A DNA stretch of 64,000 nt from Minisyncoccota bacterium (GTDB lineage Bacteria > Patescibacteriota > Minisyncoccia > Phycocordibacterales > GCA-2401445): NCBI GenBank assembly GCA_040879725.1, contig JBBDJV010000020.1, forward strand, positions 9,086 to 73,085, given 5' to 3'. How positions within the stretch are numbered: the first letter of the stretch is position 1; each line of letters starts with the position of its first letter. The translations under genes and the position numbers were made by a program. The notes beneath the pieces were generated by a model, which did no database searches, was not told where the DNA came from, and was given only the letters and a program-made list of their open reading frames with translations. Positions 1 through 64,000 of this stretch are shown here, one piece after another.

Positions 1-906
1 TCCGTCGAGAATACTGTTTGCAACATCACTCACTTCAGCACGAGTAGGAATTGGTGAGTTAATCATTGACTCAAGCATTTGTGTTGCTGTGATAACAAAT
101 TTTCCTGCAGTATTGCATCGCCAAATTAAATCTTTTTGAATCAGAGGCACCTTTGCAAACCCAACCTCTACCGCGAGATCTCCGCGTGCCACCATGATGC
201 CGTCAGACTTCTCTATTATTTCATCGAGATGTTGTAACACCTCAAGTGTTTCTATTTTTGCAACTATCTTCGCTGTGCTGTTGTTTTCTTTTAGAATTGC
301 TCGAAGCTCGTCTACATCCTCTGGCTTTCGCACAAATGAAAACGCAATATACTCAACTCCATTTTCAATTCCAAACAATACATCTTTCTTGTCTTTTTCT
401 GTTAGAGAGCGAATGGTCAAATTTGCCTCGGGAATATTTACCCCTCTTCGTCCTTTTGTTTCTCCTCCAACTTCGATAATAGTATGAACTTCGTTCCCTT
501 CAATGTGCGTTACTTTCAGTTTCTTTTTTCCATCATCAAGCAGAATCGCAGTGCCCACGGTTACTTCTTCGGGGAGCTTCGGATAGTTTATGTACGCGCG
601 ATGCTCATTCCCAATACACTCCTGTGTGGTAAGTACAAACATATCTCCTTCTTTAAGAACGACAACCGGCTGGTAGAAATCTCCAATGCGAATCTTCGGT
701 CCGCTTAAATCTTGGAGCATCTTTATTTCCTTTCCAGTGCCTTTTACTTCTTTAATTGCGTCTACAATTTTCTGATGTGTATCTAAATTACCGTGTGAAA
801 AATTCAACCGAGCGATAGTCATTCCTGCGTCGTACATCGCTTCAAGCATTTCTGGAGACTCTGATGCGGGACCGATAGTGGCTACTATATCTAATCTATG
901 TGACAT
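1..906 (-). CDS. pyk: Pyruvate kinase, N-terminal part; the gene continues past the window start
   Basis: Minus-strand translation from the ATG at 906 gives [39 protein letters not shown]...[10 protein letters not shown], the canonical pyruvate-kinase N-terminus. It is open to position 1, which is why no complete ORF appears in the track. Confidence 0.85.
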
Positions 907-955
907 AAATATTCTTAAACGTAAATAATTGAGCCAATTCTAACACAAAAGACTT

Positions 956-1729
956 TTAACGCACAGTGTAGGAACCGAGTGTGCTACGAGTAATTCTAAA
1001 AGCTATCGCCCCAACACCAAGCGCATCTCCAATATCACGAGCGAAGCCACGTACATACGTTCCACTCCCACACGTGACACAAACGCTTGCTCTGTAAAAA
1101 GTTTTATGTGCAATAACAGAAGAAAGGTTATCCCATGCTAATGAAATTTCATTTTGTCTAAAATCTCCACTAACAATCGAACATGCATGCTTCCCTGCTT
1201 TTATAATTTCATCTCCTCCAATAGTGTCGAGAGCAGTAAGTGTGTGCGAAAATACTGTAATGTCATGTGTTGGTAATTCATCGTAAGACACCGTTCCTTC
1301 TTTTGCATGCATAAAAAGTGGTTTCCCTTTGTACGGTTTTGAAGAAAATGCAGGATATGTTTGGGGGTGTGTTCCGATACTTTTTTCAAGAAATTGAACA
1401 ATATCTTTTTCTGTTACAGATTCAAGCGTGCCAACTGTCGGCATTCCTAAAACATCATGAGTATCTGTACGAATACCAAACACAATTTCATACTCATAGG
1501 TTTTTGGAAGCGCGACATACGTATCCCTCTCTTTATTCGCTTCACCAACGAGGATCAACAAAACACCCTCCGCAAGAGGATCAAGTCTTCCGGCATAGGA
1601 AAGTGGCACTTTTCCGTCTATCTGCTGTTTAGCTCGAAAACGCTCAAGAGCCTCCTTTGGGGTCTCTCCGTACCGCTTCCAAAATGGTTCTACCTTGTTC
1701 ATAGTTGTTATATTAGATAAAATGAGCAC
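956..1729 (-). CDS. truB: tRNA pseudouridine(55) synthase TruB, short form without a PUA domain
   Basis: The GRLDPLAEGVLLILVGEANK catalytic-Asp motif is typical of TruB. An alternative start at the MNKVEPF Met (1702) is possible. Confidence 0.7.
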   Translation of the reverse strand: MLILSNITTMNKVEPFWKRYGETPKEALERFRAKQQIDGKVPLSYAGRLDPLAEGVLLILVGEANKERDTYVALPKTYEYEIVFGIRTDTHDVLGMPTVGTLESVTEKDIVQFLEKSIGTHPQTYPAFSSKPYKGKPLFMHAKEGTVSYDELPTHDITVFSHTLTALDTIGGDEIIKAGKHACSIVSGDFRQNEISLAWDNLSSVIAHKTFYRASVCVTCGSGTYVRGFARDIGDALGVGAIAFRITRSTLGSYTVR

Positions 1730-1732
1730 ATT

Positions 1733-3010
1733 ATGGAAGAGAACAAAAAACTAAGCACCGAATCTTACAAAGGAGTACGAGACTTCTACCCCAAGGATAT
1801 GGCTGTACAGAAATACATATTTCAGATTATGCGAGAGACAGTTGAGTCATTCGGTTATGTTGAATACGGCGCTTCTATACTCGAACCCGCGGAGCTTTAT
1901 CGCTCTAAAACAAGCGATGAGATTGTAAACGAACAAACATACACTTTCACCGACCGCGGAGACAGAGAGGTCACGCTTCGCCCGGAAATGACACCCACTG
2001 TCGCTCGCATGGTTGCGCAAAAGCGCCGTGAGCTAGGTTTTCCTTTGCGTTGGTATTCTATCCCAAATGTATTTCGCTATGAGCGACCACAGCGAGGACG
2101 CCTTCGAGAGCACTGGCAGTTAAATGTAGATGTATTTGGAATGGATTCACTCGATGCGGATATTGAGCTTCTTACTATATCCCACACCTTGCTGAAAAAC
2201 TTTGGCCTATCACAAAATGATTTTGAAATACGTATAAATGACAGAGCGGCATTCGATACTTTTCTTAAGTCGCAAGGACTAACTGATGAAGAGGTGGCAA
2301 AAGCACGCAAACTTATCGACAAAAAAGATAAAGTAGAAAACTTTGATGCTCTCATGGAGGCAGAGCTCGGTAAAAAAATTAACCTTGAAATGCCTCAAAG
2401 TGAGGCCGTTGCCACAGTGATAAAAGAGCTATCTGATATAGGAATTACGAATGTCGTATTTACCCCGACACTTGTTCGTGGTTTTACGTACTATACCGGG
2501 ATAGTATTTGAGGTATTTGATACACATCCGGAAAACAACCGGTCCCTTTTTGGTGGCGGTAGATTTGATAACCTACTTTCACTCTTTGACAATGAACAAG
2601 TCCCGGCTGTTGGTTTCGGCATGGGAGATGTTACTATTCGAGACGCTCTTGATGCACGTGGAATACTCCAGAATACCGTAACTGGAGGAGTCGCGGATGT
2701 GGGAATTTTAACGCTCGATGATTGCAGTCGCTCATTTGTGCTCTCGCTTGCAAACGAGCTTCGTGCGAAAAACCTATCTGTTGAGACAGACTACACTAGT
2801 AGGAAAATTGGAGACAAAATCGCAAAAGCCGAGAAACGAGGAACGAAAACAATTATCTGTGTAGGAAAAACCGAGGAAGAAACAAACCTCTTTGCCTACT
2901 CATTCCTCTCTCCATCCGAAGGGTATGTAAAGAGTACCGAAAGTATGGACAGAGCGATGTTATTAGAATCAATTTCAAAAAAAGTTAGCGATGAAGAAAA
3001 TAACGTTTGA
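1733..3010 (+). CDS. hisS: Histidyl-tRNA synthetase
   Basis: Class II aaRS motifs (GVRDFYP, TLRPEMTPTVAR, RYERPQRGR, GGGRFD); 425 aa. Confidence 0.9.
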   Translation: MEENKKLSTESYKGVRDFYPKDMAVQKYIFQIMRETVESFGYVEYGASILEPAELYRSKTSDEIVNEQTYTFTDRGDREVTLRPEMTPTVARMVAQKRRELGFPLRWYSIPNVFRYERPQRGRLREHWQLNVDVFGMDSLDADIELLTISHTLLKNFGLSQNDFEIRINDRAAFDTFLKSQGLTDEEVAKARKLIDKKDKVENFDALMEAELGKKINLEMPQSEAVATVIKELSDIGITNVVFTPTLVRGFTYYTGIVFEVFDTHPENNRSLFGGGRFDNLLSLFDNEQVPAVGFGMGDVTIRDALDARGILQNTVTGGVADVGILTLDDCSRSFVLSLANELRAKNLSVETDYTSRKIGDKIAKAEKRGTKTIICVGKTEEETNLFAYSFLSPSEGYVKSTESMDRAMLLESISKKVSDEENNV

Positions 3011-3575
3011 TATAGAAACCTCCAACATATTCACTGAAGTTGGAAGTAACAACCCTGCAGATCTTGATATCTCAGTTGTGTGTATTCATGATTCTGAAAC
3101 TGACGAATACTCTTCTTACACAATAGAAGAGTTTCCGAAACTTTGGCCGATACTTGAAAAAGCAGACATGCTTATCGGTTTTAACTCAGACCACTTTGAT
3201 ATTCCTGTTCTTGATAAGTACTACCCTGGTGACCTTACCGCAATCAAAAGTCTTGATATTCTTAAAGAGGTTAAGAATTCTCTCGGTCGTAGAATTAAAC
3301 TCGACACCATAGCCGAAGCGACTTTGAAGAAAAAGAAAATAGGTAACGGACTTGAAGCGATTACCTGGTGGAGAAATGGCGAAAAAGAAAAAGTAATAAA
3401 GTATTGTTTGGAAGATGTTAAAATCACCAAACAGGTATACGACTATGCCAGAGAGCATAATTCACTGAAGTACGTAGACTTGGGTATTAAACGAAGTATT
3501 AAGTCTTTTCCTCTTGATACCAGTTCATGGGAGGAGCTTCATGACACAGCAATGACGCACACGCTACCCTTTTAG
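2991..3575 (+). CDS. DEDD-family 3'-5' exonuclease (DnaQ/RNase T-like fold)
   Basis: Exo I FDIETSN, Exo II GFNSDHFDIPVL and Exo III CLEDVKITKQVYDYA motifs. It overlaps the hisS 3' end by 20 bp. Confidence 0.6.
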   Translation: MKKITFDIETSNIFTEVGSNNPADLDISVVCIHDSETDEYSSYTIEEFPKLWPILEKADMLIGFNSDHFDIPVLDKYYPGDLTAIKSLDILKEVKNSLGRRIKLDTIAEATLKKKKIGNGLEAITWWRNGEKEKVIKYCLEDVKITKQVYDYAREHNSLKYVDLGIKRSIKSFPLDTSSWEELHDTAMTHTLPF

Positions 3576-3588
3576 CATAAACAAAAAG

Positions 3589-3626
3589 AGGCGCAGTCCA
3601 GAAGTGGACTGCGCCCGTTCTCTGCT
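3589..3626 (-). terminator. GC hairpin GGCGCAGTCC-loop-GGACTGCGCC followed by a T-run on the minus strand
   Basis: 10-bp stem. On the minus strand it is followed by CTCTTTTTGTTTATG. Same stem as the copy at 3755-3800. Confidence 0.4.
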
Positions 3627-3754
3627 ACCAGGGCGCGGAGGAACCATTATTGCGCCAGATACCAAAGAACACTACTAAATAGTAACCTTAACTATTAAAG
3701 ACAACAAACTACAGTGGTGATATAAAAACACCTATTCAAAAACTGGGTATAAAA

Positions 3755-3800
3755 AAGGCGCAGTCCGGCAAAGACAGAGGACTGCGCCCGATTTTGTGTT
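3755..3800 (-). terminator. Rho-independent terminator of rmuC, second copy of the GGCGCAGTCC/GGACTGCGCC hairpin
   Basis: 10-bp stem followed on the minus strand by CCTTTTTTATACCC. Lies 90 nt downstream of the rmuC stop. Confidence 0.55.
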
Positions 3801-3887
3801 ACTGTTAGAGTGTTGACCAGGGTGATTATCCTTTTCAGGAACTAATCTCCTTTATAAACAAACTACACAAAACCTACCCATAAAATA

Positions 3888-4958
3888 CTATTCCCTATCA
3901 ATTTTGTCAACTTCTATTACCTGCAACTGTGGAGTATCACCGGTAATGCGTGTTATATCCTTATCTATTTTTTTAAACTCCTTTCCTCCGAGATTATACT
4001 GATTTACCACTGTATCGAGCGCATTTCCCATCTTTGAATGATAATCCTCATACGTTTTTAAGTGTTTTGCGAGCTCACCTACTCGTTTTATGATTTCCGT
4101 CGCTCGTTCCTCAATTTGGAGGGCTTTTAGACCCTGTAGGACTGTCTGTAGGTACGCAAGAAATGACGTTGGGGAAACAATAATCACCTTATACTTACCC
4201 GCCGCTCTCTGTATTAAACTTTCAGTTTCTTCTCGCAGAGCGCCCACTTTATTTACGAGCAAGTCATAGTAAATAGCTTCATGCGGAATAAACATAAACG
4301 CAAAGTCCGTTGTTCCTCGTTCGGGTCGAATATACTTTGCCGTTTCGGTGATTCGGTTTTTTAGATCATTAACAAAAAGCTTCTCTAGCCGAACCCGCTC
4401 TCCATCATCTCTTGTTTCTGAAAGACGGTTATAGTTTTCAAGAGAAAACTTTGAATCAATAGGAATAATTTTATCTTTCACAAAGACAACTGCGTCTACA
4501 ATATCTCCTTCAGGGAAGGCATACTGCATTTTATAACTCTCGGGAGGAAGTACGTTTTTTAACAACGTTTCAAGATAGTACTCTCCCAGTATTCCTCTTT
4601 GCTTTGGGTTCTTTAGTAAGTCTTGCAAGTTTTGCAACTCTGAAGCAAAGCCAACCATTTGCTTTCCGGTTTCCTCTACCCGGGTTACTTTTTCTGTCAT
4701 AGATGACAACTCTTTAATGAAAGACTGAACGAGTTTCTGTGATTCACCAAACTGTAACCGCACCTCACTTTGCATTGCCCTGCTACTTTCATTCATTCGA
4801 GTATCCATTTGTCGAGAAAGTTCATTTACCTGATTGAGTAACAGCGTAACGGTCTGATCATCAGTACTTGTATTTTCCTTCTTTTTTATTTCACGCAGAA
4901 TAAGCGCTATTCCTCCTAAAATAACAATTATTCCTATTCCTATGAGTATTTCGGTCAT
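3888..4958 (-). CDS. rmuC: DNA recombination protein RmuC
   Basis: N-terminal TM helix, long coiled-coil and a C-terminal RmuC nuclease-like region (FAFMFIPHEAIYYDLL...VSPTSFLAYLQTV). Confidence 0.75.
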   Translation of the reverse strand: MTEILIGIGIIVILGGIALILREIKKKENTSTDDQTVTLLLNQVNELSRQMDTRMNESSRAMQSEVRLQFGESQKLVQSFIKELSSMTEKVTRVEETGKQMVGFASELQNLQDLLKNPKQRGILGEYYLETLLKNVLPPESYKMQYAFPEGDIVDAVVFVKDKIIPIDSKFSLENYNRLSETRDDGERVRLEKLFVNDLKNRITETAKYIRPERGTTDFAFMFIPHEAIYYDLLVNKVGALREETESLIQRAAGKYKVIIVSPTSFLAYLQTVLQGLKALQIEERATEIIKRVGELAKHLKTYEDYHSKMGNALDTVVNQYNLGGKEFKKIDKDITRITGDTPQLQVIEVDKIDRE

Positions 4959-4972
4959 ACAAGGCTATTGTA

Positions 4973-7627
4973 TCACTCAACATTCTTGCGCCCAAACAAA
5001 AGCGCTTTCATAATCTCAAGAACAGAAACAAAGAGCACCGTTGCTCCACCTATTACCATCCACGAGAATCCTGAAGGAACAGCGAGGTCAAGGAAAGAAC
5101 GAAGTGGTGGAACGTACAAAGTACATGCGAGTAGTACCGCGCTAAAGAGTACCGCCATAATCAAAAAGTGATTTGAGAAAAACCGTATCTTCCAAATTGG
5201 CAGTGACAAACTCTTAAGAGAGAAAACAAAGAAGAATGAGTTGGTAGAAAGCAAAATGAAGATAACTGTGTGTAATTCACTGATTGGTAATGTATTAGCG
5301 AGAAGTAGTAAGTACACTCCTATAAGAATAATTCCTGTTGTACATGCAGTAATGAGTGTTAATGCAATAAGTCGTTTTGAAAGTACTGATTTGCTTTCTT
5401 TATTGCGCGGACTACGCTTCATAATACCTTTTTCTTGTCCTTCAAACGCAAGTGCGACACTGATAAAGCTTCCACCAATAACATTTGTCCAGAGTATCTG
5501 AATTGGCAAAATAGGTAATGGCCCACCGATAATAAGTGCTCCACTTACAACAAACAGTTCACCAAATCCGGTAGTGAGAAGGAAGCTGACTATCTTTCGC
5601 AAATTATCGATAATCTTTCTCCCTTCCGCGATAGCAGACACAATAACTGAAAAACTATTATTTATAAGTACCAAGTCAGAAGCCTCTTTTGCCACTTCCG
5701 TTCCACTTCCAAGCGCAATACCGATATCAGCACTACGCAGTGCCGGAGCGTCATTCACGCCATCTCCGGTCATTGCAACCACCTCCCCTCTATTTTTCAG
5801 TATTCGAGAAATACGCAATTTCTGGTCAGGTAGCACACGCGCAAACACATCAGTATGTTCAATCATTTCACCCAGTTCAGCGTCAGTAAGTCCCACAGTG
5901 TCGTCCCCGGTATGTACAACACCCTCGGTGTCCTTTTTAATTATTCCAACCTCCTCGGCAATACTACGTGCCGTAGCAGGGTTATCACCTGTCACCATCA
6001 ACACTCGAGCTCCCGCACCACGTGCTGTTTCTATACTTTGAGACACATCTCCACGAATCGGATCAGAAAAGACAAACAGCGCCATAAAAATAGTTCCCTC
6101 GAGTAGTTCTGCGTCCTTTGCTGAGCCAAGAGAAAAATCTTTATCCTTAATCACCTTTCTGGCGATTGCGGTCATACGGTGTCCTACTGAGCTTTCCTTG
6201 AGCTGAAAATCAGTAAATATTTTTTTCACCTTCTCACTCATTTTCTTTACCGTTGTTCCGTCAACATACTGTGTTGCAGCTTCGAGCAAATGCTCCGGAG
6301 CTCCACTCAGGTACAGCACGAGCTCACCATCCTCCTCATGGACAGAAGCACCAAACCGTCGCTTTGATTCAAATTGTAAATAGTCTATGCGCTTAGACTT
6401 CTCTCGAAGTCTTTCTTGATTCAACTCCCTCGCAATTCCCGCATTTAAAATTGCACGTTCTATCGGTCTGCCATGTACGACAATATCTCCTTCCGGTGTG
6501 TGGTCTATAAAAGCGTCTGACGCAAGTATTCCCGCTCGCAGAGATGCCATTTCACCCTTTTCGTCTTCTTCTCCTTGTATTTTTTTATAGGTATTTACCC
6601 CACTGAGTGCCATATTTCCTTCCGTTAGCGTTCCTGTTTTATCTGTCATGATTACGGTGGTGCTTCCGAGCGTTTCCGCCGCAAGCAAATTTCTTACCAA
6701 TCCACCTTTTTTCAAAATGTTTTCCATTCCAACCGCAAGAACGACTGTTACCGCAGCAGGAAGCCCTTCAGGGACAAGCGCAACAGAAACAGCGATAATT
6801 ATCAAAAGAAGCTCAACGCCAGGAATACCTCTAAAGTAACCAATGATTGCTACGAGTGCTACAGAAATAGCGATAATTATCAAAAGTAAATTTGCCAAAG
6901 AGTGAATATATTTCTGAAGCGGTGTTGAACGCTGTCGAACACTTGCCAAACTCTCAGCGAGTTTACCGAACTCAGTGTCTGCGCCCGACGCAACCACCAC
7001 ACCCCGTCCGTATCCCTGCATCGCAAACGTTCCCATCCACGCCATGTTCCGTTGTTCAGCAAGCGGAAGCGCTCTCTCACTTCTGTCAGTTTCCTTTGAG
7101 ATGCCGACCCATTCTCCCGTAAGTGATGACTCATTTATTTCAAGGTTGTTTGCATCAAACAATCGAATATCAGCCGGCACATACGTACCGGACTCTAACC
7201 GAACCACGTCTCCTACCACCAAATCAGTCGAGGGAATAATTCTTTTCACTTCATCACGAATCACTGTTGCACTATGTGTTTGTGACTTAGAAAGTGTCGC
7301 GAAGGTGTTGTTCGCTCTTCCTTCTTGAAATGCTCCGATACCAACATTTACTAAAATAGTTATCAGAATAACAAGCGCATCGATATATTCTTTAATAAAA
7401 AAAGTAAGTATTCCGGCAAATATCAAAATGTAGATAATCGGACTTTTTAACTGCCGAAAGATAATTGAAAACAGCGTAACAACCTCCGGTGCGGGAAGTA
7501 CGTTTTTTCCTTGTATTTTGAGTCTGCGCTCTGCTTCTTTTGCTGATAATCCTTTGTGAATATCAACACCAAGATTTTGCGCAATTAACTCAACTTCTGT
7601 TGTATGCCATTCGGAGCGATTCATCAT
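4973..7627 (-). CDS. Cation-transporting P-type ATPase, P2-type (Ca2+-ATPase-like)
   Basis: DKTGTLT phosphorylation site, PEGLP, TGDN and GDGVNDAPAL motifs, and about 10 TM segments; 884 aa. Confidence 0.85.
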   Translation of the reverse strand: MMNRSEWHTTEVELIAQNLGVDIHKGLSAKEAERRLKIQGKNVLPAPEVVTLFSIIFRQLKSPIIYILIFAGILTFFIKEYIDALVILITILVNVGIGAFQEGRANNTFATLSKSQTHSATVIRDEVKRIIPSTDLVVGDVVRLESGTYVPADIRLFDANNLEINESSLTGEWVGISKETDRSERALPLAEQRNMAWMGTFAMQGYGRGVVVASGADTEFGKLAESLASVRQRSTPLQKYIHSLANLLLIIIAISVALVAIIGYFRGIPGVELLLIIIAVSVALVPEGLPAAVTVVLAVGMENILKKGGLVRNLLAAETLGSTTVIMTDKTGTLTEGNMALSGVNTYKKIQGEEDEKGEMASLRAGILASDAFIDHTPEGDIVVHGRPIERAILNAGIARELNQERLREKSKRIDYLQFESKRRFGASVHEEDGELVLYLSGAPEHLLEAATQYVDGTTVKKMSEKVKKIFTDFQLKESSVGHRMTAIARKVIKDKDFSLGSAKDAELLEGTIFMALFVFSDPIRGDVSQSIETARGAGARVLMVTGDNPATARSIAEEVGIIKKDTEGVVHTGDDTVGLTDAELGEMIEHTDVFARVLPDQKLRISRILKNRGEVVAMTGDGVNDAPALRSADIGIALGSGTEVAKEASDLVLINNSFSVIVSAIAEGRKIIDNLRKIVSFLLTTGFGELFVVSGALIIGGPLPILPIQILWTNVIGGSFISVALAFEGQEKGIMKRSPRNKESKSVLSKRLIALTLITACTTGIILIGVYLLLLANTLPISELHTVIFILLSTNSFFFVFSLKSLSLPIWKIRFFSNHFLIMAVLFSAVLLACTLYVPPLRSFLDLAVPSGFSWMVIGGATVLFVSVLEIMKALLFGRKNVE

Positions 7628-8331
7628 TCTTTTTTCTCAGCTTCAATTACTTTTTCTTGATACTGGTGTAAGCGAGCAAACCCAAACATCATAAATACAA
7701 TAATTGTTGCAAGGGTTATAGCAAAAAGATTACCGAAGAACAGCTCAAAACTGTTGAAAAACGTATCTGGGGAAATTCCCACGATCGCAATACCTACCGC
7801 GGATAGCGGTACTATCAACGCAACGGTTATTGCAATACTTGGAAGAGAAGCAGACATATTTTGCTTTACCCAAGTAAAAGCGGTTATTGTGCCGGCAAGA
7901 AATGCAACAACATACAGAAGAATATCGGGAGTTGAAGCAACTGAAAGTGAATTTGTTTCAACCGGACCAATAAAATATGCAGTAAAAGCAGAAATAAGTA
8001 CAACCACTCCAATAGATTCAATTATCGTAAATAGCGCACGGATTATTGCGGAAAGACTAAAGGTAACCATACCCATACCAAGAGCCATTATTGGAAATAG
8101 TAACGGAGCGAGAAGCATACCCGCAACAATAACTATGGCATTATCCCGAAGTAAGCCGATTGTAGTGATACATGTTGCGAATACTAGAAAAAGAAAAAAA
8201 TCAAAATCAGGTTTACTCTCTGCAGTGAGAGTTTCAATCGTTCTCCGCTGTCCAAAAACTGATGTACTTACATCCTTAAATAAAAATTCTGTTATTTTCA
8301 TTACCGTACAGTATAACATGTACAGCACCAC
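7624..8331 (-). CDS. Integral membrane protein of unknown function
   Basis: Six or more predicted TM helices. An alternative start at MKITEF (8301) is possible. Confidence 0.5.
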   Translation of the reverse strand: MVLYMLYCTVMKITEFLFKDVSTSVFGQRRTIETLTAESKPDFDFFLFLVFATCITTIGLLRDNAIVIVAGMLLAPLLFPIMALGMGMVTFSLSAIIRALFTIIESIGVVVLISAFTAYFIGPVETNSLSVASTPDILLYVVAFLAGTITAFTWVKQNMSASLPSIAITVALIVPLSAVGIAIVGISPDTFFNSFELFFGNLFAITLATIIVFMMFGFARLHQYQEKVIEAEKKE

Positions 8332-8369
8332 CCCTTCATGCTACTATGTGGTTAATAATACAAACATAT

Positions 8370-8822
8370 ATGACACTTCAAGAACAAATAAAAGCAGACA
8401 TGATTTCTGCAATGAAAGCAAAAAACCCAACCGCAACAACAGCACTTAAGAGTATGTTGTCTGCTTTTACAAACGAACTTGTGAATCTAAAACGAACTCC
8501 ACAGGACAAACTAACAGACGAAGAAGCTATTGTGGTAATAAAGCGTGGTATTAAGCAACGAAAAGATTCTGTTGCGCAGTATGAATCAGCAGGCAGACCG
8601 GAGTTAGCGGAAACAGAGAAGGTTGAAATTGAAGTACTTGAAAAATATCTTCCGGCTTCAATGAGTAAAGATGAAATAAAGAAAGTCGCTGTTGCGAAAA
8701 AAGAGGAACTCGGAGTAACCGATAAAGCGGGTATGGGAAAACTAATCGGCATTGTTATGAAGGAACTGCAAGGAAAAGCTGACGGTGGCGATGTAAAAGA
8801 AGTCGTAGAATCACTGTTCTAG
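8370..8822 (+). CDS. GatB/YqeY domain protein
   Basis: MTLQEQIKADMISAMKAK...KRG.KQRKDS...GKADGG is the characteristic YqeY pattern. The ORF is open from 8346, but 8370 is the likely start. Confidence 0.7.
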   Translation: MTLQEQIKADMISAMKAKNPTATTALKSMLSAFTNELVNLKRTPQDKLTDEEAIVVIKRGIKQRKDSVAQYESAGRPELAETEKVEIEVLEKYLPASMSKDEIKKVAVAKKEELGVTDKAGMGKLIGIVMKELQGKADGGDVKEVVESLF

Positions 8823-8825
8823 AAA

Positions 8826-8852
8826 ATCCGCCTTATAGGCGGTTTTTTATTT
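8826..8852 (+). terminator. Rho-independent terminator after the GatB/YqeY gene
   Basis: CCGCC-TTATA-GGCGG hairpin followed by TTTTTTATTT. Confidence 0.7.
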
Positions 8853-8895
8853 CTTAGTCTAATTTGGTATAGGTACAGAACGAACAATCTACCCA

Positions 8896-8916
8896 GTACA
8901 AGGGGTCCCCTTGTAC
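8896..8916. repeat. Perfect 10+1+10 palindrome GTACAAGGGG-T-CCCCTTGTAC
   Basis: Seen directly; lies 10 bp upstream of repeat copy 1. Confidence 0.8.
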
Positions 8917-8925
8917 TATGCAATT

Positions 8926-8955
8926 TAAGTGCGCACGCCGGCGTGCGCACTTAAA
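8926..8955. repeat. Interspersed GC-rich palindromic repeat, copy 1 (core GCGCACGCCGGCGTGCGC at 8931-8948)
   Basis: 30-bp perfect palindrome TTAAGTGCGCACGCCGGCGTGCGCACTTAA followed by ATGGCTT. The same core recurs at 24586-24603 and 59357-59374. Confidence 0.85.
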
Positions 8956-9032
8956 TGGCTTAAAATAAGGTTCAAAAAGAACCAATTAACCCCTTGAGAC
9001 ACATTTAGACCTCGAATAAAACACCAATAAAT

Positions 9033-9059
9033 TGACTTTTATACTAAAAATGATATAAT
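9033..9059 (+). promoter_or_regulatory. Sigma70-like promoter with an extended -10
   Basis: -35 TTGACT (9033-9038), 15-nt spacer, then TGaTATAAT (9051-9059). Predicted TSS is about 9066, some 60 nt upstream of the small ORF. Confidence 0.55.
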
Positions 9060-9129
9060 TATATTAGTGAATACCTTACAAAGACGAGTCTCCCTTCGAG
9101 ACAAAGTCCAAAGGGAGTGTTTCCAAATC

Positions 9130-9246
9130 ATGCATTCTGTGGTCGAAGGAAAGATTACAGAAGAACGGGCTGTGGAGCTCATTCGTAAGGCTCAACAGCG
9201 CAAGGAAAAATTTTTCGGAAAAAAAGAAAACCAACCAGTTTTCTGA
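9130..9246 (+). CDS. Small 38-aa protein (MHSVVEGKITEERAVELIRKAQQRKEKFFGKKENQPVF), function unknown
   Basis: AAGGGAG Shine-Dalgarno 12 nt upstream of the ATG, with a promoter upstream and an intrinsic terminator downstream. It is below the ORF-track size cutoff. Confidence 0.5.
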   Translation: MHSVVEGKITEERAVELIRKAQQRKEKFFGKKENQPVF

Positions 9247-9270
9247 CAATCCGAAAAACAAAAACAAGAA

Positions 9271-9296
9271 CGACCCAACAGTGGGTCGTTTTCTTT
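9271..9296 (+). terminator. Rho-independent terminator after the 38-aa ORF
   Basis: CGACCCA-ACAG-TGGGTCG hairpin followed by TTTTCTTT. Confidence 0.65.
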
Positions 9297-9541
9297 ACAC
9301 ACAAAACTGTCTCTGTTACACTTTATTTTGGAACCATTATGCTAAGCAACAACATCGTTCTCTCTCATTCGGACCAATCAGTTATACCGATTGGTATTCG
9401 CAGTGTTTACTGTGGTGGTATTGGAAAAGGTACTTCTACCCTTCCATTCAGACCATTCAAACAGGCACAAAGGAAAAACAAAGGGCGGAAGCGTTGGCCA
9501 TGTAAAACCCAACCCCAGAGTCAACACTGAGAAACTGAAGC

Positions 9542-9572
9542 AGTCCCGCGAGAAATCGCGGGACTTTTCTTA
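9542..9572 (+). terminator. Plus-strand intrinsic terminator overlapping the MYG1 stop codon
   Basis: AGTCCCGCGA-GAAA-TCGCGGGACT 10-bp stem followed by TTTTCTT. This implies a plus-strand transcript across 9297-9540. Confidence 0.5.
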
Positions 9573-10484
9573 TGCATCTAACGCAAGTTGTGCGAGAGCA
9601 AGCGCTCCTTCTTTTGTTTTTGTCGCCGCGATAAATAGCTTATTATGACAGAAGAATGCATCAGAAACTCCGGTTACTTCTGCCATCTCAGTATCACGCA
9701 GTCCTCCCCATGCTTCCGGTAGATTTTTTCTATTTTCAAAACCAGTATCATTTTTACGAACTGTATATACATGCCAGCCGTTTAGAGGGTTTCTGTCAGG
9801 AAGCACAACAAAAAGAATGTCCTTGTATTTTTCTGCCACTCTTTTCCATGGTATGAATTGATCAAGTACGAGCAGTCGTTTGTCTGACGCACTGGTGTAT
9901 GCGTCTTCTGCAATTCTATTCCCCTCAGACCTATCTTTACCAACAGAAATTTCTCGCTCAATCAAGCTCTCCGCAAAAGAAAGAAGTTCAAGAAATACGT
10001 CGTCCTCACTGTCTTCAACCTCTTTCCATGTGGGAACCTTAGAAGCAACATAGCTAGATATGGTATAGGGCGCAACACCACTGTACACCGAAGTGAAAAT
10101 ATCATCTCCGTTATCATCCGCATCTGTTGGAGCAACAAGTTTTTCATCTATCCTATTTGCAACCTCTTCAGATCCACAGAGTATTGTCCCGTATTCTTTC
10201 CATAGTAAACCAAACGAGGCGTAAGAAATACCGTTTTCTCTTTTACCCGCTCCACCGACTTGATGGTGGTCAAACCGTTTTCGCTTTGGATCATATTCAC
10301 CCCCGACATCAAGAACATAATCACCCTTCTCAATAACGCTCACGTCTCTGGTTCTTACTATATGTATCGCATCACGAGGTATTCCTTCACGTTTAAACGC
10401 AAGTAGTAGCACAGCTGTCCCGAATATATCGTCAGCATGGAACCCCCCGTTATGTGTCACTACTGTTATTGGTTTGTGTGTCAT
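9570..10484 (-). CDS. MYG1/UPF0160-family metal-dependent hydrolase
   Basis: N-terminal THNGGFHADD motif and the overall length are typical of the MYG1 family. Confidence 0.75.
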   Translation of the reverse strand: MTHKPITVVTHNGGFHADDIFGTAVLLLAFKREGIPRDAIHIVRTRDVSVIEKGDYVLDVGGEYDPKRKRFDHHQVGGAGKRENGISYASFGLLWKEYGTILCGSEEVANRIDEKLVAPTDADDNGDDIFTSVYSGVAPYTISSYVASKVPTWKEVEDSEDDVFLELLSFAESLIEREISVGKDRSEGNRIAEDAYTSASDKRLLVLDQFIPWKRVAEKYKDILFVVLPDRNPLNGWHVYTVRKNDTGFENRKNLPEAWGGLRDTEMAEVTGVSDAFFCHNKLFIAATKTKEGALALAQLALDA

Positions 10485-11175
10485 TTTTTCTTAAATATTT
10501 ATAGCTATAGAGCGTTATTCCAAATAGTAGCACACCTGCTAAAAGTACCACAACAAGGCCGGTAATGTCCCCTGAATAAGCGCTTTTTCCGGCATACGTA
10601 TATATAAACGAGAACGGTATAATTCCGATAAGCGTCGCGAGCATAAACTTCTTAAACGATATTGTACTTACTATACCGAGCGCGTAGGATAAAACATCGA
10701 CCGGTAGCATCATTCGAAGAAAAACAATTGCCCAGAATTCACCTTTTTCAGGAATTATCTTTTGGTACCACACAAGCAACTTATCAGACAAAAAATAGCG
10801 CACTGCCGGTCTTCCGTACTTTCGCGCGATAATAAACGCAATACCAGACCCTATTTCCCAAGCAATAATACTTGCTATACTGGCAACCAACGGACCAAAG
10901 ATTGCTCCCGCAACAGGAATTAGTGGCGCGAGGGTAATCGGCGCAACAACCGTCGCAACCACCATAAGAAACATATAAATCAGCAAACCTCCCCGAGTAT
11001 CATTCTCAACTAATGTTTTTAAGTAATTAAACGGCTCATGCCAGAACAATGGAATAACCATTATCCCTATAAGCAAAATTGAAAATAAACCGTATTTTAG
11101 AGATAGGAAATTTTTCGGCTGAGTATCCACAACTTCTCTATGAGTGGAGCTCTGGCTGTCGTCTTCCCGATTCAT
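10450..11175 (-). CDS. DedA/TVP38-family membrane protein
   Basis: Multi-pass membrane protein whose pattern resembles the TVP38/TMEM64 (SNARE-associated) domain. Confidence 0.45.
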   Translation of the reverse strand: MNREDDSQSSTHREVVDTQPKNFLSLKYGLFSILLIGIMVIPLFWHEPFNYLKTLVENDTRGGLLIYMFLMVVATVVAPITLAPLIPVAGAIFGPLVASIASIIAWEIGSGIAFIIARKYGRPAVRYFLSDKLLVWYQKIIPEKGEFWAIVFLRMMLPVDVLSYALGIVSTISFKKFMLATLIGIIPFSFIYTYAGKSAYSGDITGLVVVLLAGVLLFGITLYSYKYLRKNDTQTNNSSDT

Positions 11176-11518
11176 TCACTTTATCCAAAAACTTGTAAAG
11201 TAAGCCAGTTAGAAGAGAGAGGAGAAGCGACGCGACAAATGCGGAAAGGAATCCACTTACTGCGAACCCATCTACAAATGATGCAACGAACCAGAAAAGC
11301 AAGCCGTTTAGTACAAGCGAGAAAAGACCAAGGGTTACTATCGTTATTGGTAGCGTCAGAATAAAAAGAATCGGCTTTACCAATATGTTAATAACACCAA
11401 AAATAACAGACACTATTAGCGCGATGTAAAATGAACTAACCTCAAGACCGGGAAGAAACTCCGCCAATAGAAAGAGCGCGAGCGCTGAAAGTAGTAAACG
11501 TGCGACTAAATAAAACAT
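11138..11518 (-). CDS. DUF360 / phage-holin-family-4-like small membrane protein
   Basis: 126 aa with four TM segments and a hydrophobic-repeat pattern typical of PF04020. Confidence 0.4.
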   Translation of the reverse strand: MFYLVARLLLSALALFLLAEFLPGLEVSSFYIALIVSVIFGVINILVKPILFILTLPITIVTLGLFSLVLNGLLFWFVASFVDGFAVSGFLSAFVASLLLSLLTGLLYKFLDKVNESGRRQPELHS

Positions 11519-11556
11519 ATTTAGTTAGTATACCTAAAAATGATAAAAATACTACA

Positions 11557-13548
11557 CTACTCTTCCCTCACCGGATAACAAACACTACAAAAGCCCAGTT
11601 CCTCCATTTTTTCCAAATAGGCAATAATAGTAAGCACGTACTCAGCATGACTCCACGTAAGTGGAGCTACTGACATCGGATCACCGGTGTGTGGATTTAG
11701 CTGTTCAGAGAGCATTCCCGCAGATGTAGCACAAGACTTTGTCCATCCGAGCTTTTCTACTATTCTCTCCATATCCTCCTTATTTTTGGCACGAGCTATT
11801 TCATAGCGAACCATCCAAAGTGTGGTTACAAACCAAGGATTGCCCGGCGTGTCATCGCTTACTTTAAAATATTTATCACCTTCATATCGCACAATGCCTC
11901 CGATGCGAGTCTTGCATTGTAGTTTGTCATACACAATTGATGCTCCTTCTCTCATCTTCGGTTCATCAATATCGAGCACCCCAAAACGATACAAGCCGTA
12001 GAAACTACTTACATCGATAGTTGTGTCACGCTCTAACTCTCCGTTATCATTTACTCGAACTAGCTTATCAAAAAACTTTGTCTCAGGGTTATACAAATGC
12101 GTGAGTATTGCTTCTTTTAGTTCCCCTGCTCTATTTTCATACCGTAGTGCATCATCTTCTTTACCAAGCAGTCGTGCAAACTGCGCCGCTGAATTAAGGG
12201 CCCCGTATACCACACACGCAGTATATGTTGAGATACCATGCTTCTCTTCCCATAAATCATAGCTCGGTAACGGAAGACGCGTTTTCTCTTCTACGTACGT
12301 GCAGAAAAATTCTGTCGCATGTTTAATGAATGAATTATAGATTTCTTCTATAAACTCAAGGTCTTTACTCACGCGATAGTGGTCCCAGAGTGTTACAACC
12401 ACAAGCGCGGTTTCATCTTCCTGAATTGCCAACTGCTTTTTTCCATTTTTCCACCACGGATGCCAAGAGCTTCCCACAGAATGGTCTGGGCGATACTTAT
12501 GGAGTAAATATCCTTCAGGAGTAATTACCTTATTACAAAATTCATAAAACTTCTTAGCGGTGTAATTGTATCCCGCTTTATCAAGTGCGAGCGACACATA
12601 CGCTCCATCTCTTGGCCATGAGTACGCATACGCATCATGTCCATACTGCATAATGTCAGAATCTCCGGACGCAAGAATAGATCCTCTGTTATCTACGTGA
12701 GTACGGATAATAAACAAAGATTTTTTAAACAAATCAATCAAATCCGGGGTCAAACCTTCAAACGTGAAATTCCTTTTATGCGCCCACGCATACCAAAAAT
12801 CTATAGTTGTTTCTATGAGGTGTTGTGGTTTTTTATTAAGCACATACTCATTGAGTTCTATTGCTTCGTGAATAAGTTCTGTCGCGGTAAACCAATACAT
12901 TACCTCATCGGAAGCAAACCCTTCAATCTCGAGAGTAAAACCAACCGTTGAATCAACCGAACCATGCTCAATCGGGTTTTTGGTTAGTTCTCCATCTTCA
13001 GCATCTTTCCATGTTCCCTCTTTTCCGGAAACTCCGAGTAAACCAACGGTAAAATCATCGAACCCTTTTTCACCATGTCTTCCATTTACCAAAAACACTC
13101 TCCTTCCTTTGTAGTGAATAATCGCATGCGCGTCCGGGTCGTAATATGCGGTAGAGGCGTGGTTTACTTCAGAAATATTGAACTGCTGGTTAAAGAATAT
13201 TTTAACTGTTCTCTTTCTATCAAAGTTATTTTCAACACGGATATGACGAAGAAAAACATTTTTCTCATTATAAATAACATCTTCAAAGTAAAGCGTAATA
13301 CCTTCACGGGTGTTCTTTGCAACCATAGCTGATGCCATTGTGTCATGTTGATAATCAATGAAAATACTCCACGACTGGTCTGAGATCCACGACATGTGAC
13401 CATCAACAAAAATACCGAGCTTATGTACGTACTCTGCTCCGGTATGGTTTTCCAATCCAACGTAAGGGTAGTAGAAATCCTTTACTCTGCCGAACACATC
13501 AAGGCAGATGAGCATATTACCGTTTCCAAGTGCAAGTGACCGAGGCAT
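11557..13548 (-). CDS. GH15-family glycoside hydrolase (glucoamylase/glucodextranase/trehalase-like)
   Basis: YSWPRDGAY, DLWEEKHGISTYT (the GH15 catalytic WEE signature) and a C-terminal PLTWSHAEY; 663 aa. Confidence 0.75.
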   Translation of the reverse strand: MPRSLALGNGNMLICLDVFGRVKDFYYPYVGLENHTGAEYVHKLGIFVDGHMSWISDQSWSIFIDYQHDTMASAMVAKNTREGITLYFEDVIYNEKNVFLRHIRVENNFDRKRTVKIFFNQQFNISEVNHASTAYYDPDAHAIIHYKGRRVFLVNGRHGEKGFDDFTVGLLGVSGKEGTWKDAEDGELTKNPIEHGSVDSTVGFTLEIEGFASDEVMYWFTATELIHEAIELNEYVLNKKPQHLIETTIDFWYAWAHKRNFTFEGLTPDLIDLFKKSLFIIRTHVDNRGSILASGDSDIMQYGHDAYAYSWPRDGAYVSLALDKAGYNYTAKKFYEFCNKVITPEGYLLHKYRPDHSVGSSWHPWWKNGKKQLAIQEDETALVVVTLWDHYRVSKDLEFIEEIYNSFIKHATEFFCTYVEEKTRLPLPSYDLWEEKHGISTYTACVVYGALNSAAQFARLLGKEDDALRYENRAGELKEAILTHLYNPETKFFDKLVRVNDNGELERDTTIDVSSFYGLYRFGVLDIDEPKMREGASIVYDKLQCKTRIGGIVRYEGDKYFKVSDDTPGNPWFVTTLWMVRYEIARAKNKEDMERIVEKLGWTKSCATSAGMLSEQLNPHTGDPMSVAPLTWSHAEYVLTIIAYLEKMEELGFCSVCYPVREE

Positions 13549-14105
13549 TATTCTTCAATATGTTTACGCACAGCTTCAATCGCTTTTCCTCTATCGGTGA
13601 TATCGCAGAGACCATTTGCACACTCAGTATCCTCAAGGACTTCGTTTATCCATCTGACAAAGTCATTTCTCTTTCCCTCAACATGGTGATTAAACTGCTC
13701 ATCGCTGATTGCTTCAAGAGCATTTCTAAACTCCATAAGGTTTTTTACTGCTGGTCCGTTATTAAAATGAAACTTAGCTTCTTCTGGAGCTTCCTTGAGT
13801 GTTTTCTTTTTGCTTTTTGTGTGCTTTGAGTCCTTAGCAGGAGCATCGTCAGACTCTTCTCGTATTTTTAGTTTTACCGCCTCACTTTTTCCTTCCGTAT
13901 CTTTTGCATGGGTGTCTTTTGTTTCCGATTCGGTGTGTACGGCAACTTTTTTTGCGCGTGCACCAGCCTTTTCCACCACAGTTACGTGATGCATCATATC
14001 TTTTGTATGTGTTTCGGTTTCAGTGGATTCACTATTTTGCGCCTGTGTATTTCCTCCAACAATGCGCCCCGAAACTTTTATCGGTACAATTTTATATTTA
14101 CCCAT
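13548..14105 (-). CDS. Hypothetical protein with a charged Lys/Glu/Thr-rich N-terminus and a conserved-looking C-terminal domain
   Basis: No recognised motifs. Sits between the GH15 and GH57 genes with a 1-nt stop/start overlap. Confidence 0.4.
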   Translation of the reverse strand: MGKYKIVPIKVSGRIVGGNTQAQNSESTETETHTKDMMHHVTVVEKAGARAKKVAVHTESETKDTHAKDTEGKSEAVKLKIREESDDAPAKDSKHTKSKKKTLKEAPEEAKFHFNNGPAVKNLMEFRNALEAISDEQFNHHVEGKRNDFVRWINEVLEDTECANGLCDITDRGKAIEAVRKHIEE

Positions 14106-14123
14106 AGTATTTAGTATGTAAAA

Positions 14124-15404
14124 TTACGCTTCCGTAAACTGATTATATACTGCTTTGTAGTTTTCTCGAAGGCGACTTTTCCACTCTCGCACATCAAGTT
14201 GCTTTTCTTTTTTATCTCCAACTCTCAAACGCAAGTCTTTAAGTGCGTTCATGTACGCGATAAACGCTTCGTAGGGAGAATCATATGGACTAAAGTACGC
14301 ATGCACATCTCCATCAGCAAACCACTTTGTGCACATGTAATAAAAATGATCTGACGTGGTTAGTTTTCTCCATGTATCAAGTAGTGACATGTCTCCTGTG
14401 CTGTATACATCATCTCGCATTTCGTAAATTGCCTGAAGCGCGTCATGCTGAATTGAGTTTGATCTCCATGCGGAAAGGTCACGGTCTACGTCTGCCCACG
14501 AAACATAGTACGGAATATCAAGCTCGCCGACAGACTGATATCTCTCGATTGCCTCTGTTGGAGTAACGAAATTATTATCCGGATGTTTGTAAACTTCATT
14601 TGGAAGCGCGCGCAAGAAATTGAATATACCCGTATCCTCCCACTGATGTTCTCCGAATGTTTCGTAGTCCATGAAAAGATTTATCACATCACCCGATCCA
14701 TTGTGTCCCGCTACCCAATTTCCAAATTTTTCAGCAGTAAGAGGATACTCATCCCATTCCTTTGAACCGAATCGAAACGCAATATCATCAGACAGCTTAT
14801 AATTCTTAAGCATCAGTCCAAGTGACGTTGTTCCTTGTGGCCGATAGATAAAATTAGGACTTCTCCACCCAAGCACATGGTCCGCGCCTTCAGCGATAAT
14901 CCCTTTGTAACCCATTTTTTCAACTTCGTGCGCTATGTCATTGCGATATATTAGCTCGGTGTTTCTAAACACGGTTGGTGTAACTCCAAATACTTCACGC
15001 ACTTTATCACGGTGCATACGTACCTGTTCTCTAAACTCATCAAGAGAATATAAAAATGAAAGTGAATGGTAATACGTTTCTTGCAATATCTCAACCCGCC
15101 CTGTCGCAACAAGTTTTTTGAAAGATTCGAGAACCTCCGGATGATACTCTTCAAACTGCTCAAGTGCGGTACCTGAAATAGAGTAACTTATTTTAAACTC
15201 AGGATGCTCATTAAGAAGCTCAAGTAAAAGCTTATTTGTTGGCAGATAACATTTATCCGCAACCTTATGCATTATTTTTCTATTGTTTACTTTACTGTCT
15301 CCGTCATCATTAAAGTAATGAGGGTCACTACCAATATCAAATATACGATACCGCTTTACCCGGTATGGCTGGTGCACTTGAAAGTAGAAGCAGACTGATG
15401 TCAT
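14124..15404 (-). CDS. GH57-family alpha-amylase / 4-alpha-glucanotransferase-like
   Basis: N-terminal FQVHQPYR (the GH57 HQP motif), EGADHVLGWR, and a length appropriate for GH57. Confidence 0.7.
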   Translation of the reverse strand: MTSVCFYFQVHQPYRVKRYRIFDIGSDPHYFNDDGDSKVNNRKIMHKVADKCYLPTNKLLLELLNEHPEFKISYSISGTALEQFEEYHPEVLESFKKLVATGRVEILQETYYHSLSFLYSLDEFREQVRMHRDKVREVFGVTPTVFRNTELIYRNDIAHEVEKMGYKGIIAEGADHVLGWRSPNFIYRPQGTTSLGLMLKNYKLSDDIAFRFGSKEWDEYPLTAEKFGNWVAGHNGSGDVINLFMDYETFGEHQWEDTGIFNFLRALPNEVYKHPDNNFVTPTEAIERYQSVGELDIPYYVSWADVDRDLSAWRSNSIQHDALQAIYEMRDDVYSTGDMSLLDTWRKLTTSDHFYYMCTKWFADGDVHAYFSPYDSPYEAFIAYMNALKDLRLRVGDKKEKQLDVREWKSRLRENYKAVYNQFTEA

Positions 15405-16645
15405 ATTATTTGAATATTAGGGTGAGTAAGATTAGTATACACGTCTACACACTTTTTTGCCGCTCGCGACCACGAATACATGGCAACTTGCTTATTCCCA
15501 TGCTCCGCAAGTACTTCATGCAGTGACGGATGGTCAAGCAACGTAACGATTTTGTTTGTCATTTCATCAACATCCCAGAAATCAGCCTTAAGCGCGTGAG
15601 TAAGAATTTCTGAAACTCCGGATTGCTTTGATATAAGTACCGGTGTGCCATGAATAAGTGACTCGAGAGGCGTAATACCAAACGGTTCGGATACTGAAGG
15701 CATGACAAAGAGATCAGCGGATTTGTAGAGTGACTGAATTTCATTCGTATCTTTTACCCAACCGGTAAAAATAACTTTTTGTGAAATACCTCTGCGCGCC
15801 ACCTCTTGCATTATTTGTCCTTCCATATCTCCGGCTCCTGAAATAACAAAATAAGTATTCGGCCTAAACGCAAGTACACGCTCTGCAGTTTTTACAAAAT
15901 AATCAATTCCTTTTTGAAGTGTTATTCTCCCAAGTGAAAGTACAATTTTATTACCTTCCGCTTTTAGACGTGTCAGTGTTTCGTTTACCGTAACGCCGTG
16001 GTAGTCCTCCATATCAATTCCGTTATGAACCACTCGCACCTTTTCGGGTTGCGCTCCGTACTCTCGTTCAATAACTTGTTTCGTATATCCCGATACTGCG
16101 AGAACTACGTCGGCATTTTCAATACCTTTTTTCTCTATAGCGTACACTTTCTCATTTGCTCCATTACCACCTGATCTGTCGTACTCTGTTGCGTGTACGT
16201 GCAACACCAGTGGTTTATTTTTGAGTTTTGCCGCCACCATCCCAGCAGGAAATGAAAGCCAGTCATGCGCGTGTACGACATCGTACTCTTCTTTTTCTGC
16301 GAGTCTTTGAGCTCGGAGTGCGTACCTTTGAACTTCATCGAAAAGAGTCGCTCCGTAGAAATCTTTTTGCTCGCCACTTTCCTGAAGCATTTGCTGGTAC
16401 GATGCTGGGTTTGAATATCCGGAAAGCGCGGAATCGATTGTTCGTATTTTCAAATTTGGGAAATGGTCATCCGCAAAACGAAACTGCCAGTTACCCTGAG
16501 TACTCTCCATCCGTTTCGGCAATACAAAAGTTACTTCAGTCCCAGTTTGAGATAGAGCCCTAACAAGCCCGTGGCAAGCTACGCCAAGTCCACCATTTTT
16601 GTGTGGGGGAAACTCCCATCCAAACATGAGTACTTTCATGACCAA
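15401..16645 (-). CDS. Glycogen/alpha-glucan synthase-like GT-B glycosyltransferase (GT4/GT5, archaeal-type)
   Basis: N-terminal LMFGWEFPPHKNGGLG (the E-x-P...GGL motif of archaeal-type glycogen synthases) and a C-terminal GT-B motif PSVSEPFGITPLESL. Confidence 0.65.
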   Translation of the reverse strand: MVMKVLMFGWEFPPHKNGGLGVACHGLVRALSQTGTEVTFVLPKRMESTQGNWQFRFADDHFPNLKIRTIDSALSGYSNPASYQQMLQESGEQKDFYGATLFDEVQRYALRAQRLAEKEEYDVVHAHDWLSFPAGMVAAKLKNKPLVLHVHATEYDRSGGNGANEKVYAIEKKGIENADVVLAVSGYTKQVIEREYGAQPEKVRVVHNGIDMEDYHGVTVNETLTRLKAEGNKIVLSLGRITLQKGIDYFVKTAERVLAFRPNTYFVISGAGDMEGQIMQEVARRGISQKVIFTGWVKDTNEIQSLYKSADLFVMPSVSEPFGITPLESLIHGTPVLISKQSGVSEILTHALKADFWDVDEMTNKIVTLLDHPSLHEVLAEHGNKQVAMYSWSRAAKKCVDVYTNLTHPNIQII

Positions 16646-16688
16646 AAAAGTTTATTCACCACATAATTCACCTATATATTGTACAACG

Positions 16689-16725
16689 AAAAAACACACT
16701 GACCTGTGGAGAGTGTGTTTTTTCA
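16689..16725 (-). terminator. Bidirectional hairpin terminator downstream of secA
   Basis: AAAA-ACACACT-loop-AGTGTGT-TTTTTT. Confidence 0.6.
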
Positions 16726-16742
16726 AAGCTTCAAATAGAGAG

Positions 16743-19271
16743 CTACTTGGAGACAATAACCCACCCCTCGTTCTTGATGAGGTTTTCGGCTTTTTTATAC
16801 TTCATTGTTTCTTGTTTTCCGTCTTTTTCAATGGTCACAACATCATTTCGGCCATATTTTGAGTCACCTTTTTCAACCACACCACTGCGGGTTATCATCT
16901 TTGCATTTTTCACCACGCTATTGGCTACTTTTAACTCAAGTGAGTTTGGACCAGCTCCTCCGGGTGAAAAATGTTCAAGTACGCGCTCAATCTGCCCATC
17001 TACTGAGTCATTGAATTCTTTGAACAAGCGCAATCCTTCCTTTTTATACTCAACAAGAGGGTCTCTCTGTCCGTACGCACGCAAGTTTACACTACTTCGC
17101 ATATAATCCATTACCTCGAGGTGCTCAATCCAATACATGTCGATTGTCTGTAGGTAAAGCTGTCTAAATGCTGTCCAGAAACGTTCTGGCTCAATTTCTG
17201 CTTTTATTTTTTCAATGTGACTGCGTGCAATTTCATTTTGCTGAAGTCGCTCTTCGAGTAATTCTTCGAGCTTTTCCTGATCAGCTAACAATATAGTTCT
17301 TCGTTTCTCATACACACTTCTTCTTTGCTGATTCAATACGTCGTCGTACTGAAGTACGTGCTTTCTGCTATCAAAGTAATGTCCTTCGATTTTCGTTTGA
17401 GCACTTTCAAGCGTTCGAGTAATCATCTTGTTTTCAATCGGCTGATCCTCTGGAATACCGAAACTTCCCATTACGCGTTTGAGTGTATCAGACGCAAAAA
17501 CTCGCATTAGATGGTCCTCAAGTGATACAAAGAACTGCGTTTCGCCCGGGTCTCCCTGTCGTCCTGAGCGACCTCGAAGCTGGTTGTCTATTCTGCGCGC
17601 TTCGTGTCTCTCGGTTGCAATTACGAACAATCCTCCCAAACTTTTCACTTCCTCGTATTCTTCCTCCGACCCTGGGTTACCTCCCAGCTTAACGTCCACT
17701 CCTCGCCCTGCCATATTGGTAGCAATGGTAACTTTGCCTTTTGTTCCCGCCTGCGCGATGATCTCTCCTTCTCTTTCATGGTTTTTTGCGTTCAATACTT
17801 CATGCGGTACGCCTTCTTTAGTGAGGTACGCGGAAAGTAGTTCGTTCTTCTCGATTGAAACCGTTCCTATCAAAACAGGTTGTCCTTTTGAGTGGAGCTC
17901 TTTAACTTTTTTTGCTATAGCACTAAACTTCCCTTTTTCAGTTTGAAAAATGAGATCATTCCTATCAATACGAGCAACCGGCTTGTTTGTTGGAACAATA
18001 ATGGTAAGCAGGCCGTACACTTTAAGAAACTCTTCCGATGAAGTAACAGCAGTACCTGTCATACCCGCAAGCTTGTCGTACATACGGAAATAGTTTTGAT
18101 ACGTAATCGAAGCAAATGTTCGCGTCTCTTTTTGAATGGGAACATTTTCTTTTGCTTCTATTGCTTGGTGCAGACCCTCAGACCATCTTCGCCCTGGTTG
18201 CAAACGTCCGGTAAATGGATCAACAATTACCACTTCTCCATTACGCACTACATACTCGATATCCTTTTTGAAAAGTGCTTTCGCGCGAACTGCTGTCTCA
18301 AGATGATGAACATACTTTATTCCTTTATCAGTATAAATATTTTCAACTCCAAGACTCTTTTCTGCTTTCTCAATACCGGAATCAGTAAGAGTAATAGCCT
18401 TTAGCTTTTCATCCACTTCAAAATCTTCTCCCGTTTTAAGCGTACCGGCAATACGAGCGAATTGAGTGTAGAAATCTTCAGATTCTCCTGCTGGTGCTGA
18501 AATAATAAGCGGAGTTCTCGCTTCATCGATAAGAATGGAGTCTATTTCATCGACAATCGCAAGGTTGTGTCCTCTTTGGCGTATTTTATTTTTATCGTAT
18601 TCAATATTGTCACGCAGATAGTCAAAGCCAAACTGACTATTTGTTCCATATGTTATATCGGCAAGGTACGCTTCTTTTCGCGTACACGGACGAAGGTATT
18701 CATAGCGAACTTTAAACGATCCAAGTGTATCTCGAAGTTCATCTATCTCTTCTCCTTCAGGTATGGTGTGTTCCGGATCATAAATATATGATTCATCACC
18801 ACTGATTATTCCGACGCTTAATCCAAGGAAACTGTACACCTGGCCCATCCACACAGCGTCACGTCGAGCAAGGTAATCATTTACCGTTACCACATGCACA
18901 CCTTTTTCTGTTAGTGCGTTTAAGTATGCAGGAAGTGTTGCAACAAGAGTCTTACCTTCACCGGTTCGCATTTCTGCAATTCCTCTTTCATGCAAAATCA
19001 TTCCTCCAATAAGCTGAACATCGAAATGTCTCTGCTCAAGTGTTCGTTTGGAAGCTTCCCGGACAAGCGCAAACGCTTCCGCGAGAAGATCATCGAGTGT
19101 GCTTCCATCTTTAATCTTCTCCTTTAACTTCTCTGTTTCTTTTACAAAGTCCGCATCGGAAAGTGCACTAAAACGGCTTTCCAGAGCGTTAATTTGTTCC
19201 ACCTTTGGTTGAAGGCGTTTGAGAGCTTGTGAAGTTTCGTCACCAAATATTTTTGCGAATAAACCTGCCAT
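16743..19271 (-). CDS. secA: Preprotein translocase subunit SecA
   Basis: MAGLFAKIFGD...GEGKTLVATL...DEIDSILIDEARTPLIIS. The ATG at 19271 gives an 842-aa protein. The track's longer TTG-initiated ORF to 19460 runs through a terminator and another gene's repeats. Confidence 0.9.
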   Translation of the reverse strand: MAGLFAKIFGDETSQALKRLQPKVEQINALESRFSALSDADFVKETEKLKEKIKDGSTLDDLLAEAFALVREASKRTLEQRHFDVQLIGGMILHERGIAEMRTGEGKTLVATLPAYLNALTEKGVHVVTVNDYLARRDAVWMGQVYSFLGLSVGIISGDESYIYDPEHTIPEGEEIDELRDTLGSFKVRYEYLRPCTRKEAYLADITYGTNSQFGFDYLRDNIEYDKNKIRQRGHNLAIVDEIDSILIDEARTPLIISAPAGESEDFYTQFARIAGTLKTGEDFEVDEKLKAITLTDSGIEKAEKSLGVENIYTDKGIKYVHHLETAVRAKALFKKDIEYVVRNGEVVIVDPFTGRLQPGRRWSEGLHQAIEAKENVPIQKETRTFASITYQNYFRMYDKLAGMTGTAVTSSEEFLKVYGLLTIIVPTNKPVARIDRNDLIFQTEKGKFSAIAKKVKELHSKGQPVLIGTVSIEKNELLSAYLTKEGVPHEVLNAKNHEREGEIIAQAGTKGKVTIATNMAGRGVDVKLGGNPGSEEEYEEVKSLGGLFVIATERHEARRIDNQLRGRSGRQGDPGETQFFVSLEDHLMRVFASDTLKRVMGSFGIPEDQPIENKMITRTLESAQTKIEGHYFDSRKHVLQYDDVLNQQRRSVYEKRRTILLADQEKLEELLEERLQQNEIARSHIEKIKAEIEPERFWTAFRQLYLQTIDMYWIEHLEVMDYMRSSVNLRAYGQRDPLVEYKKEGLRLFKEFNDSVDGQIERVLEHFSPGGAGPNSLELKVANSVVKNAKMITRSGVVEKGDSKYGRNDVVTIEKDGKQETMKYKKAENLIKNEGWVIVSK

Positions 19272-19296
19272 AGAGCTGATATAGTAGCATAAATAT

Positions 19297-19334
19297 AAAA
19301 AACCTCCCAGACGTGAATCTGGGAGGTTTTTTTT
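19297..19334 (-). terminator. Hairpin terminator between the Lys-rich gene and secA
   Basis: AAAAAA-CCTCCCAG-ACGTGAAT-CTGGGAGG-TTTTTTTT: an 8-bp stem with A/T runs on both sides. Confidence 0.65.
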
Positions 19335-19341
19335 GAAAGAC

Positions 19342-19497
19342 CTATCGCTTCTTCTTAGCAGGCTTTCGCTTTGTTGTCTTCTTCGCAGCCTTCTTTTTTG
19401 CAGGCTTTCGCTTTGTTGTTTTCTTAGCCACCTTCTTCTTAGCTGGCTTTCGCTTAGCAACTTTCTTCTTAGTTGCCTTTTTCTTTTTTGCTGGCAT
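19342..19497 (-). CDS. Lys-rich histone-H1-like small basic protein (MPAKKKKATKKKVAKRKPAKKKVAKKTTKRKPAKKKAAKKTTKRKPAKKKR)
   Basis: ATG at 19497, stop at 19342-19344, and a terminator hairpin immediately downstream. It is built from about three imperfect tandem 45-bp DNA repeats encoding (T)KRKPAKKK units. It is in a different frame from the spurious SecA N-terminal extension. Confidence 0.5.
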   Translation of the reverse strand: MPAKKKKATKKKVAKRKPAKKKVAKKTTKRKPAKKKAAKKTTKRKPAKKKR

Positions 19498-19704
19498 GTT
19501 TATTTTTTATTATTGATAACGGAGTGTGTTTTTACTTGTCGACCCTCCTCACCTGAGAAGCCTAAAACGCAAGCAAGCACACTTCTGTATCCTTATTATC
19601 GTACACGGTTGTGTTTGCTTCAATACAAAAAAATATTTTTTTGTGGATAACTTTTTTTCAGAAAAAATTTTTAAAATATTTTTTTGTAAAAAATAAATTT
19701 AATT

Positions 19705-20733
19705 TTATTTTTTTTCTAAAATCACAACTTCTTTTTCAATGTGAATTCCAAAAGTTTCAAAAACTTTTTTCTCAACATGATCAATCAACTTTCGTACATC
19801 ACTTACGGGAGTATTTTTTTCTGCGACAATTACCAACGGTTGTCTTTCGTACAAACGAGCGCCACCAAATGAAAAACCTTTCATGCCAAGTACTTTATCA
19901 AGTAGCCACGCGAGCGACACTTTTACATCGCCATTTTCAAGTTTATATCCCACCATTTCAGGATACTTAGCTTTTAGTTTATTAAATACATCGCCAGAAA
20001 CTACTGGGTTTTTAAAGAAAGAACCAGCTGTACCAATAGTATTTACATCCGGTAGCTTATTTGTCCGAATTGCAATTACCGCATCACGAACCTCAGAGAG
20101 TGTTGGATTTTGTTTATTAAGAAAAAACTTTTCAAGATCAGGATAGGAAGTATTAACAACACCTTGTGAACTGAGTAAAAAAGTAACTTTTGTAACAATA
20201 TAATTTTTTCCTTCTTCTTTTTTAAAAATACTGCTTCGATATCCAAACTGACAATCACTGTTTTTTATTTTCTTTATTTTCTTATCACTTCTATCAAAAA
20301 CTTCAACACTTTCGATTACATCTTTTGCTTCAGCTCCATACGCACCAATGTTCTGCACCGGTGATGCTCCAACAGAACCCGGTATCAAGGAAAGAAGTTC
20401 AAGACCAAACAAATTTTGCTCTACCGTCATTGCTACAAGTGTGTCCCATTCGACACCCGCGCCGACAACTACTCTTTTTCTGTGTGTGTCGACATCTTCA
20501 AATTCAACACCTTGAATATCTATTTTTAAAACAAGCGCATTATATTCTCCATCATCAAAAAGTGTATTTGAACCTCCTCCAAGCAGAATGACCGGAACAC
20601 TCTTTTCTTCTGCAAAATCAAACACCTCCGACAACTCCTCTGTTTGGGTTACCGATACAAAAAAACGAGCAGTACCTCCCACCTTAAACGTAGTATATGT
20701 TGAGAGAGGGACATGCTCGTGTACGTGAATCAT
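19705..20733 (-). CDS. murB: UDP-N-acetylenolpyruvoylglucosamine reductase
   Basis: FAD-binding PCMH domain (FKVGGTARFF...LGGGSN), central SxxxG pattern and a MurB C-terminal domain; 342 aa. Confidence 0.8.
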   Translation of the reverse strand: MIHVHEHVPLSTYTTFKVGGTARFFVSVTQTEELSEVFDFAEEKSVPVILLGGGSNTLFDDGEYNALVLKIDIQGVEFEDVDTHRKRVVVGAGVEWDTLVAMTVEQNLFGLELLSLIPGSVGASPVQNIGAYGAEAKDVIESVEVFDRSDKKIKKIKNSDCQFGYRSSIFKKEEGKNYIVTKVTFLLSSQGVVNTSYPDLEKFFLNKQNPTLSEVRDAVIAIRTNKLPDVNTIGTAGSFFKNPVVSGDVFNKLKAKYPEMVGYKLENGDVKVSLAWLLDKVLGMKGFSFGGARLYERQPLVIVAEKNTPVSDVRKLIDHVEKKVFETFGIHIEKEVVILEKK

Positions 20734-20861
20734 AGTATGAGTATGTTACGTTGCGAAGCGGCCGACGAGGCAAACTCCAAAACAAATGTCTTATGTGAGC
20801 GCAGTCGCCGGCCACTTCGCAAAACAACGTAGATTTATAGTATCACAGCACTAGGAAACAC

Positions 20862-20886
20862 AAAACCCCGCTTGCGCGGGGGTTTA
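20862..20886 (-). terminator. Terminator of the upstream O-antigen-ligase-like gene
   Basis: CCCCGC-TTGC-GCGGGG hairpin followed by a minus-strand TTTTGTGTTT. Confidence 0.6.
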
Positions 20887-20991
20887 TGCAGACATTCGTT
20901 AAGTGTTTACTCTTTGTAAACGCTCACGAATGTATTATAGCAAATCAGATTTTTTTGTCAATAGAGCCGTATTCTCAGCGTTTACTCCCTA

Positions 20992-23232
20992 CTAACGCCG
21001 TAGTGGGTTTCGGCCAGCTTCGATTTCCTCGATGATAAACTCTCCTTCATTCTTGAAATTCGGGTTCAGCTCAACAGCTTTTCGAAGGTCAGCAATAGCG
21101 TTTTGGTTCTGGTCAGTTTCGAGATAACTTCCGGCACGGTACATGTACAACTGAGGGTTGTTAGGGTTCTTAGCAATCTCATTTTCCCAAATAGCAAATA
21201 CTTTGTCATACATTCCCTTCTGAGAATACGCGCGTATCAACCGCTGGTCATATACCAAGTCAGTACCGAAGTGTTCAGTAAGCACCTCTTCTGCTAGTGC
21301 AAACTCATCCGCATAGAGTGCTGAAACCGCATAAATTATTCGGGCAAGCTCATACTCTGGAGCTAGTTCGAATGCTTTTTTGAATTGCGCCAAAGCCTCA
21401 TCGTGCATTCCAGCATTGAGGTAGTTACTTCCCAACTCAAAGATCATTGTTTGCTTTCGTGGAGAGAGCTCAACTGCACGCTGTAGGTACCCGCGCGCTT
21501 CATCGAGAGACCCGAGTGTGTTTAGGTATGAACCGATGAAAATAAAATACCGTGCATCATTTGGTGTTCTCTCTGTTTGTTTTATAAGCTCATTTCGCGC
21601 GAGAGCAAGAAGATTGTTACGTGTATCTTCAGAAACTTGTGAAGACGAACGAACACGGAGCGCCGCTTGCGATATTTGTTCTCGTATCTCTGTTGTTCCG
21701 AAAGACTCATACGAAAGAGCTTTCTCAAAGTTCTCCAAACTTTCCTCTGCCGTGCCACTTTCTGGAGAAAGTGCATTGATAAGTGTCGCGCTCGCATTCA
21801 AAGCTGGAATATTCACAATGTAGAGTGTTGCAATACACGCGACACCGATAACACCCGTAAGTGCGTAGTATGTTTGGTTTTCTTTTATTTCCGGACTATC
21901 TACATGGACAAACTTTCGAGCCGATCCCGCATGTATAAATGCAAAGAGCCCAAAGAGCATCATGTAGCTCACCAAGTTATCAAACACAAAGAGGTTGTGG
22001 AAGAAGTATGCAGTGAGCAAGCCAGTTAGTATTGCACGCTCGTAGACATCGAAATAAAACGTCCTGTCTTCAAGATGTGCCAGTCGTGCAAATCGGTGAC
22101 GCAACCTTTCAAGAAAGTTTGCCGGGACCCATAAGTAGTAGAGCACCGCCACAAAAAGCGACAGGTACGCGAGGAGTCCGAGTATTCCTCCCGCGATCAA
22201 CCAATCAAGAAATACATTGTGTGTGCGGTCAAACCACTGCTCCTGAGCATACATTTGCGGGTGGTAGTATTTGTTGAATACATAATTAAAGTTTTCTTGT
22301 CCCCAGCCCAATACCGGTCGTTCGAGGAACCCTTGCCATGCCATGTTCCACACCAAGAAACGCGCCTTTGTAGTACTTTCTTCAAATGAAATATACGCAA
22401 ATCGGCTAAGTACCGGACTCTGACGTACAAAGTCTGTATTCTTTACCGCCAAAAATCCAAACACCAGCACCGCAGTTGCGACAATAGCACCTACCGAGAA
22501 GAGACGAATCTTTTTATTTGTCTGTCGTGAAATTGCCAAAAGTATAGCCGTCACTCCCACACCTCCTATTAAACCAAGTATCGAACCTCGTGTTGCTGTT
22601 TTGTACAAAATAAAACCTTGTGCAAGTATCGCAATACTATACGCAAAACGAGTCCATTTGACGTTCCAGTTTTGATACATTAAGTACCCGGCAACAAACA
22701 TGTGGAAGAGCATGTAGATAGCGAGATAGGTCGCATTTCCGAGTGTCGCGTCTAGTCGTACACCTCCTTGGTTTATTACGAACTCACCACCTAGCTGACC
22801 AAAGCCATAAAAAACAGTGATGATTGATGCCAAAAGCGACGTATGTAAAAACCTGTTCCACATCTTTTTGGTTTTAAGCATATTCCCCAATACTGTGAAG
22901 TATGCAAAAAGGTGAACAAGAGATACGAAGCCTTCCATACGTTCGTAGTTTGACCAAAAGCTCTTATACGGATATTCACCGAGCGCGTCCGCTACACCTA
23001 TTACCGCAATAAATACGCCAAACAGTACCCATATCCATGAAAACTTCGGTCGAACACTTTTGTCTGTCAGACACAGGATAAGCCAGAGAGCAAAAATAAT
23101 TTCGATTACAATTCTGAAAGTGAAATTCTTACCCGTAATGTACGGAAAGAAGTGCGACCCTGCGACAATTAAGGGAATAAACGGAAGAGCAAAGAGTCCA
23201 GTAAGAATAATAGGCCGAAGTGAATTTTTCAT
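20992..23232 (-). CDS. O-antigen ligase-like (Wzy_C/WaaL/PglL-type) polytopic membrane protein with a C-terminal TPR-repeat domain
   Basis: About 12 TM helices in the N-terminal 450 aa, then TPR-like repeats (AxxxYxxAGxY patterns); 746 aa. Confidence 0.6.
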   Translation of the reverse strand: MKNSLRPIILTGLFALPFIPLIVAGSHFFPYITGKNFTFRIVIEIIFALWLILCLTDKSVRPKFSWIWVLFGVFIAVIGVADALGEYPYKSFWSNYERMEGFVSLVHLFAYFTVLGNMLKTKKMWNRFLHTSLLASIITVFYGFGQLGGEFVINQGGVRLDATLGNATYLAIYMLFHMFVAGYLMYQNWNVKWTRFAYSIAILAQGFILYKTATRGSILGLIGGVGVTAILLAISRQTNKKIRLFSVGAIVATAVLVFGFLAVKNTDFVRQSPVLSRFAYISFEESTTKARFLVWNMAWQGFLERPVLGWGQENFNYVFNKYYHPQMYAQEQWFDRTHNVFLDWLIAGGILGLLAYLSLFVAVLYYLWVPANFLERLRHRFARLAHLEDRTFYFDVYERAILTGLLTAYFFHNLFVFDNLVSYMMLFGLFAFIHAGSARKFVHVDSPEIKENQTYYALTGVIGVACIATLYIVNIPALNASATLINALSPESGTAEESLENFEKALSYESFGTTEIREQISQAALRVRSSSQVSEDTRNNLLALARNELIKQTERTPNDARYFIFIGSYLNTLGSLDEARGYLQRAVELSPRKQTMIFELGSNYLNAGMHDEALAQFKKAFELAPEYELARIIYAVSALYADEFALAEEVLTEHFGTDLVYDQRLIRAYSQKGMYDKVFAIWENEIAKNPNNPQLYMYRAGSYLETDQNQNAIADLRKAVELNPNFKNEGEFIIEEIEAGRNPLRR

Positions 23233-23290
23233 AAAATACGTAAGAAATTAGTATGTGTACAATGGTACCAGAAAGTTTCCCGAAGGGAAA

Positions 23291-23330
23291 GAAATAACCC
23301 GCCAGTCATGTGACTGGCGGGTTATTTCTT
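23291..23330 (-). terminator. Terminator downstream of the neuB-type gene
   Basis: 13-bp stem AACCCGCCAGTCA-TG-TGACTGGCGGGTT followed by ATTTCTTTCC on the minus strand. Confidence 0.55.
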
Positions 23331-23349
23331 GATTAATAGTTTAGTTAAA

Positions 23350-24447
23350 CTACTTCTTCCACCCAAGAGCCTCAACAGGGACTATCACGTCTTCATCTAA
23401 ATCCTTTTCCGCAACCAAGCCATAAAGCTTTTCCATGTCTCGGGGCTTAATACCGGTCCCTGGACCTTTTATCGTAAACATATCTTTTGTGAGTACCTCT
23501 CCCTTTTTTATCACTCGCTTTGTCGCAACACTCTTTGCGAGCTTATCTCGTAGTGGCTTCAATTCTTCATGCATTGTTTTCCCTCCCTTTCCAAGAATTT
23601 TCTCAATACGGCGAATTGAATCAACGAGCTCTTTGAGTTCATGGGGTTCAAGAGACCCTGCATGGTCTGAACCTTTCATCTGCTTATCAAGCGTCAAATG
23701 TCGCTCCACTATAACCGCACCTCGTGATACCGCAGCAAGTGTCGGCAACAAATCTATTTCATGCCCGGAATACCCGACTGGCAGTGGATGAAAAGTCCTT
23801 TTCAGTGTATCCATAAATGCAAGCTCAATCATGTGCTCCGGAGACGGATAAAGTGAAAGACAGTGGAACACAACGACGCGGTTATTGTGCTTAAGTACGG
23901 TACTTACCGCATCTTGTATTTCGTCAAATGTATTCATCCCGGTAGAAATAAGTACCGGCTTATTCTTTTTGGCTATATATTCAAGAAGAGGAATATTTAT
24001 TGTATCGGCAGAAGGCACCTTGTAGGCATCTACATCAAATGACTCGAGAAAATCCGCGCTTCCCTTATCCCACGCACTTGCAAAAAAGAGTACTCCGTTT
24101 TTCTCAGCATACTTCTTCAATTCCCTGTACTGATCTTCATTAAACTCAAGTGCATCTCTGTGGGCTCCGTACGTAGGAGCAAATGCATTTGGAGATGTGT
24201 ATGGTTTATCGAGTCCTTCCTTGGTAAGAATTTCTTTCGTGGTACGCTTTTGAAACTTCACCGCGTCCGCGCCTGAATCACGCGCGACATCAATAAGTTT
24301 TTTTGCAATCTCCATATCGCCGTTGTGGTTAATACCCACTTCGGCAATAACAAACACGGGTTCCCCCGGTCCCACGTATTTTTTACCGATCTTTACTTTT
24401 TCAGGATGCCCGTTTAAAAACTGTTTAATTTTATCGAAAATATTCAT
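23350..24447 (-). CDS. neuB: NeuB-family nonulosonic acid synthase (Neu5Ac or KDN 9-phosphate synthase type) with a C-terminal SAF domain
   Basis: IAEVGINHNGD, KFQK and PSADTINIPLL motifs of the NeuB TIM barrel, plus a C-terminal antifreeze-like domain; 365 aa. Confidence 0.8.
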   Translation of the reverse strand: MNIFDKIKQFLNGHPEKVKIGKKYVGPGEPVFVIAEVGINHNGDMEIAKKLIDVARDSGADAVKFQKRTTKEILTKEGLDKPYTSPNAFAPTYGAHRDALEFNEDQYRELKKYAEKNGVLFFASAWDKGSADFLESFDVDAYKVPSADTINIPLLEYIAKKNKPVLISTGMNTFDEIQDAVSTVLKHNNRVVVFHCLSLYPSPEHMIELAFMDTLKRTFHPLPVGYSGHEIDLLPTLAAVSRGAVIVERHLTLDKQMKGSDHAGSLEPHELKELVDSIRRIEKILGKGGKTMHEELKPLRDKLAKSVATKRVIKKGEVLTKDMFTIKGPGTGIKPRDMEKLYGLVAEKDLDEDVIVPVEALGWKK

Positions 24448-24581
24448 GAATTTATACTACCAGAAACTACTTAAGTATGGAAGAAATATACATCCATACT
24501 CTCAAAATGAGTAGCAAATAATGCTTCTACACTGGAAATTTGAATACTACAGGGCAAATTCATGCCTTAACAAAGCCATTT

Positions 24582-24615
24582 AAATGCGCACGCCGGCGTG
24601 CGCATTTATTTTTAT
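24582..24615 (+). repeat. GC-rich palindromic repeat, copy 2 (core 24586-24603), with a T-run; terminator-like
   Basis: AAATGCGCACGCCGGCGTGCGCATTT followed by ATTTTTAT. The flanking 45 bp (24536-24581) match the flank of copy 3 in inverted orientation. Confidence 0.8.
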
Positions 24616-24703
24616 AGAGGTTTAACCTCGTTTGAAATAACTTAATTCAGAAGTCTTACTATATATCGTAAGAAATGCTTTTTGATCAAAGTAACTCAGT
24701 GGC

Positions 24704-25336
24704 TCAAAATAACCTTTGGTGTACCACTCTAAATTTTCTCCATAACCGATCGAAAAAAATGCGCACGTCCCACGTCCTACTGTTTAGCTTTTTAATGGAA
24801 AATTCTTTTGTCTCCGTATTGTATGTAAGGTGAGTAATTGAACACTCTTCCAATACCGGAAAATGATTTAACTGAAACTCGCGCTTCAAAAACGCACCGA
24901 ATGAAAGCGCGTGTCCGAAAATAATAACAGTCCCCTCTCCTTTTGAAATAGCATCAGCCAACACATTTCTAACTCTCATCCCCGCCATTTCCATTGACTC
25001 ACCAGATGGTGGAATAAAAACAAAGTCATCCATCACCTTCTTTTTCCACTCCTTAAACTCTTGCCCTGTATGACTTGTTGTAGGAGTATATTCGGAAAGC
25101 CTCTCATCTGTCTCAATACTCGCTTTTGGTAATGCAAAACGAGCAGTATCAAATGCGCGTGGAAACGGGCTACTTACTACTGTAGCCGGTAGAAGGTGTT
25201 TTATTCGTCTACCCACCACTTTCGCCTGATGCTTCCCAAGTGGGGACAAAGCTACCGCAGATGCTTCGGGGTACGGGAGATTTTCCCGAGACACTGTTTC
25301 TCCATGACGGATTAAATAGATATCAACTTTATTCAT
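24704..25336 (-). CDS. Histidine phosphatase family protein (phosphoglycerate-mutase-like)
   Basis: N-terminal IYLIRHGET catalytic motif. Confidence 0.65.
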   Translation of the reverse strand: MNKVDIYLIRHGETVSRENLPYPEASAVALSPLGKHQAKVVGRRIKHLLPATVVSSPFPRAFDTARFALPKASIETDERLSEYTPTTSHTGQEFKEWKKKVMDDFVFIPPSGESMEMAGMRVRNVLADAISKGEGTVIIFGHALSFGAFLKREFQLNHFPVLEECSITHLTYNTETKEFSIKKLNSRTWDVRIFFDRLWRKFRVVHQRLF

Positions 25337-25407
25337 ATCTATAGTATGAAGTAAAAATCAGAAAAAAACCACTTCGAATGAAGCTTAGCCCAGCAACACA
25401 AAACTCT

Positions 25408-25980
25408 TTACTTTCTAGAGAGGCTAAGTGGGTCTACGCCTTTTACCTCAAGAAGAATATTGCAAAAATCTCTTATCGCGCCGTCTCCGCCCCGCCTATC
25501 CGTAACAACATGCGCAATATCTTTAATTACCGTTTCCGCCTGCTGTGGAGCAACTGCTATGCCAACCTTTTTCATTATTTCCGCGTCACCCACATCGTCC
25601 CCCATGTACGCGCACTCATCCCAAGAAATACCATTTTCACTAAGCCACCCCTCTATCGCCTCTGTTTTGTTTTTTGCCTTGTCACCAGTAAATACGCCAA
25701 GCGGTTTCCAATCTCCATTAAGTACTGAAGGGAGGTTATTTAACTTCACCCCAAAAGAGTCCATGAGTCCGAGCTTCTCGGTACTTACCAATGCCACCAA
25801 AAGACCTGCGGATCGGATAAGTGAAATACCTTGTCCATCAATATGGCTTCGTGTTGCGGTATACTCTCCCTCCTTTGGTCGTATAGAAACAACTTCAGAA
25901 AAAAATACTCCGTAACTATCAAATACAACCGCTTTGAGGTTTTTGATCTTCTCTTTTACGCTAGGGACTACACTATCCAT
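25408..25980 (-). CDS. HAD-IIIA phosphatase of the KdsC type (candidate nonulosonate 9-phosphate phosphatase)
   Basis: VVFDSYGV (DxD-like motif I context), YMGDDVGD and GGDGAIRD are typical of KdsC/KDN-9-P phosphatases. It sits between the NeuB- and NeuA-type genes. Confidence 0.65.
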   Translation of the reverse strand: MDSVVPSVKEKIKNLKAVVFDSYGVFFSEVVSIRPKEGEYTATRSHIDGQGISLIRSAGLLVALVSTEKLGLMDSFGVKLNNLPSVLNGDWKPLGVFTGDKAKNKTEAIEGWLSENGISWDECAYMGDDVGDAEIMKKVGIAVAPQQAETVIKDIAHVVTDRRGGDGAIRDFCNILLEVKGVDPLSLSRK

Positions 25981-26701
25981 TGTTTTTCTTATTATGCTGA
26001 TCCATTAAATACTCATAGAGATCCCAGTCGTTTGGCTGGTTAATTCCGCTATATGCTTCATCCAACATCATCGGGACCATATTTCCACTCATAACTTTTT
26101 TCTCAAGAATTGTTTTTGCCCATATCGTATCAATGTAGCCAACATGCTTATACGCTTTTGGTAGTGACAACTCTTGTTTGTTATATGCTTCATCATTCCC
26201 TAGTTTTATTAATGGTTCAAGAAAGCCAGTTTCTTCATTTACAGTAAACATTTTATACGGGCTTTGCTCGGGACGAGTAACTGTCCGCACAGAGTCTGCT
26301 TCCGGATGCTTCACCAGTAATTCTATTGAGAGATCCACTTGAGCCACAGTTCTCATAGGAGAAGTCGGACGAAGCTGGACAATAATATCGGGCACATACC
26401 CTTCTCTCTCTTTTAGTTCAGTAAGTGCGTGAAAAAACGCATCGAAATCAGTCGAGCTATCCCCGGCTATTTCAGGTGGTCGCAAAAACGGAACTTCAGC
26501 ACCCAAAGTTTTTGATAATTCTGCAATCTCCTCTGAATCAGTAGAAACGATAGTTCGGTCTATATACTGCGAACCAAGCGCATGCTCTACTGAATACTGC
26601 ATAAGAGGCTTACCACAAAGTGGTTTAATATTTTTCTTCGGAATCCGCTTTGACCCCCCACGAGCGGGGATAATAGCGAGAACGTTTAATTCATTTATCA
26701 T
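25973..26701 (-). CDS. neuA: Acylneuraminate cytidylyltransferase (CMP-nonulosonate synthetase)
   Basis: The IPARGGSKRIPKKN motif is characteristic of the CMP-NeuAc/CMP-KDO synthetase family; 242 aa. Confidence 0.8.
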   Translation of the reverse strand: MINELNVLAIIPARGGSKRIPKKNIKPLCGKPLMQYSVEHALGSQYIDRTIVSTDSEEIAELSKTLGAEVPFLRPPEIAGDSSTDFDAFFHALTELKEREGYVPDIIVQLRPTSPMRTVAQVDLSIELLVKHPEADSVRTVTRPEQSPYKMFTVNEETGFLEPLIKLGNDEAYNKQELSLPKAYKHVGYIDTIWAKTILEKKVMSGNMVPMMLDEAYSGINQPNDWDLYEYLMDQHNKKNNG

Positions 26702-26737
26702 AGCATCACTATAGCATATGCAGTATAACCAAATAAT

Positions 26738-27964
26738 TTACCTATTTAATGCACTGATTTGATTCACAAGCTCTTGTCTACCTGCGTCAATCCGATCCTT
26801 ATCCCACACCTTCTCCTTAATTTCTTCTCGTTGTTTTTGGTACCCATCACTCCCCGCAAGAGTTTTTTCAAGCGCAACAAGTAATTCATCAAAAGTCATT
26901 ACCTTTTCCCCTGGTGTTATATCATCATACTCAAAATACATCTCGCGCATTTCACTCTTATACTTATCCAAATCATATGCAAAGAAAATTGTCGGCCTAT
27001 CCGCAAAAAGAAAATCAAAAAATACAGAAGAATAGTCGGTAATAAGAACATCTGTTTTTTTCATGATTGGGTAAGGATCTGTCGATGTATCCACGAAGTA
27101 AATTCGCTTAAATTCATGGTTACGTTTCTCCTCGTGGTGGAATTTAATAAATAAATAGGCATCGTTTGTTTCTAAAAAGTTTTCCAACTTGTCAAAATCA
27201 ATACCGCTGTCACGAAGTGGGTTTTGTGTACCATCTCTAAATGTCGGCATATAAAAAATAATCTTTGACCCTTTTTCTTTCAGAGAGACTGCCCGAGTAA
27301 GGTTCAACTCATCTGCCCCAACACTGTGCAAGGGATTATCTTCCAACCATATCGCATTTCTAGGGTAATCAGCTTTAATAATTCTATCCTCTGCAAGCCG
27401 TGACGCAGACATAAAGAGAGGATCCCATAACTTTCCTGGTGATAGGAAATAATTTCCAAAGAAAAACCTTTCTGGACTATAGAGAAAATAAATAAACCTT
27501 TTAAACCCTTTCGAAGCATATACAAAATTATCTTTCTTTGTTCTATGAGAGTCATACATAACCTTCTTGAGCATGATAGCATGCCAAAGATTAACTACCT
27601 TTGCGCCACCGGTAAGAAAATAATTTACACCCAATGGATGGCAGTCTGTAATTACAATTTCAGCGCGCATTGTTAACCACCAACCCTTAAGTGAATTCGC
27701 CTTTTCAGAATAAATGTTTAAATTTCGCAATTGAGATACAATTTTCTCTTCCCTACTCAACCATACAGCAGTAATACCTTCCTGTTCTTTAGCGTACAAA
27801 AAAAAGTATTTTGAGTTATCCGCAAACCGCACCCCTCTCCATGAATCAAATATCCATAATCCTTTTTTTCGAGGAATAAAGGTAAATACCCATCTCATTA
27901 TCAATAATGGAATATTGCGAATGGTAGACGGAATTGCTCTGGCCCAATTGATAATTTTTTTCAT
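26738..27964 (-). CDS. TagB/TagF-family CDP-alcohol (glycerol/ribitol)-phosphotransferase
   Basis: C-terminal signature VLITDYSSVFFDFLFADRPTIFFAYDLDKY matches the TagF catalytic region. Confidence 0.7.
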   Translation of the reverse strand: MKKIINWARAIPSTIRNIPLLIMRWVFTFIPRKKGLWIFDSWRGVRFADNSKYFFLYAKEQEGITAVWLSREEKIVSQLRNLNIYSEKANSLKGWWLTMRAEIVITDCHPLGVNYFLTGGAKVVNLWHAIMLKKVMYDSHRTKKDNFVYASKGFKRFIYFLYSPERFFFGNYFLSPGKLWDPLFMSASRLAEDRIIKADYPRNAIWLEDNPLHSVGADELNLTRAVSLKEKGSKIIFYMPTFRDGTQNPLRDSGIDFDKLENFLETNDAYLFIKFHHEEKRNHEFKRIYFVDTSTDPYPIMKKTDVLITDYSSVFFDFLFADRPTIFFAYDLDKYKSEMREMYFEYDDITPGEKVMTFDELLVALEKTLAGSDGYQKQREEIKEKVWDKDRIDAGRQELVNQISALNR

Positions 27965-28155
27965 GTCTACAGTGCAATGTTAACTCTTTTATATTCTCAA
28001 AACTATGGAGAATTGACACCCAATAAAGACTCTTCTGGACAATTATACTCTTGTGTTTGCTATTTGTATAATAAATGCTCGCAAGCAATTACCACCTCAT
28101 CCTATATTTTCAGCCCTTTTTCTACTTAAAAGTAAAGTGTCTCTTTTTATATTTT

Positions 28156-29535
28156 TTATAATCTCTCAACAAACAGTTGTGCTAATCGCTTTCCCGCATT
28201 TCCATCAAACGGCTCGATAAAACGCTCCACTATTTTCTTTCTCCCTTCAGCGTGTAGTTCTGGAGTTTCCATATACGCGCATACCGCCTTTCCTAATTCT
28301 TCCTGTGCATACGCTACCACCACCCCTTCTTGTTGTACCAGTTCCTCAAAGTGCGTGTATAAATCATAAAACCTCCTTACTGACTCCCAGTAGTTTACTT
28401 GTTCATAAGGAGTACTACCATCAAACGCAATACATACTATCGGACGATTAAGCACCGCTCCGTCTATGGCGATAGTGGAAGCACCTGTCAGCACTACATC
28501 ACTATAGTACAAAATGGAAACCAAATCTTCATTCTGATTCTTCTTTGATTGAGCTTCTTGTGTATTTACATACTTGCCTTTAGTATCCATGACAACGTGC
28601 TGAAGTCCGTCTGCAACATCGTCATTAATCATGAACTTCGGATGTGCACGATAAAGCACCTGGACATCTGGACCAAAGTCGCCTCGTGATACCATTCCTT
28701 CAAAGACTTCTGGGAGTTCAGCCTCGTGCATAAAAAGAAACGTACCCATTGCACCATACGAAAGTATTTTCTTTGCTGAATCTAGGCCTTTTCGTTTACA
28801 AAACTCATCTCGTGACTCCTGTGGTTTAGTAAATCCAAATAGTGCATCGTAGTGTGGTACGCCAAATAGTTCAATAGGTACTGACTCAGGAATAACTTGT
28901 ACTCCCCGCGCCATTTCCTTTAAAAAGGAGTTCTGGAGGAATAGTTTGTCAGGAAGGACGCGAAGCAATCCATGACTTGAGAGGTTGTCCCAGCTACGCA
29001 CACATCCGTATATTGGTATCTTTTTCTGCTTACACGTCTTTGCTATCGGCACATCAAATTCAAAATTAGTAAGTGATAAAGAAAGCAATGCGTCCGGTTT
29101 GTACTTATCAATCAACAGTAAAGCGTTTGTGTCGGAAGAGGTCTTTAGAATACTTTTTCGCAGAAGGTTCTTGTACCACCCAAACTGAGCAAGGGTTTTA
29201 GTATGAACTCTCTTGATATACGTATCGAAAAAACTTGAATCTCCGCGTTTGTATGAACGCATTTTAGACCACAAGTTTGTATGAGTATCCAGTCCACTCC
29301 GCGCAAGAGACATAAGCAGAGACTCAATTTTGGTCGCTCTGGAACGAGTAAAACCTTCCACAGATACATGTGAATATTCTTTATACTTTTCTTGGAAAAA
29401 AGAAACCTTATCGGGCTGAACCAAAAGCACTACTCTGTCATTAACAGTGGCACCGAAGAAAACAGATGCGAAGTCCGTATCAAGTATATTTCGCGCAACA
29501 ATATCTTCCCCGATGGTAACGAAAAAAGTGCTCAT
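28156..29535 (-). CDS. GT-B fold, TagF-like putative glycosyl-/glycerophosphotransferase
   Basis: C-terminal SDVVLTGASTIAIDGAVLNRPIVCIAFD resembles the TagF/GT-B donor-binding region. The assignment is tentative. Confidence 0.35.
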   Translation of the reverse strand: MSTFFVTIGEDIVARNILDTDFASVFFGATVNDRVVLLVQPDKVSFFQEKYKEYSHVSVEGFTRSRATKIESLLMSLARSGLDTHTNLWSKMRSYKRGDSSFFDTYIKRVHTKTLAQFGWYKNLLRKSILKTSSDTNALLLIDKYKPDALLSLSLTNFEFDVPIAKTCKQKKIPIYGCVRSWDNLSSHGLLRVLPDKLFLQNSFLKEMARGVQVIPESVPIELFGVPHYDALFGFTKPQESRDEFCKRKGLDSAKKILSYGAMGTFLFMHEAELPEVFEGMVSRGDFGPDVQVLYRAHPKFMINDDVADGLQHVVMDTKGKYVNTQEAQSKKNQNEDLVSILYYSDVVLTGASTIAIDGAVLNRPIVCIAFDGSTPYEQVNYWESVRRFYDLYTHFEELVQQEGVVVAYAQEELGKAVCAYMETPELHAEGRKKIVERFIEPFDGNAGKRLAQLFVERL

Positions 29536-30281
29536 TATTTATCCAATGGTTTTTCTACAACACCCAATATAGATACACCAAACGGAATGGAAACTATTCT
29601 CACAATATACTTCTCAAATGCAATCATGTTTCGCAAAATTACATTTAGCCACCCTGGTATTGGTACGAAGTCGTCTTTCTGTGTCTTAGTAAGACGTTTT
29701 AATTTTCTAAATATAAAGAGTGGAAAGAGAAATAGTGGTTCTATGTAGGTAATTTGTTTTGTAGTAAAACCAGCTTTCTCTAGTTTCCTTTTTATTTCTG
29801 TTTTTGTATAGCGTCGATAGTGGCCATACTGGTCATCGTGATGTCCCCACATGAACATATACGCAGGCAAGCTAAATACCAACTGCCCTCCTGGTTTTAG
29901 CACTCGATACGCCTCCTGTATAGACACAGCGTCATCCGGAGTGTGCTCAATAATATCAAGTACAATTATCGTATCAAACGTATTGTCAGGAAATGGAATA
30001 TTCTCAATTCCCGAAAGCTGTAGTGTGTTGTACCCCTTTCCTTTGGCAAGAGTCATTGCTTCGGGAGAAAAATCTATACCGTCTACCGTACCATACGGTT
30101 TAAGCAAATCTATCAAGTTACCCGGGCCACACCCCGCATCAAGAATTCTGCGTTCACCCTTTTTTGTTTTCATGTGAGCGCCATGTCGACGCATCAGGTC
30201 TATCACGATTGCATACTTGCCTCCGAGCCACCAATAGTCTGCTCCAAGCTCACCATAGTGCTCCTGCTCTTGTTTAAACAT
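29535..30281 (-). CDS. Class I SAM-dependent methyltransferase
   Basis: ILDAGCGPG motif I and a Methyltransf_11-like layout. Confidence 0.7.
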   Translation of the reverse strand: MFKQEQEHYGELGADYWWLGGKYAIVIDLMRRHGAHMKTKKGERRILDAGCGPGNLIDLLKPYGTVDGIDFSPEAMTLAKGKGYNTLQLSGIENIPFPDNTFDTIIVLDIIEHTPDDAVSIQEAYRVLKPGGQLVFSLPAYMFMWGHHDDQYGHYRRYTKTEIKRKLEKAGFTTKQITYIEPLFLFPLFIFRKLKRLTKTQKDDFVPIPGWLNVILRNMIAFEKYIVRIVSIPFGVSILGVVEKPLDK

Positions 30282-30283
30282 AA

Positions 30284-31216
30284 TTAAAATCCTTTCTTTT
30301 TACTAATAATATACGTGGGGCGTTGTTTCGTTTCGTCATAAATACGTCGTATATACTCCCCCACAACCCCCAAAGCAAGCAGTTGCGCACCTCCAAGACA
30401 GAGAACAAATATCGCAATTGATGCAAAACCGGGTATATCTTTTTCACCGAACAACTTGAAGTATAGCACAACAAATATACCAATGAATGCGACAACTGAA
30501 AAAAGAAAGCCTAGCATTGTTACAAGTAGTAACGGCATATACGAAAATGAGAATATTCCATCGTAGGCAAGCTTGAAGAGTTTCCAGTATGAATACTTAC
30601 TCTGCCCAGCAAACCTCTCTTGCCGTTCATACCGAATACCTGTTTGTTTAAAACCGGACCATGCACGCAACCCTCGCACATATCGGTTTCTCTCAGGAAG
30701 ACCTCGCAATACATCCGCAACATTTCTACCAATAAGCGCAAAATCCCCAGCATCATGTGGAAGTGATACCTCTGGAGTCATTCGAGTTATAAGTCTATAA
30801 AAGAGATAATAACTCAAACGTTTTATGATTGATTCTTTACGAGTGCCTCGCACCGCATACACAACATCAAAACCTTCTTCATATTTTTTTATAAAATCTG
30901 GAATTAATTCAGGTGGGTCTTGCAAGTCTGCATCCATCACCAAAACAGCATCGCCGGTAGCATGGTCTATGCCAGCAGTAACAGCGGACTGGTGACCAAA
31001 ATTTCTTGAAAAGTGAACCGCCCTTAAAGAAGAATTTTTCTCCAGAGCACGATCAAGAAGTTCTGCTGTTTTATCGGTTGAACCGTCATTAATAAAAATA
31101 ACCTCATACTGATACTTTACCCCAGATAGTACTGTAGTAAGGCGCTCCAAAAGCTCACCGAAAGTTTCTTCTTCATTATAAAGCGGTACGACGACGGATA
31201 TAGTAGGCATATACAT
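30284..31216 (-). CDS. GT2 polyprenyl-phosphate sugar transferase (ArnC/GtrB/DPM1-like)
   Basis: VVVPLYNEE, DGSTD and DADLQDPPE motifs with two C-terminal TM helices. Confidence 0.75.
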   Translation of the reverse strand: MYMPTISVVVPLYNEEETFGELLERLTTVLSGVKYQYEVIFINDGSTDKTAELLDRALEKNSSLRAVHFSRNFGHQSAVTAGIDHATGDAVLVMDADLQDPPELIPDFIKKYEEGFDVVYAVRGTRKESIIKRLSYYLFYRLITRMTPEVSLPHDAGDFALIGRNVADVLRGLPERNRYVRGLRAWSGFKQTGIRYERQERFAGQSKYSYWKLFKLAYDGIFSFSYMPLLLVTMLGFLFSVVAFIGIFVVLYFKLFGEKDIPGFASIAIFVLCLGGAQLLALGVVGEYIRRIYDETKQRPTYIISKKKGF

Positions 31217-32585
31217 AAGAGAGCATAGCAGAGAAATAAAGGAACAACAATGGATTAAGCGTGTAGCGGTGCCGCGCTTCTACTCCCATAGTGGTCTGAA
31301 GTAGAGTCGCACAAAAATAAAGAGTCACGATGCATGCCATAAAAGTAAACTCGTGTTTTCTAAATAACCACATGCCGATAAACGCGCCAACAGAAATTAA
31401 CACCCAGAATATCTTTCCGAACAAAGCAAGTCCGACATAAGGGGTAAATACGTGCTTTCCCAAGGTTTTAAGAACCGCAACAGGACCTTCATTTGAGAGA
31501 ATAAGTGAGAATGAGAGACCTCTCTGTGGTGCGTCAATAAGCCCGTGATGCTTTAATATTTGATGGTAATTACCGGAGAAGAAAAATGTATTGAGTCCTA
31601 TTAGGTACGCAGTAGTATAGGGAACAGGGTTATTAAGTATTACTTCTTTTGATACTGTATTGTAATATTCATTGTTCTTCATACTCCGGCGGTCGTTTTT
31701 GTCAGGCAATCCTCCCTCGTAACGAGTACGAAGCTCTTCAAGTGACTCATCGTATCCTATTCCCTTCGCAACTGCGTTTGTAAATGTCGCGCCATAGGTA
31801 AAGAAATTATACGCCCCGGCAGAGACAAAATCTGCAACACCAAAAACATTTAAGTTTCGTGCTTGCCAGGGCATCATAGCAAACATCATAACCACCACAA
31901 CAAACAAAAGTGCGCCGGTACGGATCCAGACTATTTTCCCCCTCCAATAATCGCGAAGCGTGTACGCCACCAACAAAAGCACACCGAGATAAAGAGCAAC
32001 GGGGCGAATATACAAACTGATTCCGAGTAACACTGCACCTATTCCTAAGTGCATCCAGTGTGTCTTTTCCAGAAATGAGAAAATATAGAGTAACCCTACA
32101 AGAAGTAGTACTGTGGTTAAAATATCAGGGAGCAATACAACACTGTAATACGCCTGCATTGGTTCAAGTACAGTAAGAAGTCCCGCAAAGGTGCTTGTCA
32201 GTACTCCAAAGTGAAGGTATTTACGTGCCAAGAAAAACACAAGCACGCCCACAAGTGTCGAGAGTAGTATTTGTGGAATAGACGCAACCCACAGAGGAAT
32301 GCCAAAATACACAAACGGCATTAGGTATGCAGGATATCCAGGAGGTCGGTATGCATTAGGAAGTCCATCAAACTTATCGTAGATATACCCATCACCCTCA
32401 ACTACATTTTGAGCTAAATTTAAATATTGTGCAGTGTCACCCCAGATAAGAGTATTAGTTCCTCCATATACCAAAAGAGATACCAACAATATTAGGCGAA
32501 TCCCTATTCCTAAACCAAGAATAATTAAAATTGCCTTTTTATTTTCTGTATAAAATTCTTTAATCGAGCTAACAATTTTTTTCAT
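31176..32585 (-). CDS. GT-C family glycosyltransferase (ArnT/PMT-like, GT39/GT83-type)
   Basis: About 11 TM helices and an N-terminal loop with a D-x-D-like YIYDKFDG motif. It is paired with the ArnC-like GT2 upstream, in the manner of GtrB/GtrC. Confidence 0.55.
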   Translation of the reverse strand: MKKIVSSIKEFYTENKKAILIILGLGIGIRLILLVSLLVYGGTNTLIWGDTAQYLNLAQNVVEGDGYIYDKFDGLPNAYRPPGYPAYLMPFVYFGIPLWVASIPQILLSTLVGVLVFFLARKYLHFGVLTSTFAGLLTVLEPMQAYYSVVLLPDILTTVLLLVGLLYIFSFLEKTHWMHLGIGAVLLGISLYIRPVALYLGVLLLVAYTLRDYWRGKIVWIRTGALLFVVVVMMFAMMPWQARNLNVFGVADFVSAGAYNFFTYGATFTNAVAKGIGYDESLEELRTRYEGGLPDKNDRRSMKNNEYYNTVSKEVILNNPVPYTTAYLIGLNTFFFSGNYHQILKHHGLIDAPQRGLSFSLILSNEGPVAVLKTLGKHVFTPYVGLALFGKIFWVLISVGAFIGMWLFRKHEFTFMACIVTLYFCATLLQTTMGVEARHRYTLNPLLFLYFSAMLSYVYAYYIRRRTAL

Positions 32586-32603
32586 ACCAAAGGATTTTTT
32601 GTT

Positions 32604-33302
32604 CTATCTTTTTCTCAATATAAACAGAACAGATCTTCCGAAGAATTTATTATTTGGTAAAAATCGATGCAAAAAAGAAAATTTTCCATATCCTAATTCA
32701 GGATCCATAAACCTGAGACCTTCTACCGAAAAATATTTCTTAATGGCATTTCTCATTAGTGCGTTATGTAAAAAAGTAATGTGATCATTACCTTCTAAAA
32801 AACGATAATATTCACCGTTTTTGAAAAAAGAAAATTTATTATATATATGATAAGGATTAGGAGTAGTAAATATCATTACCCCATCTTGCTTGAGAACTCT
32901 ATGACACTCTCTGAAAAAATGAAAAATATTTTCAAGATGCTCTATCACCTCCACAGAAGTAATTGCGTCTACTGAAGCATCTGGAAATGGAAACATATCC
33001 TTACTAAAATCAAACTCACTAAAACCCTCTTTTGGTTCTCCAACAGAGAGATATCGACTGATATCAGCCCCCATTGTATGGTTAAATCCAAGTGAATGTA
33101 GTAAATTAAAAATCTTTCCATTTGCTGAACCAAGGTCAAGAATATTCCTATCAGAAGAGAAAAAGGTTTTAAGAGTATCGCTAAACACGCTATGTTCTAG
33201 TATTTTAGTTGATGTACTTTTATACTTCTCAAAAATCTCCTGAGAGTGATCTTTCATTTCAGAAGGCGAAAAATACGGTATTGCTTTACTTTTTTTCTCC
33301 AT
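32604..33302 (-). CDS. Class I SAM-dependent methyltransferase
   Basis: ILDLGSANG motif I, an acidic motif II and VMIFTTPNP. Confidence 0.65.
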   Translation of the reverse strand: MEKKSKAIPYFSPSEMKDHSQEIFEKYKSTSTKILEHSVFSDTLKTFFSSDRNILDLGSANGKIFNLLHSLGFNHTMGADISRYLSVGEPKEGFSEFDFSKDMFPFPDASVDAITSVEVIEHLENIFHFFRECHRVLKQDGVMIFTTPNPYHIYNKFSFFKNGEYYRFLEGNDHITFLHNALMRNAIKKYFSVEGLRFMDPELGYGKFSFLHRFLPNNKFFGRSVLFILRKR

Positions 33303-33319
33303 ATGATTTAGGTTATGTC

Positions 33320-34678
33320 TTACTTATTCAAATAACCAATCAATTTTATCTTAATTCTATCGAGAATGACAGCATCCTCAGTGTCAAATTCAAAAAACCT
33401 TCTTATTCTTATTGAAAAACCAGGAAGTACCCTTTTCAACGCTCGATATCTCTCAAAAACAAATATCATTGTAGTAAGGAAAAATTCATACGCAACTCCC
33501 ATAATTCCAAAATAAAATAGTGAAACTGGAAGAAGTAGCAAAATCATGACAGTCTTAACAGAAATAGCCCAAAAGAGGCTTTTTTGAGCTTGTAGCGCGG
33601 CAAACATAGGAGTAAACACTGTGGCAAAGCCGAGAGATATAACCACAGGTAACATTGCTCTAAAAAGCGGAAGAGACTCCAGATAATTTGGAAACATCCA
33701 CGCTACAATAGGAACAAAGATAAAATACGCGACAATCGCCGTACAAACAAATGCGAATACTTGGTACTTAATTGCTTTCGTAGCAATACGAGCAAATCGT
33801 TCTTTGTCGTTTACATGTTGCGGTAAAATAGGACCTAACACCGAAGAAAGATTTACAAGAGACACAGTGTGCTGAAGTAAGCCGTTTGCAACAGCAAATA
33901 TCCCCACTGCCTCAGTACCAAGCATAACTTTTATAATCCATAGACGAATATTTTGCCCGAGACTATTGAAGTATGTTGCAAAAATACCCCACTTACCGTG
34001 ATCATAGAAAAGTGACCATGGAGCTTTTTTATTAACGAGTGTTACTGACCTAAAATAGCGCGTACATTTGAGCAGTGACAGTGCCATCGGTATCATTACC
34101 AAAAACTGTGACAATACCACTGACCAAATAACCGCAGAAACACGCAGTCCTACGAGATACAGTAATACCCATATTACAACCAACTTAAATATTTCTTCGA
34201 GCACTGAATACAGGGACCTATGAAAAAACTTTAGTTCAACACTGAACGCCACCATAAACAAACTACGAAACGGAGAAATAAGAAATGCAAAAGAAACTAT
34301 TTTAAAAAGCCCTCCAGCGTGCTCACTGAAATAATGCGCAATAATATCTGAGCCAAAAAACACAATCGCCCACGCTACAAAACCGAGTGAAATCTGAAGC
34401 AAAAAGAAATTAACAAACAGCTCTTTCATTGCTCGCAAATCCCTTTTTGCTTTCGCTATGCCCATGTCAGCTATAACAATCGGGCTTAAACCTGGGATTG
34501 AGAAGATACTCATTATACCCAAAATAGAAAGTACCAACTCCGCCAAACCATACTCATAGACATTGAGCTTGCGAAGCATGATAAAAATGGTTGCGAGTCC
34601 CACAACTTTTAATACAAGCGTACTCCCGCTAGTCCACGCCGTACCAACTCCTATTGTTCTTTTTAATGTTTCCGCCAC
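33320..34678 (-). CDS. Wzx-type oligosaccharide flippase (MOP superfamily polysaccharide biosynthesis protein)
   Basis: 452 aa with about 12-14 TM helices and a polysaccharide-biosynthesis-protein layout. Confidence 0.65.
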   Translation of the reverse strand: MAETLKRTIGVGTAWTSGSTLVLKVVGLATIFIMLRKLNVYEYGLAELVLSILGIMSIFSIPGLSPIVIADMGIAKAKRDLRAMKELFVNFFLLQISLGFVAWAIVFFGSDIIAHYFSEHAGGLFKIVSFAFLISPFRSLFMVAFSVELKFFHRSLYSVLEEIFKLVVIWVLLYLVGLRVSAVIWSVVLSQFLVMIPMALSLLKCTRYFRSVTLVNKKAPWSLFYDHGKWGIFATYFNSLGQNIRLWIIKVMLGTEAVGIFAVANGLLQHTVSLVNLSSVLGPILPQHVNDKERFARIATKAIKYQVFAFVCTAIVAYFIFVPIVAWMFPNYLESLPLFRAMLPVVISLGFATVFTPMFAALQAQKSLFWAISVKTVMILLLLPVSLFYFGIMGVAYEFFLTTMIFVFERYRALKRVLPGFSIRIRRFFEFDTEDAVILDRIKIKLIGYLNK

Positions 34679-34713
34679 GCTGTTGAGTATATACTATGCT
34701 AATGAAAAAAATA

Positions 34714-35580
34714 CTAGAATTCACTATTCTTAGCATGAATCATGAAATGACTGATCTTTGGTACGGAAGAATAGTATACACTCGAGTCGTTAGTATACAT
34801 ACTGAATCTAAATTTACTTTTTTCAAATATAGATACTATGGAAGATAAATTATTCTTTAGGTTTTTTTCATTATAATGATACTCAAATATAATAGTATTA
34901 ATTGAACCAATCTTTTTTGTTGAGTACAGATGTTCAATAACCACCCCTTCTGACCCTTCAATATCTATCTTCAGTACAGAAACTCTCCGAGTGATAAATG
35001 TGTCTAATGTAACTACAGGAACGGTAACTTCTCTATAATTCGCCATATGTTTTGATTCATATACCTCCCTTTCTCCAGTAGAACCTCCGGGGTAGAGTGT
35101 GTTCTCCCAAAATTTCATCACTCCTTCTCTACTCCCAACAGCAGACTCGACAATTCTTACTCCTGTAAGAGTATTATCAGAGACGTTCTTCTTAAGGTAA
35201 GATACATTCATTGGAGAAGGCTCGAACACAACAACCTCTGCATTAGGATAGAAATACTTCCAATATAAGACAGTAACCCCAACATTTCCTCCGCAATCAA
35301 TGATGAAAGGGGTTTTTTCATCAAGAGAAACCATATAGTCCTCGTAAATGAATACTTCCCTTATTATTGTTATAACGTTATTAATTGATGGTGCAGAGAT
35401 AACAAAACCAAGAAATGAAATTTCCTTTCTGCCCCAACGAGCCTGTATCTTTATCCATAGGTAAGAAAATAGTAATCTTATTCTATATGAAAGAGGATGA
35501 CGTTGGCCTATTATACGAATACTATCATCGAGAAATCTTAACATTTGCCGTAAATAACAATTTCTTGCAGTAATGTGCAA
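34714..35580 (-). CDS. FkbM-family methyltransferase
   Basis: IDCGGNVG and LKIDIEGSE motifs. Confidence 0.7.
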   Translation of the reverse strand: MHITARNCYLRQMLRFLDDSIRIIGQRHPLSYRIRLLFSYLWIKIQARWGRKEISFLGFVISAPSINNVITIIREVFIYEDYMVSLDEKTPFIIDCGGNVGVTVLYWKYFYPNAEVVVFEPSPMNVSYLKKNVSDNTLTGVRIVESAVGSREGVMKFWENTLYPGGSTGEREVYESKHMANYREVTVPVVTLDTFITRRVSVLKIDIEGSEGVVIEHLYSTKKIGSINTIIFEYHYNEKNLKNNLSSIVSIFEKSKFRFSMYTNDSSVYYSSVPKISHFMIHAKNSEF

Positions 35581-35652
35581 GAATCACTGAAACTATAAAC
35601 ATCAACATTATATCCCTTTGTTTACTATAAGTAAAAGCACCCTCATACTTAA

Positions 35653-36798
35653 TCAGGCAAACAAAAAAGAAAGTACTTTCTTCGCTCTTTCCTCCCAATC
35701 AAACTGCAAGGAGTGCTGTAATGCATTACGCGCCCTTATTTCCGCCTCCTCTCTATGAGAAAGTACGTAGGTAATTACATTCCTAAATGAATCCGGGTCA
35801 TCTGGGTGAGCAAAAAACACATCCTCTTCAGTTACTACCTCTTCGATAGAAGGAATGCGTGAAGCTATAACCGGCGTTCCACTTGCTATATATTCAAACA
35901 ACTTCATAGGAGAAGTATAGTGGGTGGAAATCTTTTCTTTCGCGGTATTTGGTAATACCAGAACATCACAAGCTTTCTGCCAAAGTGGCATACTATCGTG
36001 AGGTTGATGCCCTACAAAATGAATATTTTTGTATGAGGAAAAATTACTCTGATATTCCGACACATCCTCAGGGGTTCCTCCTACAAAATATCCGAGTACT
36101 GACGGTGTGGCAGTCAGAGCTTGTGCAAGAGTAGCTACTCCCTTCCATGAATACAAATGTCCTGTGTAGCACACAATGTTAGTATCGAGCGGAAGATTAA
36201 GTTTCTTTCGTGCTTCAGTGCGAGAAAGTACCGTGGTGTATTTCTCCCTATGAACACCATTTCGAACAAGGTGAACATGTTCTCTCTTAACACCAAATTT
36301 ATTTACAAGCTCATCTCGTTTCCATTCAGTGATAATGAGTACATGACGCACACGCAACAATACTTGCGTATAAAACCATTTTTTATTTTCTGGAAAATCG
36401 TGCACTTGGTACAACGTATTTTCTCTAAAGAAAGTCGCAAGTAGTATTGGTAGTGATTCGTTGGAGTAGATAACATCATTCTCTTTCGATTCCTTAAGAA
36501 GATAAAGTAGTGTAAAAAAACTAAACACCACAAAACTAATATGAAATGCAATTTTTTTCATGAACGGAACCTTGAACACATCAAGAGTTGGAAGGTACAC
36601 CACCTTAAAATTTTGAGGAACGGCGTAGTACTCTGTAATACTCTTTTCAGAACGACCTAGCCTACGAGGCGCAATGAGTACTACATCGCATCCGTGTTTT
36701 GCAAATGAGTGAGCTTCCTCCACAGCAAACAATGAACCCGCCTTCTCTGAAGGTAGTCTACCGTGAAATATCATGAATATACGTTTTTTATTCACCAT
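35653..36798 (-). CDS. GT4 glycosyltransferase
   Basis: C-terminal GT-B E-x7-E region (VLPNTAKEKISTHYTSPMKLFEYIASGTPVIAS). Start chosen at MVNKKR; the longer track ORF would overlap the upstream gene. Confidence 0.7.
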   Translation of the reverse strand: MVNKKRIFMIFHGRLPSEKAGSLFAVEEAHSFAKHGCDVVLIAPRRLGRSEKSITEYYAVPQNFKVVYLPTLDVFKVPFMKKIAFHISFVVFSFFTLLYLLKESKENDVIYSNESLPILLATFFRENTLYQVHDFPENKKWFYTQVLLRVRHVLIITEWKRDELVNKFGVKREHVHLVRNGVHREKYTTVLSRTEARKKLNLPLDTNIVCYTGHLYSWKGVATLAQALTATPSVLGYFVGGTPEDVSEYQSNFSSYKNIHFVGHQPHDSMPLWQKACDVLVLPNTAKEKISTHYTSPMKLFEYIASGTPVIASRIPSIEEVVTEEDVFFAHPDDPDSFRNVITYVLSHREEAEIRARNALQHSLQFDWEERAKKVLSFLFA

Positions 36799-37603
36799 CA
36801 ATAAGCAGTCTACCGTATCGTTTGCTTGTATGCCAGATAAGAACACAAGGAACATACAAACGGAACAATTCGTACTTAAGGGGAACATGAAATGCAAAAG
36901 GGTGAAATATGCGAGCAAGTAGAGGTTTAAGGATTCCTTTTACTATACGGACCACATTACCCACTATCACTCGATAGAAAAAGAGAAAAGGATTCCGCGA
37001 GCTCCATTTGCGGGCGAGTATTGGAAAACGAGCCTGTACCTTTCCTTTGTACACATGCCATGACAATTGTGAATCAAGTGGAACAAGCCACGGTGCATGA
37101 ATAATTCCAACTCTGTCTTTAGGTACTTCAAAGGATAACTTCTCATGCATCGGCTTTATAAAACGTGCACCTGTTTTCTTAATATTACAAAGTCTCACCT
37201 GATATACCGGTTTTAATTGGTAATACTCTCGCAGAGTTTCAGGATGCACTAGTGCATACCGTACACGGTATGCATCACAATGTTGCTGTGTCACCGCTGT
37301 TCGTGTTTCTTGCACTAATTCAGGCGTTGCCACCTCATCTGAATCTATGTAGAAAAACCAATCTTCATGTGCTGAATCAAGTAATATATTTCGTTCACGA
37401 GAAAAATTACTGATTGGATGCCCTGGGTTGCTCTGTGTTAGCACGCGCGCGCCGTAGGCGCGCGCTATAGCAAGTGTCCCATCACTACTCCCACCGTCCG
37501 CCACAACAATGTCGCTAAACTCTTTGACACTTTCAAGACACCGCGCAAGCGTTTGTTCTGAATTGTACGTCAATATTCCTATAGTACAGGGTATTTTTTC
37601 CAT
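36788..37603 (-). CDS. GT2 glycosyltransferase
   Basis: GILTYNSE, ADGGSSDGT and DSDE motifs. Confidence 0.7.
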   Translation of the reverse strand: MEKIPCTIGILTYNSEQTLARCLESVKEFSDIVVADGGSSDGTLAIARAYGARVLTQSNPGHPISNFSRERNILLDSAHEDWFFYIDSDEVATPELVQETRTAVTQQHCDAYRVRYALVHPETLREYYQLKPVYQVRLCNIKKTGARFIKPMHEKLSFEVPKDRVGIIHAPWLVPLDSQLSWHVYKGKVQARFPILARKWSSRNPFLFFYRVIVGNVVRIVKGILKPLLARIFHPFAFHVPLKYELFRLYVPCVLIWHTSKRYGRLLIDGE

Positions 37604-37604
37604 A

Positions 37605-38159
37605 TTATTTCTGTGCGAATTGCTTCCAATTTTTCACATATGTAAGTGCTGACTGGTACCCAAGTGCTAAGTGTGGATTATCACGCACATAATAATGCTT
37701 AAATAGCCCCTTATTATATAGTGATTGGACAGTAAACTTTGGATCATTCACTGCAACTATTATTTTTTTAGGTTTAAGTTCCTTTCTCAAATCTAGAATT
37801 CCATGAGAAAAATATGGACTATAAACAAGTGCCACATCGCCTCTTTTCCAATCCTCTACAATACCCTTCTTTATCAATTTAATAATTCCACTTGTATCAA
37901 TAGGCAAGTTGTAAAAACAAACATAGCGGTAAAATGATTCAGCTTCAAAGAAACGTTCAGTTACGCCAGTAGCATTCTGATGTGCATCAAAAATATCACA
38001 AAGCCACATAGTGCCTGAACGAGCAACAAGAGTACCTAGAATGAGCGTTTTGCCGTTCTGCAATCCTCTTTCATACTCATCATCAACCCTATCTAATTCA
38101 TCAGCGGTATACTTATGGCGCGAATCCCACGATAAGCAAAGTTTTCCAATTTTTCTCAT
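37605..38159 (-). CDS. Sulfotransferase-like protein (tentative)
   Basis: ILGTLVARSGTMWL resembles the 5'-PSB loop (PKSGTTW/RSGTxxL) of PAPS-dependent sulfotransferases. At 184 aa it is short for the family. Confidence 0.3.
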   Translation of the reverse strand: MRKIGKLCLSWDSRHKYTADELDRVDDEYERGLQNGKTLILGTLVARSGTMWLCDIFDAHQNATGVTERFFEAESFYRYVCFYNLPIDTSGIIKLIKKGIVEDWKRGDVALVYSPYFSHGILDLRKELKPKKIIVAVNDPKFTVQSLYNKGLFKHYYVRDNPHLALGYQSALTYVKNWKQFAQK

Positions 38160-38161
38160 AT

Positions 38162-39295
38162 CTATGCAATTTTATGTATTATCTCAACAATATCTTCAAC
38201 TGTTGCTAATCGAGGATTATTCATTGCTCTTTCTGCAGAATATTCATCCAGTATAGCATTTTTCGCATCAGCGATAGAAATACCATAATCACGCAAACGT
38301 GTTGAAACCTGAATTGATTCGAAAAACGATTTAAGGGAATCAGCATAGAGAGCATTTTTGCTTCCTGTTATAAAAGAACCCATCTGCTCTACTAAATTAC
38401 GGACATACAAATAACCCCTTGGGTCACTACATGAATTAAGGGTAACTCCTAGATTAAACATAAAAACCTCGGGAAGAAATAGCGCGACAGCTTTTCCGTG
38501 CGGAATTTTATATCGAGATGTTAAGGGATATGACAGTGCATGAGCTAATGTTGTTTTCGTAATATTGATCGCCTTTCCTGCACTATGTGAACCTTGTGCA
38601 ATATTTACTAAAGCATCTTTATCTCCACCACACGCAAGGTAAAGATTTTTATACAAAAGTTTAAACGCATTTTCTGACAACAAAAGAGATTCCTTACTAG
38701 AATTCACCGACCACCACGACTCAATAGACTGACAAAAAGCGTCCACTCCGCTAGCTGCAGTCACTTCCCACGGAGATGAAAAAAGAAACTGAGGATCAAC
38801 AATTGCGTACTCCGGCAACATTTTTTTATCTGCACAAGAGTATTTTTTACCTTTAATATATAAAACGGCAAAATGGGTTGATTCGCTACCCGAACCGGCT
38901 GTTGTTGGGACCGCAATAACTGGCACAGCACTTGTTTTTTCTATACTAGCACCATAACTCACCTCTGAGATTTGCTCTGGCTTATCAGCAAACAAACTAA
39001 TCAATTTCGCCACATCAATCACACTCCCCCCACCAACTGCAATAATTACAGACGAGGTATGTTCACGATATTTCATAACACCTTTCAAGAGATCATCTTC
39101 GGAAGGGTTGATTGAAAAATCATTAAATACTTCAACTTTATAAGGAGCTACGAGCGACATGATTATTTTACGTGCACCCGATGTCTCAAAAGAATTTTTG
39201 CTCGTGACTAAAAAAATATTTTTTACCTTCTGATCTAAAAGAATTTGCGATAAGTGTTCTGTTGAATTTACACCAAAATAACTTTTTTGATTCAT
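38162..39295 (-). CDS. Group III iron-containing alcohol dehydrogenase (candidate phosphonoacetaldehyde reductase)
   Basis: GGGSVIDVAK NAD motif and the Fe-ADH His/Asp pattern. It lies adjacent to ppd and ppm. Confidence 0.6.
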   Translation of the reverse strand: MNQKSYFGVNSTEHLSQILLDQKVKNIFLVTSKNSFETSGARKIIMSLVAPYKVEVFNDFSINPSEDDLLKGVMKYREHTSSVIIAVGGGSVIDVAKLISLFADKPEQISEVSYGASIEKTSAVPVIAVPTTAGSGSESTHFAVLYIKGKKYSCADKKMLPEYAIVDPQFLFSSPWEVTAASGVDAFCQSIESWWSVNSSKESLLLSENAFKLLYKNLYLACGGDKDALVNIAQGSHSAGKAINITKTTLAHALSYPLTSRYKIPHGKAVALFLPEVFMFNLGVTLNSCSDPRGYLYVRNLVEQMGSFITGSKNALYADSLKSFFESIQVSTRLRDYGISIADAKNAILDEYSAERAMNNPRLATVEDIVEIIHKIA

Positions 39296-39306
39296 CTTTT
39301 CAATAC

Positions 39307-40440
39307 TTATTTTTTATTGAGAAATTCCATCAAATCTTTCTTATTTTGATTGGGAGGAATTGTAGGACGACCTAAATCAGATCGTGCTCCTTTTTTAGTT
39401 CGTATTTCAATAAAAATAGGACCTGTGTTTGGTTTACTATCCTTAAAGATTTGTGAAATAGCACTATCAGTATCTGCGTAATATACTTCTTTATAACCAC
39501 ACGCTCTCGCAATTTCACAAAAATTTACAAAAAATCCAGCTGTTTTTTGACCCCCTACTGATTCATGCGCACCATTATTGAACACAATATGTACAAAATT
39601 ACTTGGATGAAATTGACCTATAGTTGCCATTCCACCCAAATGCATAATTGCAGCACCGTCACCATCAAAACAGTAAATATTTTTATTTGGCTTACTTAGT
39701 GCTAAGCCCAATGCGATTTGGGAAGCATGACCCATTGATCCAATAGTCAGAAAATCACAGGCATGACCCATAGATTTCGCATGTCGTATCTCAAACAATT
39801 CACGGGAAAGTTTTCCTGTTGTTGAAACAATCACAGAATTTTTTGGAATTTCCTCTACCACTGAAGTGAGAGCTTGTTCACGTGTAAGTGTGTATTTCTC
39901 CTCTGACTTTGGCTTTGCATGTTTCTCAGCTGAAAATGTGCCTTTGCGAACAAGCAAAGCATGAGGTCTGCATGTTTTCTTTATAGAATCCAACACAGCA
40001 AGTAACTCTTTCGCTGCTTTTTTTTCATCTGACGATAAAACGGTATGAGGTACATTAATTGCATTAAGCACTGCGGGAGTTACTTCACCCATAGTTATAT
40101 GTTGAGGTTCATCACTCACCCCAGGTTCTCCTCTCCAACCAATAAGTAGCAGTGCTGGCATACAATATACCTTCTCGTCCAGAAGCGAGGTTAGAGGGTT
40201 AACTGCATTTCCTAAACCAGAATTCTGCATATATATGAGAGGAACTTTCCCGGTCGCCAAATGATGTCCAGCAGCGATACCAAGTGCAGAGCCTTCATTC
40301 GCGGCTATGATATGTTGGGATGGGTCCAATGTTACATCTATATGCTCACAGAAATCCTTTAAGAGTGAATCCGGAACTCCGGTAAAAAGGTTTACATCAT
40401 TCTCCAAAAGCAATTTTAGAAAAAAATGGGAAGAAATCAT
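39307..40440 (-). CDS. ppd: Phosphonopyruvate decarboxylase (ThDP-dependent)
   Basis: N-terminal FTGVPDSLLKDFC is the Ppd/AepY signature, with a ThDP-binding GDGAA...NNG region; 377 aa. Confidence 0.75.
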   Translation of the reverse strand: MISSHFFLKLLLENDVNLFTGVPDSLLKDFCEHIDVTLDPSQHIIAANEGSALGIAAGHHLATGKVPLIYMQNSGLGNAVNPLTSLLDEKVYCMPALLLIGWRGEPGVSDEPQHITMGEVTPAVLNAINVPHTVLSSDEKKAAKELLAVLDSIKKTCRPHALLVRKGTFSAEKHAKPKSEEKYTLTREQALTSVVEEIPKNSVIVSTTGKLSRELFEIRHAKSMGHACDFLTIGSMGHASQIALGLALSKPNKNIYCFDGDGAAIMHLGGMATIGQFHPSNFVHIVFNNGAHESVGGQKTAGFFVNFCEIARACGYKEVYYADTDSAISQIFKDSKPNTGPIFIEIRTKKGARSDLGRPTIPPNQNKKDLMEFLNKK

Positions 40441-40445
40441 ACAAA

Positions 40446-41783
40446 TTATTTATTCTTTTCATGATTACCTTCAATCAAGGTCAATATTTCTTTGATAGAC
40501 ATGCAATATTTTTCTGAAGCCTCCTTTGACCTTCCATTTTCTAAAATAGCACGTGCGGTGTTAACCATTGCGGGGTAAGCACTTCGAAGTAAATGATTCG
40601 CATAAATAACTATCCTGAAGCCCATTTTCTCTAAATCTGTCTCGTTAAGATGGTTATATGTTGTAGGGACCGCAACAAGTGGAGTGTTGCTTCCAAACTC
40701 CTTATATTTCTTACAAAACTCTTCTATTTCATCAATTTTTTTATCTTTACTATGTATCATTATTCCATCAGCTCCAGCAGCTATATACGCCTTCGCACGC
40801 TTAAGAGCATCATCTACACCTTTACCTAAAATCAAACTTTCAATACGAGCAATGATCATGAAATCTTCAGAAATACGAGCATTCCGACCCACAGCGAGCT
40901 TCTCACAGAAATTTTTTATACTTTCCAATTCCTGTTTAACAGCAGTACCAAACAAGGAATTTCTCTTCAAACCTTTTTTATCTTCAATAATAACCGCAGA
41001 CACGCCCAGCCGTTCAAGTGTTTTTACTGTATAAGGAAAATGCTCAACTAAGCCACCTGTATCGCCATCGTAAATTACAGGCTTGGTAGTAATTTCCAAA
41101 ATATCATGCAGTGTACCAATACGAGATGTTAGATCTACCAATTCAATATCAGGCTTGCCTTTCATAGTCGAATCAGTAAGGCTACTTAACCACATAAAAT
41201 CAAATTCTCTCACAACACCCTTTTTCTCAATCTGCGTATGTTCAGCTATAAGTGCCGATAAACCACTATGAGCTTCAATACCTTTTACTATTGCCTTTGC
41301 GTCTAACAACCGTCTCAATCTTGATATCCTAACACTTGGTGTAACACCAACTTCTTTTAATGCCTTATTGAGCAATGATGACGAAATACCTTCAGTATAA
41401 TTTGGCTCAACCAATACCCCACCCCATTCTTTTAGTAACTTAACAACCTGTGCACGCACCTCTTTTTGAATCCCCTTTTTCCAATCATCACCATGCACAA
41501 CAACATCAGGTTTAACCTTTCTTAAATTTGAAGAATAGTCGAGTGTTTCTTGAGGGATCACTTCACTGACACCAACTATACTCGAAACAATCTCCTTCCT
41601 CTGTTCATATGATAAAAAAGGTAGTCTTTTGTAGCTTGCGATAGCTTTGTCTGTAAGTAGGCCGACAATAACTCTCCCATGTTTTGCACCCTCACGAATA
41701 ATTTTTAAATGGCCAGGATGTATTAAATCAGCACTCATTCCTATGTATACTATCTTTTCTCCCTTTTGTTTTATTTTATTCAT
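40446..41783 (-). CDS. ppm: Bifunctional cytidylyltransferase / phosphoenolpyruvate mutase fusion
   Basis: N-terminal cytidylyltransferase fold ([15 protein letters not shown] HxGH motif). The C-terminal PEP-mutase/ICL-superfamily barrel carries the PEP-mutase-specific [11 protein letters not shown] motif. Confidence 0.75.
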
Positions 41784-41877
41784 ATAATAGTATAGAATAC
41801 TTGTTTGTAAAGCTTGTACTAGAAACTAAGCATATCATTTACATGAAAATTATACAAAAACCAGTCACAGACCGCAG

Positions 41878-42657
41878 TTAGGCCATAATGTTTTTTAGTT
41901 TTTTCACATATGTAAGTGCTGAAGTCATGCGAAATATGAATTGAAAAAATGTGATACTTCTGTCTACTTGTATTCGTGGAATACGATAGACATTTGCGCC
42001 ACTGGTAACCAGCGCTTCAGTTATACAACACGCGCCACGAAAATGCCTTGCGATAACAGACTCCACTCGCTTATCCACCCTCCCAGCAGGATACGCGCAG
42101 AGTGTTGAGGTAGTTCCAGTCAATTGTGTGATGCGTTGTTTGGATGACTCAATCTCACGTACTAACTCCGAGTCAGACAATTCCGTAAAATTAGTATGAC
42201 TTTCACCGTGAACTTCAAATGTAACTACTCCTTCCTTTGCAATGCGTTGTACTCCCTCTTCTGTCGGTCGGGAAAGGTTTCCTAATTTCTCCATAGGAGC
42301 GAGATTGGTCGTGAGAAAAACAGTTGCGGGAATGCCATATTTTTTTAGCAGTGGAGCAACAAATGAAATGGTATCTTCATATCCATCATCTATTGTTATC
42401 GCCACACTCCTACGCGGAAGAATGCTCTTTCCTTCAATATGATTTACTACATCATGAAGCGAAACAGGATTCATATTACTTTTTATGTATTTCAGTTGCT
42501 GCTCGAAAGCTTTTTCTGAAACACCATATTTCCACGAAGTATTCTCGACCGAATGGTACATAAGCACCGCTATTTCTGGCCGTGCATCAAAAATACGAAA
42601 CAAACATCGTACAAGGAATGCAAAAAAATATACTATTGTTTTTATTAGTGACTGCAT
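41878..42657 (-). CDS. Polysaccharide deacetylase (CE4/NodB homology domain)
   Basis: AITIDDGYEDT and FEVHGESH motifs with an N-terminal TM helix. Confidence 0.7.
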   Translation of the reverse strand: MQSLIKTIVYFFAFLVRCLFRIFDARPEIAVLMYHSVENTSWKYGVSEKAFEQQLKYIKSNMNPVSLHDVVNHIEGKSILPRRSVAITIDDGYEDTISFVAPLLKKYGIPATVFLTTNLAPMEKLGNLSRPTEEGVQRIAKEGVVTFEVHGESHTNFTELSDSELVREIESSKQRITQLTGTTSTLCAYPAGRVDKRVESVIARHFRGACCITEALVTSGANVYRIPRIQVDRSITFFQFIFRMTSALTYVKKLKNIMA

Positions 42658-43253
42658 ACCATTTCAAGTATTCGCTCCTCATCTTCTCCTCCTTTGATAA
42701 AGTAACAGTTCTTATACACCTCTCTACTTTCATTCATAATAATTGAATGTACTTCCAAAACCACCTTTCTCCATTGTACTTCATATTGACTTCCCATAAA
42801 TGAACGCATTCCACGTGCGCGCTTTTTTTGTCTATAAAGCACAGTTTCCCACGGAAGATCAAACATAATATGCATATCAGCTTGAGGCGCAAGCATGAGC
42901 AATTTGCGTATACGCTCGGCAGAGGGAGTACGTTCAAATAATCCTATAATCTGCTGGAGCATACCTTCATCCAACACAATATTTCCCATATTTCTACGAG
43001 CCTCTTGCCACCGTGCAATTCTATTAAACAGCACCCTTAATTTCCACTGAATAAGAAAAAGACCTCTTCCTTCAGTAAGGCAAATCCAGACACAGGTGAT
43101 TGTAAATCTACTATGATTACACAAAAAATAAAAAAAATACCAACAGCGCATAAGGATGTTCTGGTGTCGAGGCGGAGCATACCCACACGCTTCTATTGCG
43201 CGTGCAAATGTGCTTTTCCCCGAGCCCGGTAGACCATACAACTCTATAATCAT
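42645..43253 (-). CDS. P-loop NTPase / small kinase-like protein
   Basis: Walker A YGLPGSGKST within the first 15 residues. Its specific family is unclear. Confidence 0.45.
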   Translation of the reverse strand: MIIELYGLPGSGKSTFARAIEACGYAPPRHQNILMRCWYFFYFLCNHSRFTITCVWICLTEGRGLFLIQWKLRVLFNRIARWQEARRNMGNIVLDEGMLQQIIGLFERTPSAERIRKLLMLAPQADMHIMFDLPWETVLYRQKKRARGMRSFMGSQYEVQWRKVVLEVHSIIMNESREVYKNCYFIKGGEDEERILEMVCSH

Positions 43254-44014
43254 CCTTTAAACGTTATTTTATACGACTCTGAAAAGAAACGAGTAATGAT
43301 ATTCATCTGCATCCACCCGAGTACAAAAAAAAGGAAACGGTCGGCAAAGGCAGAATGTAATCCTGGAAATACAAATGTTACCGGTCGCACCGAAAGTACA
43401 GAAAACCCAACCTCAGACAGTAACAACACAAAGTGTCTGTCATCAATCTGTAATGAGTGAAATTCACTCACATTCTTTTGTCTATTCCATGGACGGCGAT
43501 ACTGTGGTGTTTTGGTAATAATTGATCCTAACGAAGTGGTGTCCATTACTTCACGAACTTTTTTAACCAATGCTTCCTTGTCAGAGAAATATTCAACTGC
43601 ACGAGATGAGAAAAATACAGAAGCTTTTCTTGTTGCGGTATACTCAAGAAAATCAGAGACAATGTATTCAATACCACTTGCTCCCGACAAATTGTCTTTT
43701 GCAAGTTTTATCATCTCATCTGAAATATCAACCACCTGATAGTTCATATCGGGAAACTCATTCAAAAACTCTCTTGTCCAAGTGCCTGGACCTGGACCTA
43801 ACTCAAGATATGATTTAGGCACAGGATTTTTCTTTAGCTCAGAAATAAAATTACACACCGCATGACGAGTCATATCATAACCAGCCTTTCTCTGTGGAGT
43901 AGAAAACCAACGCTCCCTCTCGTACTCTCCTCTATACGTTCCAGGAATCATTGTATTGTATTTCCCTCGCACATCCTCATTTTTCATCACTCTATTGTAT
44001 GCGAAAGACACCAC
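43250..44014 (-). CDS. Class I SAM-dependent methyltransferase
   Basis: LELGPGPGTWT motif I. Confidence 0.65.
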   Translation of the reverse strand: MVSFAYNRVMKNEDVRGKYNTMIPGTYRGEYERERWFSTPQRKAGYDMTRHAVCNFISELKKNPVPKSYLELGPGPGTWTREFLNEFPDMNYQVVDISDEMIKLAKDNLSGASGIEYIVSDFLEYTATRKASVFFSSRAVEYFSDKEALVKKVREVMDTTSLGSIITKTPQYRRPWNRQKNVSEFHSLQIDDRHFVLLLSEVGFSVLSVRPVTFVFPGLHSAFADRFLFFVLGWMQMNIITRFFSESYKITFKG

Positions 44015-44184
44015 TCTCGCAATTTATTCGAGTACAATGTTTATATTATTCTTTGTGCACAGTTTATTAACTTTTAACTTCAGTATTACCTGTCGATTTG
44101 ATGTTATGATTTTATTATAAGATTTGTACCTTAATAGAGTTTATTAACAAGGTTTTTGTTCTATTATCATTTAGTGAAAAATTT

Positions 44185-46649
44185 ATGTATCCAAGTATTA
44201 ACAAACTTTTTTTATTTTCTTTTTGTTACTTACCATTCCGGGAAATCAAATTTATGCAGATAACACCCACTCAATTGAATTTGATGGTAGTAATGATTAC
44301 CTATACACTGCAGACAGCTCATCTCTATCAATCACCCAAGATTTAACAGCTGAAATGTGGGTTAATTTTGACTCCTTTAATACAGATCAAGGAATACTTA
44401 TTTCAAAATATGGGGGCGGTACAAATGAAAGAGCATATCAATTTGGATACTTTAAAAATACTTCTGATGGTAAACAATACTTTGAGAGTAGGATATCTGA
44501 TGATGGTACAGGAATAAACACTACAGTTGTTACACTAGAATATGATCTTGCCACAAGCACCTGGTACCACGTTTCCTTCATTTATAAATCAGCATCAGGG
44601 ACTGTTGATGTGTATCTTGCAACCACAAGTGCTGAGTCACACATACATGCAGGAACAATGTCTGGACATAAGAATTCAATTAAAGACAGCATTTCTCAAT
44701 TTAGAATTGCTTCATCTCACGGCGCAGGTAATGTGAATTATTTTGACGGAAAGATAGATGATGTAAGAATATGGAATAAAGCAAGAGAAGTGAGTAATAT
44801 TAATACCGACTTCAAATCTGAATTAGTTGGTACAGAAGCAAATCTGAAAGGATACTGGCGATTTAACGATACGCTAACTGACCAGACTGCTAATGGAAAT
44901 ACGCTTTCTGATTATGGTGGAACTATTTTTTCTGAATCAAAACCATTTCCAAACCCTCCCTCAGCAGCTACATCACCATACCCCTCTCACTCCTCAACAA
45001 CAGTTGCCACATCAACTAGCCTGTCTTGGAATCCCGGTTCAAATCTTACTCAACAAGGAATCTTTTTTGGCACATCATCTACTATTACAATAAATGACTA
45101 CCAAGGTACATACGGGACATCTACCACAAATTTTGATCCTGGAACATTATCTGCGTCTACTACCTATTACTGGAGAATTGATAGCAATAATCTAGAAGCA
45201 ACAACTACAGGAACTGTATGGGATTTTACAACTACGGCTGAACCAGAAAATACACATTCGATTGCTCTTGACGGTGTAGATGATTATCTTTCTGCACCAG
45301 ATAGCAACTCATTGTCAATAACTGGTGACCTTACTATTGAATTCTGGGTAAAATTCGACTCATTTAATATTGATGATCAAGGAATTCTTGTATCAAAGTG
45401 GGGAGATTATGGGGGAGGAAATAATCAACGTGCATATCAGTTTGGATACTACAAAACATCAGGTGGTATAGGATACTTTGACACCCTCACATCTGCAGAT
45501 GGAACCACTGTTGGCTCGGGGACTGTACAGTACGATCTGTCGACCGAAAAGTGGTACCATCTGGCATTTGTTTACACCGCCGCAAGTGGCACAGTAGACG
45601 TATATGTTGCAACCACGTCTGATTCTAACCATATATTAGCAGGAACTGTAAGTGGACACACAACATCTCTAAAGGATACTGTCTCTGATTTTCAAATTGG
45701 ATCTTCTGACGGATCTGGAAATATTGTTTATTTTGATGGCAACATGGATGAAATACGTGTATGGAATACTGCCAAATCAAAGGAGGAAATTGACTCTGAC
45801 TTTGACACAGAGTTCTTCGAAAGTATGTCTAACTTGCAAGCATACTGGAAACTGAATAATCATTACAGTGACCAGACATCAAACGATAATACGTTGTCCC
45901 AAAATAATGGAGCAAACTTCTCGACAATTGTCCCCTTTCCTGTCTCACCTAATTCCCATGCAATATCACTCAATGGAATTGACCAGTATCTTTCCGCTGT
46001 AGACAGTCACTCGCTTTCTATAACAAGTGACTTAACAGCAGAACTGTGGGTCAAATTCAATTCTTTTAACGAAGACAATCAAGGAGTACTGATATCAAAA
46101 TATGGAAACTATGGTGGTACCGACAACCAAAGATCGTATCAATTTGGTTACTACAAGGATACTTCGAAACTTGACTACAACTTCTTTAATACAAGGACAT
46201 CAACAGATGGAACCGACACAAGTGATCTAAACAGAGCGTATCCTATGGCAACGGGTACATGGTACCATCTTGCTTTTGTATATGATGCATCAGAAGGATG
46301 TGTAGATATATATCTTGCCAATGTTAATGACACTGAACATAGCTTTGTTGGTGCTGAATGCAGACATAAGACTTTACTGAAAGATACAGTGTCTTCATTC
46401 GAGATTGGTTCTTCTGATGGATCTGGCAATGTAGTATACCTTGATGGAGTTGTTGATGAAGTAAGAATATGGTCCAAAACTAGAAGTAAATCAGAGATGG
46501 ATGCTGATTATACTCTCGAATTGACGGGATCAGAAACAGATCTTGAAGCATATTGGAATTTCAACAACACACTCAGTGACATGACATCAAACGGAAATAC
46601 CTTAACAAACAATAACAGTGCAACGTTTATAACCTCTACACCATTCTAG
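44185..46649 (+). CDS. Secreted protein with three tandem LamG/concanavalin-A-like lectin domains; apparent frameshift in a T7 run near the 5' end
   Basis: Three approximately 270-aa repeats each carry the Laminin_G_3 pattern (DG.DDYL...SLS...T.E.WV.FDSF...YQFGY...WYH...D(D/E)VRIWN). The ATG at 44185, preceded by AGTGA, lies in frame +1 relative to the main ORF, which the track starts at TTG 44223. One extra T in the T7 run (44207-44213) would fuse them and create a canonical signal peptide MYPSINKLFFIFFLLLTIPGNQIYA|DNTHS. Confidence 0.6.
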
Positions 46650-46681
46650 TGCAGTTGAACAGAAAATACCCTGAGAAAAGG

Positions 46682-47344
46682 TTAGAAAAACTTGGTGGGA
46701 ACTTTTACAATGCCTTTTTCTCTATCTTCATATGTCGTATATAGTTTTGGCTCACCAGTCTTTCGAAGTACATAAATAATTTCATACGCAAATCCTGGAT
46801 ACTTTAGAGGATGAAAAGCAAACTTAGTCTTCACTAATCTAAAAGAAACACCAACCTCGTTTTCAAGAGTAAAACCAACCCTATCAGCAAGAGTACGGAC
46901 ATTGTACCGTGTGAAGCTTTGAAAATGTTCTACCCATTTTGCCTTACATACACGATGCTTGAAATGATGGAAAAAGATATTCAAAACATTCTCCCAGTAG
47001 TAATTAGGATTTGGAGTAGAAAAAACAAGTACTCCGTTAGGTTTCAATACTCTATAAAGCTCAGAGAGTAGTTGAATCGGATTGGCAACATGTGCAAGAA
47101 CACACCCCATAGTTACCGCATCAAAAAAACCATCATCATACGGAATATGTCCATCATTGAGATCAACCTGTCGCACCTCTTTATAACTAGCAGGATGGTT
47201 ATCTGTAACAATATCTATTCCATATATTTCCCCTCCCTTCAAATATAGACTTGGATTCTGTGCATACCCAACATCAAGAACCTTTTCGGCATCTGGATAT
47301 ACGGCATATAATGTTTCAGCAATTAACTGACCTTTGCTTTTCAT
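46682..47344 (-). CDS. Class I SAM-dependent methyltransferase
   Basis: VLDVGYAQN motif I and VLVFSTPNP. Confidence 0.6.
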   Translation of the reverse strand: MKSKGQLIAETLYAVYPDAEKVLDVGYAQNPSLYLKGGEIYGIDIVTDNHPASYKEVRQVDLNDGHIPYDDGFFDAVTMGCVLAHVANPIQLLSELYRVLKPNGVLVFSTPNPNYYWENVLNIFFHHFKHRVCKAKWVEHFQSFTRYNVRTLADRVGFTLENEVGVSFRLVKTKFAFHPLKYPGFAYEIIYVLRKTGEPKLYTTYEDREKGIVKVPTKFF

Positions 47345-47356
47345 GTGACAAGTATA

Positions 47357-47977
47357 CTACTTCTTCTCCAAAACAAAAAAGTGATGGTACTGATACCCAA
47401 ACGGCACAAAATGTTTTTTGATTGCTCCGTATTTTTTTAAGAGTGTTAGCAAGCGTTCTACTGAATACCCTTTCTTTCCTAATTCCCAGTAATGTTCACC
47501 ATTAAATGTGTGCTCTTTCGGATGTGGTATACGGAATGCAACAGCTATCTCTTTTACTAGTGGTATTTTGAGTAAAAACTTCAGTGGATGACTGAAGTGC
47601 GGAACACTCACTACAATACCCTTTTTTGATACACGCACCATCTCCCGAATAGCACCTTCCACCTGCTCAAATGGAATATGCTCCAGCACCTCAAATGCAC
47701 AGACTACATCAAATGTAGTATCGCCAAATGGAAGTGGCTTCGTAATATCTCCGACTATATCCGGGTGTAAGTCCTCCGCAGTATCGAAAGAAGTGTAGGA
47801 AATCGTTGTGTTATTTTTTATGTATGAACCAAATACCTTATCACCAACGCCTATTTCAAGAATTGAAGAAGGATTGCATAGAAGTACTTCTTTGAGCTGG
47901 TGATGATAACTCACCCACCTACCGACGTGTCCATACTTTTCAAAATTATAATGCTCCTTTTCAACCTGTGTTGTCAT
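47357..47977 (-). CDS. Class I SAM-dependent methyltransferase
   Basis: ILEIGVGDK motif I and AFEVLEHIP. Confidence 0.6.
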   Translation of the reverse strand: MTTQVEKEHYNFEKYGHVGRWVSYHHQLKEVLLCNPSSILEIGVGDKVFGSYIKNNTTISYTSFDTAEDLHPDIVGDITKPLPFGDTTFDVVCAFEVLEHIPFEQVEGAIREMVRVSKKGIVVSVPHFSHPLKFLLKIPLVKEIAVAFRIPHPKEHTFNGEHYWELGKKGYSVERLLTLLKKYGAIKKHFVPFGYQYHHFFVLEKK

Positions 47978-49011
47978 ATGCTCTTTAGTATACGCGGAAT
48001 AAGTGTGGAAAGCTCGTGTTTACGTACCACACTCATGTGTAGCGCCGTTTGTAATTCACGAATGTTGCTAACACCACGTACCCGCTCAAGCGCCTCCACT
48101 AATGACAGAGCGTTTCCTTCCATAAAACTGAGTAGTGATTGATACTCTCCTAATACCTCTCCGCACGCATTATTTGAGGTTATTGGTACCACGCCAACCG
48201 CAAGTGCTTCCAATACCACCTTGTCCAGACTACCGGTAGTACTTGCATGCAGTAGTATATCCATACCCGGAAGAAAATCCGCAAGCTTATTCTGGCTTTT
48301 ACTCCCAACAAAAGAAACTACTGAATGTAGCGCATTTTTCTCCACATACACTTCAAGCGCTTTCTGATATGTATAGTCACGAGGAGTAAGTGGTAAACCA
48401 ACAATAAAGAGATGAACGGGAATTTTTTTTTCTTTGCAGAGCGCCATAGCTTTGAGCAGTAAGAGCTGATCTTTTGCCGGTGAAATCCTGCCAACCGCTA
48501 CGAGATGAAGTGGTGTTGAAAAATCGTGTGGGTTAAAAGAAAAAAGAGTGGTGTCTATACCATGACCTGTTACCACGATTTTTTTACTTGGTATTCTAAA
48601 GCTCTCTTTTGATGCGGTAGTAATAGAGTGTGCGAGAAATGTCGCAACCCGGAGTGAAACAGTTACCGACTTGTGCGTATACCAGAGTACTATTTTCTTC
48701 CCAAGCAACCTCCACAACAGCCCGCCCAATACCACATACTCGGGGTTCATATGCACAAATACCACGTCGTATTCCTTTCGGAGTGTCCATGCGTATGCAT
48801 AGAAATTAAAAATCCTACGGAGTTTTCCCACACCACTTTCTTTTCCTAAACTTTTAACCACAACATTTTCAGGAAATGAATACTCTCCCACACCGAGCGC
48901 CACGACAGAAACTTGCTCCGCGTTCTTTGCGAATTCTTCAATCCACCTATGAAAGAACCCGAGGACAGAATCCTGTCTATTAACGGTTTGTGTCAGTATA
49001 AGAATGCGCAT
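47974..49011 (-). CDS. GT4 glycosyltransferase
   Basis: GT-B C-terminal domain with the E-x7-E region (GSLDKVVLEALAVGVVPI). Confidence 0.65.
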   Translation of the reverse strand: MRILILTQTVNRQDSVLGFFHRWIEEFAKNAEQVSVVALGVGEYSFPENVVVKSLGKESGVGKLRRIFNFYAYAWTLRKEYDVVFVHMNPEYVVLGGLLWRLLGKKIVLWYTHKSVTVSLRVATFLAHSITTASKESFRIPSKKIVVTGHGIDTTLFSFNPHDFSTPLHLVAVGRISPAKDQLLLLKAMALCKEKKIPVHLFIVGLPLTPRDYTYQKALEVYVEKNALHSVVSFVGSKSQNKLADFLPGMDILLHASTTGSLDKVVLEALAVGVVPITSNNACGEVLGEYQSLLSFMEGNALSLVEALERVRGVSNIRELQTALHMSVVRKHELSTLIPRILKSI

Positions 49012-49414
49012 GGTTTTTAAAGGTATGGTTTTTATTCAAAAGGAAGTTTATAACTGAAACAATACAAACCGCGATGGCTTGTGATATAAGTGGTACGAGG
49101 TGTATGCGTTCAATAAACACATGCAGAAGTGCTATGTTTGCAACCAAACCAAAAATAGCAACTCCGGTATACCACACGAACTCTCTTTTTATTTCACCAA
49201 GTATTTTGTGACCGAATGTCCAAAATTTCTGCATCAAAAAATTAACAAAAAGGGCTACAACAAACGCTCCTGTCGCGGCGAGCGGATACCACATTCCTGT
49301 TCGCTCCAACAACCAAAAAATTACAATGCTTAAAAACGCTCCAGTAAGACCCGAAATTCCGTAGCGAAAGAGCAACCTGCGATCTTTAAAATTATCTAAA
49401 AATTTACTGAGCAC
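48980..49414 (-). CDS. GtrA-family small membrane protein
   Basis: Four TM helices and a GtrA-like WTF motif (QKFWTFGHK). Confidence 0.55.
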   Translation of the reverse strand: MLSKFLDNFKDRRLLFRYGISGLTGAFLSIVIFWLLERTGMWYPLAATGAFVVALFVNFLMQKFWTFGHKILGEIKREFVWYTGVAIFGLVANIALLHVFIERIHLVPLISQAIAVCIVSVINFLLNKNHTFKNHAHSYTDTNR

Positions 49415-50273
49415 GTTTCTTTTGTCTTATATAATCCTCGCCGTATACGCCTGACAACTTTTCAATATCTTTGTTGCTCTTCAGAAGAAGCTCGATATTT
49501 TTATCGCGAAGTTCTTCAAGTAATTTCACCCCATGTTCATCTCCCACAAGTGAGCGATACATTTCAGAAAACGCAGAGAAATCTTTTATAAAACAGTTTC
49601 CGCCCGCGCCGCGTCCATTTTTATGAATAGGCGAAAGATGTGTATTGCCGATGCGAGGATCTGCTGAAAGTGCCTGTTCGAGCACCTCCCACTCAAGTCC
49701 TAGCGTAGCAGAAAGGTCGTAGAGCATATTCACAAAAACAACTTTCACAAAAAACCAATTATTTCCCGCGTATTTTATCATCTCCGCGGTTCGTGAATTT
49801 GTAACAAGAACGTACGGAGCATACGGAAGTGCGTCCATAATAGCTTCTGCACGTTCTTTAAATTCACCATTCTCAATCGCCATACCAACAATATTTCTGT
49901 CCGGATGTCCGGCATCGTATTCAGCTGTTGCTTCAGTAAGAAACTCAGGTGAGTGGAATAAAAAATATTCAGAGAATTTTGTTTGGAGTGTTTCGGTAGT
50001 TTTTGGCAACACGGTTGATTTAATAACCACAGATGCACCACGCCCTACGAGAGACAACACTTCTTCAACTGTACTGTAGTCAAAGCCATCCGGAGTACTT
50101 GGGGTAGGAACCGCTATAAAAACCAAGTCGCAGTGCTTTATTCTCTCTCTATTTCCTGCAAATTCAGGATCAAGTCCATAGCGAATAACTTCAAATCCTC
50201 TACTCTCAAAATCATCAGCGTAATTTTTTCCAATATACCCTTGTCCAATGAACCCAATTTTTTTGAATTTCAT
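49404..50273 (-). CDS. Nucleotide-sugar dehydrogenase family protein (UDP-glucose/GDP-mannose 6-dehydrogenase-like, short)
   Basis: N-terminal Rossmann motif IGFIGQGYIGK and the central FSPEFLTEATAEYD...DR motif. At 290 aa from MKFKK it is shorter than canonical UDP-glucose 6-dehydrogenases. Confidence 0.5.
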   Translation of the reverse strand: MKFKKIGFIGQGYIGKNYADDFESRGFEVIRYGLDPEFAGNRERIKHCDLVFIAVPTPSTPDGFDYSTVEEVLSLVGRGASVVIKSTVLPKTTETLQTKFSEYFLFHSPEFLTEATAEYDAGHPDRNIVGMAIENGEFKERAEAIMDALPYAPYVLVTNSRTAEMIKYAGNNWFFVKVVFVNMLYDLSATLGLEWEVLEQALSADPRIGNTHLSPIHKNGRGAGGNCFIKDFSAFSEMYRSLVGDEHGVKLLEELRDKNIELLLKSNKDIEKLSGVYGEDYIRQKKRAQ

Positions 50274-50299
50274 ATGTTTGTATATGAATAGTACTCGAT

Positions 50300-51451
50300 T
50301 TATGACATTTCTGCACGCACACTTTTCCACGCATCACGTGTTTTAAGCACCGCTTGTTCAAATGTTTCCGTTCGAGCAAGAGCCTCTCTTCCTCCCACGC
50401 CATACTTCCTACGAGCCTCAGAATCAGAAAGAGTTTCAACGAGCGCTTCCGCGAGAGCCTCTGCATCATGGCGGGGCACCACCCTGCCGTTTTCTCTGTC
50501 AGTTACCACCTCACCAGCGCATCCCACATCAGTCATAACTACCGACAGTCCACTTGCCAGAGCCTCGACAACCACCCGTGCCCAACCTTCATAGTTAGAA
50601 GAAAGCGCGTATACATCTGCTGTTTTATACAAAGAAGCAACATCGTCACTCCACGCATGCATAACTACGTATTCAGAAACACCAAGCTCTTTAGCACACC
50701 TGCTAATATTTTCTTTTTCATTTCCACTTCCCACGAGCACCAAACGCGCTTCGGGTATTTTTTTCCTAACTTCAACAAATGCCTTTAGAAGCAAAGGTAG
50801 ATTTTTCTGCTTCACCATGCGTCCCACCCACAGAATAAAAGGTCCTGATAAACCCGTCTGTTCACTGAGAGTTGTTTTAGGAGTAGTATTTTTAAAATCA
50901 TCAATATGTGTCACTACCGGAAACCGAACAATCTTTTCAGCCGGTACACCCATTGTCTTTACCGTTCCCTCAATCCTCTTGGAAACAACACGCACCTGGT
51001 TTGCTCGCGGAATAACCAATGTTCCCAGAAAATACCGCACGCGATTAAGCAGTGACTCACACTTCCAGTCTTGTGTGCTAAAGAAATCACCATGCTCCTG
51101 AACCTGAAGAGGAACTCGATACAACCGTGAAAGTAAAAGACCGAGCACACCCGCCTCAAAAGGATCTTGCGTGCTGATAACCCATTCTTTTTCCTTCTGC
51201 TCTTTCAGTATTCTTCGTGAAATTAAAAATGCTTTGAGTAGATGCGTAAACGGTGTTCGCGCATTTGTTGGATACACCACAAGAGAGTCGCTTATGCGCG
51301 TCTTTTGGTGTTTTAGTTTGGCATGAGAAAAAACAACAATATGCTGTTCGAATTCACTCCCTGCGTACGCAACCTGCCTGCGCGCAGAAACAGAATAAGA
51401 AGTAAATAAATCTTTATCGTTTCCTATAACAAGAATTCCTATTCTACTCAT
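50300..51451 (-). CDS. GT4 glycosyltransferase
   Basis: GT-B E-x7-E region (SSNYEGWARVVVEALASGLSVVMTDVG). Start at MSRIGIL gives an ATGA overlap with the upstream gene. Confidence 0.65.
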   Translation of the reverse strand: MSRIGILVIGNDKDLFTSYSVSARRQVAYAGSEFEQHIVVFSHAKLKHQKTRISDSLVVYPTNARTPFTHLLKAFLISRRILKEQKEKEWVISTQDPFEAGVLGLLLSRLYRVPLQVQEHGDFFSTQDWKCESLLNRVRYFLGTLVIPRANQVRVVSKRIEGTVKTMGVPAEKIVRFPVVTHIDDFKNTTPKTTLSEQTGLSGPFILWVGRMVKQKNLPLLLKAFVEVRKKIPEARLVLVGSGNEKENISRCAKELGVSEYVVMHAWSDDVASLYKTADVYALSSNYEGWARVVVEALASGLSVVMTDVGCAGEVVTDRENGRVVPRHDAEALAEALVETLSDSEARRKYGVGGREALARTETFEQAVLKTRDAWKSVRAEMS

Positions 51452-52446
51452 AGTAATGAAAGATATTCTGATAACACCATGTCCCATTCGCGAACTTTCT
51501 TAAATCCTCCCGCTTTCGCAACGTATGATTCATAGTATGCCGGGTAAGACAGAGAACGCATTGCCTCAGCAAGTGAGTCGGTATCAAATGGATCAATAAA
51601 AACACCAACGTCCTTTAGCTCTTCATACAAACCGCAATCTTGAGTTAGGATAAAGGGTTTGTTATAGCGCAAACCCTCAAGAACAATATTGGGAGCTACC
51701 TCTGAAAAAGAAGCAACCACTATCACTCCACATGATGCAATCTTTTTTTCGAGCACGTCAGGAGTAAACGTGCCGGTTACAAGCTCAATTCCACCTTTGG
51801 TTTGAGCTACATCAGTAAATGCGTGCTCGACCCTCTCTATATTTTTAAGAGCAATATTTCGCCCAACTGCAAGAAATGTCTTTTTTGCCTCCGGTTCAGA
51901 AGTTACCGGTATCTTTTCCCCGAAATAGTTTTCAATTACCGTAAATCGCTCGTGGTCAATGTTGTATGCAGGAACGGTAAAATCTCTTTGCCACTCCGTG
52001 GTAAATGCAACAACATCCGCTCTTTTATAGAGCATTTTAGTAAAAAATCGAATTGCTTTTTCTTTAAAAGTAAACTCTCTTTTAACAGAGTAAAAATCAC
52101 TCAGATGAACCATCTGCTTTATCCTCTCAACCCATGCCTCCCATAGAAAGTCACCGCCCACGCGGACAATTATTTTCTTGCGCATTACTTTCGCAGCTAA
52201 AAGCGAAGGTAGTCCCACACTCATAGTATCGAGCGCAATCACTCCCTTTGTTCCGATAAGCTTAAAACACATTTTTAGAAAGAAATAAAAATGACGTATT
52301 CCGCTTGGAAGTTTTCGCTCAAGCGTAAAGGTTGCCACTCGCGCGTGGTGTCCTTTTTCGTGCGCAGTGTGGGTAAGCATCGCGGCATATTTAGCGGGGC
52401 CTCCCACTTGTGGCGGATATACTCCTGTAGCTATTACAAATTTCAT
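51448..52446 (-). CDS. GT4 glycosyltransferase
   Basis: GT-B fold. Start at MKFVIATG gives an ATGA overlap with the upstream gene. Confidence 0.55.
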   Translation of the reverse strand: MKFVIATGVYPPQVGGPAKYAAMLTHTAHEKGHHARVATFTLERKLPSGIRHFYFFLKMCFKLIGTKGVIALDTMSVGLPSLLAAKVMRKKIIVRVGGDFLWEAWVERIKQMVHLSDFYSVKREFTFKEKAIRFFTKMLYKRADVVAFTTEWQRDFTVPAYNIDHERFTVIENYFGEKIPVTSEPEAKKTFLAVGRNIALKNIERVEHAFTDVAQTKGGIELVTGTFTPDVLEKKIASCGVIVVASFSEVAPNIVLEGLRYNKPFILTQDCGLYEELKDVGVFIDPFDTDSLAEAMRSLSYPAYYESYVAKAGGFKKVREWDMVLSEYLSLL

Positions 52447-53609
52447 ATTTTTTTGATTGAAAGACATAGTTCCATAAAATCTCCAGCAAGTCTATCCCAG
52501 CTATATGTTTCAACCGCAAGTCGTCTCCCTGCTTCGGTAATACTCTTTGCGTGTTCAGGTATTTGCATAAGTTCACTTACCGCGTGAGCAAGCGCCCCGG
52601 GATTATCCGGTTCCACCAAAATACCGGTAACTCGGTCCTCTATAAAATCAACTATCCCACCTACTGGTGTTCCGATAACCGGCAGTCCCGCAGACATTGC
52701 TTCAACAAAAGAATTTCCAAACCCTTCAGACCGGGACGTACGCACAAAAACATCGCTTGCGTGAAGATACTTTGGCAACTCATCTTGCGGAATAGTTGGC
52801 ACAAAATGAACCCTATCAAGTACACGCAACTCTCGCGCTAGCTGTGAAAGCGAGGTTCCCAACGGTCCACTTCCAACAATAAGTACGTGTACTTTTTTAT
52901 TCAGCAGAGGAAGAGTACGTACTAATGTATCAAGTCCGTTTTTATACACCAAACGCGACGTACTCACGAGCACATACGCGGAAGTGGGAATATGAAACTT
53001 CTGACGCAATGCATGCTTTTCCACCTCTGAAGCTCGCGCGGTAAACAGAGAAACATCAACTCCGTTTGGAAGTAGTGTAATAGGCGCTTTGGTGTCAGTC
53101 GCTTCCGCGCGCTTTTTTAAGTAGTTACTGATAACAGTAATGTGTGTTGCGGACCGTATAGGAAAATAGTGGAGCGGTCGAACTAAAAAGCGAAAAAGCA
53201 AATCATTGTTGAATACGTACCGTTTGAGATGTACTTCATCATCTCCCTCTTGCAGTGTGAGAATAAAACTTTTTTTATTTCTCATCCTGTGGAAAAGCGC
53301 TCCCGCAAGTCCTCCGAAACTTGCCATAATACCCCAAACACAATCATATGAAATGTGTCGCGAACGAATGAGAGCAACAAAAAAACCAGTCACCGGAAAT
53401 AGGTATTTATCGATAGGGTGTCCAATACCAACCCTTCGTACAGATACGGAACCGATTTGTTCATGCTTTGAGAGTGCTCGAGAATAGCGCGGAGTAAGCA
53501 TGTCAAAAGCAATACGTTCTTCGGGGATACGTTTTGTTAATTCATGAACCGCAATTTCCGCCCCACCTATGTGGGGAAGATAGTCCGTACTAAAAATTAA
53601 GATTTTCAT
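52443..53609 (-). CDS. GT4 glycosyltransferase
   Basis: N-terminal STDYLPHIGGAE and C-terminal RSEGFGNSFVEAMSAGLPVIGT. Confidence 0.7.
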   Translation of the reverse strand: MKILIFSTDYLPHIGGAEIAVHELTKRIPEERIAFDMLTPRYSRALSKHEQIGSVSVRRVGIGHPIDKYLFPVTGFFVALIRSRHISYDCVWGIMASFGGLAGALFHRMRNKKSFILTLQEGDDEVHLKRYVFNNDLLFRFLVRPLHYFPIRSATHITVISNYLKKRAEATDTKAPITLLPNGVDVSLFTARASEVEKHALRQKFHIPTSAYVLVSTSRLVYKNGLDTLVRTLPLLNKKVHVLIVGSGPLGTSLSQLARELRVLDRVHFVPTIPQDELPKYLHASDVFVRTSRSEGFGNSFVEAMSAGLPVIGTPVGGIVDFIEDRVTGILVEPDNPGALAHAVSELMQIPEHAKSITEAGRRLAVETYSWDRLAGDFMELCLSIKKI

Positions 53610-55117
53610 TCCTCTTCTATAATATCGTACTCTTCGGCTTCTTTCACCTCCTTATGTTTACTAAGTTGTAATGCAAAAACAGGAATAACCGACAGCGCCA
53701 CGAGTCCGATAATCCACCAGACTATACCACCCTCTCTACCCTCTGTCATACTATATGGAACTCCCGCAGTAAGAGTGCTCGTGGAGCCTGTATTTGTCTC
53801 TTCATCGGTTTCACTTATCTCACTATCAGTGTCTTCCTCTGCTTCTGTATTTTGGGGCGCAGGCGCGGAGCCTGCCTCCGCGCCCGCGCTTGGATCAACC
53901 ATTTTCGCAACTGCAACTTTTCTTTGAGTAGGAGCGCTTGCCTGAGGTCTGGAAGATATAGGAACTTCTTTTACCGCTCTGTATTCCGCAACAGGAACAC
54001 CTAGCGTGTCATGAAGCTGTACTGTTTTTCCTTGTGTTATCGGAAAACCAAAAACATATGAACCGAAAGGAGTTGATTGGTATGAAGAAAGAATACTCCT
54101 GGGAGGAAATGCGAACATTTGTTCACCTACATGAATACTCCATGAAGTAATGTCTATTGGATGCTGTGATTCGTTTTTCAACGTAACATACCCGTTAGTG
54201 CCGTACGTAACATCTTCAATAACAATCGTAGGACGCACTACTGTGACAATTACCTGATCCACAGCGTTGTATTCACCGGATGAAACAGAGAGAACGGCGG
54301 TATACTGACCAGGGTAGTGGTAGCGATACAGAATATTTTGTCCCTCAACAAACGTCCCATCTCCCAAATTCCATGTGTACCTAGCAGTTGTAAGTGCTTC
54401 ATTCTGAAACCCGTATCCACGTCCGTGAAAAGTTACCTCGCTTCCCACAAAAACTGTTTTTGAGCTTCCCGCATCTGCGGTTAATCTTTTATTTCCCGGT
54501 TGAAGCAGAGGAACGGAACCATTCCCTTCTCCAGAGTTTTCCTGTGAGCTGTTTTGATTTGTACTTCCTGAATTAGTCTCTTCGTCTGACTCTGTTGTTT
54601 CTTCCGGAAGAGCATGATGGCTATTTGCACTTCCAGGTGTCGGAGCACCCACTCCCCAAGTGCCTTGTAGCATCTGTAGTGTATTACCATCTCCATTTTC
54701 TCCAAGATTTGTGTCATACGTAACCTCGAAGAGAACTGTTTTATCGCCGTCTGCAAGTGAAAGAGTCTCTCCATCATTTTTTAATGAAAACGAACTATCG
54801 AACAACACACCACTCCACCCAGGATTATCACTAAGAAATGTTTGTGCGTCATCCGCAATAACAGCGTAGCTACCTGCTTCCATCTGTGTTCCACCTTGGA
54901 ATTCATGTATACCGTGATACACACCTCCTTCAAGAAAGGTGTACTCGGTAAGTGTGAGTGGTTCTGTTGTGTATACCTCTATCCATTCATGCTTCCCATC
55001 TCCTCCGGGGAAATCATACATAATTTCTGTTATCGAAAGAGACGCGTGAGAAAAAAGCGGAACGATGTACAGTGCGAAACTAAAAATTATTATAAAACTA
55101 TTGCGAGTCCTCACCAT
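53606..55117 (-). CDS. Cell-surface protein: signal peptide, lamin-tail domain, acidic linker, PKD domain, second LTD-like domain, C-terminal TM anchor
   Basis: SITEIMYDFPGGDGKHEWIEVYTTE is the lamin-tail-domain signature. YTWNLGDGT...YPGQYTAVLSVS is a classic PKD motif. The C-terminal WWIIGLVALSVIPVFAL helix is followed by a KHKE basic stop-transfer. Confidence 0.6.
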   Translation of the reverse strand: MVRTRNSFIIIFSFALYIVPLFSHASLSITEIMYDFPGGDGKHEWIEVYTTEPLTLTEYTFLEGGVYHGIHEFQGGTQMEAGSYAVIADDAQTFLSDNPGWSGVLFDSSFSLKNDGETLSLADGDKTVLFEVTYDTNLGENGDGNTLQMLQGTWGVGAPTPGSANSHHALPEETTESDEETNSGSTNQNSSQENSGEGNGSVPLLQPGNKRLTADAGSSKTVFVGSEVTFHGRGYGFQNEALTTARYTWNLGDGTFVEGQNILYRYHYPGQYTAVLSVSSGEYNAVDQVIVTVVRPTIVIEDVTYGTNGYVTLKNESQHPIDITSWSIHVGEQMFAFPPRSILSSYQSTPFGSYVFGFPITQGKTVQLHDTLGVPVAEYRAVKEVPISSRPQASAPTQRKVAVAKMVDPSAGAEAGSAPAPQNTEAEEDTDSEISETDEETNTGSTSTLTAGVPYSMTEGREGGIVWWIIGLVALSVIPVFALQLSKHKEVKEAEEYDIIEEE

Positions 55118-56993
55118 TGATCACTTTTTTCAAAGTTTCTTCTGATATTTCTCTCTTGGTAGTAGACGCTTCTTTATCTGATTCTTTTTTCCCTTGTTCT
55201 TTACCTATTTGTTCCGTTTGATTTGGTTCTTCACTGTTCTGTTCATTTGGAGTATTTTTTAGCAGTGACGCCAAAGCACTTCTTAACTCATTCTTCTTTT
55301 CTTCACTTGGACCTTTAGTGTCTTGGAAGACACGCTGTTTCTCTTTCTTCTGAAGAATTGTAAGCGACAAAGGTTTGTCTTGTTGCTCTGGTGTGGCAAC
55401 ATTTTCTTGTGTGTGCTCGGTGGTATTTTGATTTGAAGAATGTTCTGAAAAATGTTGCGAAGAGTGTTCTGGATCCTGCGCAAACGTCAGTGGTGTTGCG
55501 GGAGTTTTGGGCATATTTTGCTTGCGAATGAAGTTGTTTTTACTCCCAGTATCTTTTTGATCATATCGAGGGCGAGCGGTGTTTGGTGCACTCTCGCTAC
55601 CGTGCTGTCGGTTATTTCTGTCGTTTTGTACTCGACGGTCCTGGCCATTTCCTTGCGAAGATTTTGCGGGAGCGGACGTAGGAGCAAGAAGTACTCGAAC
55701 CTCATTTTCAACAATCGCTCGAGGTCGAGAAAACGCTTTTCGCGATATCTCAATTATTTCTTCTTTCTGGCTTATTTCAGGTCGAGGGATCGGAGGAATG
55801 GTTCGCGCTGAAAATGGCTGAGAACCCACACCGTCAATCATGAGTTTTAGATATATTTGAGCAAAATTGAGATTTACCAAATCTTCTGCGAGGAACGTAG
55901 GTGAAAATTCTTTTTCGAGTGTTTCCGCATCGTATGCACCCACACGAAAGGTTATCATTGTACCCACGTTTCCAAAAACCGCAGCGCGAACCTCTTCGGA
56001 CATCTGCTCAATGTACTGATGCGCCATTGTGAGATTGAGTTTATATTTTCGAGCTTCAGATAGAATGTCTGCAAATGACTCGTTTGCAAAAGACTGAAAC
56101 TCATCCACGTAGAGATAGAAATTAGGAAGATCTTTTTTCAGCACACCTTCATCAATATCCGCTCGAGACATTGCTGCTAGGTATATTTTAGTAATAAGCA
56201 TTGAGCCAATAAGGTTTGCATTCGCTTCACCCACTCGCCCCTTTGAAAGGTTTACGATAATTATTTTTTTCTCGTCCATCATTTTTCTCAGATCAAATGA
56301 TGACTTTGGCTGTCCGATAATATTCCTGATAAGCGGGTTTGAGGTAAACTGTCCTACTTTGTTTTGGATAGCAGGTGTTGCTTCCGCAGTAAAACGGTCA
56401 GTATAGTTTGCAAACTCATCTACCCAAAAAGCTCGGACAGACGCGTCTTGTATATTATCTACCACTTTTTTTCTAAAGTGTTTATCCGAGAGCATCCTGT
56501 TTACCGAAAGAAGAGTGGCGTTTGGATATTCCAGAAGTGCTAAGAGCGTATTGTTTAAAATGTATTCCATGCGGGCGCTCCACGCATCAGCCCAAATCTT
56601 CTTAAACGTTGACATAAGACCAGAGACAACCAAATGGCGCTTGTCATACCCTACGTCTTCCATAATGTTAAATGAAATAGGGTTTTCCAAATCAAAAGGA
56701 GCGAAATACATAACATCCTGTCTTCGCTCTTGCGGAACATAGTCGAGTAAAAGATCAGCAGTCTGACCGTGCGGGTCGATAAATGCCATACCTTCACCAT
56801 TTTTCATGTCCTGCACTGCCATGTTTTCAAGCAGTGTGGATTTACCCATGCCCGTTTTCCCTATCACATAGACATGACGGGTTCGGTCTTTTGCTTTAAT
56901 GCCAAAGGGAATGCATTTGTTACGTGCATCTGTCTCGGCAAAATAGGTTACTCGCTCTTCGTTATACATTAGGTTTAGTATATCACTATACAA
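55098..56993 (-). CDS. VirD4/TraD/TraG-type (type IV coupling protein-like) P-loop ATPase, soluble, with a 220-aa disordered polar C-terminal tail
   Basis: Walker A VIGKTGMGKST and Walker B FYLYVDEFQSF. The LTMAHQYIEQM...FGNVGTMITFRVG block matches the T4CP C-terminal (TraG-D_C-like) pattern. TTG start at 56993, with an alternative ATG at 56969. Confidence 0.5.
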   Translation of the reverse strand: MYSDILNLMYNEERVTYFAETDARNKCIPFGIKAKDRTRHVYVIGKTGMGKSTLLENMAVQDMKNGEGMAFIDPHGQTADLLLDYVPQERRQDVMYFAPFDLENPISFNIMEDVGYDKRHLVVSGLMSTFKKIWADAWSARMEYILNNTLLALLEYPNATLLSVNRMLSDKHFRKKVVDNIQDASVRAFWVDEFANYTDRFTAEATPAIQNKVGQFTSNPLIRNIIGQPKSSFDLRKMMDEKKIIIVNLSKGRVGEANANLIGSMLITKIYLAAMSRADIDEGVLKKDLPNFYLYVDEFQSFANESFADILSEARKYKLNLTMAHQYIEQMSEEVRAAVFGNVGTMITFRVGAYDAETLEKEFSPTFLAEDLVNLNFAQIYLKLMIDGVGSQPFSARTIPPIPRPEISQKEEIIEISRKAFSRPRAIVENEVRVLLAPTSAPAKSSQGNGQDRRVQNDRNNRQHGSESAPNTARPRYDQKDTGSKNNFIRKQNMPKTPATPLTFAQDPEHSSQHFSEHSSNQNTTEHTQENVATPEQQDKPLSLTILQKKEKQRVFQDTKGPSEEKKNELRSALASLLKNTPNEQNSEEPNQTEQIGKEQGKKESDKEASTTKREISEETLKKVINGEDSQ

Positions 56994-57010
56994 ATATTAT
57001 TTTTGTGTAC

Positions 57011-57036
57011 AAAAACCCCCCGCATGCGCGAGGGGC
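57011..57036 (-). terminator. GC-rich hairpin terminator (minus orientation)
   Basis: CCCCCCGC-ATGC-GCGAGGGG with an A-run upstream on the plus strand, which reads as a T-run after the hairpin on the minus strand. Confidence 0.5.
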
Positions 57037-57054
57037 TTCGAGGAAGGTTAGGAG

Positions 57055-57237
57055 TTACGAAGGTTTTTCGATTTGAGAGTGCTGGACCAGCACATCCAGG
57101 TGACGAAAATCAATTCGTCTTGGATAGGGATCACTCGCAGTGGTCATTGTGGGTGGGTTCTGAGATCCCCAACCGAGAATTTGGGCCACCGTTGCAGGTC
57201 CGCGCACTTTTTTTGCTGCCTTTGCTGTCTTTGCCAT
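57055..57237 (-). CDS. Small basic hypothetical protein, 60 aa (MAKTAKAAKKVRGPATVAQILGWG...)
   Basis: AGGAAG Shine-Dalgarno 12 nt upstream of the ATG at 57237, with a terminator hairpin downstream. The segment is noticeably GC-richer than its flanks. No family recognised. Confidence 0.3.
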   Translation of the reverse strand: MAKTAKAAKKVRGPATVAQILGWGSQNPPTMTTASDPYPRRIDFRHLDVLVQHSQIEKPS

Positions 57238-57329
57238 AACACTGACTTTCTTCCTAACGTTTGGTTTCCGAGTAGAACCGTGAGTACGCACCAACGCACT
57301 CTTTACTCTGAGAAAAAGTATACACAATA

Positions 57330-58505
57330 CTATTGTACATAGTCAAGAGCACTGGTGGTATAGCGGTTAGATGGTGACCAGATATAGTAGCTTGTAAGTC
57401 CCACATCCTCAACAGCCTTTATCTGTGCACGTATTTTCGCTTCATCGTACGTTGCTCCCAAATTAAAATCTTGTATCCACGGGCGAAGTTTAAGCGGGGT
57501 TGTAGATGCCCTCTCTACTGCTTTAGTCATTGAATAGTGAATAACCTCGTACGGATGCTCTGCCGGGTTTGCTAAGCCGATAAATGTTGGTGGGTAGTGA
57601 GACGGGTAAATCATAGGTGCGATGTAATCAACAAAAGGTAGTGCGTCTTCAAGTACTTGTCCGATGTTCAAATCGTCAGTGTTGGTTGTAGTCATACCAA
57701 AGAGATCGACCGATACCGCCGGACCACTTGTGCCATATGCCCCGCCGATGTATTCAAAGAAAGACCGCATCACTTCACGCTTTACCTTTCCTTCACTAAA
57801 CGGATACACAATGTCTCTCATATTTCCGTCTGACGGAAAACGAACATAGTCAAAATTAAGTTCATCAAAACCAATAGCTCGCGCATGTACTCCCAAGTCA
57901 TAGATATACTCCCATGCTTCTCTGCTTCCCGCGTCTATCCAGCTAATTCCTTTTCTGTCTTTCCATATTTCTCCATCACTCTCTCTGCGTACTGCCCACT
58001 CGGGATGAGTCTTAACCAAATGAGGATCTTGGAATACCGGTATACGCCCTATTACATAAATACCTTTATCATGGAGTGTGCCTATAAACTCCTTTAAGTC
58101 AGAAACAAAACAGTCGTGGTTTGTCGCTTTATCAAAACGCTCCTCGCCCGTTTCGAAGGAAATTTTCCCGTACTCATCTTTTACATTAATAATAATTGCA
58201 TTGAGTGTTGTTTGTTCAACTAGCTCTACCAACTGTGCTCGGAAAGACGGAGTAGCTGCGACACATGCTGTCATGTAAATAGCTCTCATCGGCTCAGGTG
58301 TTTCTATATAGGTTACGATGAACTGCGGTTCCTCTGGTTCCTCATTTATCAAAGCTACTTCTTTCTCCTTTACTTCTTCATCTAGTTCATCAGTGTATAC
58401 CACCGACGCTTGCTCTGGCAGAAAAAAGAAAAATGCGTACACGAGAGCGAGAACGACCAAAAAGCCTGTGAGTGCGTGAGTAAGTTTGCGAGAGCGACCG
58501 GACAT
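57330..58505 (-). CDS. Membrane-anchored TIM-barrel glycoside-hydrolase-like protein (GHL/DUF4015-type, tentative)
   Basis: N-terminal TM helix followed by an acidic linker. The GFDELNFDYVRFP pattern resembles the putative-glycosyl-hydrolase DUF4015/GHL families. Confidence 0.4.
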   Translation of the reverse strand: MSGRSRKLTHALTGFLVVLALVYAFFFFLPEQASVVYTDELDEEVKEKEVALINEEPEEPQFIVTYIETPEPMRAIYMTACVAATPSFRAQLVELVEQTTLNAIIINVKDEYGKISFETGEERFDKATNHDCFVSDLKEFIGTLHDKGIYVIGRIPVFQDPHLVKTHPEWAVRRESDGEIWKDRKGISWIDAGSREAWEYIYDLGVHARAIGFDELNFDYVRFPSDGNMRDIVYPFSEGKVKREVMRSFFEYIGGAYGTSGPAVSVDLFGMTTTNTDDLNIGQVLEDALPFVDYIAPMIYPSHYPPTFIGLANPAEHPYEVIHYSMTKAVERASTTPLKLRPWIQDFNLGATYDEAKIRAQIKAVEDVGLTSYYIWSPSNRYTTSALDYVQ

Positions 58506-58518
58506 AATCTATGTGTTA

Positions 58519-58794
58519 CTAGAGCGATGAAGAGGTATCATCAGATAAATGTGTTTTCTCTTCTTCATACTCTTCCTCAGGTTCGGGAGAAGTATCTTTT
58601 GTGTCAGTATCTTGTGAATTTTCTACTTCATAAAACTCTTCAAAGTCATTTTTAAGTGAGAAAGAAAGAATTACGATAAGTGCACCAATTACTACAAAGG
58701 CAATTGTTTTCCATTCACTATACACCCCAAGCAATGGGATCAGTACCACAAAAATTCCAAGCCAAATAAGTATAGTGAGTTTTTTCATACGCAA
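58519..58794 (-). CDS. Small membrane protein with two TM helices and an acidic C-terminal tail
   Basis: ORF only; hydrophobic N-terminal half followed by a D/E-rich C-terminus. Confidence 0.35.
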   Translation of the reverse strand: MRMKKLTILIWLGIFVVLIPLLGVYSEWKTIAFVVIGALIVILSFSLKNDFEEFYEVENSQDTDTKDTSPEPEEEYEEEKTHLSDDTSSSL

Positions 58795-58878
58795 ATATTA
58801 TATCGAAAATAGTTAGAAGAACCTAATATTGACCTGAATGCTATCTAGGGTAAAGTATAGGAGGAAGGAAAATTAGTT

Positions 58879-59154
58879 ATGACAAAACCACTAGCACTAA
58901 GCGAGGACATGTTCGTCCCTCTCGTCGACTGGTGGTTTGAGCTCAAATCACCAGTCGCGGGAACATTCCGCGGCAAAGTAACAAAGTATGAACTTCTCTC
59001 ACCTCACCAGGTTAATATCTCTTGGGTTGAAGAAGGAAACTCAAAAATCGTTACCCTTACGTTTTCCGTTTGGAAGGAGGAAGTTGGAAAAATCACCTTC
59101 AAAACGGACATGTTCGGAGAAACCGGAATTTTTACAAAGACCCTGATCGCGTAA
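58879..59154 (+). CDS. Hypothetical 91-aa protein
   Basis: Strong Shine-Dalgarno AGGAGGAAGGAAA 10 nt upstream of the ATG at 58879. Confidence 0.5.
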   Translation: MTKPLALSEDMFVPLVDWWFELKSPVAGTFRGKVTKYELLSPHQVNISWVEEGNSKIVTLTFSVWKEEVGKITFKTDMFGETGIFTKTLIA

Positions 59155-59575
59155 TGCGGTTGGGGTTTCTTTTTTAAAAAATTAAATAAGTTTTTAAACG
59201 AGATTTTCTGAACGAAATTTAACCTCGTTCAAAAAAATCCTGAGGTTTAACCTCAGGAAAAAAACCTCATGAGAAAAGTAACAGATATGACAACCACCAT
59301 AGATGCAAAAAACCCCAGGTGTACCGATATATCGGTACACCTTTATAAAAATAAATGCGCACGCCGGCGTGCGCATTTAAATGGCTTTGTTTAGCCATGT
59401 ATTTACCCTGTAGTATTCAATTTCCTACTGAACGAGATTAAACCTCGTTCAGAATTAGCTATATATAGCAACGTATTTTTCTCCCGAGGTTTAACCTCGC
59501 TGAAAAGTTTAACCTCGCTGAAAAGTTTCCTGAGGTTTAACCTCAGGAGAGAACCTTGGAGAATACGTATTCGTA
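59155..59575. repeat. Repeat- and hairpin-dense convergent intergenic region, including GC-palindrome repeat copy 3 (core 59357-59374)
   Basis: Contains several GAGGTTTAACCTC-type inverted repeats: 59209-59231, 59239-59257, 59428-59452, 59486-59498 and 59539-59557. Also contains tandem 18-mers GTTTAACCTCGCTGAAAA (59489-59524), the palindromes CTCATGAG and GAATACGTATTC, and two stacked minus-strand terminators (59357-59374 with a T-run; 59317-59342 followed by GGGGTTTTTT). Confidence 0.8.
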
Positions 59576-60253
59576 TTACGGTGCGATGATTACCGCAAAC
59601 TCTCCACGAAGCTTGTCTGTATTGTTTGCAAAGTATTCTATAACCTTCGCGGGTGTGCCCGACACTATTTCCTCATAAATTTTTGTTAGCTCTCTTGCTA
59701 TTGCGATAGTCCTCTCTGGAACGTATTCATTCAAAGACGCTAAAGTCTTTTCTATTCTGTGTGGAGATTCGTAAAACACAACAGTTCGTTTTGTCTCGGC
59801 TATCTCTTTAAAAAGTGTTTCTCTCCCCTTTTTATGGGGAATAAATCCAAAAAAAGTAAACTCATGCGCGGGCAATCCGGCAATCGAAAGTGCGGCAACA
59901 AGAGCTGAAGGTCCAGGAACCGCAACTATGTTTGCAGTTGGTAGTTTGGTGCGTATGTGGGACACAAGTACAACCCCGGGATCTGAAATACCAGGAGTTC
60001 CCGCATCTGACACAAGCGCAAGATTCTTCCCTTCGGAAAGCATTGCTACAATACTGTCTTCTTTGCCTTCCGTGCTGTGTGTGTGGTACGACATTGTTCG
60101 TGTCGGCACTCCGTATGTATCAAGAAGCCGTTTTGTCATACGCGTATCCTCACAAAGAATAATATCCACTTCCTTGAGCACTCGTAGTGCACGAAGTGTA
60201 ATATCCTCTAAGTTTCCTATAGGTGTACCTATAACATGTAATGTTCCGGTCAT
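59576..60253 (-). CDS. rsmI: 16S rRNA (cytidine1402-2'-O)-methyltransferase
   Basis: N-terminal LHVIGTPIGNLEDIT, GEFAVII and the tetrapyrrole-methylase fold; 225 aa. Confidence 0.8.
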   Translation of the reverse strand: MTGTLHVIGTPIGNLEDITLRALRVLKEVDIILCEDTRMTKRLLDTYGVPTRTMSYHTHSTEGKEDSIVAMLSEGKNLALVSDAGTPGISDPGVVLVSHIRTKLPTANIVAVPGPSALVAALSIAGLPAHEFTFFGFIPHKKGRETLFKEIAETKRTVVFYESPHRIEKTLASLNEYVPERTIAIARELTKIYEEIVSGTPAKVIEYFANNTDKLRGEFAVIIAP

Positions 60254-61539
60254 AGCTCTGTGTGTTGAGTTAGTAAATGTGCAAGTTGATATATCGTTCC
60301 AGCACCAAGTGTTAAAATAACGCAGTCATCACCTTTCTCTTTAAGACATTCTTGCGCTTCAGGAAAAGAAACAATACTTTTTGTCTGCTGAACTGTTACC
60401 CCTATCTCCTTTGCTAACATAGATGAAGTGATACTTCCGTCATCTTTTTCTCGAGCAGGATAAATAGGAAGCAGGTATACCTCATCTGCTCCTTGAAGCG
60501 CTTCCACAAAACCATCGAAAAGCTGTTTTGTTCGAGAAAACAAATGTGGTTCAAAGACCACAATAATTTTTTTATCCGGGAATAGCTCACGAGCACCCTG
60601 AAGTGTTGCGGATATTTCAGTTGGATGGTGCGCATAGTCATCATACACCTTCGCGCCACCTAAGGAGAGACCTTTGTATTCAAACCTACGCCACGTTCCC
60701 GAAAATGTTTCTAATTCTTTTTCAATATCACTCTGCGAAAACCCAAGTTTTGTAAGTAATGCAACTACAGCCCCCGCGTTTTTTCGATTATGGTCACCTG
60801 GTGAACGAAGCGAAACATCCGCACTACGGTACGGAACAACTGTCGCAGAAACGCTCTCAAGTATTTTCTTTACCTGATCATCTGTTGTATCCGCAACCAC
60901 GAACCCCTCTTTGGGCACGCGATTGGCGAGTTCAGAAAATGCATTTGAAATATCATCAATATCTTTATAGTAATCAAGGTGATCCGGCTCAATGTTCGTA
61001 ATAATCAAATGATTTGGGTTAAGTGCGAGAAAAGAACGTTTGTATTCGCACGCCTCAAGAACGACATATTTTCCATTTCCGTGAATATAGTTTGTTCCTG
61101 TTTCAGACAGTAGCGACCCCACTACAACAGTCGGAGAGGCACCGAGCCCTTTGAGCACGTGCCCTACCATAGCGGTTGTTGTTGTCTTTCCGTGAGTTCC
61201 TGATATCGCGATGACCTCTTTTCCTTCAGTCACATTTGCAAGAGCTTCAGAATACGTAAACAAAGGTACCTCCATTTTTTTTGCTTCTTGGTATTCCGGA
61301 TTTGTATCAGACAGTGCAACAGTATAAACAACTGCATCAATATTTTCAGGAAGTACTCCTTCATTTTGGGTATAGGAAATAGGAATACCTAACGCCTCAA
61401 GATCCAGAGTTATTCTGCTCGTGCTTATATCAGAGCCACTTACTAGAACACCCTCTTCAAGCAATAGCCGAGCAACAGCGGACATTCCGATCCCACCTAT
61501 GCCGATAAAGTGAACATGCTTTGCCTCTTTTAGTTTCAT
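60250..61539 (-). CDS. murC: UDP-N-acetylmuramate--L-alanine ligase
   Basis: HFIGIGGIGMSAVA, ISGTHGKTTTTAM and a Mur ligase C-terminal domain. ATG at 61539; the track ORF extends to 61620. Confidence 0.85.
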   Translation of the reverse strand: MKLKEAKHVHFIGIGGIGMSAVARLLLEEGVLVSGSDISTSRITLDLEALGIPISYTQNEGVLPENIDAVVYTVALSDTNPEYQEAKKMEVPLFTYSEALANVTEGKEVIAISGTHGKTTTTAMVGHVLKGLGASPTVVVGSLLSETGTNYIHGNGKYVVLEACEYKRSFLALNPNHLIITNIEPDHLDYYKDIDDISNAFSELANRVPKEGFVVADTTDDQVKKILESVSATVVPYRSADVSLRSPGDHNRKNAGAVVALLTKLGFSQSDIEKELETFSGTWRRFEYKGLSLGGAKVYDDYAHHPTEISATLQGARELFPDKKIIVVFEPHLFSRTKQLFDGFVEALQGADEVYLLPIYPAREKDDGSITSSMLAKEIGVTVQQTKSIVSFPEAQECLKEKGDDCVILTLGAGTIYQLAHLLTQHTEL

Positions 61540-61628
61540 TTGAACAGCATACCATGCAATACAAAATATTGACAATACAGAAAAATACGACATAATAGCG
61601 ACAGTTCTGAACCTCAACAACTGAATAC

Positions 61629-62546
61629 ATGATAACCTTCACTGATACTAGCTATCTGACTCACAAGTATATTTTACCGAACAGATTCAAACCTCAAGTA
61701 ACAGTTCTATTGTATAGTGGACCTCATGACTGGAGACTGCGGAAAAATCCGCGGAATGATTGTAAATTTGATAGCGAAAACACGACTTACATCTGTAATC
61801 GCATCATGGAAAAGTACCAAATTCATGATCTCTACATACCCTGCACAAGGGAGTGCGGAAGCAAGAGTGCTCCTCAAGAAGATTTCATCACCAGAGAAAC
61901 TTATCCATCTCCCAAGAATGAATCCGCCACGGAAAAGTTTCCCTTTTTTGTTAATCTCAAGCTATCTCGCGGACCAGCAGATGCATTCTTGCTACCACCG
62001 AAATCAGCCGGGGTAATATTCCCCGCTGATTGTAGAACAGTTGTTCTCATGAACCGTGCGACTGGCGAAGTTGCAATGGCACACGCATCCCTCTCCGGAC
62101 TACTTGAAGAAAGCAAGCTGTGTGAGGATACAAGTAAACACTACCCTTTGGGGCGAGAAGTGGTAGAAGAAGAGAGTGTCGTGCTTGAAGCGCTTCGTAT
62201 CATTCTCCAAAAAGGCGGAACCCCAAAAGATGTTCACGCATATTCATTCCTCGGTATTTCACCGAAAGGGATGAAGTACCCGATAGACCACCCCACATTC
62301 GGGGACAAAAACAGACGGGTACTCAAGTACCTCCGCTGGCTGGAAAGTGATGCTGGACGTGTTGGAAGTTGTGTAGTTGACGACTGTAATATCAACCTAA
62401 GAGGTATCATCTATGCACAACTATCACTCGCCGGTGTTACTGAGTTTTTCCAGGATGAAATCCACACAGACTTTGATAGTCACTGGCATAGCTTTCGTCG
62501 AAACCGGACCAAGGAGCGCAACATGGTGCTAGTGGCACATCACTGA
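61629..62546 (+). CDS. PgeF/YfiH-like (DUF152, laccase-domain) protein, candidate peptidoglycan editing factor
   Basis: VIFPADCRTVVLMNRATGEVAMAHASLSG aligns with YfiH [26 protein letters not shown]. An alternative start at MEKYQ (61806) would give a more typical 246-aa length. Lies in a murC/murD context. Confidence 0.5.
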   Translation: MITFTDTSYLTHKYILPNRFKPQVTVLLYSGPHDWRLRKNPRNDCKFDSENTTYICNRIMEKYQIHDLYIPCTRECGSKSAPQEDFITRETYPSPKNESATEKFPFFVNLKLSRGPADAFLLPPKSAGVIFPADCRTVVLMNRATGEVAMAHASLSGLLEESKLCEDTSKHYPLGREVVEEESVVLEALRIILQKGGTPKDVHAYSFLGISPKGMKYPIDHPTFGDKNRRVLKYLRWLESDAGRVGSCVVDDCNINLRGIIYAQLSLAGVTEFFQDEIHTDFDSHWHSFRRNRTKERNMVLVAHH

Positions 62547-62573
62547 GTCATTTGTCGGTAAGGAGTTTCAACG

Positions 62574-62605
62574 GCGGTCTGAACGAAGTTCAGACCGCTT
62601 TTTTT
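62574..62605 (+). terminator. Rho-independent terminator after the PgeF-like gene; the murD stop codon lies within the hairpin
   Basis: GCGGTCTGAACGAAGTTCAGACCGC followed by TTTTTTTATT. Confidence 0.7.
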
Positions 62606-63915
62606 ATTGCCTCAACCTCAGAAACAAATACATCATTTCGTTCATACTCATTTTTAAACTCATGACTAAATGAAGCAAATCCCGGACTAAAAAGTATAGC
62701 CCCTCCCTTCTCTGTCTGTCTGAATGCTTCTGCAATACATTCTGAAAGTGTTTTGTATTCTGAATAAGGAATAGAAATGCCAACTTTTAAACGCTCTGTT
62801 CCTGTACCAGATAATAGAGTAAGTTTGGAAACTTTATTTTGAATCTCATCAAAAAGTTTATCAAGAGAAAGTCCTTTGTCAGTCCCTCCTATGATAAGAG
62901 TAACAGAGCTATTTTGAATGGCTTTCAACCCCGCAATAACCGCATCGGGTGTCGTGGAATTATTATCATTTATAACCAACACACCGGAAACCTCCCCCAT
63001 CACCTCAAGCCTTCCTGGCACACCAGCAAATGTTTGTATATGTTTGAGCGCATTCTCTTTTTCAATACCAAATGCAAGCAAGCTGGAAAGCGCACACGCT
63101 ACATTCTGTTTGTTGTGATCCCCGATAAGTTTTACAGGTATATTCAAAACATCCTCTTTTTTTGCAACAACCGCTCTTTGTTTCGCGTCTTCATATGTAC
63201 CGGTAAGAAATGTAGCTACTTGAGGAGAAATAACCAACGTATCTGAACTAGATTGATAAGCAAAAATTGCAGACTTATCATGTAAATACGTTTGCATGTC
63301 GTTCTGGTAATAGTTCATATGATCCGGCATAAAACTGGTAAAGACTGCAATGTGCGGACTTATCTTCTCTTCATGAAAACCTTGCAATTGCCACGAATCA
63401 AGCTCCAGCACTGCGCAATCATACTGTGAAATATCAGACAATAACCTCAGTGTAGATACTCCACGAACGTTACCACCAAGCAGTGGCTTTTTCCCAACTC
63501 CCGTAAGTACATGATGTATGATATGCGTCACGGTTGATTTTCCTCTTGTTCCTGTTACTCCGATAATAGGAATACCTGCGAACCGAGCAAACAGCGCGGT
63601 ACTCATTGATACCGGAATATTGTTTTTCTTAGCTTCAGTTATAAATACAGAATCTAGAGGTACATTTGCACCTTTTATTATTAAATCCCTCCCTATAAAA
63701 TCTTCTACCCTATGTCCTCCCAGGTGAAGCGTGATATTTTTCTTCTCTTTCAACTGCTTCACGGAAGATTCAAGCTCAGCTTCTGTTTTTGTATCAGTCA
63801 CGATAACCTCCGCTCCACACTCAGAAAGAAAAAGTGCGTCACCAACTCCACGACCAAGAACACCCAGTCCCATGAGTGTTATTTTTTTCCCTTTAAAGTA
63901 ATCCCGCCAATCCAT
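62590..63915 (-). CDS. murD: UDP-N-acetylmuramoylalanine--D-glutamate ligase
   Basis: N-terminal KITLMGLGVLGRG Rossmann motif, GTRGKSTVTHII P-loop and a Mur ligase C-terminus; 441 aa. Confidence 0.85.
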   Translation of the reverse strand: MDWRDYFKGKKITLMGLGVLGRGVGDALFLSECGAEVIVTDTKTEAELESSVKQLKEKKNITLHLGGHRVEDFIGRDLIIKGANVPLDSVFITEAKKNNIPVSMSTALFARFAGIPIIGVTGTRGKSTVTHIIHHVLTGVGKKPLLGGNVRGVSTLRLLSDISQYDCAVLELDSWQLQGFHEEKISPHIAVFTSFMPDHMNYYQNDMQTYLHDKSAIFAYQSSSDTLVISPQVATFLTGTYEDAKQRAVVAKKEDVLNIPVKLIGDHNKQNVACALSSLLAFGIEKENALKHIQTFAGVPGRLEVMGEVSGVLVINDNNSTTPDAVIAGLKAIQNSSVTLIIGGTDKGLSLDKLFDEIQNKVSKLTLLSGTGTERLKVGISIPYSEYKTLSECIAEAFRQTEKGGAILFSPGFASFSHEFKNEYERNDVFVSEVEAIKKAV

Positions 63916-63944
63916 ATATGATAATACTAGCGTATTTTAGAAAA

Positions 63945-63978
63945 TAAAAAAGCGCGACAACCTGTCAGTTGTCGCGCT
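63945..63978 (-). terminator. Terminator for a minus-strand gene lying beyond the window end
   Basis: AGCGCGACAAC-CTGTC-AGTTGTCGCGCT hairpin with a plus-strand A-run upstream, which reads as TTTTTTATTTT after the hairpin on the minus strand. Confidence 0.55.
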
Positions 63979-64000
63979 TGCCAAATGTACCAATCCTCAA

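What the first reader, a model, noticed from the sequence alone, without database searches (positions are those of the whole stretch)
8850..9572. 720-bp gene-free stretch holding a strong promoter / 38-aa ORF / terminator cassette plus a second terminator-bounded 250-nt unit
Between the YqeY terminator and the MYG1 gene lies an atypically long non-coding span for this compact genome. It contains, in order:
- two perfect palindromes;
- a near-consensus extended -10 promoter (TTGACT-15-TGaTATAAT, 9033-9059);
- a 5' UTR with a small hairpin;
- an AAGGGAG Shine-Dalgarno and a 38-aa ORF (9130-9246);
- an intrinsic terminator (9271-9296);
- a further roughly 245 nt with no convincing ORF;
- a strong plus-strand terminator (9542-9572).

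The second unit may be a small RNA or a second tiny protein. The 38-aa basic helical peptide, with its own promoter and terminator, has the layout of a standalone small regulatory or membrane-active protein gene.
Basis: seen in the sequence. Interest (0 to 1): 0.55.

Follow-up and report, generated by a model that had tools for sequence, protein, structure and literature searches.

The report
Two unannotated tiny protein genes
The long "empty" stretch between two ordinary genes of an uncultured Paceibacterota (CPR) bacterium most likely holds two separate, unannotated genes for tiny basic proteins of about 38-59 and 63 amino acids, which makes it a modest annotation gap, not a new kind of element.

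Summary
They are two perfect palindromes, a near-consensus extended -10 promoter, a hairpin, the 38-aa ORF and two intrinsic terminators.

One statement is wrong. The second unit does hold a convincing ORF: a 63-aa ATG ORF at 9339-9530.

The only syntenic relative found is L140, a Paceibacterota MAG whose MYG1 is 59% and YqeY 79% identical. It has the same layout: promoter, ORF, terminator, second promoter, ORF, terminator.

**Unit 2** is conserved at protein level:
- BLASTP E = 2e-6 end to end, and 0 of 5000 shuffles reach the score.
- 11 of 20 identical residues use different codons.
- It is best read as a small, very basic protein (pI 11), not an sRNA.

**Unit 1** keeps an ORF that fills the transcript in both genomes, but amino-acid similarity is weak (p about 0.01-0.02). 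Its start is ambiguous:
- ATG 9130 gives 38 aa. Gene-like composition favours it.
- GTG 9067, at the predicted transcription start, gives 59 aa. This fits a genome poor in Shine-Dalgarno sites and rich in leaderless-type starts, and L140 has only the start at the 5' end.

Neither protein matches any known family, and Rfam finds nothing. Function is unknown. Only two genomes carry the cassette, so the comparative evidence is thin.

The parts
8828..8850 (+). Intrinsic terminator of the YqeY gene (CCGCCTTATAGGCGG followed by TTTTTTAT).
   Evidence: Terminator scan; predicted fold energy -13.0 kcal/mol.
8895..8917 (.). Perfect palindrome A (AGTACAAGGGG T CCCCTTGTACT). Role unknown.
   Evidence: Found (I9); hairpin energy -14.4 kcal/mol.
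8924..8955 (.). Perfect 32-bp GC-rich palindrome B (TTTAAGTGCGCACGCC|GGCGTGCGCACTTAAA). It is one of three copies of an intergenic repeat in the window. Role unknown; it could be an operator, an insulator or a hairpin.
   Evidence: Zero copies are expected by chance. The motif is absent from the 145 other loci.
9032..9059 (+). Promoter P1: TTGACT-16-TATAAT with an extended -10 (TGaTATAAT). The predicted transcription start is near 9066-9067.
   Evidence: second-best consensus match in 64 kb. L140 has TGgTATAAT at the matching place. The transcription start is inferred, not measured.
9067..9246 (+). Unit 1 ORF, long form: 59 aa from a GTG that lies 7 nt after the -10 box (leaderless type), stop codon included.
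   Evidence: For the long form:
- ORF listed.
- L140 has a 61-aa ORF whose ATG lies 9 nt after its -10 box.
- 24 of 54 genes have a TAnnnT box 4-10 nt before the start codon.
- The AF2 helix 10-26 spans the internal Met.

Against: codons 1-21 score as non-coding (-10.7).
9090..9117 (+). Hairpin CTCCCTT...AAGGGAG. It pairs the putative SD (9111-9117) with 9090-9096.
   Evidence: -12.3 kcal/mol.
9130..9246 (+). Unit 1 ORF, short form: 38 aa from ATG, 12 nt after AAGGGAG. The product is basic, hydrophilic and helical, with a sub-threshold SHOCT-like match.
   Evidence: - The coding score is +6.0, gene-like; only 0.3% of off-frame segments reach it.
- Pfam PF22746 matches at E = 0.0032 with 17.5 bits, below the cut-off of 27.
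- pI is 9.7 and GRAVY -0.93.
9269..9296 (.). Terminator T1 (AACGACCCA acag TGGGTCGTT followed by TTCTTT). It is bidirectional, because a T-rich tail follows it on the minus strand as well.
   Evidence: -15.6 kcal/mol. L140 has a terminator at the matching place.
9294..9322 (+). Promoter-like site P2: TTTACA-17-TACACT with an upstream TG. It overlaps the T1 tail.
   Evidence: 9 of 12, TG present. L140 has TTTACA-16-TACTAT with TG at the same position. The 11-mer TTTTCTTTACA is identical in both genomes.
9339..9530 (+). Unit 2 ORF: a 63-aa very basic protein (pI 11.1), stop codon included. It has a short leader or none.
   Evidence: - ORF listed.
- BLASTP against the L140 59-aa ORF gives E = 2e-6 end to end.
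- The Smith-Waterman score is 65, against 22.6 +/- 4.6 in shuffles; 0 of 5000 reach it.
- 11 of 20 identical residues use different codons.
- The ORF frame pair scores 65, against 27 or less for the other 17 frame pairs.
9542..9572 (.). Terminator T2 (AGTCCCGCGA gaaa TCGCGGGACT followed by TTTTCTT). It is shared with the convergent MYG1 gene, whose stop codon is at 9570-9572.
   Evidence: -22.1 kcal/mol. L140 has an equivalent 13-bp stem.

Best explanation
The stretch holds two independent, unannotated small-protein genes on the plus strand. They sit between convergent housekeeping genes: YqeY on the plus strand and MYG1 on the minus strand.

**Gene 1.**
- It is transcribed from one of the strongest sigma-70-type promoters in the window. 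The transcription start is inferred at about 9066.
- Its roughly 230-nt mRNA is unusually structured and ends at terminator T1.
- It encodes a hydrophilic, basic, two-helix protein.
- That protein is either 59 aa, translated leaderless from GTG 9067, or 38 aa from ATG 9130.

**Gene 2.**
- It is transcribed from a weaker extended -10 promoter whose -35 box overlaps the T1 tail.
- It has little or no leader and ends at terminator T2, which it shares with MYG1.
- It encodes a 63-aa protein with a short predicted beta-hairpin and a highly basic, proline-containing C-terminal tail (net charge about +10).

**What is shown and what is inferred.**
- Shown: the sequence signals, the ORFs, and their conservation in one relative.
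- Inferred: transcription starts, actual translation, and function.

**Functional guess (low confidence).** Both are abundant small basic proteins that bind nucleic acid, the ribosome or a partner protein. They are not membrane peptides or regulatory RNAs.
For: **Same architecture in the only syntenic relative.** L140 (MYG1 59%, YqeY 79% identical) has the same order of parts.

**Unit 2.**
- BLASTP E = 2e-6 over the full length.
- 0 of 5000 shuffles reach the alignment score.
- Synonymous codon differences occur at 11 of 20 conserved residues, including Arg AGA/AGG to CGC and Ser AGT to TCC.
- The ORF frame is by far the best of 18 frame pairs.

**Unit 1.**
- ORFs fill the transcripts (p = 0.017 and <0.0003).
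- The ORF frame is the best of 18 frame pairs (36 against 27 or less).
- Alignment p = 0.024 to 0.007.
- The 38 codons from 9130 have gene-like composition.
- AF2 gives a confident helical hairpin, with pLDDT 86-96 for residues 11-40.

**No RNA evidence.**
- No Rfam family matches, even at E up to 10.
- The two unit 1 RNAs share no secondary structure.

**Promoters and terminators.**
Against: - Only two genomes carry the cassette, so conservation rests on a single pairwise comparison.
- The unit 1 proteins give no BLASTP alignment, and the N-terminal 21 codons look non-coding.
- The unit 1 coding region is unusually structured as RNA: z = -3.2 to -3.5, against -0.04 +/- 1.1 for coding segments. 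This would also fit an sRNA.
- ORF63 and both L140 ORFs score poorly on codon composition.
- No homologue of ORF63 turned up in 5.8 billion clustered proteins or 1.84 billion representatives.
- The gene callers behind the public records did not call three of the four ORFs.
- The AF2 model of ORF63 is poor (pLDDT 61).
- There is no expression data.
Confidence: 0.62

Rival explanations
1. Unit 1 is primarily a structured small RNA, or a dual-function RNA, of about 230 nt. It would be made from the strong promoter, with an incidental or secondary ORF. Unit 2 would still be a small-protein gene.
For: - The unit 1 transcript folds with z = -6.3.
- The ORF part alone gives z = -3.2 to -3.5, which falls in the most structured 4% of coding segments.
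- L140 unit 1 gives z = -3.2.
- Strong stand-alone promoters plus terminators are typical of sRNA genes (my own knowledge).
- Amino-acid similarity between the two ORFs is weak.
Against: - The two genomes share no consensus structure: -3.6 kcal/mol, 11 pairs.
- No Rfam family matches.
- ORFs span the transcript in both genomes.
- The conserved H-x-V-V-[DE] stretch differs mainly at third codon positions.
- The 38-codon part has gene-like composition.
Confidence: 0.2
2. The 245-nt segment 9297-9540 would be a non-coding small RNA, and its 63-aa ORF would be fortuitous.
For: - ORF63 has atypical codon composition (-11.1).
- It has no SD.
- It was not called by gene finders.
- L140 unit 2 folds with z = -4.9, although that figure includes the terminator.
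Against: - Protein-level conservation runs from Met1 to the C-terminal His, with synonymous codon replacement.
- The ORF frame pair scores 65, against 27 or less for all other frame pairs.
- The window RNA fold is unremarkable: z = -1.8 with the terminator and -0.65 without.
- There is no Rfam hit.
Confidence: 0.07
3. The stretch is evolutionary debris. It would be a variable spot downstream of YqeY that collects lineage-specific, possibly non-functional or recently born ORFs, with chance promoter-like and terminator-like signals.
For: - In other Paceibacteria, YqeY is followed by 2-3 small hypothetical genes. They have no Pfam hit and are unrelated to one another between lineages.
- The small ORFs here have no homologues elsewhere.
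Against: - The whole cassette order, both promoters and both terminators are retained between two genomes whose flanking proteins are only 59-79% identical.
- The unit 2 protein shows purifying-type conservation.
- The promoter is near-consensus.
Confidence: 0.08

Closest known systems
Unannotated small-protein genes (sORFs of 50 aa or so) with their own promoter and intrinsic terminator, as found by Ribo-seq and comparative genomics in model bacteria (my own knowledge)
   Same: Each is a stand-alone transcription unit that holds only a tiny ORF. Automatic annotation missed them. They are conserved only in close relatives.
   Different: - They lie in an uncultured CPR/Paceibacterota genome that largely lacks SD sites.
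- Translation is probably leaderless or from a very short leader.
- There is no experimental evidence of translation.
SHOCT / SHOCT-like domain (Pfam PF09851, PF22746; described in PMC3581485)
   Same: - Residues 20-47 of the 59-aa form match positions 5-32 of the 32-position SHOCT-like profile.
- The conserved Gly and the I-T-E-E turn are present between two predicted helices.
   Different: - The score of 17.5 bits is below the curated cut-off of 27.
- The L140 counterpart has Ala-Pro in place of the Gly, and the alignment needs a gap.
- SHOCT is normally a C-terminal appendage of larger proteins, not a free-standing protein.
- The function of SHOCT itself is unknown.
Leaderless mRNAs (start codon at or within a few nt of the transcription start), common in Actinobacteria and Deinococcus (my own knowledge). 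Loss of the anti-SD in about half of Parcubacteria 16S rRNAs is reported in PMC9297842
   Same: - In both genomes the unit 1 ORF begins 7-9 nt after the -10 box.
- 24 of 54 window genes show the same geometry, and only 1 of 54 has an SD.
   Different: - The window copy would use GTG, and its first 21 codons look non-coding.
- An internal ATG with an SD-like motif exists.
- The transcription start is not mapped, and the 16S 3' end of this organism lies outside the window.
Dual-function sRNAs that also encode a small peptide (for example SgrS/SgrT, RNAIII/hld, SR1/SR1P; my own knowledge)
   Same: Unit 1 is a strongly promoted, terminator-bounded, highly structured transcript of about 230 nt that contains a small ORF.
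   Different: No base-pairing target, no conserved structure and no Rfam family were found. This is only a resemblance in layout.
Double-glycine leader peptides of class II bacteriocins and related RiPPs (my own knowledge)
   Same: The unit 2 proteins conserve a GG pair at residues 26-27. It is followed by a cationic, proline-containing 36-aa C-terminal part.
   Different: - The leader consensus upstream of GG (L-S-x-x-E-L-x-x-I-x-G-G) is absent.
- No C39-peptidase ABC transporter or modification enzyme lies next to the cassette; the flanking genes are YqeY and MYG1.
- This was not examined further.

Membership tests
SHOCT / SHOCT-like domain (PF09851, PF22746) | Score at or above Pfam's curated gathering threshold. 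| tested here: not met
   PF22746 scores 17.5 bits against a cut-off of 27, E = 0.0032, for the window protein only. PF09851 was not reported. The L140 protein has no hit.
SHOCT / SHOCT-like domain (PF09851, PF22746) | A unit of about 30 aa made of two amphipathic helices joined by a short turn (PMC3581485). | tested here: met
   AF2 predicts helices 10-26 and 32-50 with the turn at EGKIT. pLDDT is 86-96 in the core. This was a single-sequence prediction.
SHOCT / SHOCT-like domain (PF09851, PF22746) | A strongly conserved Gly and Glu, and no insertions or deletions within the domain (PMC3581485). | tested here: inconclusive
   The window protein has the G and the E-E (VVEGKITEE). L140 has VVDAPVQEH, so the Gly is replaced, and the best alignment needs a 2-residue gap.
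Any Rfam RNA family (riboswitch, leader, sRNA, 6S, SRP, tmRNA and so on) | Covariance-model score at or above the family's gathering score. | tested here: not met
   - There are 0 hits in the whole window at gathering thresholds.
- At E up to 10 there are only weak, terminator-driven matches far below threshold.
- The same holds for L140.
Protein-coding gene (unit 2, ORF63) | Cross-species conservation specific to one reading frame, with synonymous codon differences at conserved residues. | tested here: met
   This rests on one relative only.
Protein-coding gene (unit 1, ORF38/59) | Cross-species conservation specific to one reading frame, and gene-like composition. | tested here: inconclusive
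   - The ORF frame is the best of 18 frame pairs, but only 36 against 27.
- Shuffle tests give p = 0.024 to 0.007.
- BLASTP finds nothing.
- Codons 22-59 score as gene-like and codons 1-21 do not.
   - AAGGGAG is present, but it lies 12 nt from the ATG and is paired in a -12.3 kcal/mol hairpin.
- Only 1 of 54 genes has an SD-like motif, against 4.2 expected at random.
- One other small gene (58879-59154) does have GGAGG upstream.
- The 16S anti-SD cannot be checked, because no rRNA lies in the window.
Leaderless mRNA | A start codon at, or within about 3 nt of, the transcription start. | not testable with these tools
   The geometry fits: the -10 box ends 7 nt before the GTG in the window and 9 nt before the ATG in L140. 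The transcription start is only predicted.
Double-glycine leader bacteriocin/RiPP precursor | A leader consensus ending in GG, plus a nearby C39-peptidase ABC transporter. | tested here: not met
   GG is conserved, but the upstream consensus is absent by inspection. The flanking genes are YqeY, DUF389, MYG1 and VTT-domain proteins. The rest of the genome was not scanned.
Anti-phage defence or phage protein families (PADLOC, PHROGs) | A significant profile match. | tested here: not met
   The best E-values are 0.02-0.2. tblastn against phage genomes gives E of 0.03 or worse.

The most novel reading that the evidence does not exclude
The two products would be previously unrecognised, lineage-specific, abundant basic proteins. 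They would associate with the reduced CPR ribosome or nucleoid, for example substituting for missing ribosomal-protein functions. Alternatively, the unit 2 product would be cleaved after its conserved Gly-Gly to release a cationic proline-containing peptide that acts on the host cell of this presumably epibiotic bacterium. Either reading would make the cassette a new functional class of CPR small protein.
Probability: 0.08. Interest if true: 0.65.

Novelty: new member of a known kind. Interest (0 to 1): 0.3.

Why it matters
- Small proteins are systematically missed in genomes assembled from metagenomes. Three of the four ORFs are absent from a collection of 15 billion predicted proteins.
- CPR bacteria have tiny genomes in which nearly every base is used, so a retained, strongly promoted pair of tiny genes probably has a function.
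- The case is a practical warning for annotating this lineage. Gene starts appear to follow a '-10 box then start codon' rule instead of Shine-Dalgarno sites, which affects how small ORFs should be called.
- In itself the finding is an annotation gap with orphan proteins of unknown function, not a new mechanism.

Tried and rejected
- **Rfam.** I searched the whole window at gathering thresholds, and the region and the L140 spacer at permissive E-values. Nothing credible appeared.
- **tRNA and tmRNA scan.** None found.
- **Relatives through MYG1.** I fetched 80 genome loci and 58 metagenome loci. None holds the spacer or either peptide by blastn, tblastn, nhmmer or six-frame HMM search.
- **Protein database searches.**
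  - MYG1 and YqeY searches showed that L140 is the only close relative. All others plateau at about 50% (MYG1) and 58-65% (YqeY) identity.
  - The unit 2 alignment shared no words with any candidate in the 5.8-billion-protein search.
  - The full HMMER scan of 1.84 billion representatives gave one hit, P0122. It is a spurious tandem-repeat translation that matches through 'GVRGVYC' repeated six times, so I rejected it.
  - The viral contig scan found nothing.
  - tblastn against phage genomes gave only chance-level hits.
- **Family libraries.** Pfam, NCBIfam, PHROGs and PADLOC gave only a sub-threshold SHOCT-like match.
- **Structure.** The ORF63 model was too poor to search. The helical hairpin of the 59-aa form matched nothing in the PDB with E below 1.
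- **Consensus RNA structure of unit 1.** None was found between the two genomes.
- **YqeY-adjacent small genes.** Those in three other Paceibacteria lineages are unrelated to these ORFs and to each other.
- **Type I toxin-antitoxin.** Rejected. The peptides are hydrophilic, and no minus-strand promoter-like site lies in the region.
Full report
**Where this is.** The window comes from an uncultured Candidatus Paceibacterota (CPR/Patescibacteria) genome. The flanking proteins are named 'MAG: MYG1 family protein' and 'GatB/YqeY domain-containing protein [Candidatus Paceibacterota bacterium]' in public records. The finding lies between YqeY (plus strand, ends at 8822) and MYG1 (minus strand, 9570-10484). 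A second assembly of the same organism, L001, is identical over the region. That contig ends inside the large palindrome.

**Checking the observation.** The gap of 747 nt is the second longest of 53 gaps between ORFs of at least 120 aa; the median gap is 8 nt. The listed signals are all there:
- The YqeY terminator lies at 8828-8842.
- Perfect palindromes lie at 8895-8917 and 8924-8955.
- The promoter TTGACT-16-TGaTATAAT lies at 9032-9059. It matches 11 of 12 positions and is the second-best consensus match on either strand of the 64-kb window.
- A hairpin lies at 9090-9117 (-12.3 kcal/mol).
- AAGGGAG lies at 9111-9117 and the 38-aa ORF at 9130-9246.
- Terminator stems lie at 9269-9290 and 9542-9565 (-15.6 and -22.1 kcal/mol).

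Three corrections are needed:
- The hairpin's 3' arm is the proposed SD, so the SD is sequestered. It also lies 12 nt from the ATG.
- The ORF is open upstream to a GTG at 9067, only 7 nt after the -10 box, which gives 59 aa.
- The 'roughly 245 nt with no convincing ORF' contains a 63-aa ATG ORF at 9339-9530.

**Is it a known RNA?** No. Rfam gives no hit in the window at gathering thresholds. At E up to 10 it gives only weak matches driven by terminator hairpins. There is no tRNA or tmRNA.

**Relatives.**
- MYG1-based scans of species-representative genomes and JGI metagenomes returned 138 loci. None of them contains the spacer or the peptides.
- Searches of 5.8 billion clustered proteins with MYG1 and YqeY show a single close relative, at 59% and 79% identity. 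All other Paceibacteria sit on a plateau near 50% and 58-65%.
- That relative is L140 (GCA_964436015.1). It is fully syntenic: RmuC, cation ATPase, DUF389, YqeY, spacer, MYG1, VTT-domain, holin-like, GH15.
- Its 696-nt spacer has the same architecture, read in the same direction:
  - palindromes;
  - an extended -10 promoter (TGgTATAAT);
  - a 61-aa ORF whose ATG lies 9 nt after the -10 box;
  - a terminator;
  - a second promoter-like site, TTTACA-16-TACTAT with TG;
  - a 59-aa ORF;
  - a strong terminator abutting MYG1.
- The nucleotide sequence is otherwise poorly alignable. An exception is the 11-mer TTTTCTTTACA (terminator-1 tail plus the -35 box of promoter 2), which is identical in both genomes.

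**Unit 2 is a protein gene.**
- The 63-aa and 59-aa ORFs align from Met1 to the C-terminal His, with BLASTP E = 2e-6.
- The Smith-Waterman score is 65, against 22.6 +/- 4.6 for shuffles, and 0 of 5000 shuffles reach it.
- Of 20 identical residues, 11 use different codons. These include changes that need two or three substitutions: Arg AGA/AGG to CGC, and Ser AGT to TCC.
- Among all 18 same-strand frame pairs, the ORF frames score 65 and every other pair scores 27 or less.
- The RNA is not unusually structured: z = -1.8 with the terminator and -0.65 for the ORF alone.
- The protein is very basic: pI 11.1, 11 K+R against 1 D+E.
- Conserved positions are I-P-x-G, G-G, L-P, R-K, [KR]-W-P and P-x-S-x-H-stop.
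- AF2 without an alignment gives only a short beta-hairpin and low confidence (pLDDT 61).
- Codon composition is atypical, which probably explains why gene callers missed it.

**Unit 1 is probably a protein gene, with an uncertain start.**
- *Evidence for coding:*
  - An ORF fills the promoter-to-terminator interval in both genomes (p = 0.017 and <0.0003 against dinucleotide shuffles).
  - The ORF frame pair gives the best amino-acid score of 18 pairs (36 against 27 or less).
  - Shuffle tests give p = 0.024 to 0.007.
  - The motif F-x-[IL]-[ML]-H-x-V-V-[ED] is shared, with differences mostly at third codon positions.
  - AF2 predicts a confident two-helix hairpin.
  - A sub-threshold SHOCT-like match covers residues 20-47 (E = 0.0032, 17.5 bits against a cut-off of 27).
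- *Evidence for the 38-aa form:*
  - A three-periodic Markov model trained on the window's genes scores codons 22-59 as gene-like (+6.0; 0.3% of off-frame segments reach that).
  - The same model scores codons 1-21 as clearly non-coding (-10.7; no real 21-codon segment scores that low).
  - The N-terminal extensions of the two genomes are not significantly similar (p = 0.43).
- *Evidence for the 59-aa form:*
  - The genome is SD-poor. One of 54 genes has an SD-like motif, against 4.2 expected at random positions.
  - Leaderless-type starts are common. Twenty-four of 54 genes have a TAnnnT box ending 4-10 nt before the start, against 7.0 +/- 2.3 at random.
  - L140 genes show the same geometry.
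  - About half of Parcubacteria 16S rRNAs are reported to lack the anti-SD motif (PMC9297842).
  - In L140 there is no start codon between the 5'-end ATG and the conserved H-A-V-V.
  - AF2 helix 1 (residues 10-26) and the SHOCT-like profile both begin upstream of Met22.
- I cannot decide between the two starts. Both forms could be made.

**The RNA rival for unit 1.** The transcript is unusually structured. The whole unit gives z = -6.3. The ORF part gives z = -3.2 to -3.5, against a background of -0.04 +/- 1.1 for coding segments of this genome, of which 4% reach -3. L140 unit 1 gives z = -3.2. However, RNAalifold finds no shared structure and no RNA family matches. I keep this rival at about 0.2. 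A dual-function transcript is not excluded.

**What the proteins are.** Neither has a significant match in any resource tried:
- Pfam, NCBIfam, PHROGs or PADLOC;
- phage genomes or viral contigs;
- the PDB by fold;
- the 1.84-billion-protein representative library, where the single hit is a spurious repeat translation.

Both are hydrophilic and basic, so a membrane-active role is unlikely. The most economical guess is that they are small nucleic-acid-, ribosome- or protein-binding factors. That guess is inference from charge and expression signals only.

**Context.** In three other Paceibacteria lineages, YqeY is followed on the same strand by two or three small hypothetical genes. These have no Pfam hit and are unrelated to each other and to the ORFs here. 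The position downstream of YqeY therefore behaves as a variable spot for lineage-specific small genes.

**Verdict.** This is an ordinary kind of feature (unannotated small-protein genes) with orphan, lineage-restricted products. The evidence is limited to two genomes and there are no expression data.

Noticed in passing
window 20858-20961 (minus strand): The best sigma-70 consensus match in the window lies here: TTGACA-16-TGcTATAAT, 12 of 12 with TG, at 20961-20934. It is followed by a unit of about 65 nt with a hairpin and an intrinsic terminator (AAACCCCCGCGCAAGCGGGGTTTTGTGTTT). The unit has no ORF of 20 aa or more on that strand and no Rfam hit. It is a candidate short sRNA or leader upstream of the gene at 19705-20733.
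   Followed up: partly
window 8924-8955, 24581-24608, 59352-59379: A GC-rich perfect palindrome, TAAA[T/G]GCGCACGCCGGCGTGCGC[A/C]TTTA, occurs three times, always between genes, against 0 expected by chance. Each copy has a different perfect palindrome next to it (8895-8917; 24617-24629; 59317-59342). Copies 2 and 3 share about 75 more nucleotides, including a TAGTAT box. The motif is absent from L140 and from 144 other loci. It could be an operator, an insulator or a repeat element.
   Followed up: partly
window 24617-24629, 59242-59254, 59486-59498, 59532-59544; L140 7530-7542: The palindrome GAGGTNNNACCTC has 4 exact copies in the window, against 0.04 expected, all between genes. Among the 146 fetched loci (about 1 Mb) it occurs only in L140, inside the syntenic spacer upstream of the unit 1 promoter. 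The target region itself has only a half-site-like TTTAGACCTCG at 9005-9015.
   Followed up: partly
window, all genes (upstream regions): The genome appears to initiate translation mostly without Shine-Dalgarno sites. One of 54 genes has an SD-like motif, against 4.2 expected at random. Twenty-four of 54 have a TAnnnT box ending 4-10 nt before the start codon, against 7.0 +/- 2.3 at random, which suggests widespread leaderless mRNAs. L140 genes look the same.
   Followed up: partly
window 58506-59575: The longest gap in the window (1070 nt) holds two more small genes that fall below the 120-aa ORF list. One is a 91-aa membrane-like ORF at 58519-58794 on the minus strand. The other is a 91-aa ORF at 58879-59154 on the plus strand, with a rare GGAGGAAGG motif upstream. 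A hairpin-rich tail with several GAGGTTTAACCTC copies follows.
   Followed up: no
L142 2955-4073; L143 3146-4556; L145 3113-4368: In other Paceibacteria, the gene order cation ATPase (minus strand) then YqeY (plus strand) is followed by 2-3 small hypothetical genes. They have no Pfam hit and are unrelated between lineages. This looks like a variable orphan-gene spot downstream of YqeY.
   Followed up: partly
L001 end / window 8927: The independent Logan assembly of the same organism ends exactly inside the 32-bp palindrome. This suggests that the palindrome breaks short-read assemblies.
   Followed up: no

Follow-up and report, generated by a model that had tools for sequence, protein, structure and literature searches.

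A candidate REP/BIME-like family of short polar extragenic palindromes in a Paceibacterota genome

The REP and BIME elements of Enterobacteria and Pseudomonas are GC-rich palindromes of ~30-40 nt that are strictly extragenic, lie at the ends of transcription units, are polar, and occur in both orientations. They form mosaics with other short motifs, are lineage-specific, and can stop or buffer transcription. REPs are imperfect palindromes, number in the hundreds, and are associated with a GTAG/GTGG-type head beside the palindrome and with RAYT genes. Other described systems share part of this design. Intrinsic and bidirectional terminators combine a 12-bp GC stem and a 4-nt loop with a preceding A-tract and a following U-tract. 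The Correia elements of Neisseria and MITEs such as RUP and BOX are intergenic modules of ~100 nt that are present or absent between relatives, form RNA hairpins, and affect transcript ends. In Neisseria and Haemophilus, inverted pairs of the 9-10-mer DNA uptake sequences (DUS/USS) act as terminator-like hairpins downstream of genes, although most of these sequences are solitary and occur at about one per kb. CPR bacteria are thought to rely on DNA uptake as well.

In this study, we analysed a 64-kb stretch of DNA (hereafter the window) from the small genome of an uncultured, ultra-small CPR bacterium (Candidatus Paceibacterota MAG). A GC-rich palindrome recurs in it at three intergenic sites. 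This palindrome shares with REPs and BIMEs the likenesses listed above, including the mosaic arrangement, as nine hairpins are packed into 350 nt around its third copy. However, only three copies were found in ~66 kb, the palindrome is perfect and loop-less, there is no GTAG/GTGG-type head beside it, and the window contains neither a Y1_Tnp/RAYT gene nor any other transposase, recombinase, or DNA-binding gene. Copies 2 and 3 have the stem, loop, and tract design of an intrinsic terminator, but the sequence is reused at three loci with shared flanks, copy 1 has no U-tract, and that of copy 2 faces a strand without a gene. The element resembles the Correia elements and MITEs in size, location, presence or absence between relatives, and its potential to form an RNA hairpin and influence transcript ends; in contrast to them, neither terminal inverted repeats nor a recognisable target-site duplication were seen to bound the 95 nt over which copies 2 and 3 are homologous, and the element has no known parent IS. 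A target-site duplication would also be shorter than the 49-nt direct repeats that surround the copy-3 mosaic. A pair of DNA uptake sequences was also considered and rejected, as the half-site is never solitary in the window. On balance, with somewhat better than even confidence, we regard the three sites as one short, polar, extragenic, REP/BIME-like family that is private to its lineage and serves as a stop or insulator hairpin at transcription-unit borders. Our full-text literature searches yielded no account of REP-like repeats in CPR bacteria or Patescibacteria. The finding is genuine but modest, descriptive, and fairly ordinary.

The initial annotation had reported an 18-bp GC palindrome at three intergenic sites of a GC-poor genome. 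The positions and the intergenic location held exactly: the 18-mer GCGCACGCCGGCGTGCGC has precisely three exact copies in the window, at 8931-8948, 24586-24603, and 59357-59374. The palindromes themselves are longer than described, and the genome, with ~40% GC, is not extremely poor in GC. Extended without a loop, perfect self-complementarity covers 34 nt in copy 1 (8923-8956) and 28 nt in each of copies 2 and 3 (24581-24608 and 59352-59379). Against the three observed copies of GCGCACGCCGGCGTGCGC, none is expected; 100 dinucleotide-preserving shuffles yielded no match, and allowing up to three mismatches added no further site in the window. When read in one orientation, all three copies, which are present in both orientations, share a polar 36-nt core, TAAR-TGCGCACGCCGGCGTGCGCA-YTTA-AAATGGCTT. 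When the window was searched without filters, a covariance model of this core recovered only the three known sites, with the next match at E=0.85. Perfect matches to the half-site TGCGCACGCC in the window are confined to the six arms of the three palindromes; there is no solitary half-site, and the two matches with one mismatch are at chance level. No degenerate copies of the element were found in the window either. The 'family' is thus a very small sample, with n=3 copies visible in the ~66 kb inspected.

As RNA, the core is predicted to fold into a GC-rich hairpin of 12-15 bp with energies from -17.8 to -22.4 kcal/mol (z -3.7 to -5.6). The lone difference within the stem, an A-T pair in copies 2 and 3 that is replaced by G-C in copy 1, is compensatory but not significant (171 of 500 shuffles, n=3 sequences). 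The centre of the palindrome (CCGG) is self-complementary in the element copies, unlike the non-complementary loops of the terminators of unique sequence at 3590, 9542, 19297, and 62574 of the window. Such a centre is not needed for an RNA hairpin and would fit DNA-level recognition or a template-switching origin equally. Each copy is also paired with a different second hairpin 5-9 nt away. One might suppose that the sites are independent, ordinary intrinsic terminators that are alike by chance, as they have GC-rich stems in A/T flanks at gene 3' ends and copy 3 is correctly placed behind rsmI. However, an identical 20-mer is present at all three loci and 95 nt are common to two of them, which excludes convergence. 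Furthermore, every other terminator in the window is unique in sequence, and copy 1 follows an existing terminator and has no T-run. We therefore consider chance resemblance extremely improbable.

Copy 1 (8923-8961, plus strand) consists of the palindrome ATTTAAGTGCGCACGCCGGCGTGCGCACTTAAAT around the 18-mer, followed by the polar tail GGCTT. Its RNA hairpin has 15 bp and is the most stable of the three, at -22.4 kcal/mol (z -5.6). The second perfect palindrome that had been noticed beside it is real and occupies 8895-8917; it reads AGTACAAGGGG-T-CCCCTTGTACT, has arms of 11 nt, and lies 5 nt from the GC palindrome. The upstream gene, yqeY on the plus strand, has its own canonical terminator at 8828-8842, so that copy 1 stands 80 nt behind a gene that already bears one, and no T-run follows copy 1 on either strand. 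It also lacks the 45-nt flank part found in the other two copies. Downstream, at 9032-9059, there is a strong sigma-70-like promoter that would drive two small conserved ORFs.

This downstream region deserves a few observations in its own right. The promoter is near-consensus, TTGACT-16-TATAAT with TG, and ends 7 nt 5' of the GTG of the first ORF. The two ORFs, of 59 aa (9067-9246) and 63 aa (9339-9530), look like leaderless small-protein genes, and the numbers of the NCBI proteins (MEX0931897 to 898) suggest that neither is annotated. Both have counterparts in GCA_964436015.1 (locus L006, 12760-13260, minus strand), one of which is a 61-aa ORF that begins 9 nt after a TATAAT. A non-coding RNA at 9290-9540 was considered and dropped, as the stretch looks unconserved in the DNA alignment with the relative and its translation is that of a conserved small protein of ~60 aa.

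Copies 2 and 3 are related over a much longer distance than their palindromes. The initial annotation had noted an inverted flank of ~45 bp shared by these copies; the homology is in fact larger, as the two form an inverted pair of 95 nt (24530-24624 versus 59336-59430) with 89% complementarity. Within this pair, a 48-nt block, AACAAAGCC...TTTTTATA, is 100% identical, and the differences are confined to the outer flank. The copy 2 module (24530-24624, plus strand) comprises the flank GAATACTACAGGGCAAATTCATGCCTTAACAAAGCC, the 28-nt palindrome, and then TTTTTATA, and is terminator-like on the plus strand, whereas its polar tail AAATGGCTT is read on the minus strand. Its companion, 8 nt from the GC palindrome, is the 13-mer palindrome GAGGTTTAACCTC at 24617-24629, which has a 6-1-6 structure. 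Copy 2 is flanked by two minus-strand genes: the stop codon of a histidine phosphatase gene is at 24704, and a NeuB-family gene, whose promoter region adjoins its ATG, starts at 24447. As the initial annotation had pointed out, there is no upstream gene on the plus strand here; the T-run that follows the stem therefore belongs to a strand without a gene, while the gene-bearing strand offers a weaker U-rich tail, UUUAAAUGGCUUUGUU. The stretch in front of NeuB (24448-24470) contains TATAAA ~3 nt 5' of the ATG, its counterpart in the relative (locus L009, 5975-6003) contains TATATA, and the stretch is conserved in both, a pattern that suggests a leaderless NeuB mRNA.

The copy 3 module (59336-59430, minus strand) is inverted relative to copy 2, with its palindrome followed by TTTTTATA on the minus strand. 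It lies ~200 nt after the stop codon of rsmI (minus, 59576), and a 91-aa ORF on its other side converges with rsmI. On the minus strand, copy 3 is the first of four stacked hairpins, each a stem with a T-run. The second of these stacked terminators is its companion, hairpin c (59317-59342, minus), a 26-nt zero-loop palindrome AGGTGTACCGATATATCGGTACACCT followed by GGGGTTTTTT. Copy 3 is the only one of the three that is surrounded by a convergent gene pair. With two copies elsewhere and 95 nt common to copies 2 and 3, the sites do not have the character of a plain bidirectional terminator that always follows convergent genes and has no shared flanks. They are rather a composite repeat unit, as had been proposed, and a repeat family with shared flanks instead of three unrelated terminators.

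The surroundings of copy 3 form the most elaborate of the three arrangements. The mosaic of nine hairpins extends over 350 nt, from 59204 to 59553, and five of these hairpins are of the 13-mer type: a (59204-59236), b (59238-59258), a' (59428-59452), e (59485-59499), and b' (59528-59548). The mosaic also contains TTGCTATATATAGCAA at 59456-59471, a tandem repeat (18 nt x2.2) at 59489-59528, and two direct repeats of 49 nt, 59215-59263 and 59505-59553, that are 84% identical. The inverted repeats of the GAGGTTTAACCTC type that had been noticed near copies 2 and 3 proved to be real and restricted to those two intergenic regions, where 13 strand-hits stand against 1.5 expected; one further match, at 41507, has two mismatches and is chance-like.

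Taken together, the stability of the hairpins, the placement of copy 3 as a terminator, and the structure of copy 2 lead us to read the elements as duplicated terminator or insulator modules. A terminator scan found the stem and U-run of a textbook intrinsic terminator in two of the copies: copy 2, on the plus strand, and copy 3, which follows rsmI on the minus strand. The original statement that each copy is followed by a T-run accordingly applies to these two strands but fails for copy 1. A terminator role is clear and well supported for copy 3 alone; it is inferred for copy 1, which has no U-run, and for copy 2, whose U-run faces a strand without genes. Copies 1 and 2 present the same order of parts along the direction of transcription, namely the end of the upstream gene, the companion hairpin, the GC palindrome, AAATGGCTT, and the promoter of the next gene. 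When transcribed, the hairpins would terminate or insulate transcription at the borders of units; at copies 1 and 2, they would separate the end of one gene from the promoter of the co-directional gene that follows. The family may have spread by duplication, by recombination, or through some trans-acting enzyme, and further copies would be expected elsewhere in the genome.

The same arrangement could also be viewed at the level of duplex DNA, and this is the main rival to a stop or insulator hairpin. The palindrome may be a protein-binding site, i.e., an operator or a site for a recombinase or an architectural protein, that is bound by a dimer in an 11-6-11 parse, with the hairpin being incidental. 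The self-complementary centre, which gives zero-loop palindromes of 28-34 nt unlike the terminators of unique sequence in the window, would fit such a site, as would the perfect conservation of the core beside drifting flanks. Moreover, copies 1 and 2 are situated ~40-75 nt upstream of promoters (for copy 2, in the sequence at 24448-24530), and copies of the element bracket a glycan cluster. However, no regulator or recombinase gene is nearby, the genes on either side of copy 3 converge and leave no promoter for it to regulate, and GCA_964436015.1 has the same genes but not the element. A particular version of this idea, a Xer/dif-like site, was considered and rejected. The XerC arm of E. coli dif, GTGCGCAT, resembles the palindrome arm, and an 11-6-11 parse is possible; but the likeness has the wrong polarity with respect to the centre, as GTGCGCA points away from it. 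Moreover, the centre is GC-rich (GCCGGC), and a XerD arm of the TTATG type is missing. We regard a duplex DNA site as unlikely, and the stop or insulator hairpin as the better description of the three copies.

As the conserved 45 nt precede a strong terminator and there is no upstream gene in that orientation at copy 2, the modules might instead be paralogous small-RNA genes of ~80-90 nt with their own terminators, transcribed inward to the glycan cluster from the plus strand at copy 2 and from the minus strand at copy 3. The 95-nt modules do fold better than shuffled sequences (z -3.2 and -4.5). However, neither is preceded by a sigma-70-like promoter, the sequences upstream of the two are unrelated, and a promoter is not part of the unit, since the homology between the copies starts ~12 nt before GAATAC. 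The four substitutions between the copies alter the predicted upstream hairpin rather than keep it, and copy 1 is entirely without the 45-nt part. There is also no Rfam match to the modules, at either the gathering or the E-value level, and the generic hairpins around copy 1 are far below gathering; in the whole 64-kb window, neither a tRNA nor a gathering-level Rfam match was found. A 24-nt probe from the 45-nt flank was unmatched in the JGI metagenomes, and neither the core motif nor its model has a counterpart in the relative. The suggestion of a small RNA gene that carries its own terminator was therefore not borne out, and we consider it quite improbable.

The distribution of the element is consistent with a recent origin. 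Protein searches identified GCA_964436015.1 as the closest relative found (RsmI 78%, SecA 80%, and NeuB 89% identical; others at most 72%). This genome is labelled as an uncultured Candidatus Saccharibacteria bacterium, whereas the proteins of the window and most of their homologues are labelled Paceibacterota/Parcubacteria, and one of the labels is probably wrong. This relative keeps the gene order of the window over all three sites but has the element at none of them. At site 1 there are two GAGGTC[C/G]GACCT[C/T] palindromes (L006, 13267 and 13323) but no GC palindrome. Site 2 (L009, 4600-4720) contains GGAAAAA x8 and AGAGATT(A/G)GAGAT repeats, a plain bidirectional terminator, and an extra gene of 378 aa without a Pfam match, and at site 3 a stretch of ~80 nt that holds a single ordinary terminator (L005, 10732-10762) stands where the window has the 350-nt mosaic. 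A check for insertion polymorphism, as had been recommended, thus shows that the relative is empty or different at all three orthologous positions.

Searches of wider collections gave the same picture. The palindrome with its A/T flanks has no match in 185,579 species genomes, among them the genome of GCA_964436015.1, and none in the JGI metagenomes or the viral contigs of IMG/VR. No sequence in 73 kb of related loci matched the covariance model of the core, and a six-frame peptide search for copies mis-called as genes (977 word candidates) returned none with E <= 10. Because all of these scans were empty, the family is untraceable outside its source MAG, and on comparative grounds the element appears to be private to this Paceibacterota lineage and young. 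Its absence at the three sites and from the whole genome of GCA_964436015.1 makes gain and duplication after the split from that relative the most probable course, as opposed to a loss there, with a single outgroup available for the comparison.

In the window the 13-mer palindrome reads GAGGTT[T/A]AACCTC, and in the relative GAGGTC[C/G]GACCT[C/T], a compensating change of TT..AA to TC..GA at intergenic sites that are not orthologous. The 13-mer type may be a hairpin or operator motif that is present throughout the clade at shifting positions, and hairpin repeats do turn over in the clade, because a related 13-mer type is found at a non-orthologous position in GCA_964436015.1. The same relative has two loop-less palindromes of 26 nt with the core CATACGATATATCGTATG (L005, 4296-4321 and 4725-4750) that bracket a gene of 128 aa; they may be operators of this gene, whose product gives a weak Trp-repressor-like match. 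Hairpin c (GTACCGATATATCGGTAC) and TTGCTATATATAGCAA of the copy-3 mosaic share an ATATAT-centred design with these palindromes. A reading of the ATATAT-centred palindromes as NrdR boxes was considered and set aside, as there are no nrd genes nearby. A 17-mer of hairpin b has two matches in IMG/VR, one at a single site and one in a 60-nt tandem repeat of an unrelated viral contig of 122 kb (UViG_2706795441_000001; L008, 1200-1746), in every unit of which CTGAGGTTAAACCTCAG occurs. The viral matches are probably coincidental.

A surface-glycan and phosphonate pathway, set between murB and murC/murD, is encoded in the 34.7 kb that separate copy 2 from copy 3. Among its genes are those for glycosyltransferases, a Glyphos_transf protein, a flippase, a TPP decarboxylase, an Fe-ADH, and a fusion of PEP mutase with a cytidylyltransferase. 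Three of them form a phosphonate trio at 38162-41783 (the Fe-dependent alcohol dehydrogenase, the TPP-dependent decarboxylase, and the cytidylyltransferase-PEP mutase fusion), which suggests phosphonate-decorated surface glycans. At the edge of the cluster (53606-56993), a VirD4/TrwB/HerA-like ATPase of 631 aa is encoded beside a protein with lamin-tail and PKD domains; this pair is conserved in GCA_964436015.1 (L005, 12931-16237), with no relaxase or other type IV secretion genes. Outside the cluster, at 19348-19485, a tandem repeat (42 nt x2.6, also with 15- and 30-nt periods) lies 5' of the annotated start of the 842-aa SecA, inside an ORF of 905 aa, and if translated, it would give a Lys/Ala-rich N-terminal extension.

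The position of the 95-nt inverted pair, which includes 48 nt of perfect identity and brackets exactly the glycan/phosphonate cluster, raises the question of whether this pair serves as the terminal inverted repeats or recombination sites of a mobile or invertible segment of 34.7 kb (24.6-59.3 kb), i.e., a glycan island. The GC content does fall to 0.355-0.38 at 32-48 kb. However, in GCA_964436015.1 this cluster occupies an unchanged position and orientation, with the gene order kept over both borders and the repeats absent, and the NeuB-RsmI distance there is 34.8 kb versus 35.1 kb here. Given this agreement in distance and synteny, the cluster is ancestral and not a repeat-bounded island. 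The GC skew is negative throughout both borders, the window contains no integrase, invertase, transposase, or recombinase, and copy 1 is unrelated to the cluster. An invertible segment or genomic island is thus largely refuted by the synteny, the uniform GC skew, and the lack of a recombinase in the window, and we hold it to be very improbable.

Two assemblies made independently, the NCBI MAG contig and the Logan contigs of SRR27977663, both contain the sequence, which is therefore not an artefact. The Logan contigs, built with k=31, end inside or beside each of the three palindromes. The palindromes hence fragment short-read assemblies at these points, which matters for the contiguity of MAGs. 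One of these contigs (L003) ends at 59398, 36 nt earlier than the structure of the shared block requires, and two of the four differences between copies 2 and 3 fall at 59392-59397, close to this end. The early end could reflect gene conversion or population polymorphism between the copies, or merely coverage. A wider reading would combine these observations into a REP/BIME system of CPR bacteria in which the palindromes and the GAGGTYNRACCTC 13-mers are gained, lost, and reshuffled by a trans-acting enzyme and insulate the glycan operons, with the stop of L003 marking gene conversion; we consider this extended version rather doubtful.

If the narrower reading as a REP/BIME-like family of stop or insulator hairpins is true, reduced CPR genomes also generate and spread non-coding modules. 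A hairpin family at operon borders, including both borders of the glycan cluster, would help to show how transcription units are delimited in such genomes.

Follow-up and report, generated by a model that had tools for sequence, protein, structure and literature searches.

The region directly upstream of secA in the window (the whole stretch of 64 kb analysed here) raises the question of which of several overlapping reading frames is a gene. The ORF track shows one long frame that joins this region to secA, a second frame on the same strand encodes a short lysine-rich peptide, and a third frame is open on the opposite strand. The original prediction had chosen the short frame as an unannotated gene on the minus strand, running from an ATG at 19497 to a stop codon at 19342-19344. 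We reproduced this frame and its translation exactly. The region includes the following features:

19342..19497, minus strand: lysine-rich protein-coding gene, from the ATG at 19497 to the stop codon TAG at 19344-19342, encoding a 51-aa polycation of Lys, Ala, Thr, Pro and Arg
19348-19455, no strand assigned: in-frame tandem repeat with a period of 42 nt, 2.6 copies and 86% matches (Tandem Repeats Finder)
19333..19650, plus strand: antisense 'shadow' ORF of 105 aa, longer than the sense ORF

The product of the short ORF (19497..19342, minus strand) is MPAKKKKATKKKVAKRKPAKKKVAKKTTKRKPAKKKAAKKTTKRKPAKKKR, a peptide of 51 aa and 5.8 kDa with 26 lysines and 4 arginines, a charge of about +29.5 and a pI of 12. 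Lysine makes up 51% of the residues, followed by Ala (18%), Thr (10%), Pro (8%) and Arg (8%), and there is no Asp or Glu. The basic sequence begins at once with MPAKKKK, and other domains are absent. As the 51 residues include no Leu, Ile, Phe, Trp or Tyr, a hydrophobic core is impossible, and no globular core is possible for this peptide. The 42-nt repeat is translated into 14-aa units of the form RKPAKKK(V/A)AKKTTK, of which the peptide contains three. Tandem repeats had been predicted here, described once as 45 bp and once as 42-48 bp; the repeats are present and the range is acceptable, but the single value is slightly off, as the period is 42 nt. Among the lysine codons of the ORF, 21 of 26 are AAG, compared to 23 of 66 in the secA of the window.

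Is this ORF found in other genomes? The comparison set was obtained via retrieval of SecA and comprises 80 loci from species-representative genomes and 80 loci from metagenomes. Essentially all of them come from MAGs of Paceibacteria/Parcubacteria-type Patescibacteria, and their SecA proteins are 53-70% identical to that of the window; one contig carries a 100% identical SecA, and the best other SecA is 70% identical. The ORF census covered those 141 loci in which secA is preceded by at least 350 nt of sequence. We found an acid-free, lysine-rich ORF on the same strand upstream of secA in 110 of these 141 loci, with a length of 12-106 aa (median 45) and a median of 102 nt between its end and secA. 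The other 22% of the loci have no lysine-rich gene at this position. With the same detector, only one stand-alone lysine-rich ORF was found in the whole 64-kb window. A control search in about 230 kb (both strands) of loci that lack the ORF at this position yielded a single match, at 610-885 of locus L073. This match is a relocated family member that lies about 2 kb away from secA and has retained the leader of the family. Since there is only one match in the window and one in the control, the lysine-rich ORF is not a chance occurrence.

The family members resemble each other in composition. Across their 5374 residues, we find 45% Lys, 22% Ala, 9% Arg, 9% Val, 7% Thr and 4% Pro; Asp, Glu, Trp, Phe, Tyr, Cys and Asn do not occur at all, Leu occurs once and Ile three times. 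In 105 of 110 proteins, the initiator Met is followed by Ala or Pro, which favours its removal. The C-termini consist of Lys/Arg runs or of KRA. AAG accounts for 61% of the lysine codons in the family, compared to 36% in the adjacent secA genes, and the longest run of A is 9 nt; the AAG bias is consistent with an avoidance of slippery poly(A) tracts. Tandem repeats occur inside 89 of the 106 distinct ORFs; their periods range from 9 to 114 nt and are divisible by three in all but one case (88 of 89). Some of the internal repeats are 98-100% identical to each other, which implies recurrent, lineage-specific expansion in frame. Closer relatives that could reveal variation of copy number within a species were not found, and the repeat variation described here is between species only. 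We conclude that selection keeps charge and composition, and that length drifts via in-frame expansion and contraction of repeats.

In three alignable pairs of close relatives, the codon changes in the Lys frame are 29 synonymous versus 2 non-synonymous. For the pair L117 and L142, 26 of 32 substitutions fall on third positions of the Lys frame, and this frame differs at 2 of 87 residues, compared to 14-28 in each of the other five frames. In one close pair, nucleotide identity is highest in the non-coding flanks (93% and 92%), lower in the ORF (88%) and lowest in secA (82.5%). The pattern of substitutions points to purifying selection on the Lys frame only. Furthermore, the frame is not broken in relatives but intact in 110 of 141 loci, and the earlier claim of a gene holds, with a frame that is conserved and under protein-level selection. 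Judged by these sequence comparisons, we show that the lysine-rich ORF is real, conserved and selected as a protein.

This result bears on the alternative that there is no protein gene at this position, either because the region is a purine-rich non-coding RNA or repeat, or because the antisense shadow ORF is the real gene. The antisense frame in the window exceeds the sense ORF in length, the antisense frame in the same register is open in 76 of 76 orthologues of at least 30 aa, and the sense ORF is usually skipped by gene callers. However, the sense strand contains no TTA, CTA or TCA codons, and the antisense frame is therefore open automatically. Both the third-position substitutions and the small number of residue differences single out the sense frame, and every signal of the unit points in the sense direction, from promoter, leader and ATG through the small second residue to the stop codon and terminator. 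We thus consider the probability of this alternative to be negligible.

To what extent is the protein already known? No match to the peptide above threshold was obtained with Pfam and NCBIfam. The HC2 model (PF07382) reached 8.4 bits with an E-value of 2.8, compared to a cut-off of 40 bits, and the 106-aa orthologue gave no hit to it. Hc1 (PF07432) is absent from the Pfam hits even at E<=10, the winged-helix globular domain Linker_histone yielded no Pfam hit for the peptide, and the ribosomal protein families do not match it. With phmmer, candidates that share words with the peptide included none at E<=1e-3 and three weak ones at E<=10, and an exhaustive phmmer search against 1.84 billion representatives gave no hits at E<=1e-3. 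Homology searches with this peptide are uninformative because of its composition and link it to none of the characterised DNA-binding proteins. The peptide had been assigned to an Hc1/AlgP/histone-H1 type, and a comparison with bacterial H1-like, Hc1 and AlgP proteins had been proposed as a check; this comparison returned only the sub-threshold HC2 match. The likeness is thus one of composition, which stands, whereas homology finds no support in the HC2, Hc1 and linker-histone searches.

The gene had furthermore been described as unannotated, in agreement with our findings. There is no gene call at the position of the ORF on the identical Logan contig, and ten of ten orthologue sequences, including one of 106 aa, are absent from a collection of 15 billion proteins. 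An ENA gene call between murB and secA (P0002) starts 31 codons early, inside the leader, and is unnamed. Most gene callers miss or mis-start the gene, such that the family as a whole would go unseen in present-day annotation. A full-text literature search for such a protein in Patescibacteria remained without result. We conclude that the gene is conserved and systematically overlooked and that the observation and the main interpretation of the original prediction are correct; its function we infer from the sequence.

Next to the question of whether the gene exists stands the question of whether it is separate from secA. The following features lie between the stop codon of the short ORF and secA or overlap with them:

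19297..19332, minus strand: intrinsic terminator composed of A8, a 9-bp GC-rich stem and T6, starting 9 nt past the stop codon
19281..19289, minus strand: extended -10-like element TGCTACTAT of the putative secA promoter, ending 9 nt ahead of the secA ATG
16743..19271, minus strand: true coding sequence of secA, 842 aa, with the N-terminus MAGLFAKIFGD
19272..19460, minus strand: artefactual 63-codon extension of the secA ORF, which contains the Lys repeats in another frame and spans the terminator and the putative secA promoter

The long ORF of the track (16743..19460, 905 aa, TTG start) reads the Lys repeats in a frame other than that of the peptide. From residue 64 to residue 183, its translation aligns with positions 1-119 of solved SecA structures, and the 63 residues ahead of this part find no match there. 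An independent gene call on the identical contig lets SecA start at the ATG of the 842-aa protein (19271). In the orthologues, tblastn matches of SecA start at query residues 1-8, and upstream of secA its frame reaches the Lys ORF without a stop codon at only 17 of 111 loci. Alignment, independent gene call and relatives all agree with the earlier claim that SecA starts at the ATG at 19271 and that the 63-residue extension is an artefact, and no conserved N-terminal extension of SecA was found in the orthologues.

The terminator has a perfect, G+C-rich core of 9 bp (CCTCCCAGA/TCTGGGAGG), and its A8 and T6 flanks extend the pairing to 16. A terminator directly after the ORF had been predicted and is present; the predicted stem of 8 bp was understated, given the 9-bp core and 16 possible pairs. 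At 104 of 111 loci, the Lys ORF and secA are separated by a terminator-like hairpin with a following T-run. In addition, 75 of 107 loci have a TAnnnT element, in many cases preceded by TG, whose end lies 5-12 nt ahead of the secA ATG, compared to 14 of 110 at a control position. This -10 element close to the ATG suggests that secA is probably transcribed from a promoter of its own into a near-leaderless mRNA. The gene order of Wzy-like gene, murB, Lys ORF and secA is kept among the loci, with murB upstream in 67 of 67 loci that hold one. Since the conserved order reaches to murB and the Wzy-like gene, the linkage reflects a synteny block and not a coupling that is specific to secA. Together, these predicted signals show that the lysine-rich gene is independent of secA.

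How might the gene be expressed? Upstream of the ORF, we found a promoter and, further upstream, a DnaA-box sequence:

19642..19650, minus strand: TTATCCACA, a DnaA-box consensus sequence, about -62 to -54 from the inferred transcription start
19624-19641, minus strand: A/T-rich, UP-like tract that precedes the -35 hexamer
19618..19623, minus strand: -35 hexamer TTGAAG (promoter scan)
19595..19600, minus strand: -10 hexamer GATAAT (promoter scan)

In E. coli and B. subtilis, the 9-mer TTATCCACA is the consensus of high-affinity DnaA boxes. Its exact form is present in a single copy in the 64-kb window, and this copy (19650-19642) lies 18 nt upstream of TTGAAG-N17-GATAAT. Among the orthologous upstream regions, 75 of 104 contain the exact sequence and 101 of 104 contain it with at most one mismatch. 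The orientation of the box is the same in 106 of 110 hits, and the distance from the box to the -10 element is 41-44 nt in the large majority of orthologous promoters. For comparison, 613 kb of background sequence contain 6 exact copies. The orthologous promoters have the -35 consensus TTGTnT, a 17-nt spacer and the -10 consensus nATAAT, with ATAAT (-10 positions 2-6) present in 94-96 of 96. The 9-mer near the promoter of the Lys ORF also fits TTATNCACA, the sequence criterion for the DnaA regulon.

We rejected the possibility that TTATCCACA is a generic promoter motif, as the 64 kb contain it in exact form only once and none of the copies with one mismatch shows the layout of box, 41 nt and GATAAT. 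An origin of replication in the window was rejected as well: the cumulative GC skew falls monotonically and clusters of boxes are absent, and TTATCCACA is therefore a promoter element and not part of an origin. Neither dnaA nor hupA (nor oriC) was found in the window or the retrieved loci. In several related loci, the box also precedes, in the same orientation, a gene for an HTH_17 protein; this second family has two HTH_17 domains and a C-terminal membrane helix. Either DnaA could control both genes, or the HTH_17 protein could read the box and autoregulate. From the identity with the consensus, we infer DnaA as the reader of the box, which suggests that the supply of the peptide may be coupled to DnaA, i.e. 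to replication status. The DnaA-box promoter and the leader motif described in the following were not noticed in the original prediction.

Between the promoter and the ORF lies a leader with several predicted elements:

19498..19588, minus strand: 5' leader of about 90 nt, with an inferred start, consisting of stems and then a G-poor stretch without a Shine-Dalgarno (SD) sequence that extends to the AUG
19582-19568 / 19538-19524, minus strand: outer stem of the leader (predicted fold)
19560-19545, minus strand: inner hairpin of the leader (predicted fold)
19539..19544, minus strand: leader hexamer GGTCGA (GGUCGA in the RNA), near-invariant in orthologues

The leader of the window has a folding energy of -25.2 kcal/mol (z = -2.9). 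Across the orthologues, the distance from the -10 element to the ATG ranges from 43 to 186 nt. The sequence GGTCG[AG] is present in 89 of 96 orthologous leaders, compared to about 0.04 expected, and the hexamer lies 27-42 nt ahead of the ATG in most leaders. It is the hexamer alone that is conserved, and its flanks are not. A hairpin that closes at most 8 nt upstream of the hexamer is found in 50 of 85 leaders, and in about 20 leaders the hexamer is located at the 5' end of the transcript. The 26 nt ahead of the AUG contain 0-11% G in 61 orthologues, with at most 7% from -25 to -1, and in the same 61 orthologues these 26 nt include no SD sequence and no fixed -10-like element.

The hairpin of the Kaiserbacteria-type leader shows compensatory changes at 6 of 9 pairs. 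A covariance model of this leader type (R1), searched against 654 kb on both strands, matched only leaders of Lys ORFs, including that of L073. The R1 model does not match the leader of the window, which is a different subtype and shares with R1 only the layout of hairpin, GGUCGA and G-poor stretch. Rfam contains no credible match to the leader of the window at E<=1 and none to nine orthologous loci at E<=0.1, and no match reached the gathering score.

Several other explanations for the hexamer were considered and rejected. GGTCGA could be the -35 element of a second, leaderless promoter, and the spacing of 30-36 nt to the ATG fits, but there is no fixed -10 element (at most 0.67 bit from -26 to -1); this reading is also opposed by the preceding hairpin, which covaries as RNA. 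A uORF of 7 codons starting from (A/T)TGCGGTCGAA was rejected, as several members read cAGCGGTCGA and the start codon is absent. GGUCGA is also not a general element, with 13 copies in the window compared to 19 expected. Because GGUCGA lies at the 5' edge of the ribosome footprint, its position suggests a role in translational control, which we offer as a conjecture.

What could such a gene do? We propose that the segment 19650..19297 (minus strand) would act as a self-contained, monocistronic gene. A strong promoter of the sigma-70 type (TTGAAG-17-GATAAT), together with the A/T tract and with TTATCCACA about 58 nt upstream of the inferred start, would give rise to a transcript of about 290 nt. 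In this transcript, a structured leader that ends in GGUCGA would be followed by about 40 nt of G-poor RNA without SD sequence, the ORF of 51 codons and the terminator, after which secA would follow with its own promoter. The peptide would be the stand-alone equivalent of the C-terminal tail of linker histone H1. Since it cannot fold, and since length varies nine-fold in the family while charge and composition are held, it may act by bulk electrostatics and thereby coat polyanions and neutralise their charge. Among possible targets, chromosomal DNA would be the most likely, with a compaction of the nucleoid in very small cells, and TTATCCACA would couple the supply of the peptide to DnaA and replication status. 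DNA is favoured as a target because the promoter carries a replication-initiator box, and because repeat tails rich in Lys, Ala and Pro are reported to bind DNA or to stabilise complexes of protein and DNA in Hc2, Ku and TopA (PMC2848022, PMC3553676, PMC5714199). We give an even chance to this reading as a whole, in which an H1-like polycation that consists of the tail only is abundant, binds nucleic acid, most likely in the nucleoid, and is possibly controlled by DnaA.

Known systems share some of these features. The C-terminal domain of eukaryotic linker histone H1 is, like the peptide, rich in Lys, Ala, Pro and Thr, acid-free and of low complexity, with (S/T)PKK-like and AKKA-like motifs; it has no fold of its own and is expected to act by electrostatic neutralisation and DNA condensation. 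In contrast to the peptide, H1 has a winged-helix globular domain, whereas the peptide is bacterial, has 51 aa (12-106 in relatives) and shows no detectable homology. Trypanosomatids have an H1 that consists of the tail only, to which the same shared and differing features apply. Hc2 (HctB) is a lysine-rich repeat protein whose length changes with the number of repeats (PMC2848022). Hc2 and Hc1 of Chlamydia are, similar to the family, lysine-rich, DNA-condensing polycations, and Hc2 varies in length by repeats; however, Hc2 has 165-237 aa, and the Chlamydia proteins differ in promoter and leader and have developmental expression. AlgP and PhaF of Pseudomonas also have Lys/Ala/Pro tandem repeats that are encoded by DNA repeats (KPAA/AAKP in their case) and bind polyanions; their repeats are joined to an N-terminal (phasin or other) domain and the proteins are several-fold longer, whereas here the tail is the whole protein. 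The Lys/Ala/Pro repeat tails of Streptomyces TopA and of two mycobacterial proteins, Ku and Hlp (PAKKA repeats), are likewise of low complexity and modulate or stabilise DNA binding (PMC3553676, PMC5714199). These tails are appendages of enzymes or nucleoid-associated proteins, whereas we find an independent gene with promoter, leader and terminator.

For a polycation, RNA, ribosomes and polyphosphate are no less suitable as binding partners than DNA, and other targets have thus to be weighed. The peptide could be associated with RNA or the ribosome, for instance as a neutraliser of rRNA, a hibernation-type factor, an RNA chaperone or a translation activator. With its composition, the peptide would bind to RNA just as to DNA, the strong promoter with its UP-like tract recalls genes of the translation apparatus, and in Firmicutes the slot upstream of secA is occupied by hpf, the gene of a hibernation factor. 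A precedent is the H1-like disordered region of PhaF, which binds mRNAs and activates translation (PMC12818456). Yet ribosomal proteins are fixed in length and sequence, whereas members of the family have between 12 and 106 aa and show repeat expansions that differ by lineage; the ribosomal protein families also remained without a match, and the DnaA-box-type element points to replication and not to translation. We regard an RNA or ribosome-associated role as possible but doubtful. The purely cationic peptide might also organise or bind polyphosphate, as does AlgP, an H1-like Lys/Ala/Pro-repeat protein that spaces polyphosphate granules in Pseudomonas (PMC9239181), or it might be an encoded substitute for polyamines. 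This is unlikely, as there are no ppk or polyphosphate genes nearby (the neighbours are murB, the Wzy-like gene, secA and glycosyltransferases), nothing ties the DnaA-box sequence to polyphosphate, and AlgP has sequence features beyond its repeats.

Two further explanations draw on the proximity to secA. Short polycationic peptides can permeabilise membranes and many Patescibacteria live attached to hosts, such that the peptide, encoded next to secA, could be an exported antimicrobial or cell-penetrating effector of an episymbiont against its host. It has neither a signal peptide nor a hydrophobic face, however, partner genes for processing or export are missing, and lengths of up to 106 aa without amphipathic design are atypical of such effectors, which makes an exported effector very unlikely. 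The peptide could instead act in cis as a leader peptide for secA, as a monitoring substrate of the SecM type or as an attenuator based on stalling at poly-lysine. Poly-lysine tracts can stall ribosomes, and the ORF shares with SecM-type substrates that it is small, unannotated and located on the same strand directly upstream of secA (78% of loci). SecM-type substrates contain a signal or transmembrane segment and an arrest motif, whereas the Lys ORF is set off by the terminator and the secA promoter. The ORF shows none of the published hallmarks of monitoring substrates such as SecM, MifM, VemP and Apc/Apd. It encodes no N-terminal signal sequence or transmembrane segment (criterion ii, PMC10987492), and with so few hydrophobic residues in the family a hydrophobic stretch is impossible; judged by sequence, co-transcription with secA and translational control of it are not supported either. 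Its relatives have no conserved C-terminal arrest motif similar to RAPP or RAGP but end in the Lys/Arg runs or KRA described above, and the AAG enrichment avoids slippery poly(A) runs. Furthermore, a predicted terminator (104/111) and a separate secA -10 element intervene, the L073 copy has kept its leader about 2 kb away from secA, and the conserved order extends to murB and the Wzy-like gene. A cis-acting role on secA is thus highly improbable, and we retain the nucleic acid-binding, H1-like polycation as the preferred reading.

Extending this preferred reading to the group, we tentatively suggest that in Paceibacteria, and perhaps in other ultra-small Patescibacteria, the chromosome might be compacted by an abundant 'tail-only linker histone' of 12-106 aa. 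Its gene would be wired to DnaA (box at about -58), and an undescribed leader with a structured 5' part, GGUCGA and a G-free landing pad would control its SD-independent translation; the box on the gene of the membrane-anchored HTH_17 protein would extend this to a small regulon for chromosome organisation. If this is true, a whole class of bacteria from candidate phyla has a core and probably abundant chromatin-like component that is missing from protein databases, which bears on the packing of DNA in cells near the lower size limit of life. The fixed position of the DnaA-box sequence would provide a directly testable link from replication control to a nucleoid polycation, and the GGUCGA leader is a candidate for a new cis-regulatory RNA element. 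The locus also matters for the annotation of small ORFs, as the antisense shadow ORF and the false extension of SecA both exceed the true gene in length, and it affects the annotation of SecA start sites. The family is a natural experiment in which selection acts on charge and composition and not on sequence or length.

Lastly, lysine-rich tails are not restricted to stand-alone ORFs: in related Paceibacteria loci (L054), such tails are also found fused to folded domains.

The exact TTATCCACA box, the 9-mer identical to the DnaA-box consensus in the promoter of the Lys-rich gene (window 19650-19642), was also found approximately 60-80 nt upstream of a second gene family in the related loci retrieved by SecA similarity, in the same orientation as at the Lys-rich gene. 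The proteins of this family share the N-terminus M..I.V.GK.YISSKRAAxxTGYSxDYVGQLAR, and the box together with a gene of the family occurs at the following positions:

L052:7353-8424 and 8437-, box and second-family gene
L003:8018, box and second-family gene
L030:7724, box and second-family gene
L029:7548, box and second-family gene
L002:5684, box and second-family gene
L019:7510, box and second-family gene

The L052 member, 342 aa long, has a hydrophobic helix at its C-terminus in addition to two HTH_17 domains (PF12728, E = 6e-7). The Lys-rich gene and the HTH_17 family gene may form a small common regulon, or the HTH protein may be the reader of the box. A tblastn search of the window detected neither dnaA nor HU homologues.

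At locus L040 (5850-6440), the box and a TATAAT-like -10 element are followed by approximately 550 nt of comparatively G+C-rich sequence, in which only short overlapping ORFs are found, spread over several frames. This stretch has no Rfam match at gathering score and may be an unclassified structured RNA. Rfam likewise returned nothing at gathering score for the whole window (1-64000): neither tRNAs nor rRNAs nor known riboswitches appear at this score in the 64 kb. A negative GC skew runs along the entire window, which thus sits inside one replichore.

In locus L073 (519-885), the Lys-rich gene (91 aa) does not adjoin secA but lies approximately 2 kb upstream of it, and it retains the Kaiserbacteria-type leader (match to the covariance model R1, E = 2.5e-8). 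We thus conclude that the Lys-rich gene can leave the side of secA as a unit. The tail occurs as a module too in these genomes, as a similar Lys/Ala/Val-rich tail is joined to the N-terminus of folded proteins in one related genome at L054:892-1170 and L054:8137-8526, one of which resembles an AbrB/SpoVT-type DNA binder. When comparing loci L062 and L149, we find that the 51-aa proteins are identical and that their ORFs differ by two bases, both synonymous, whereas the first 600 nt of secA scored only 75% identity in an ungapped comparison. The explanation is either an unusually strong conservation of the small gene or a mis-registration of the secA starts.

Over the gaps upstream of secA in L002-L161, a -10 element of the TGnTAnnAT type ends just 5-12 nt before the ATG in 75 of 107 loci (control: 14 of 110). 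In the window, it is located as follows:

19281-19289, secA -10 element of the TGnTAnnAT type (ATG at 19271)

The secA mRNA in these bacteria is therefore probably leaderless or almost so. A Shine-Dalgarno sequence is absent upstream of both secA and the Lys-rich ORF.

Lastly, an ORF is open opposite the Lys-rich gene:

19333-19650, plus strand, antisense 'shadow' ORF of 105 aa, rich in Leu, Ser, Cys and Phe

In all 76 of 76 orthologues, the antisense frame in register with the gene stays open as a by-product of codon composition. The shadow ORF, longer than the true gene (51 aa), is a trap for gene callers.
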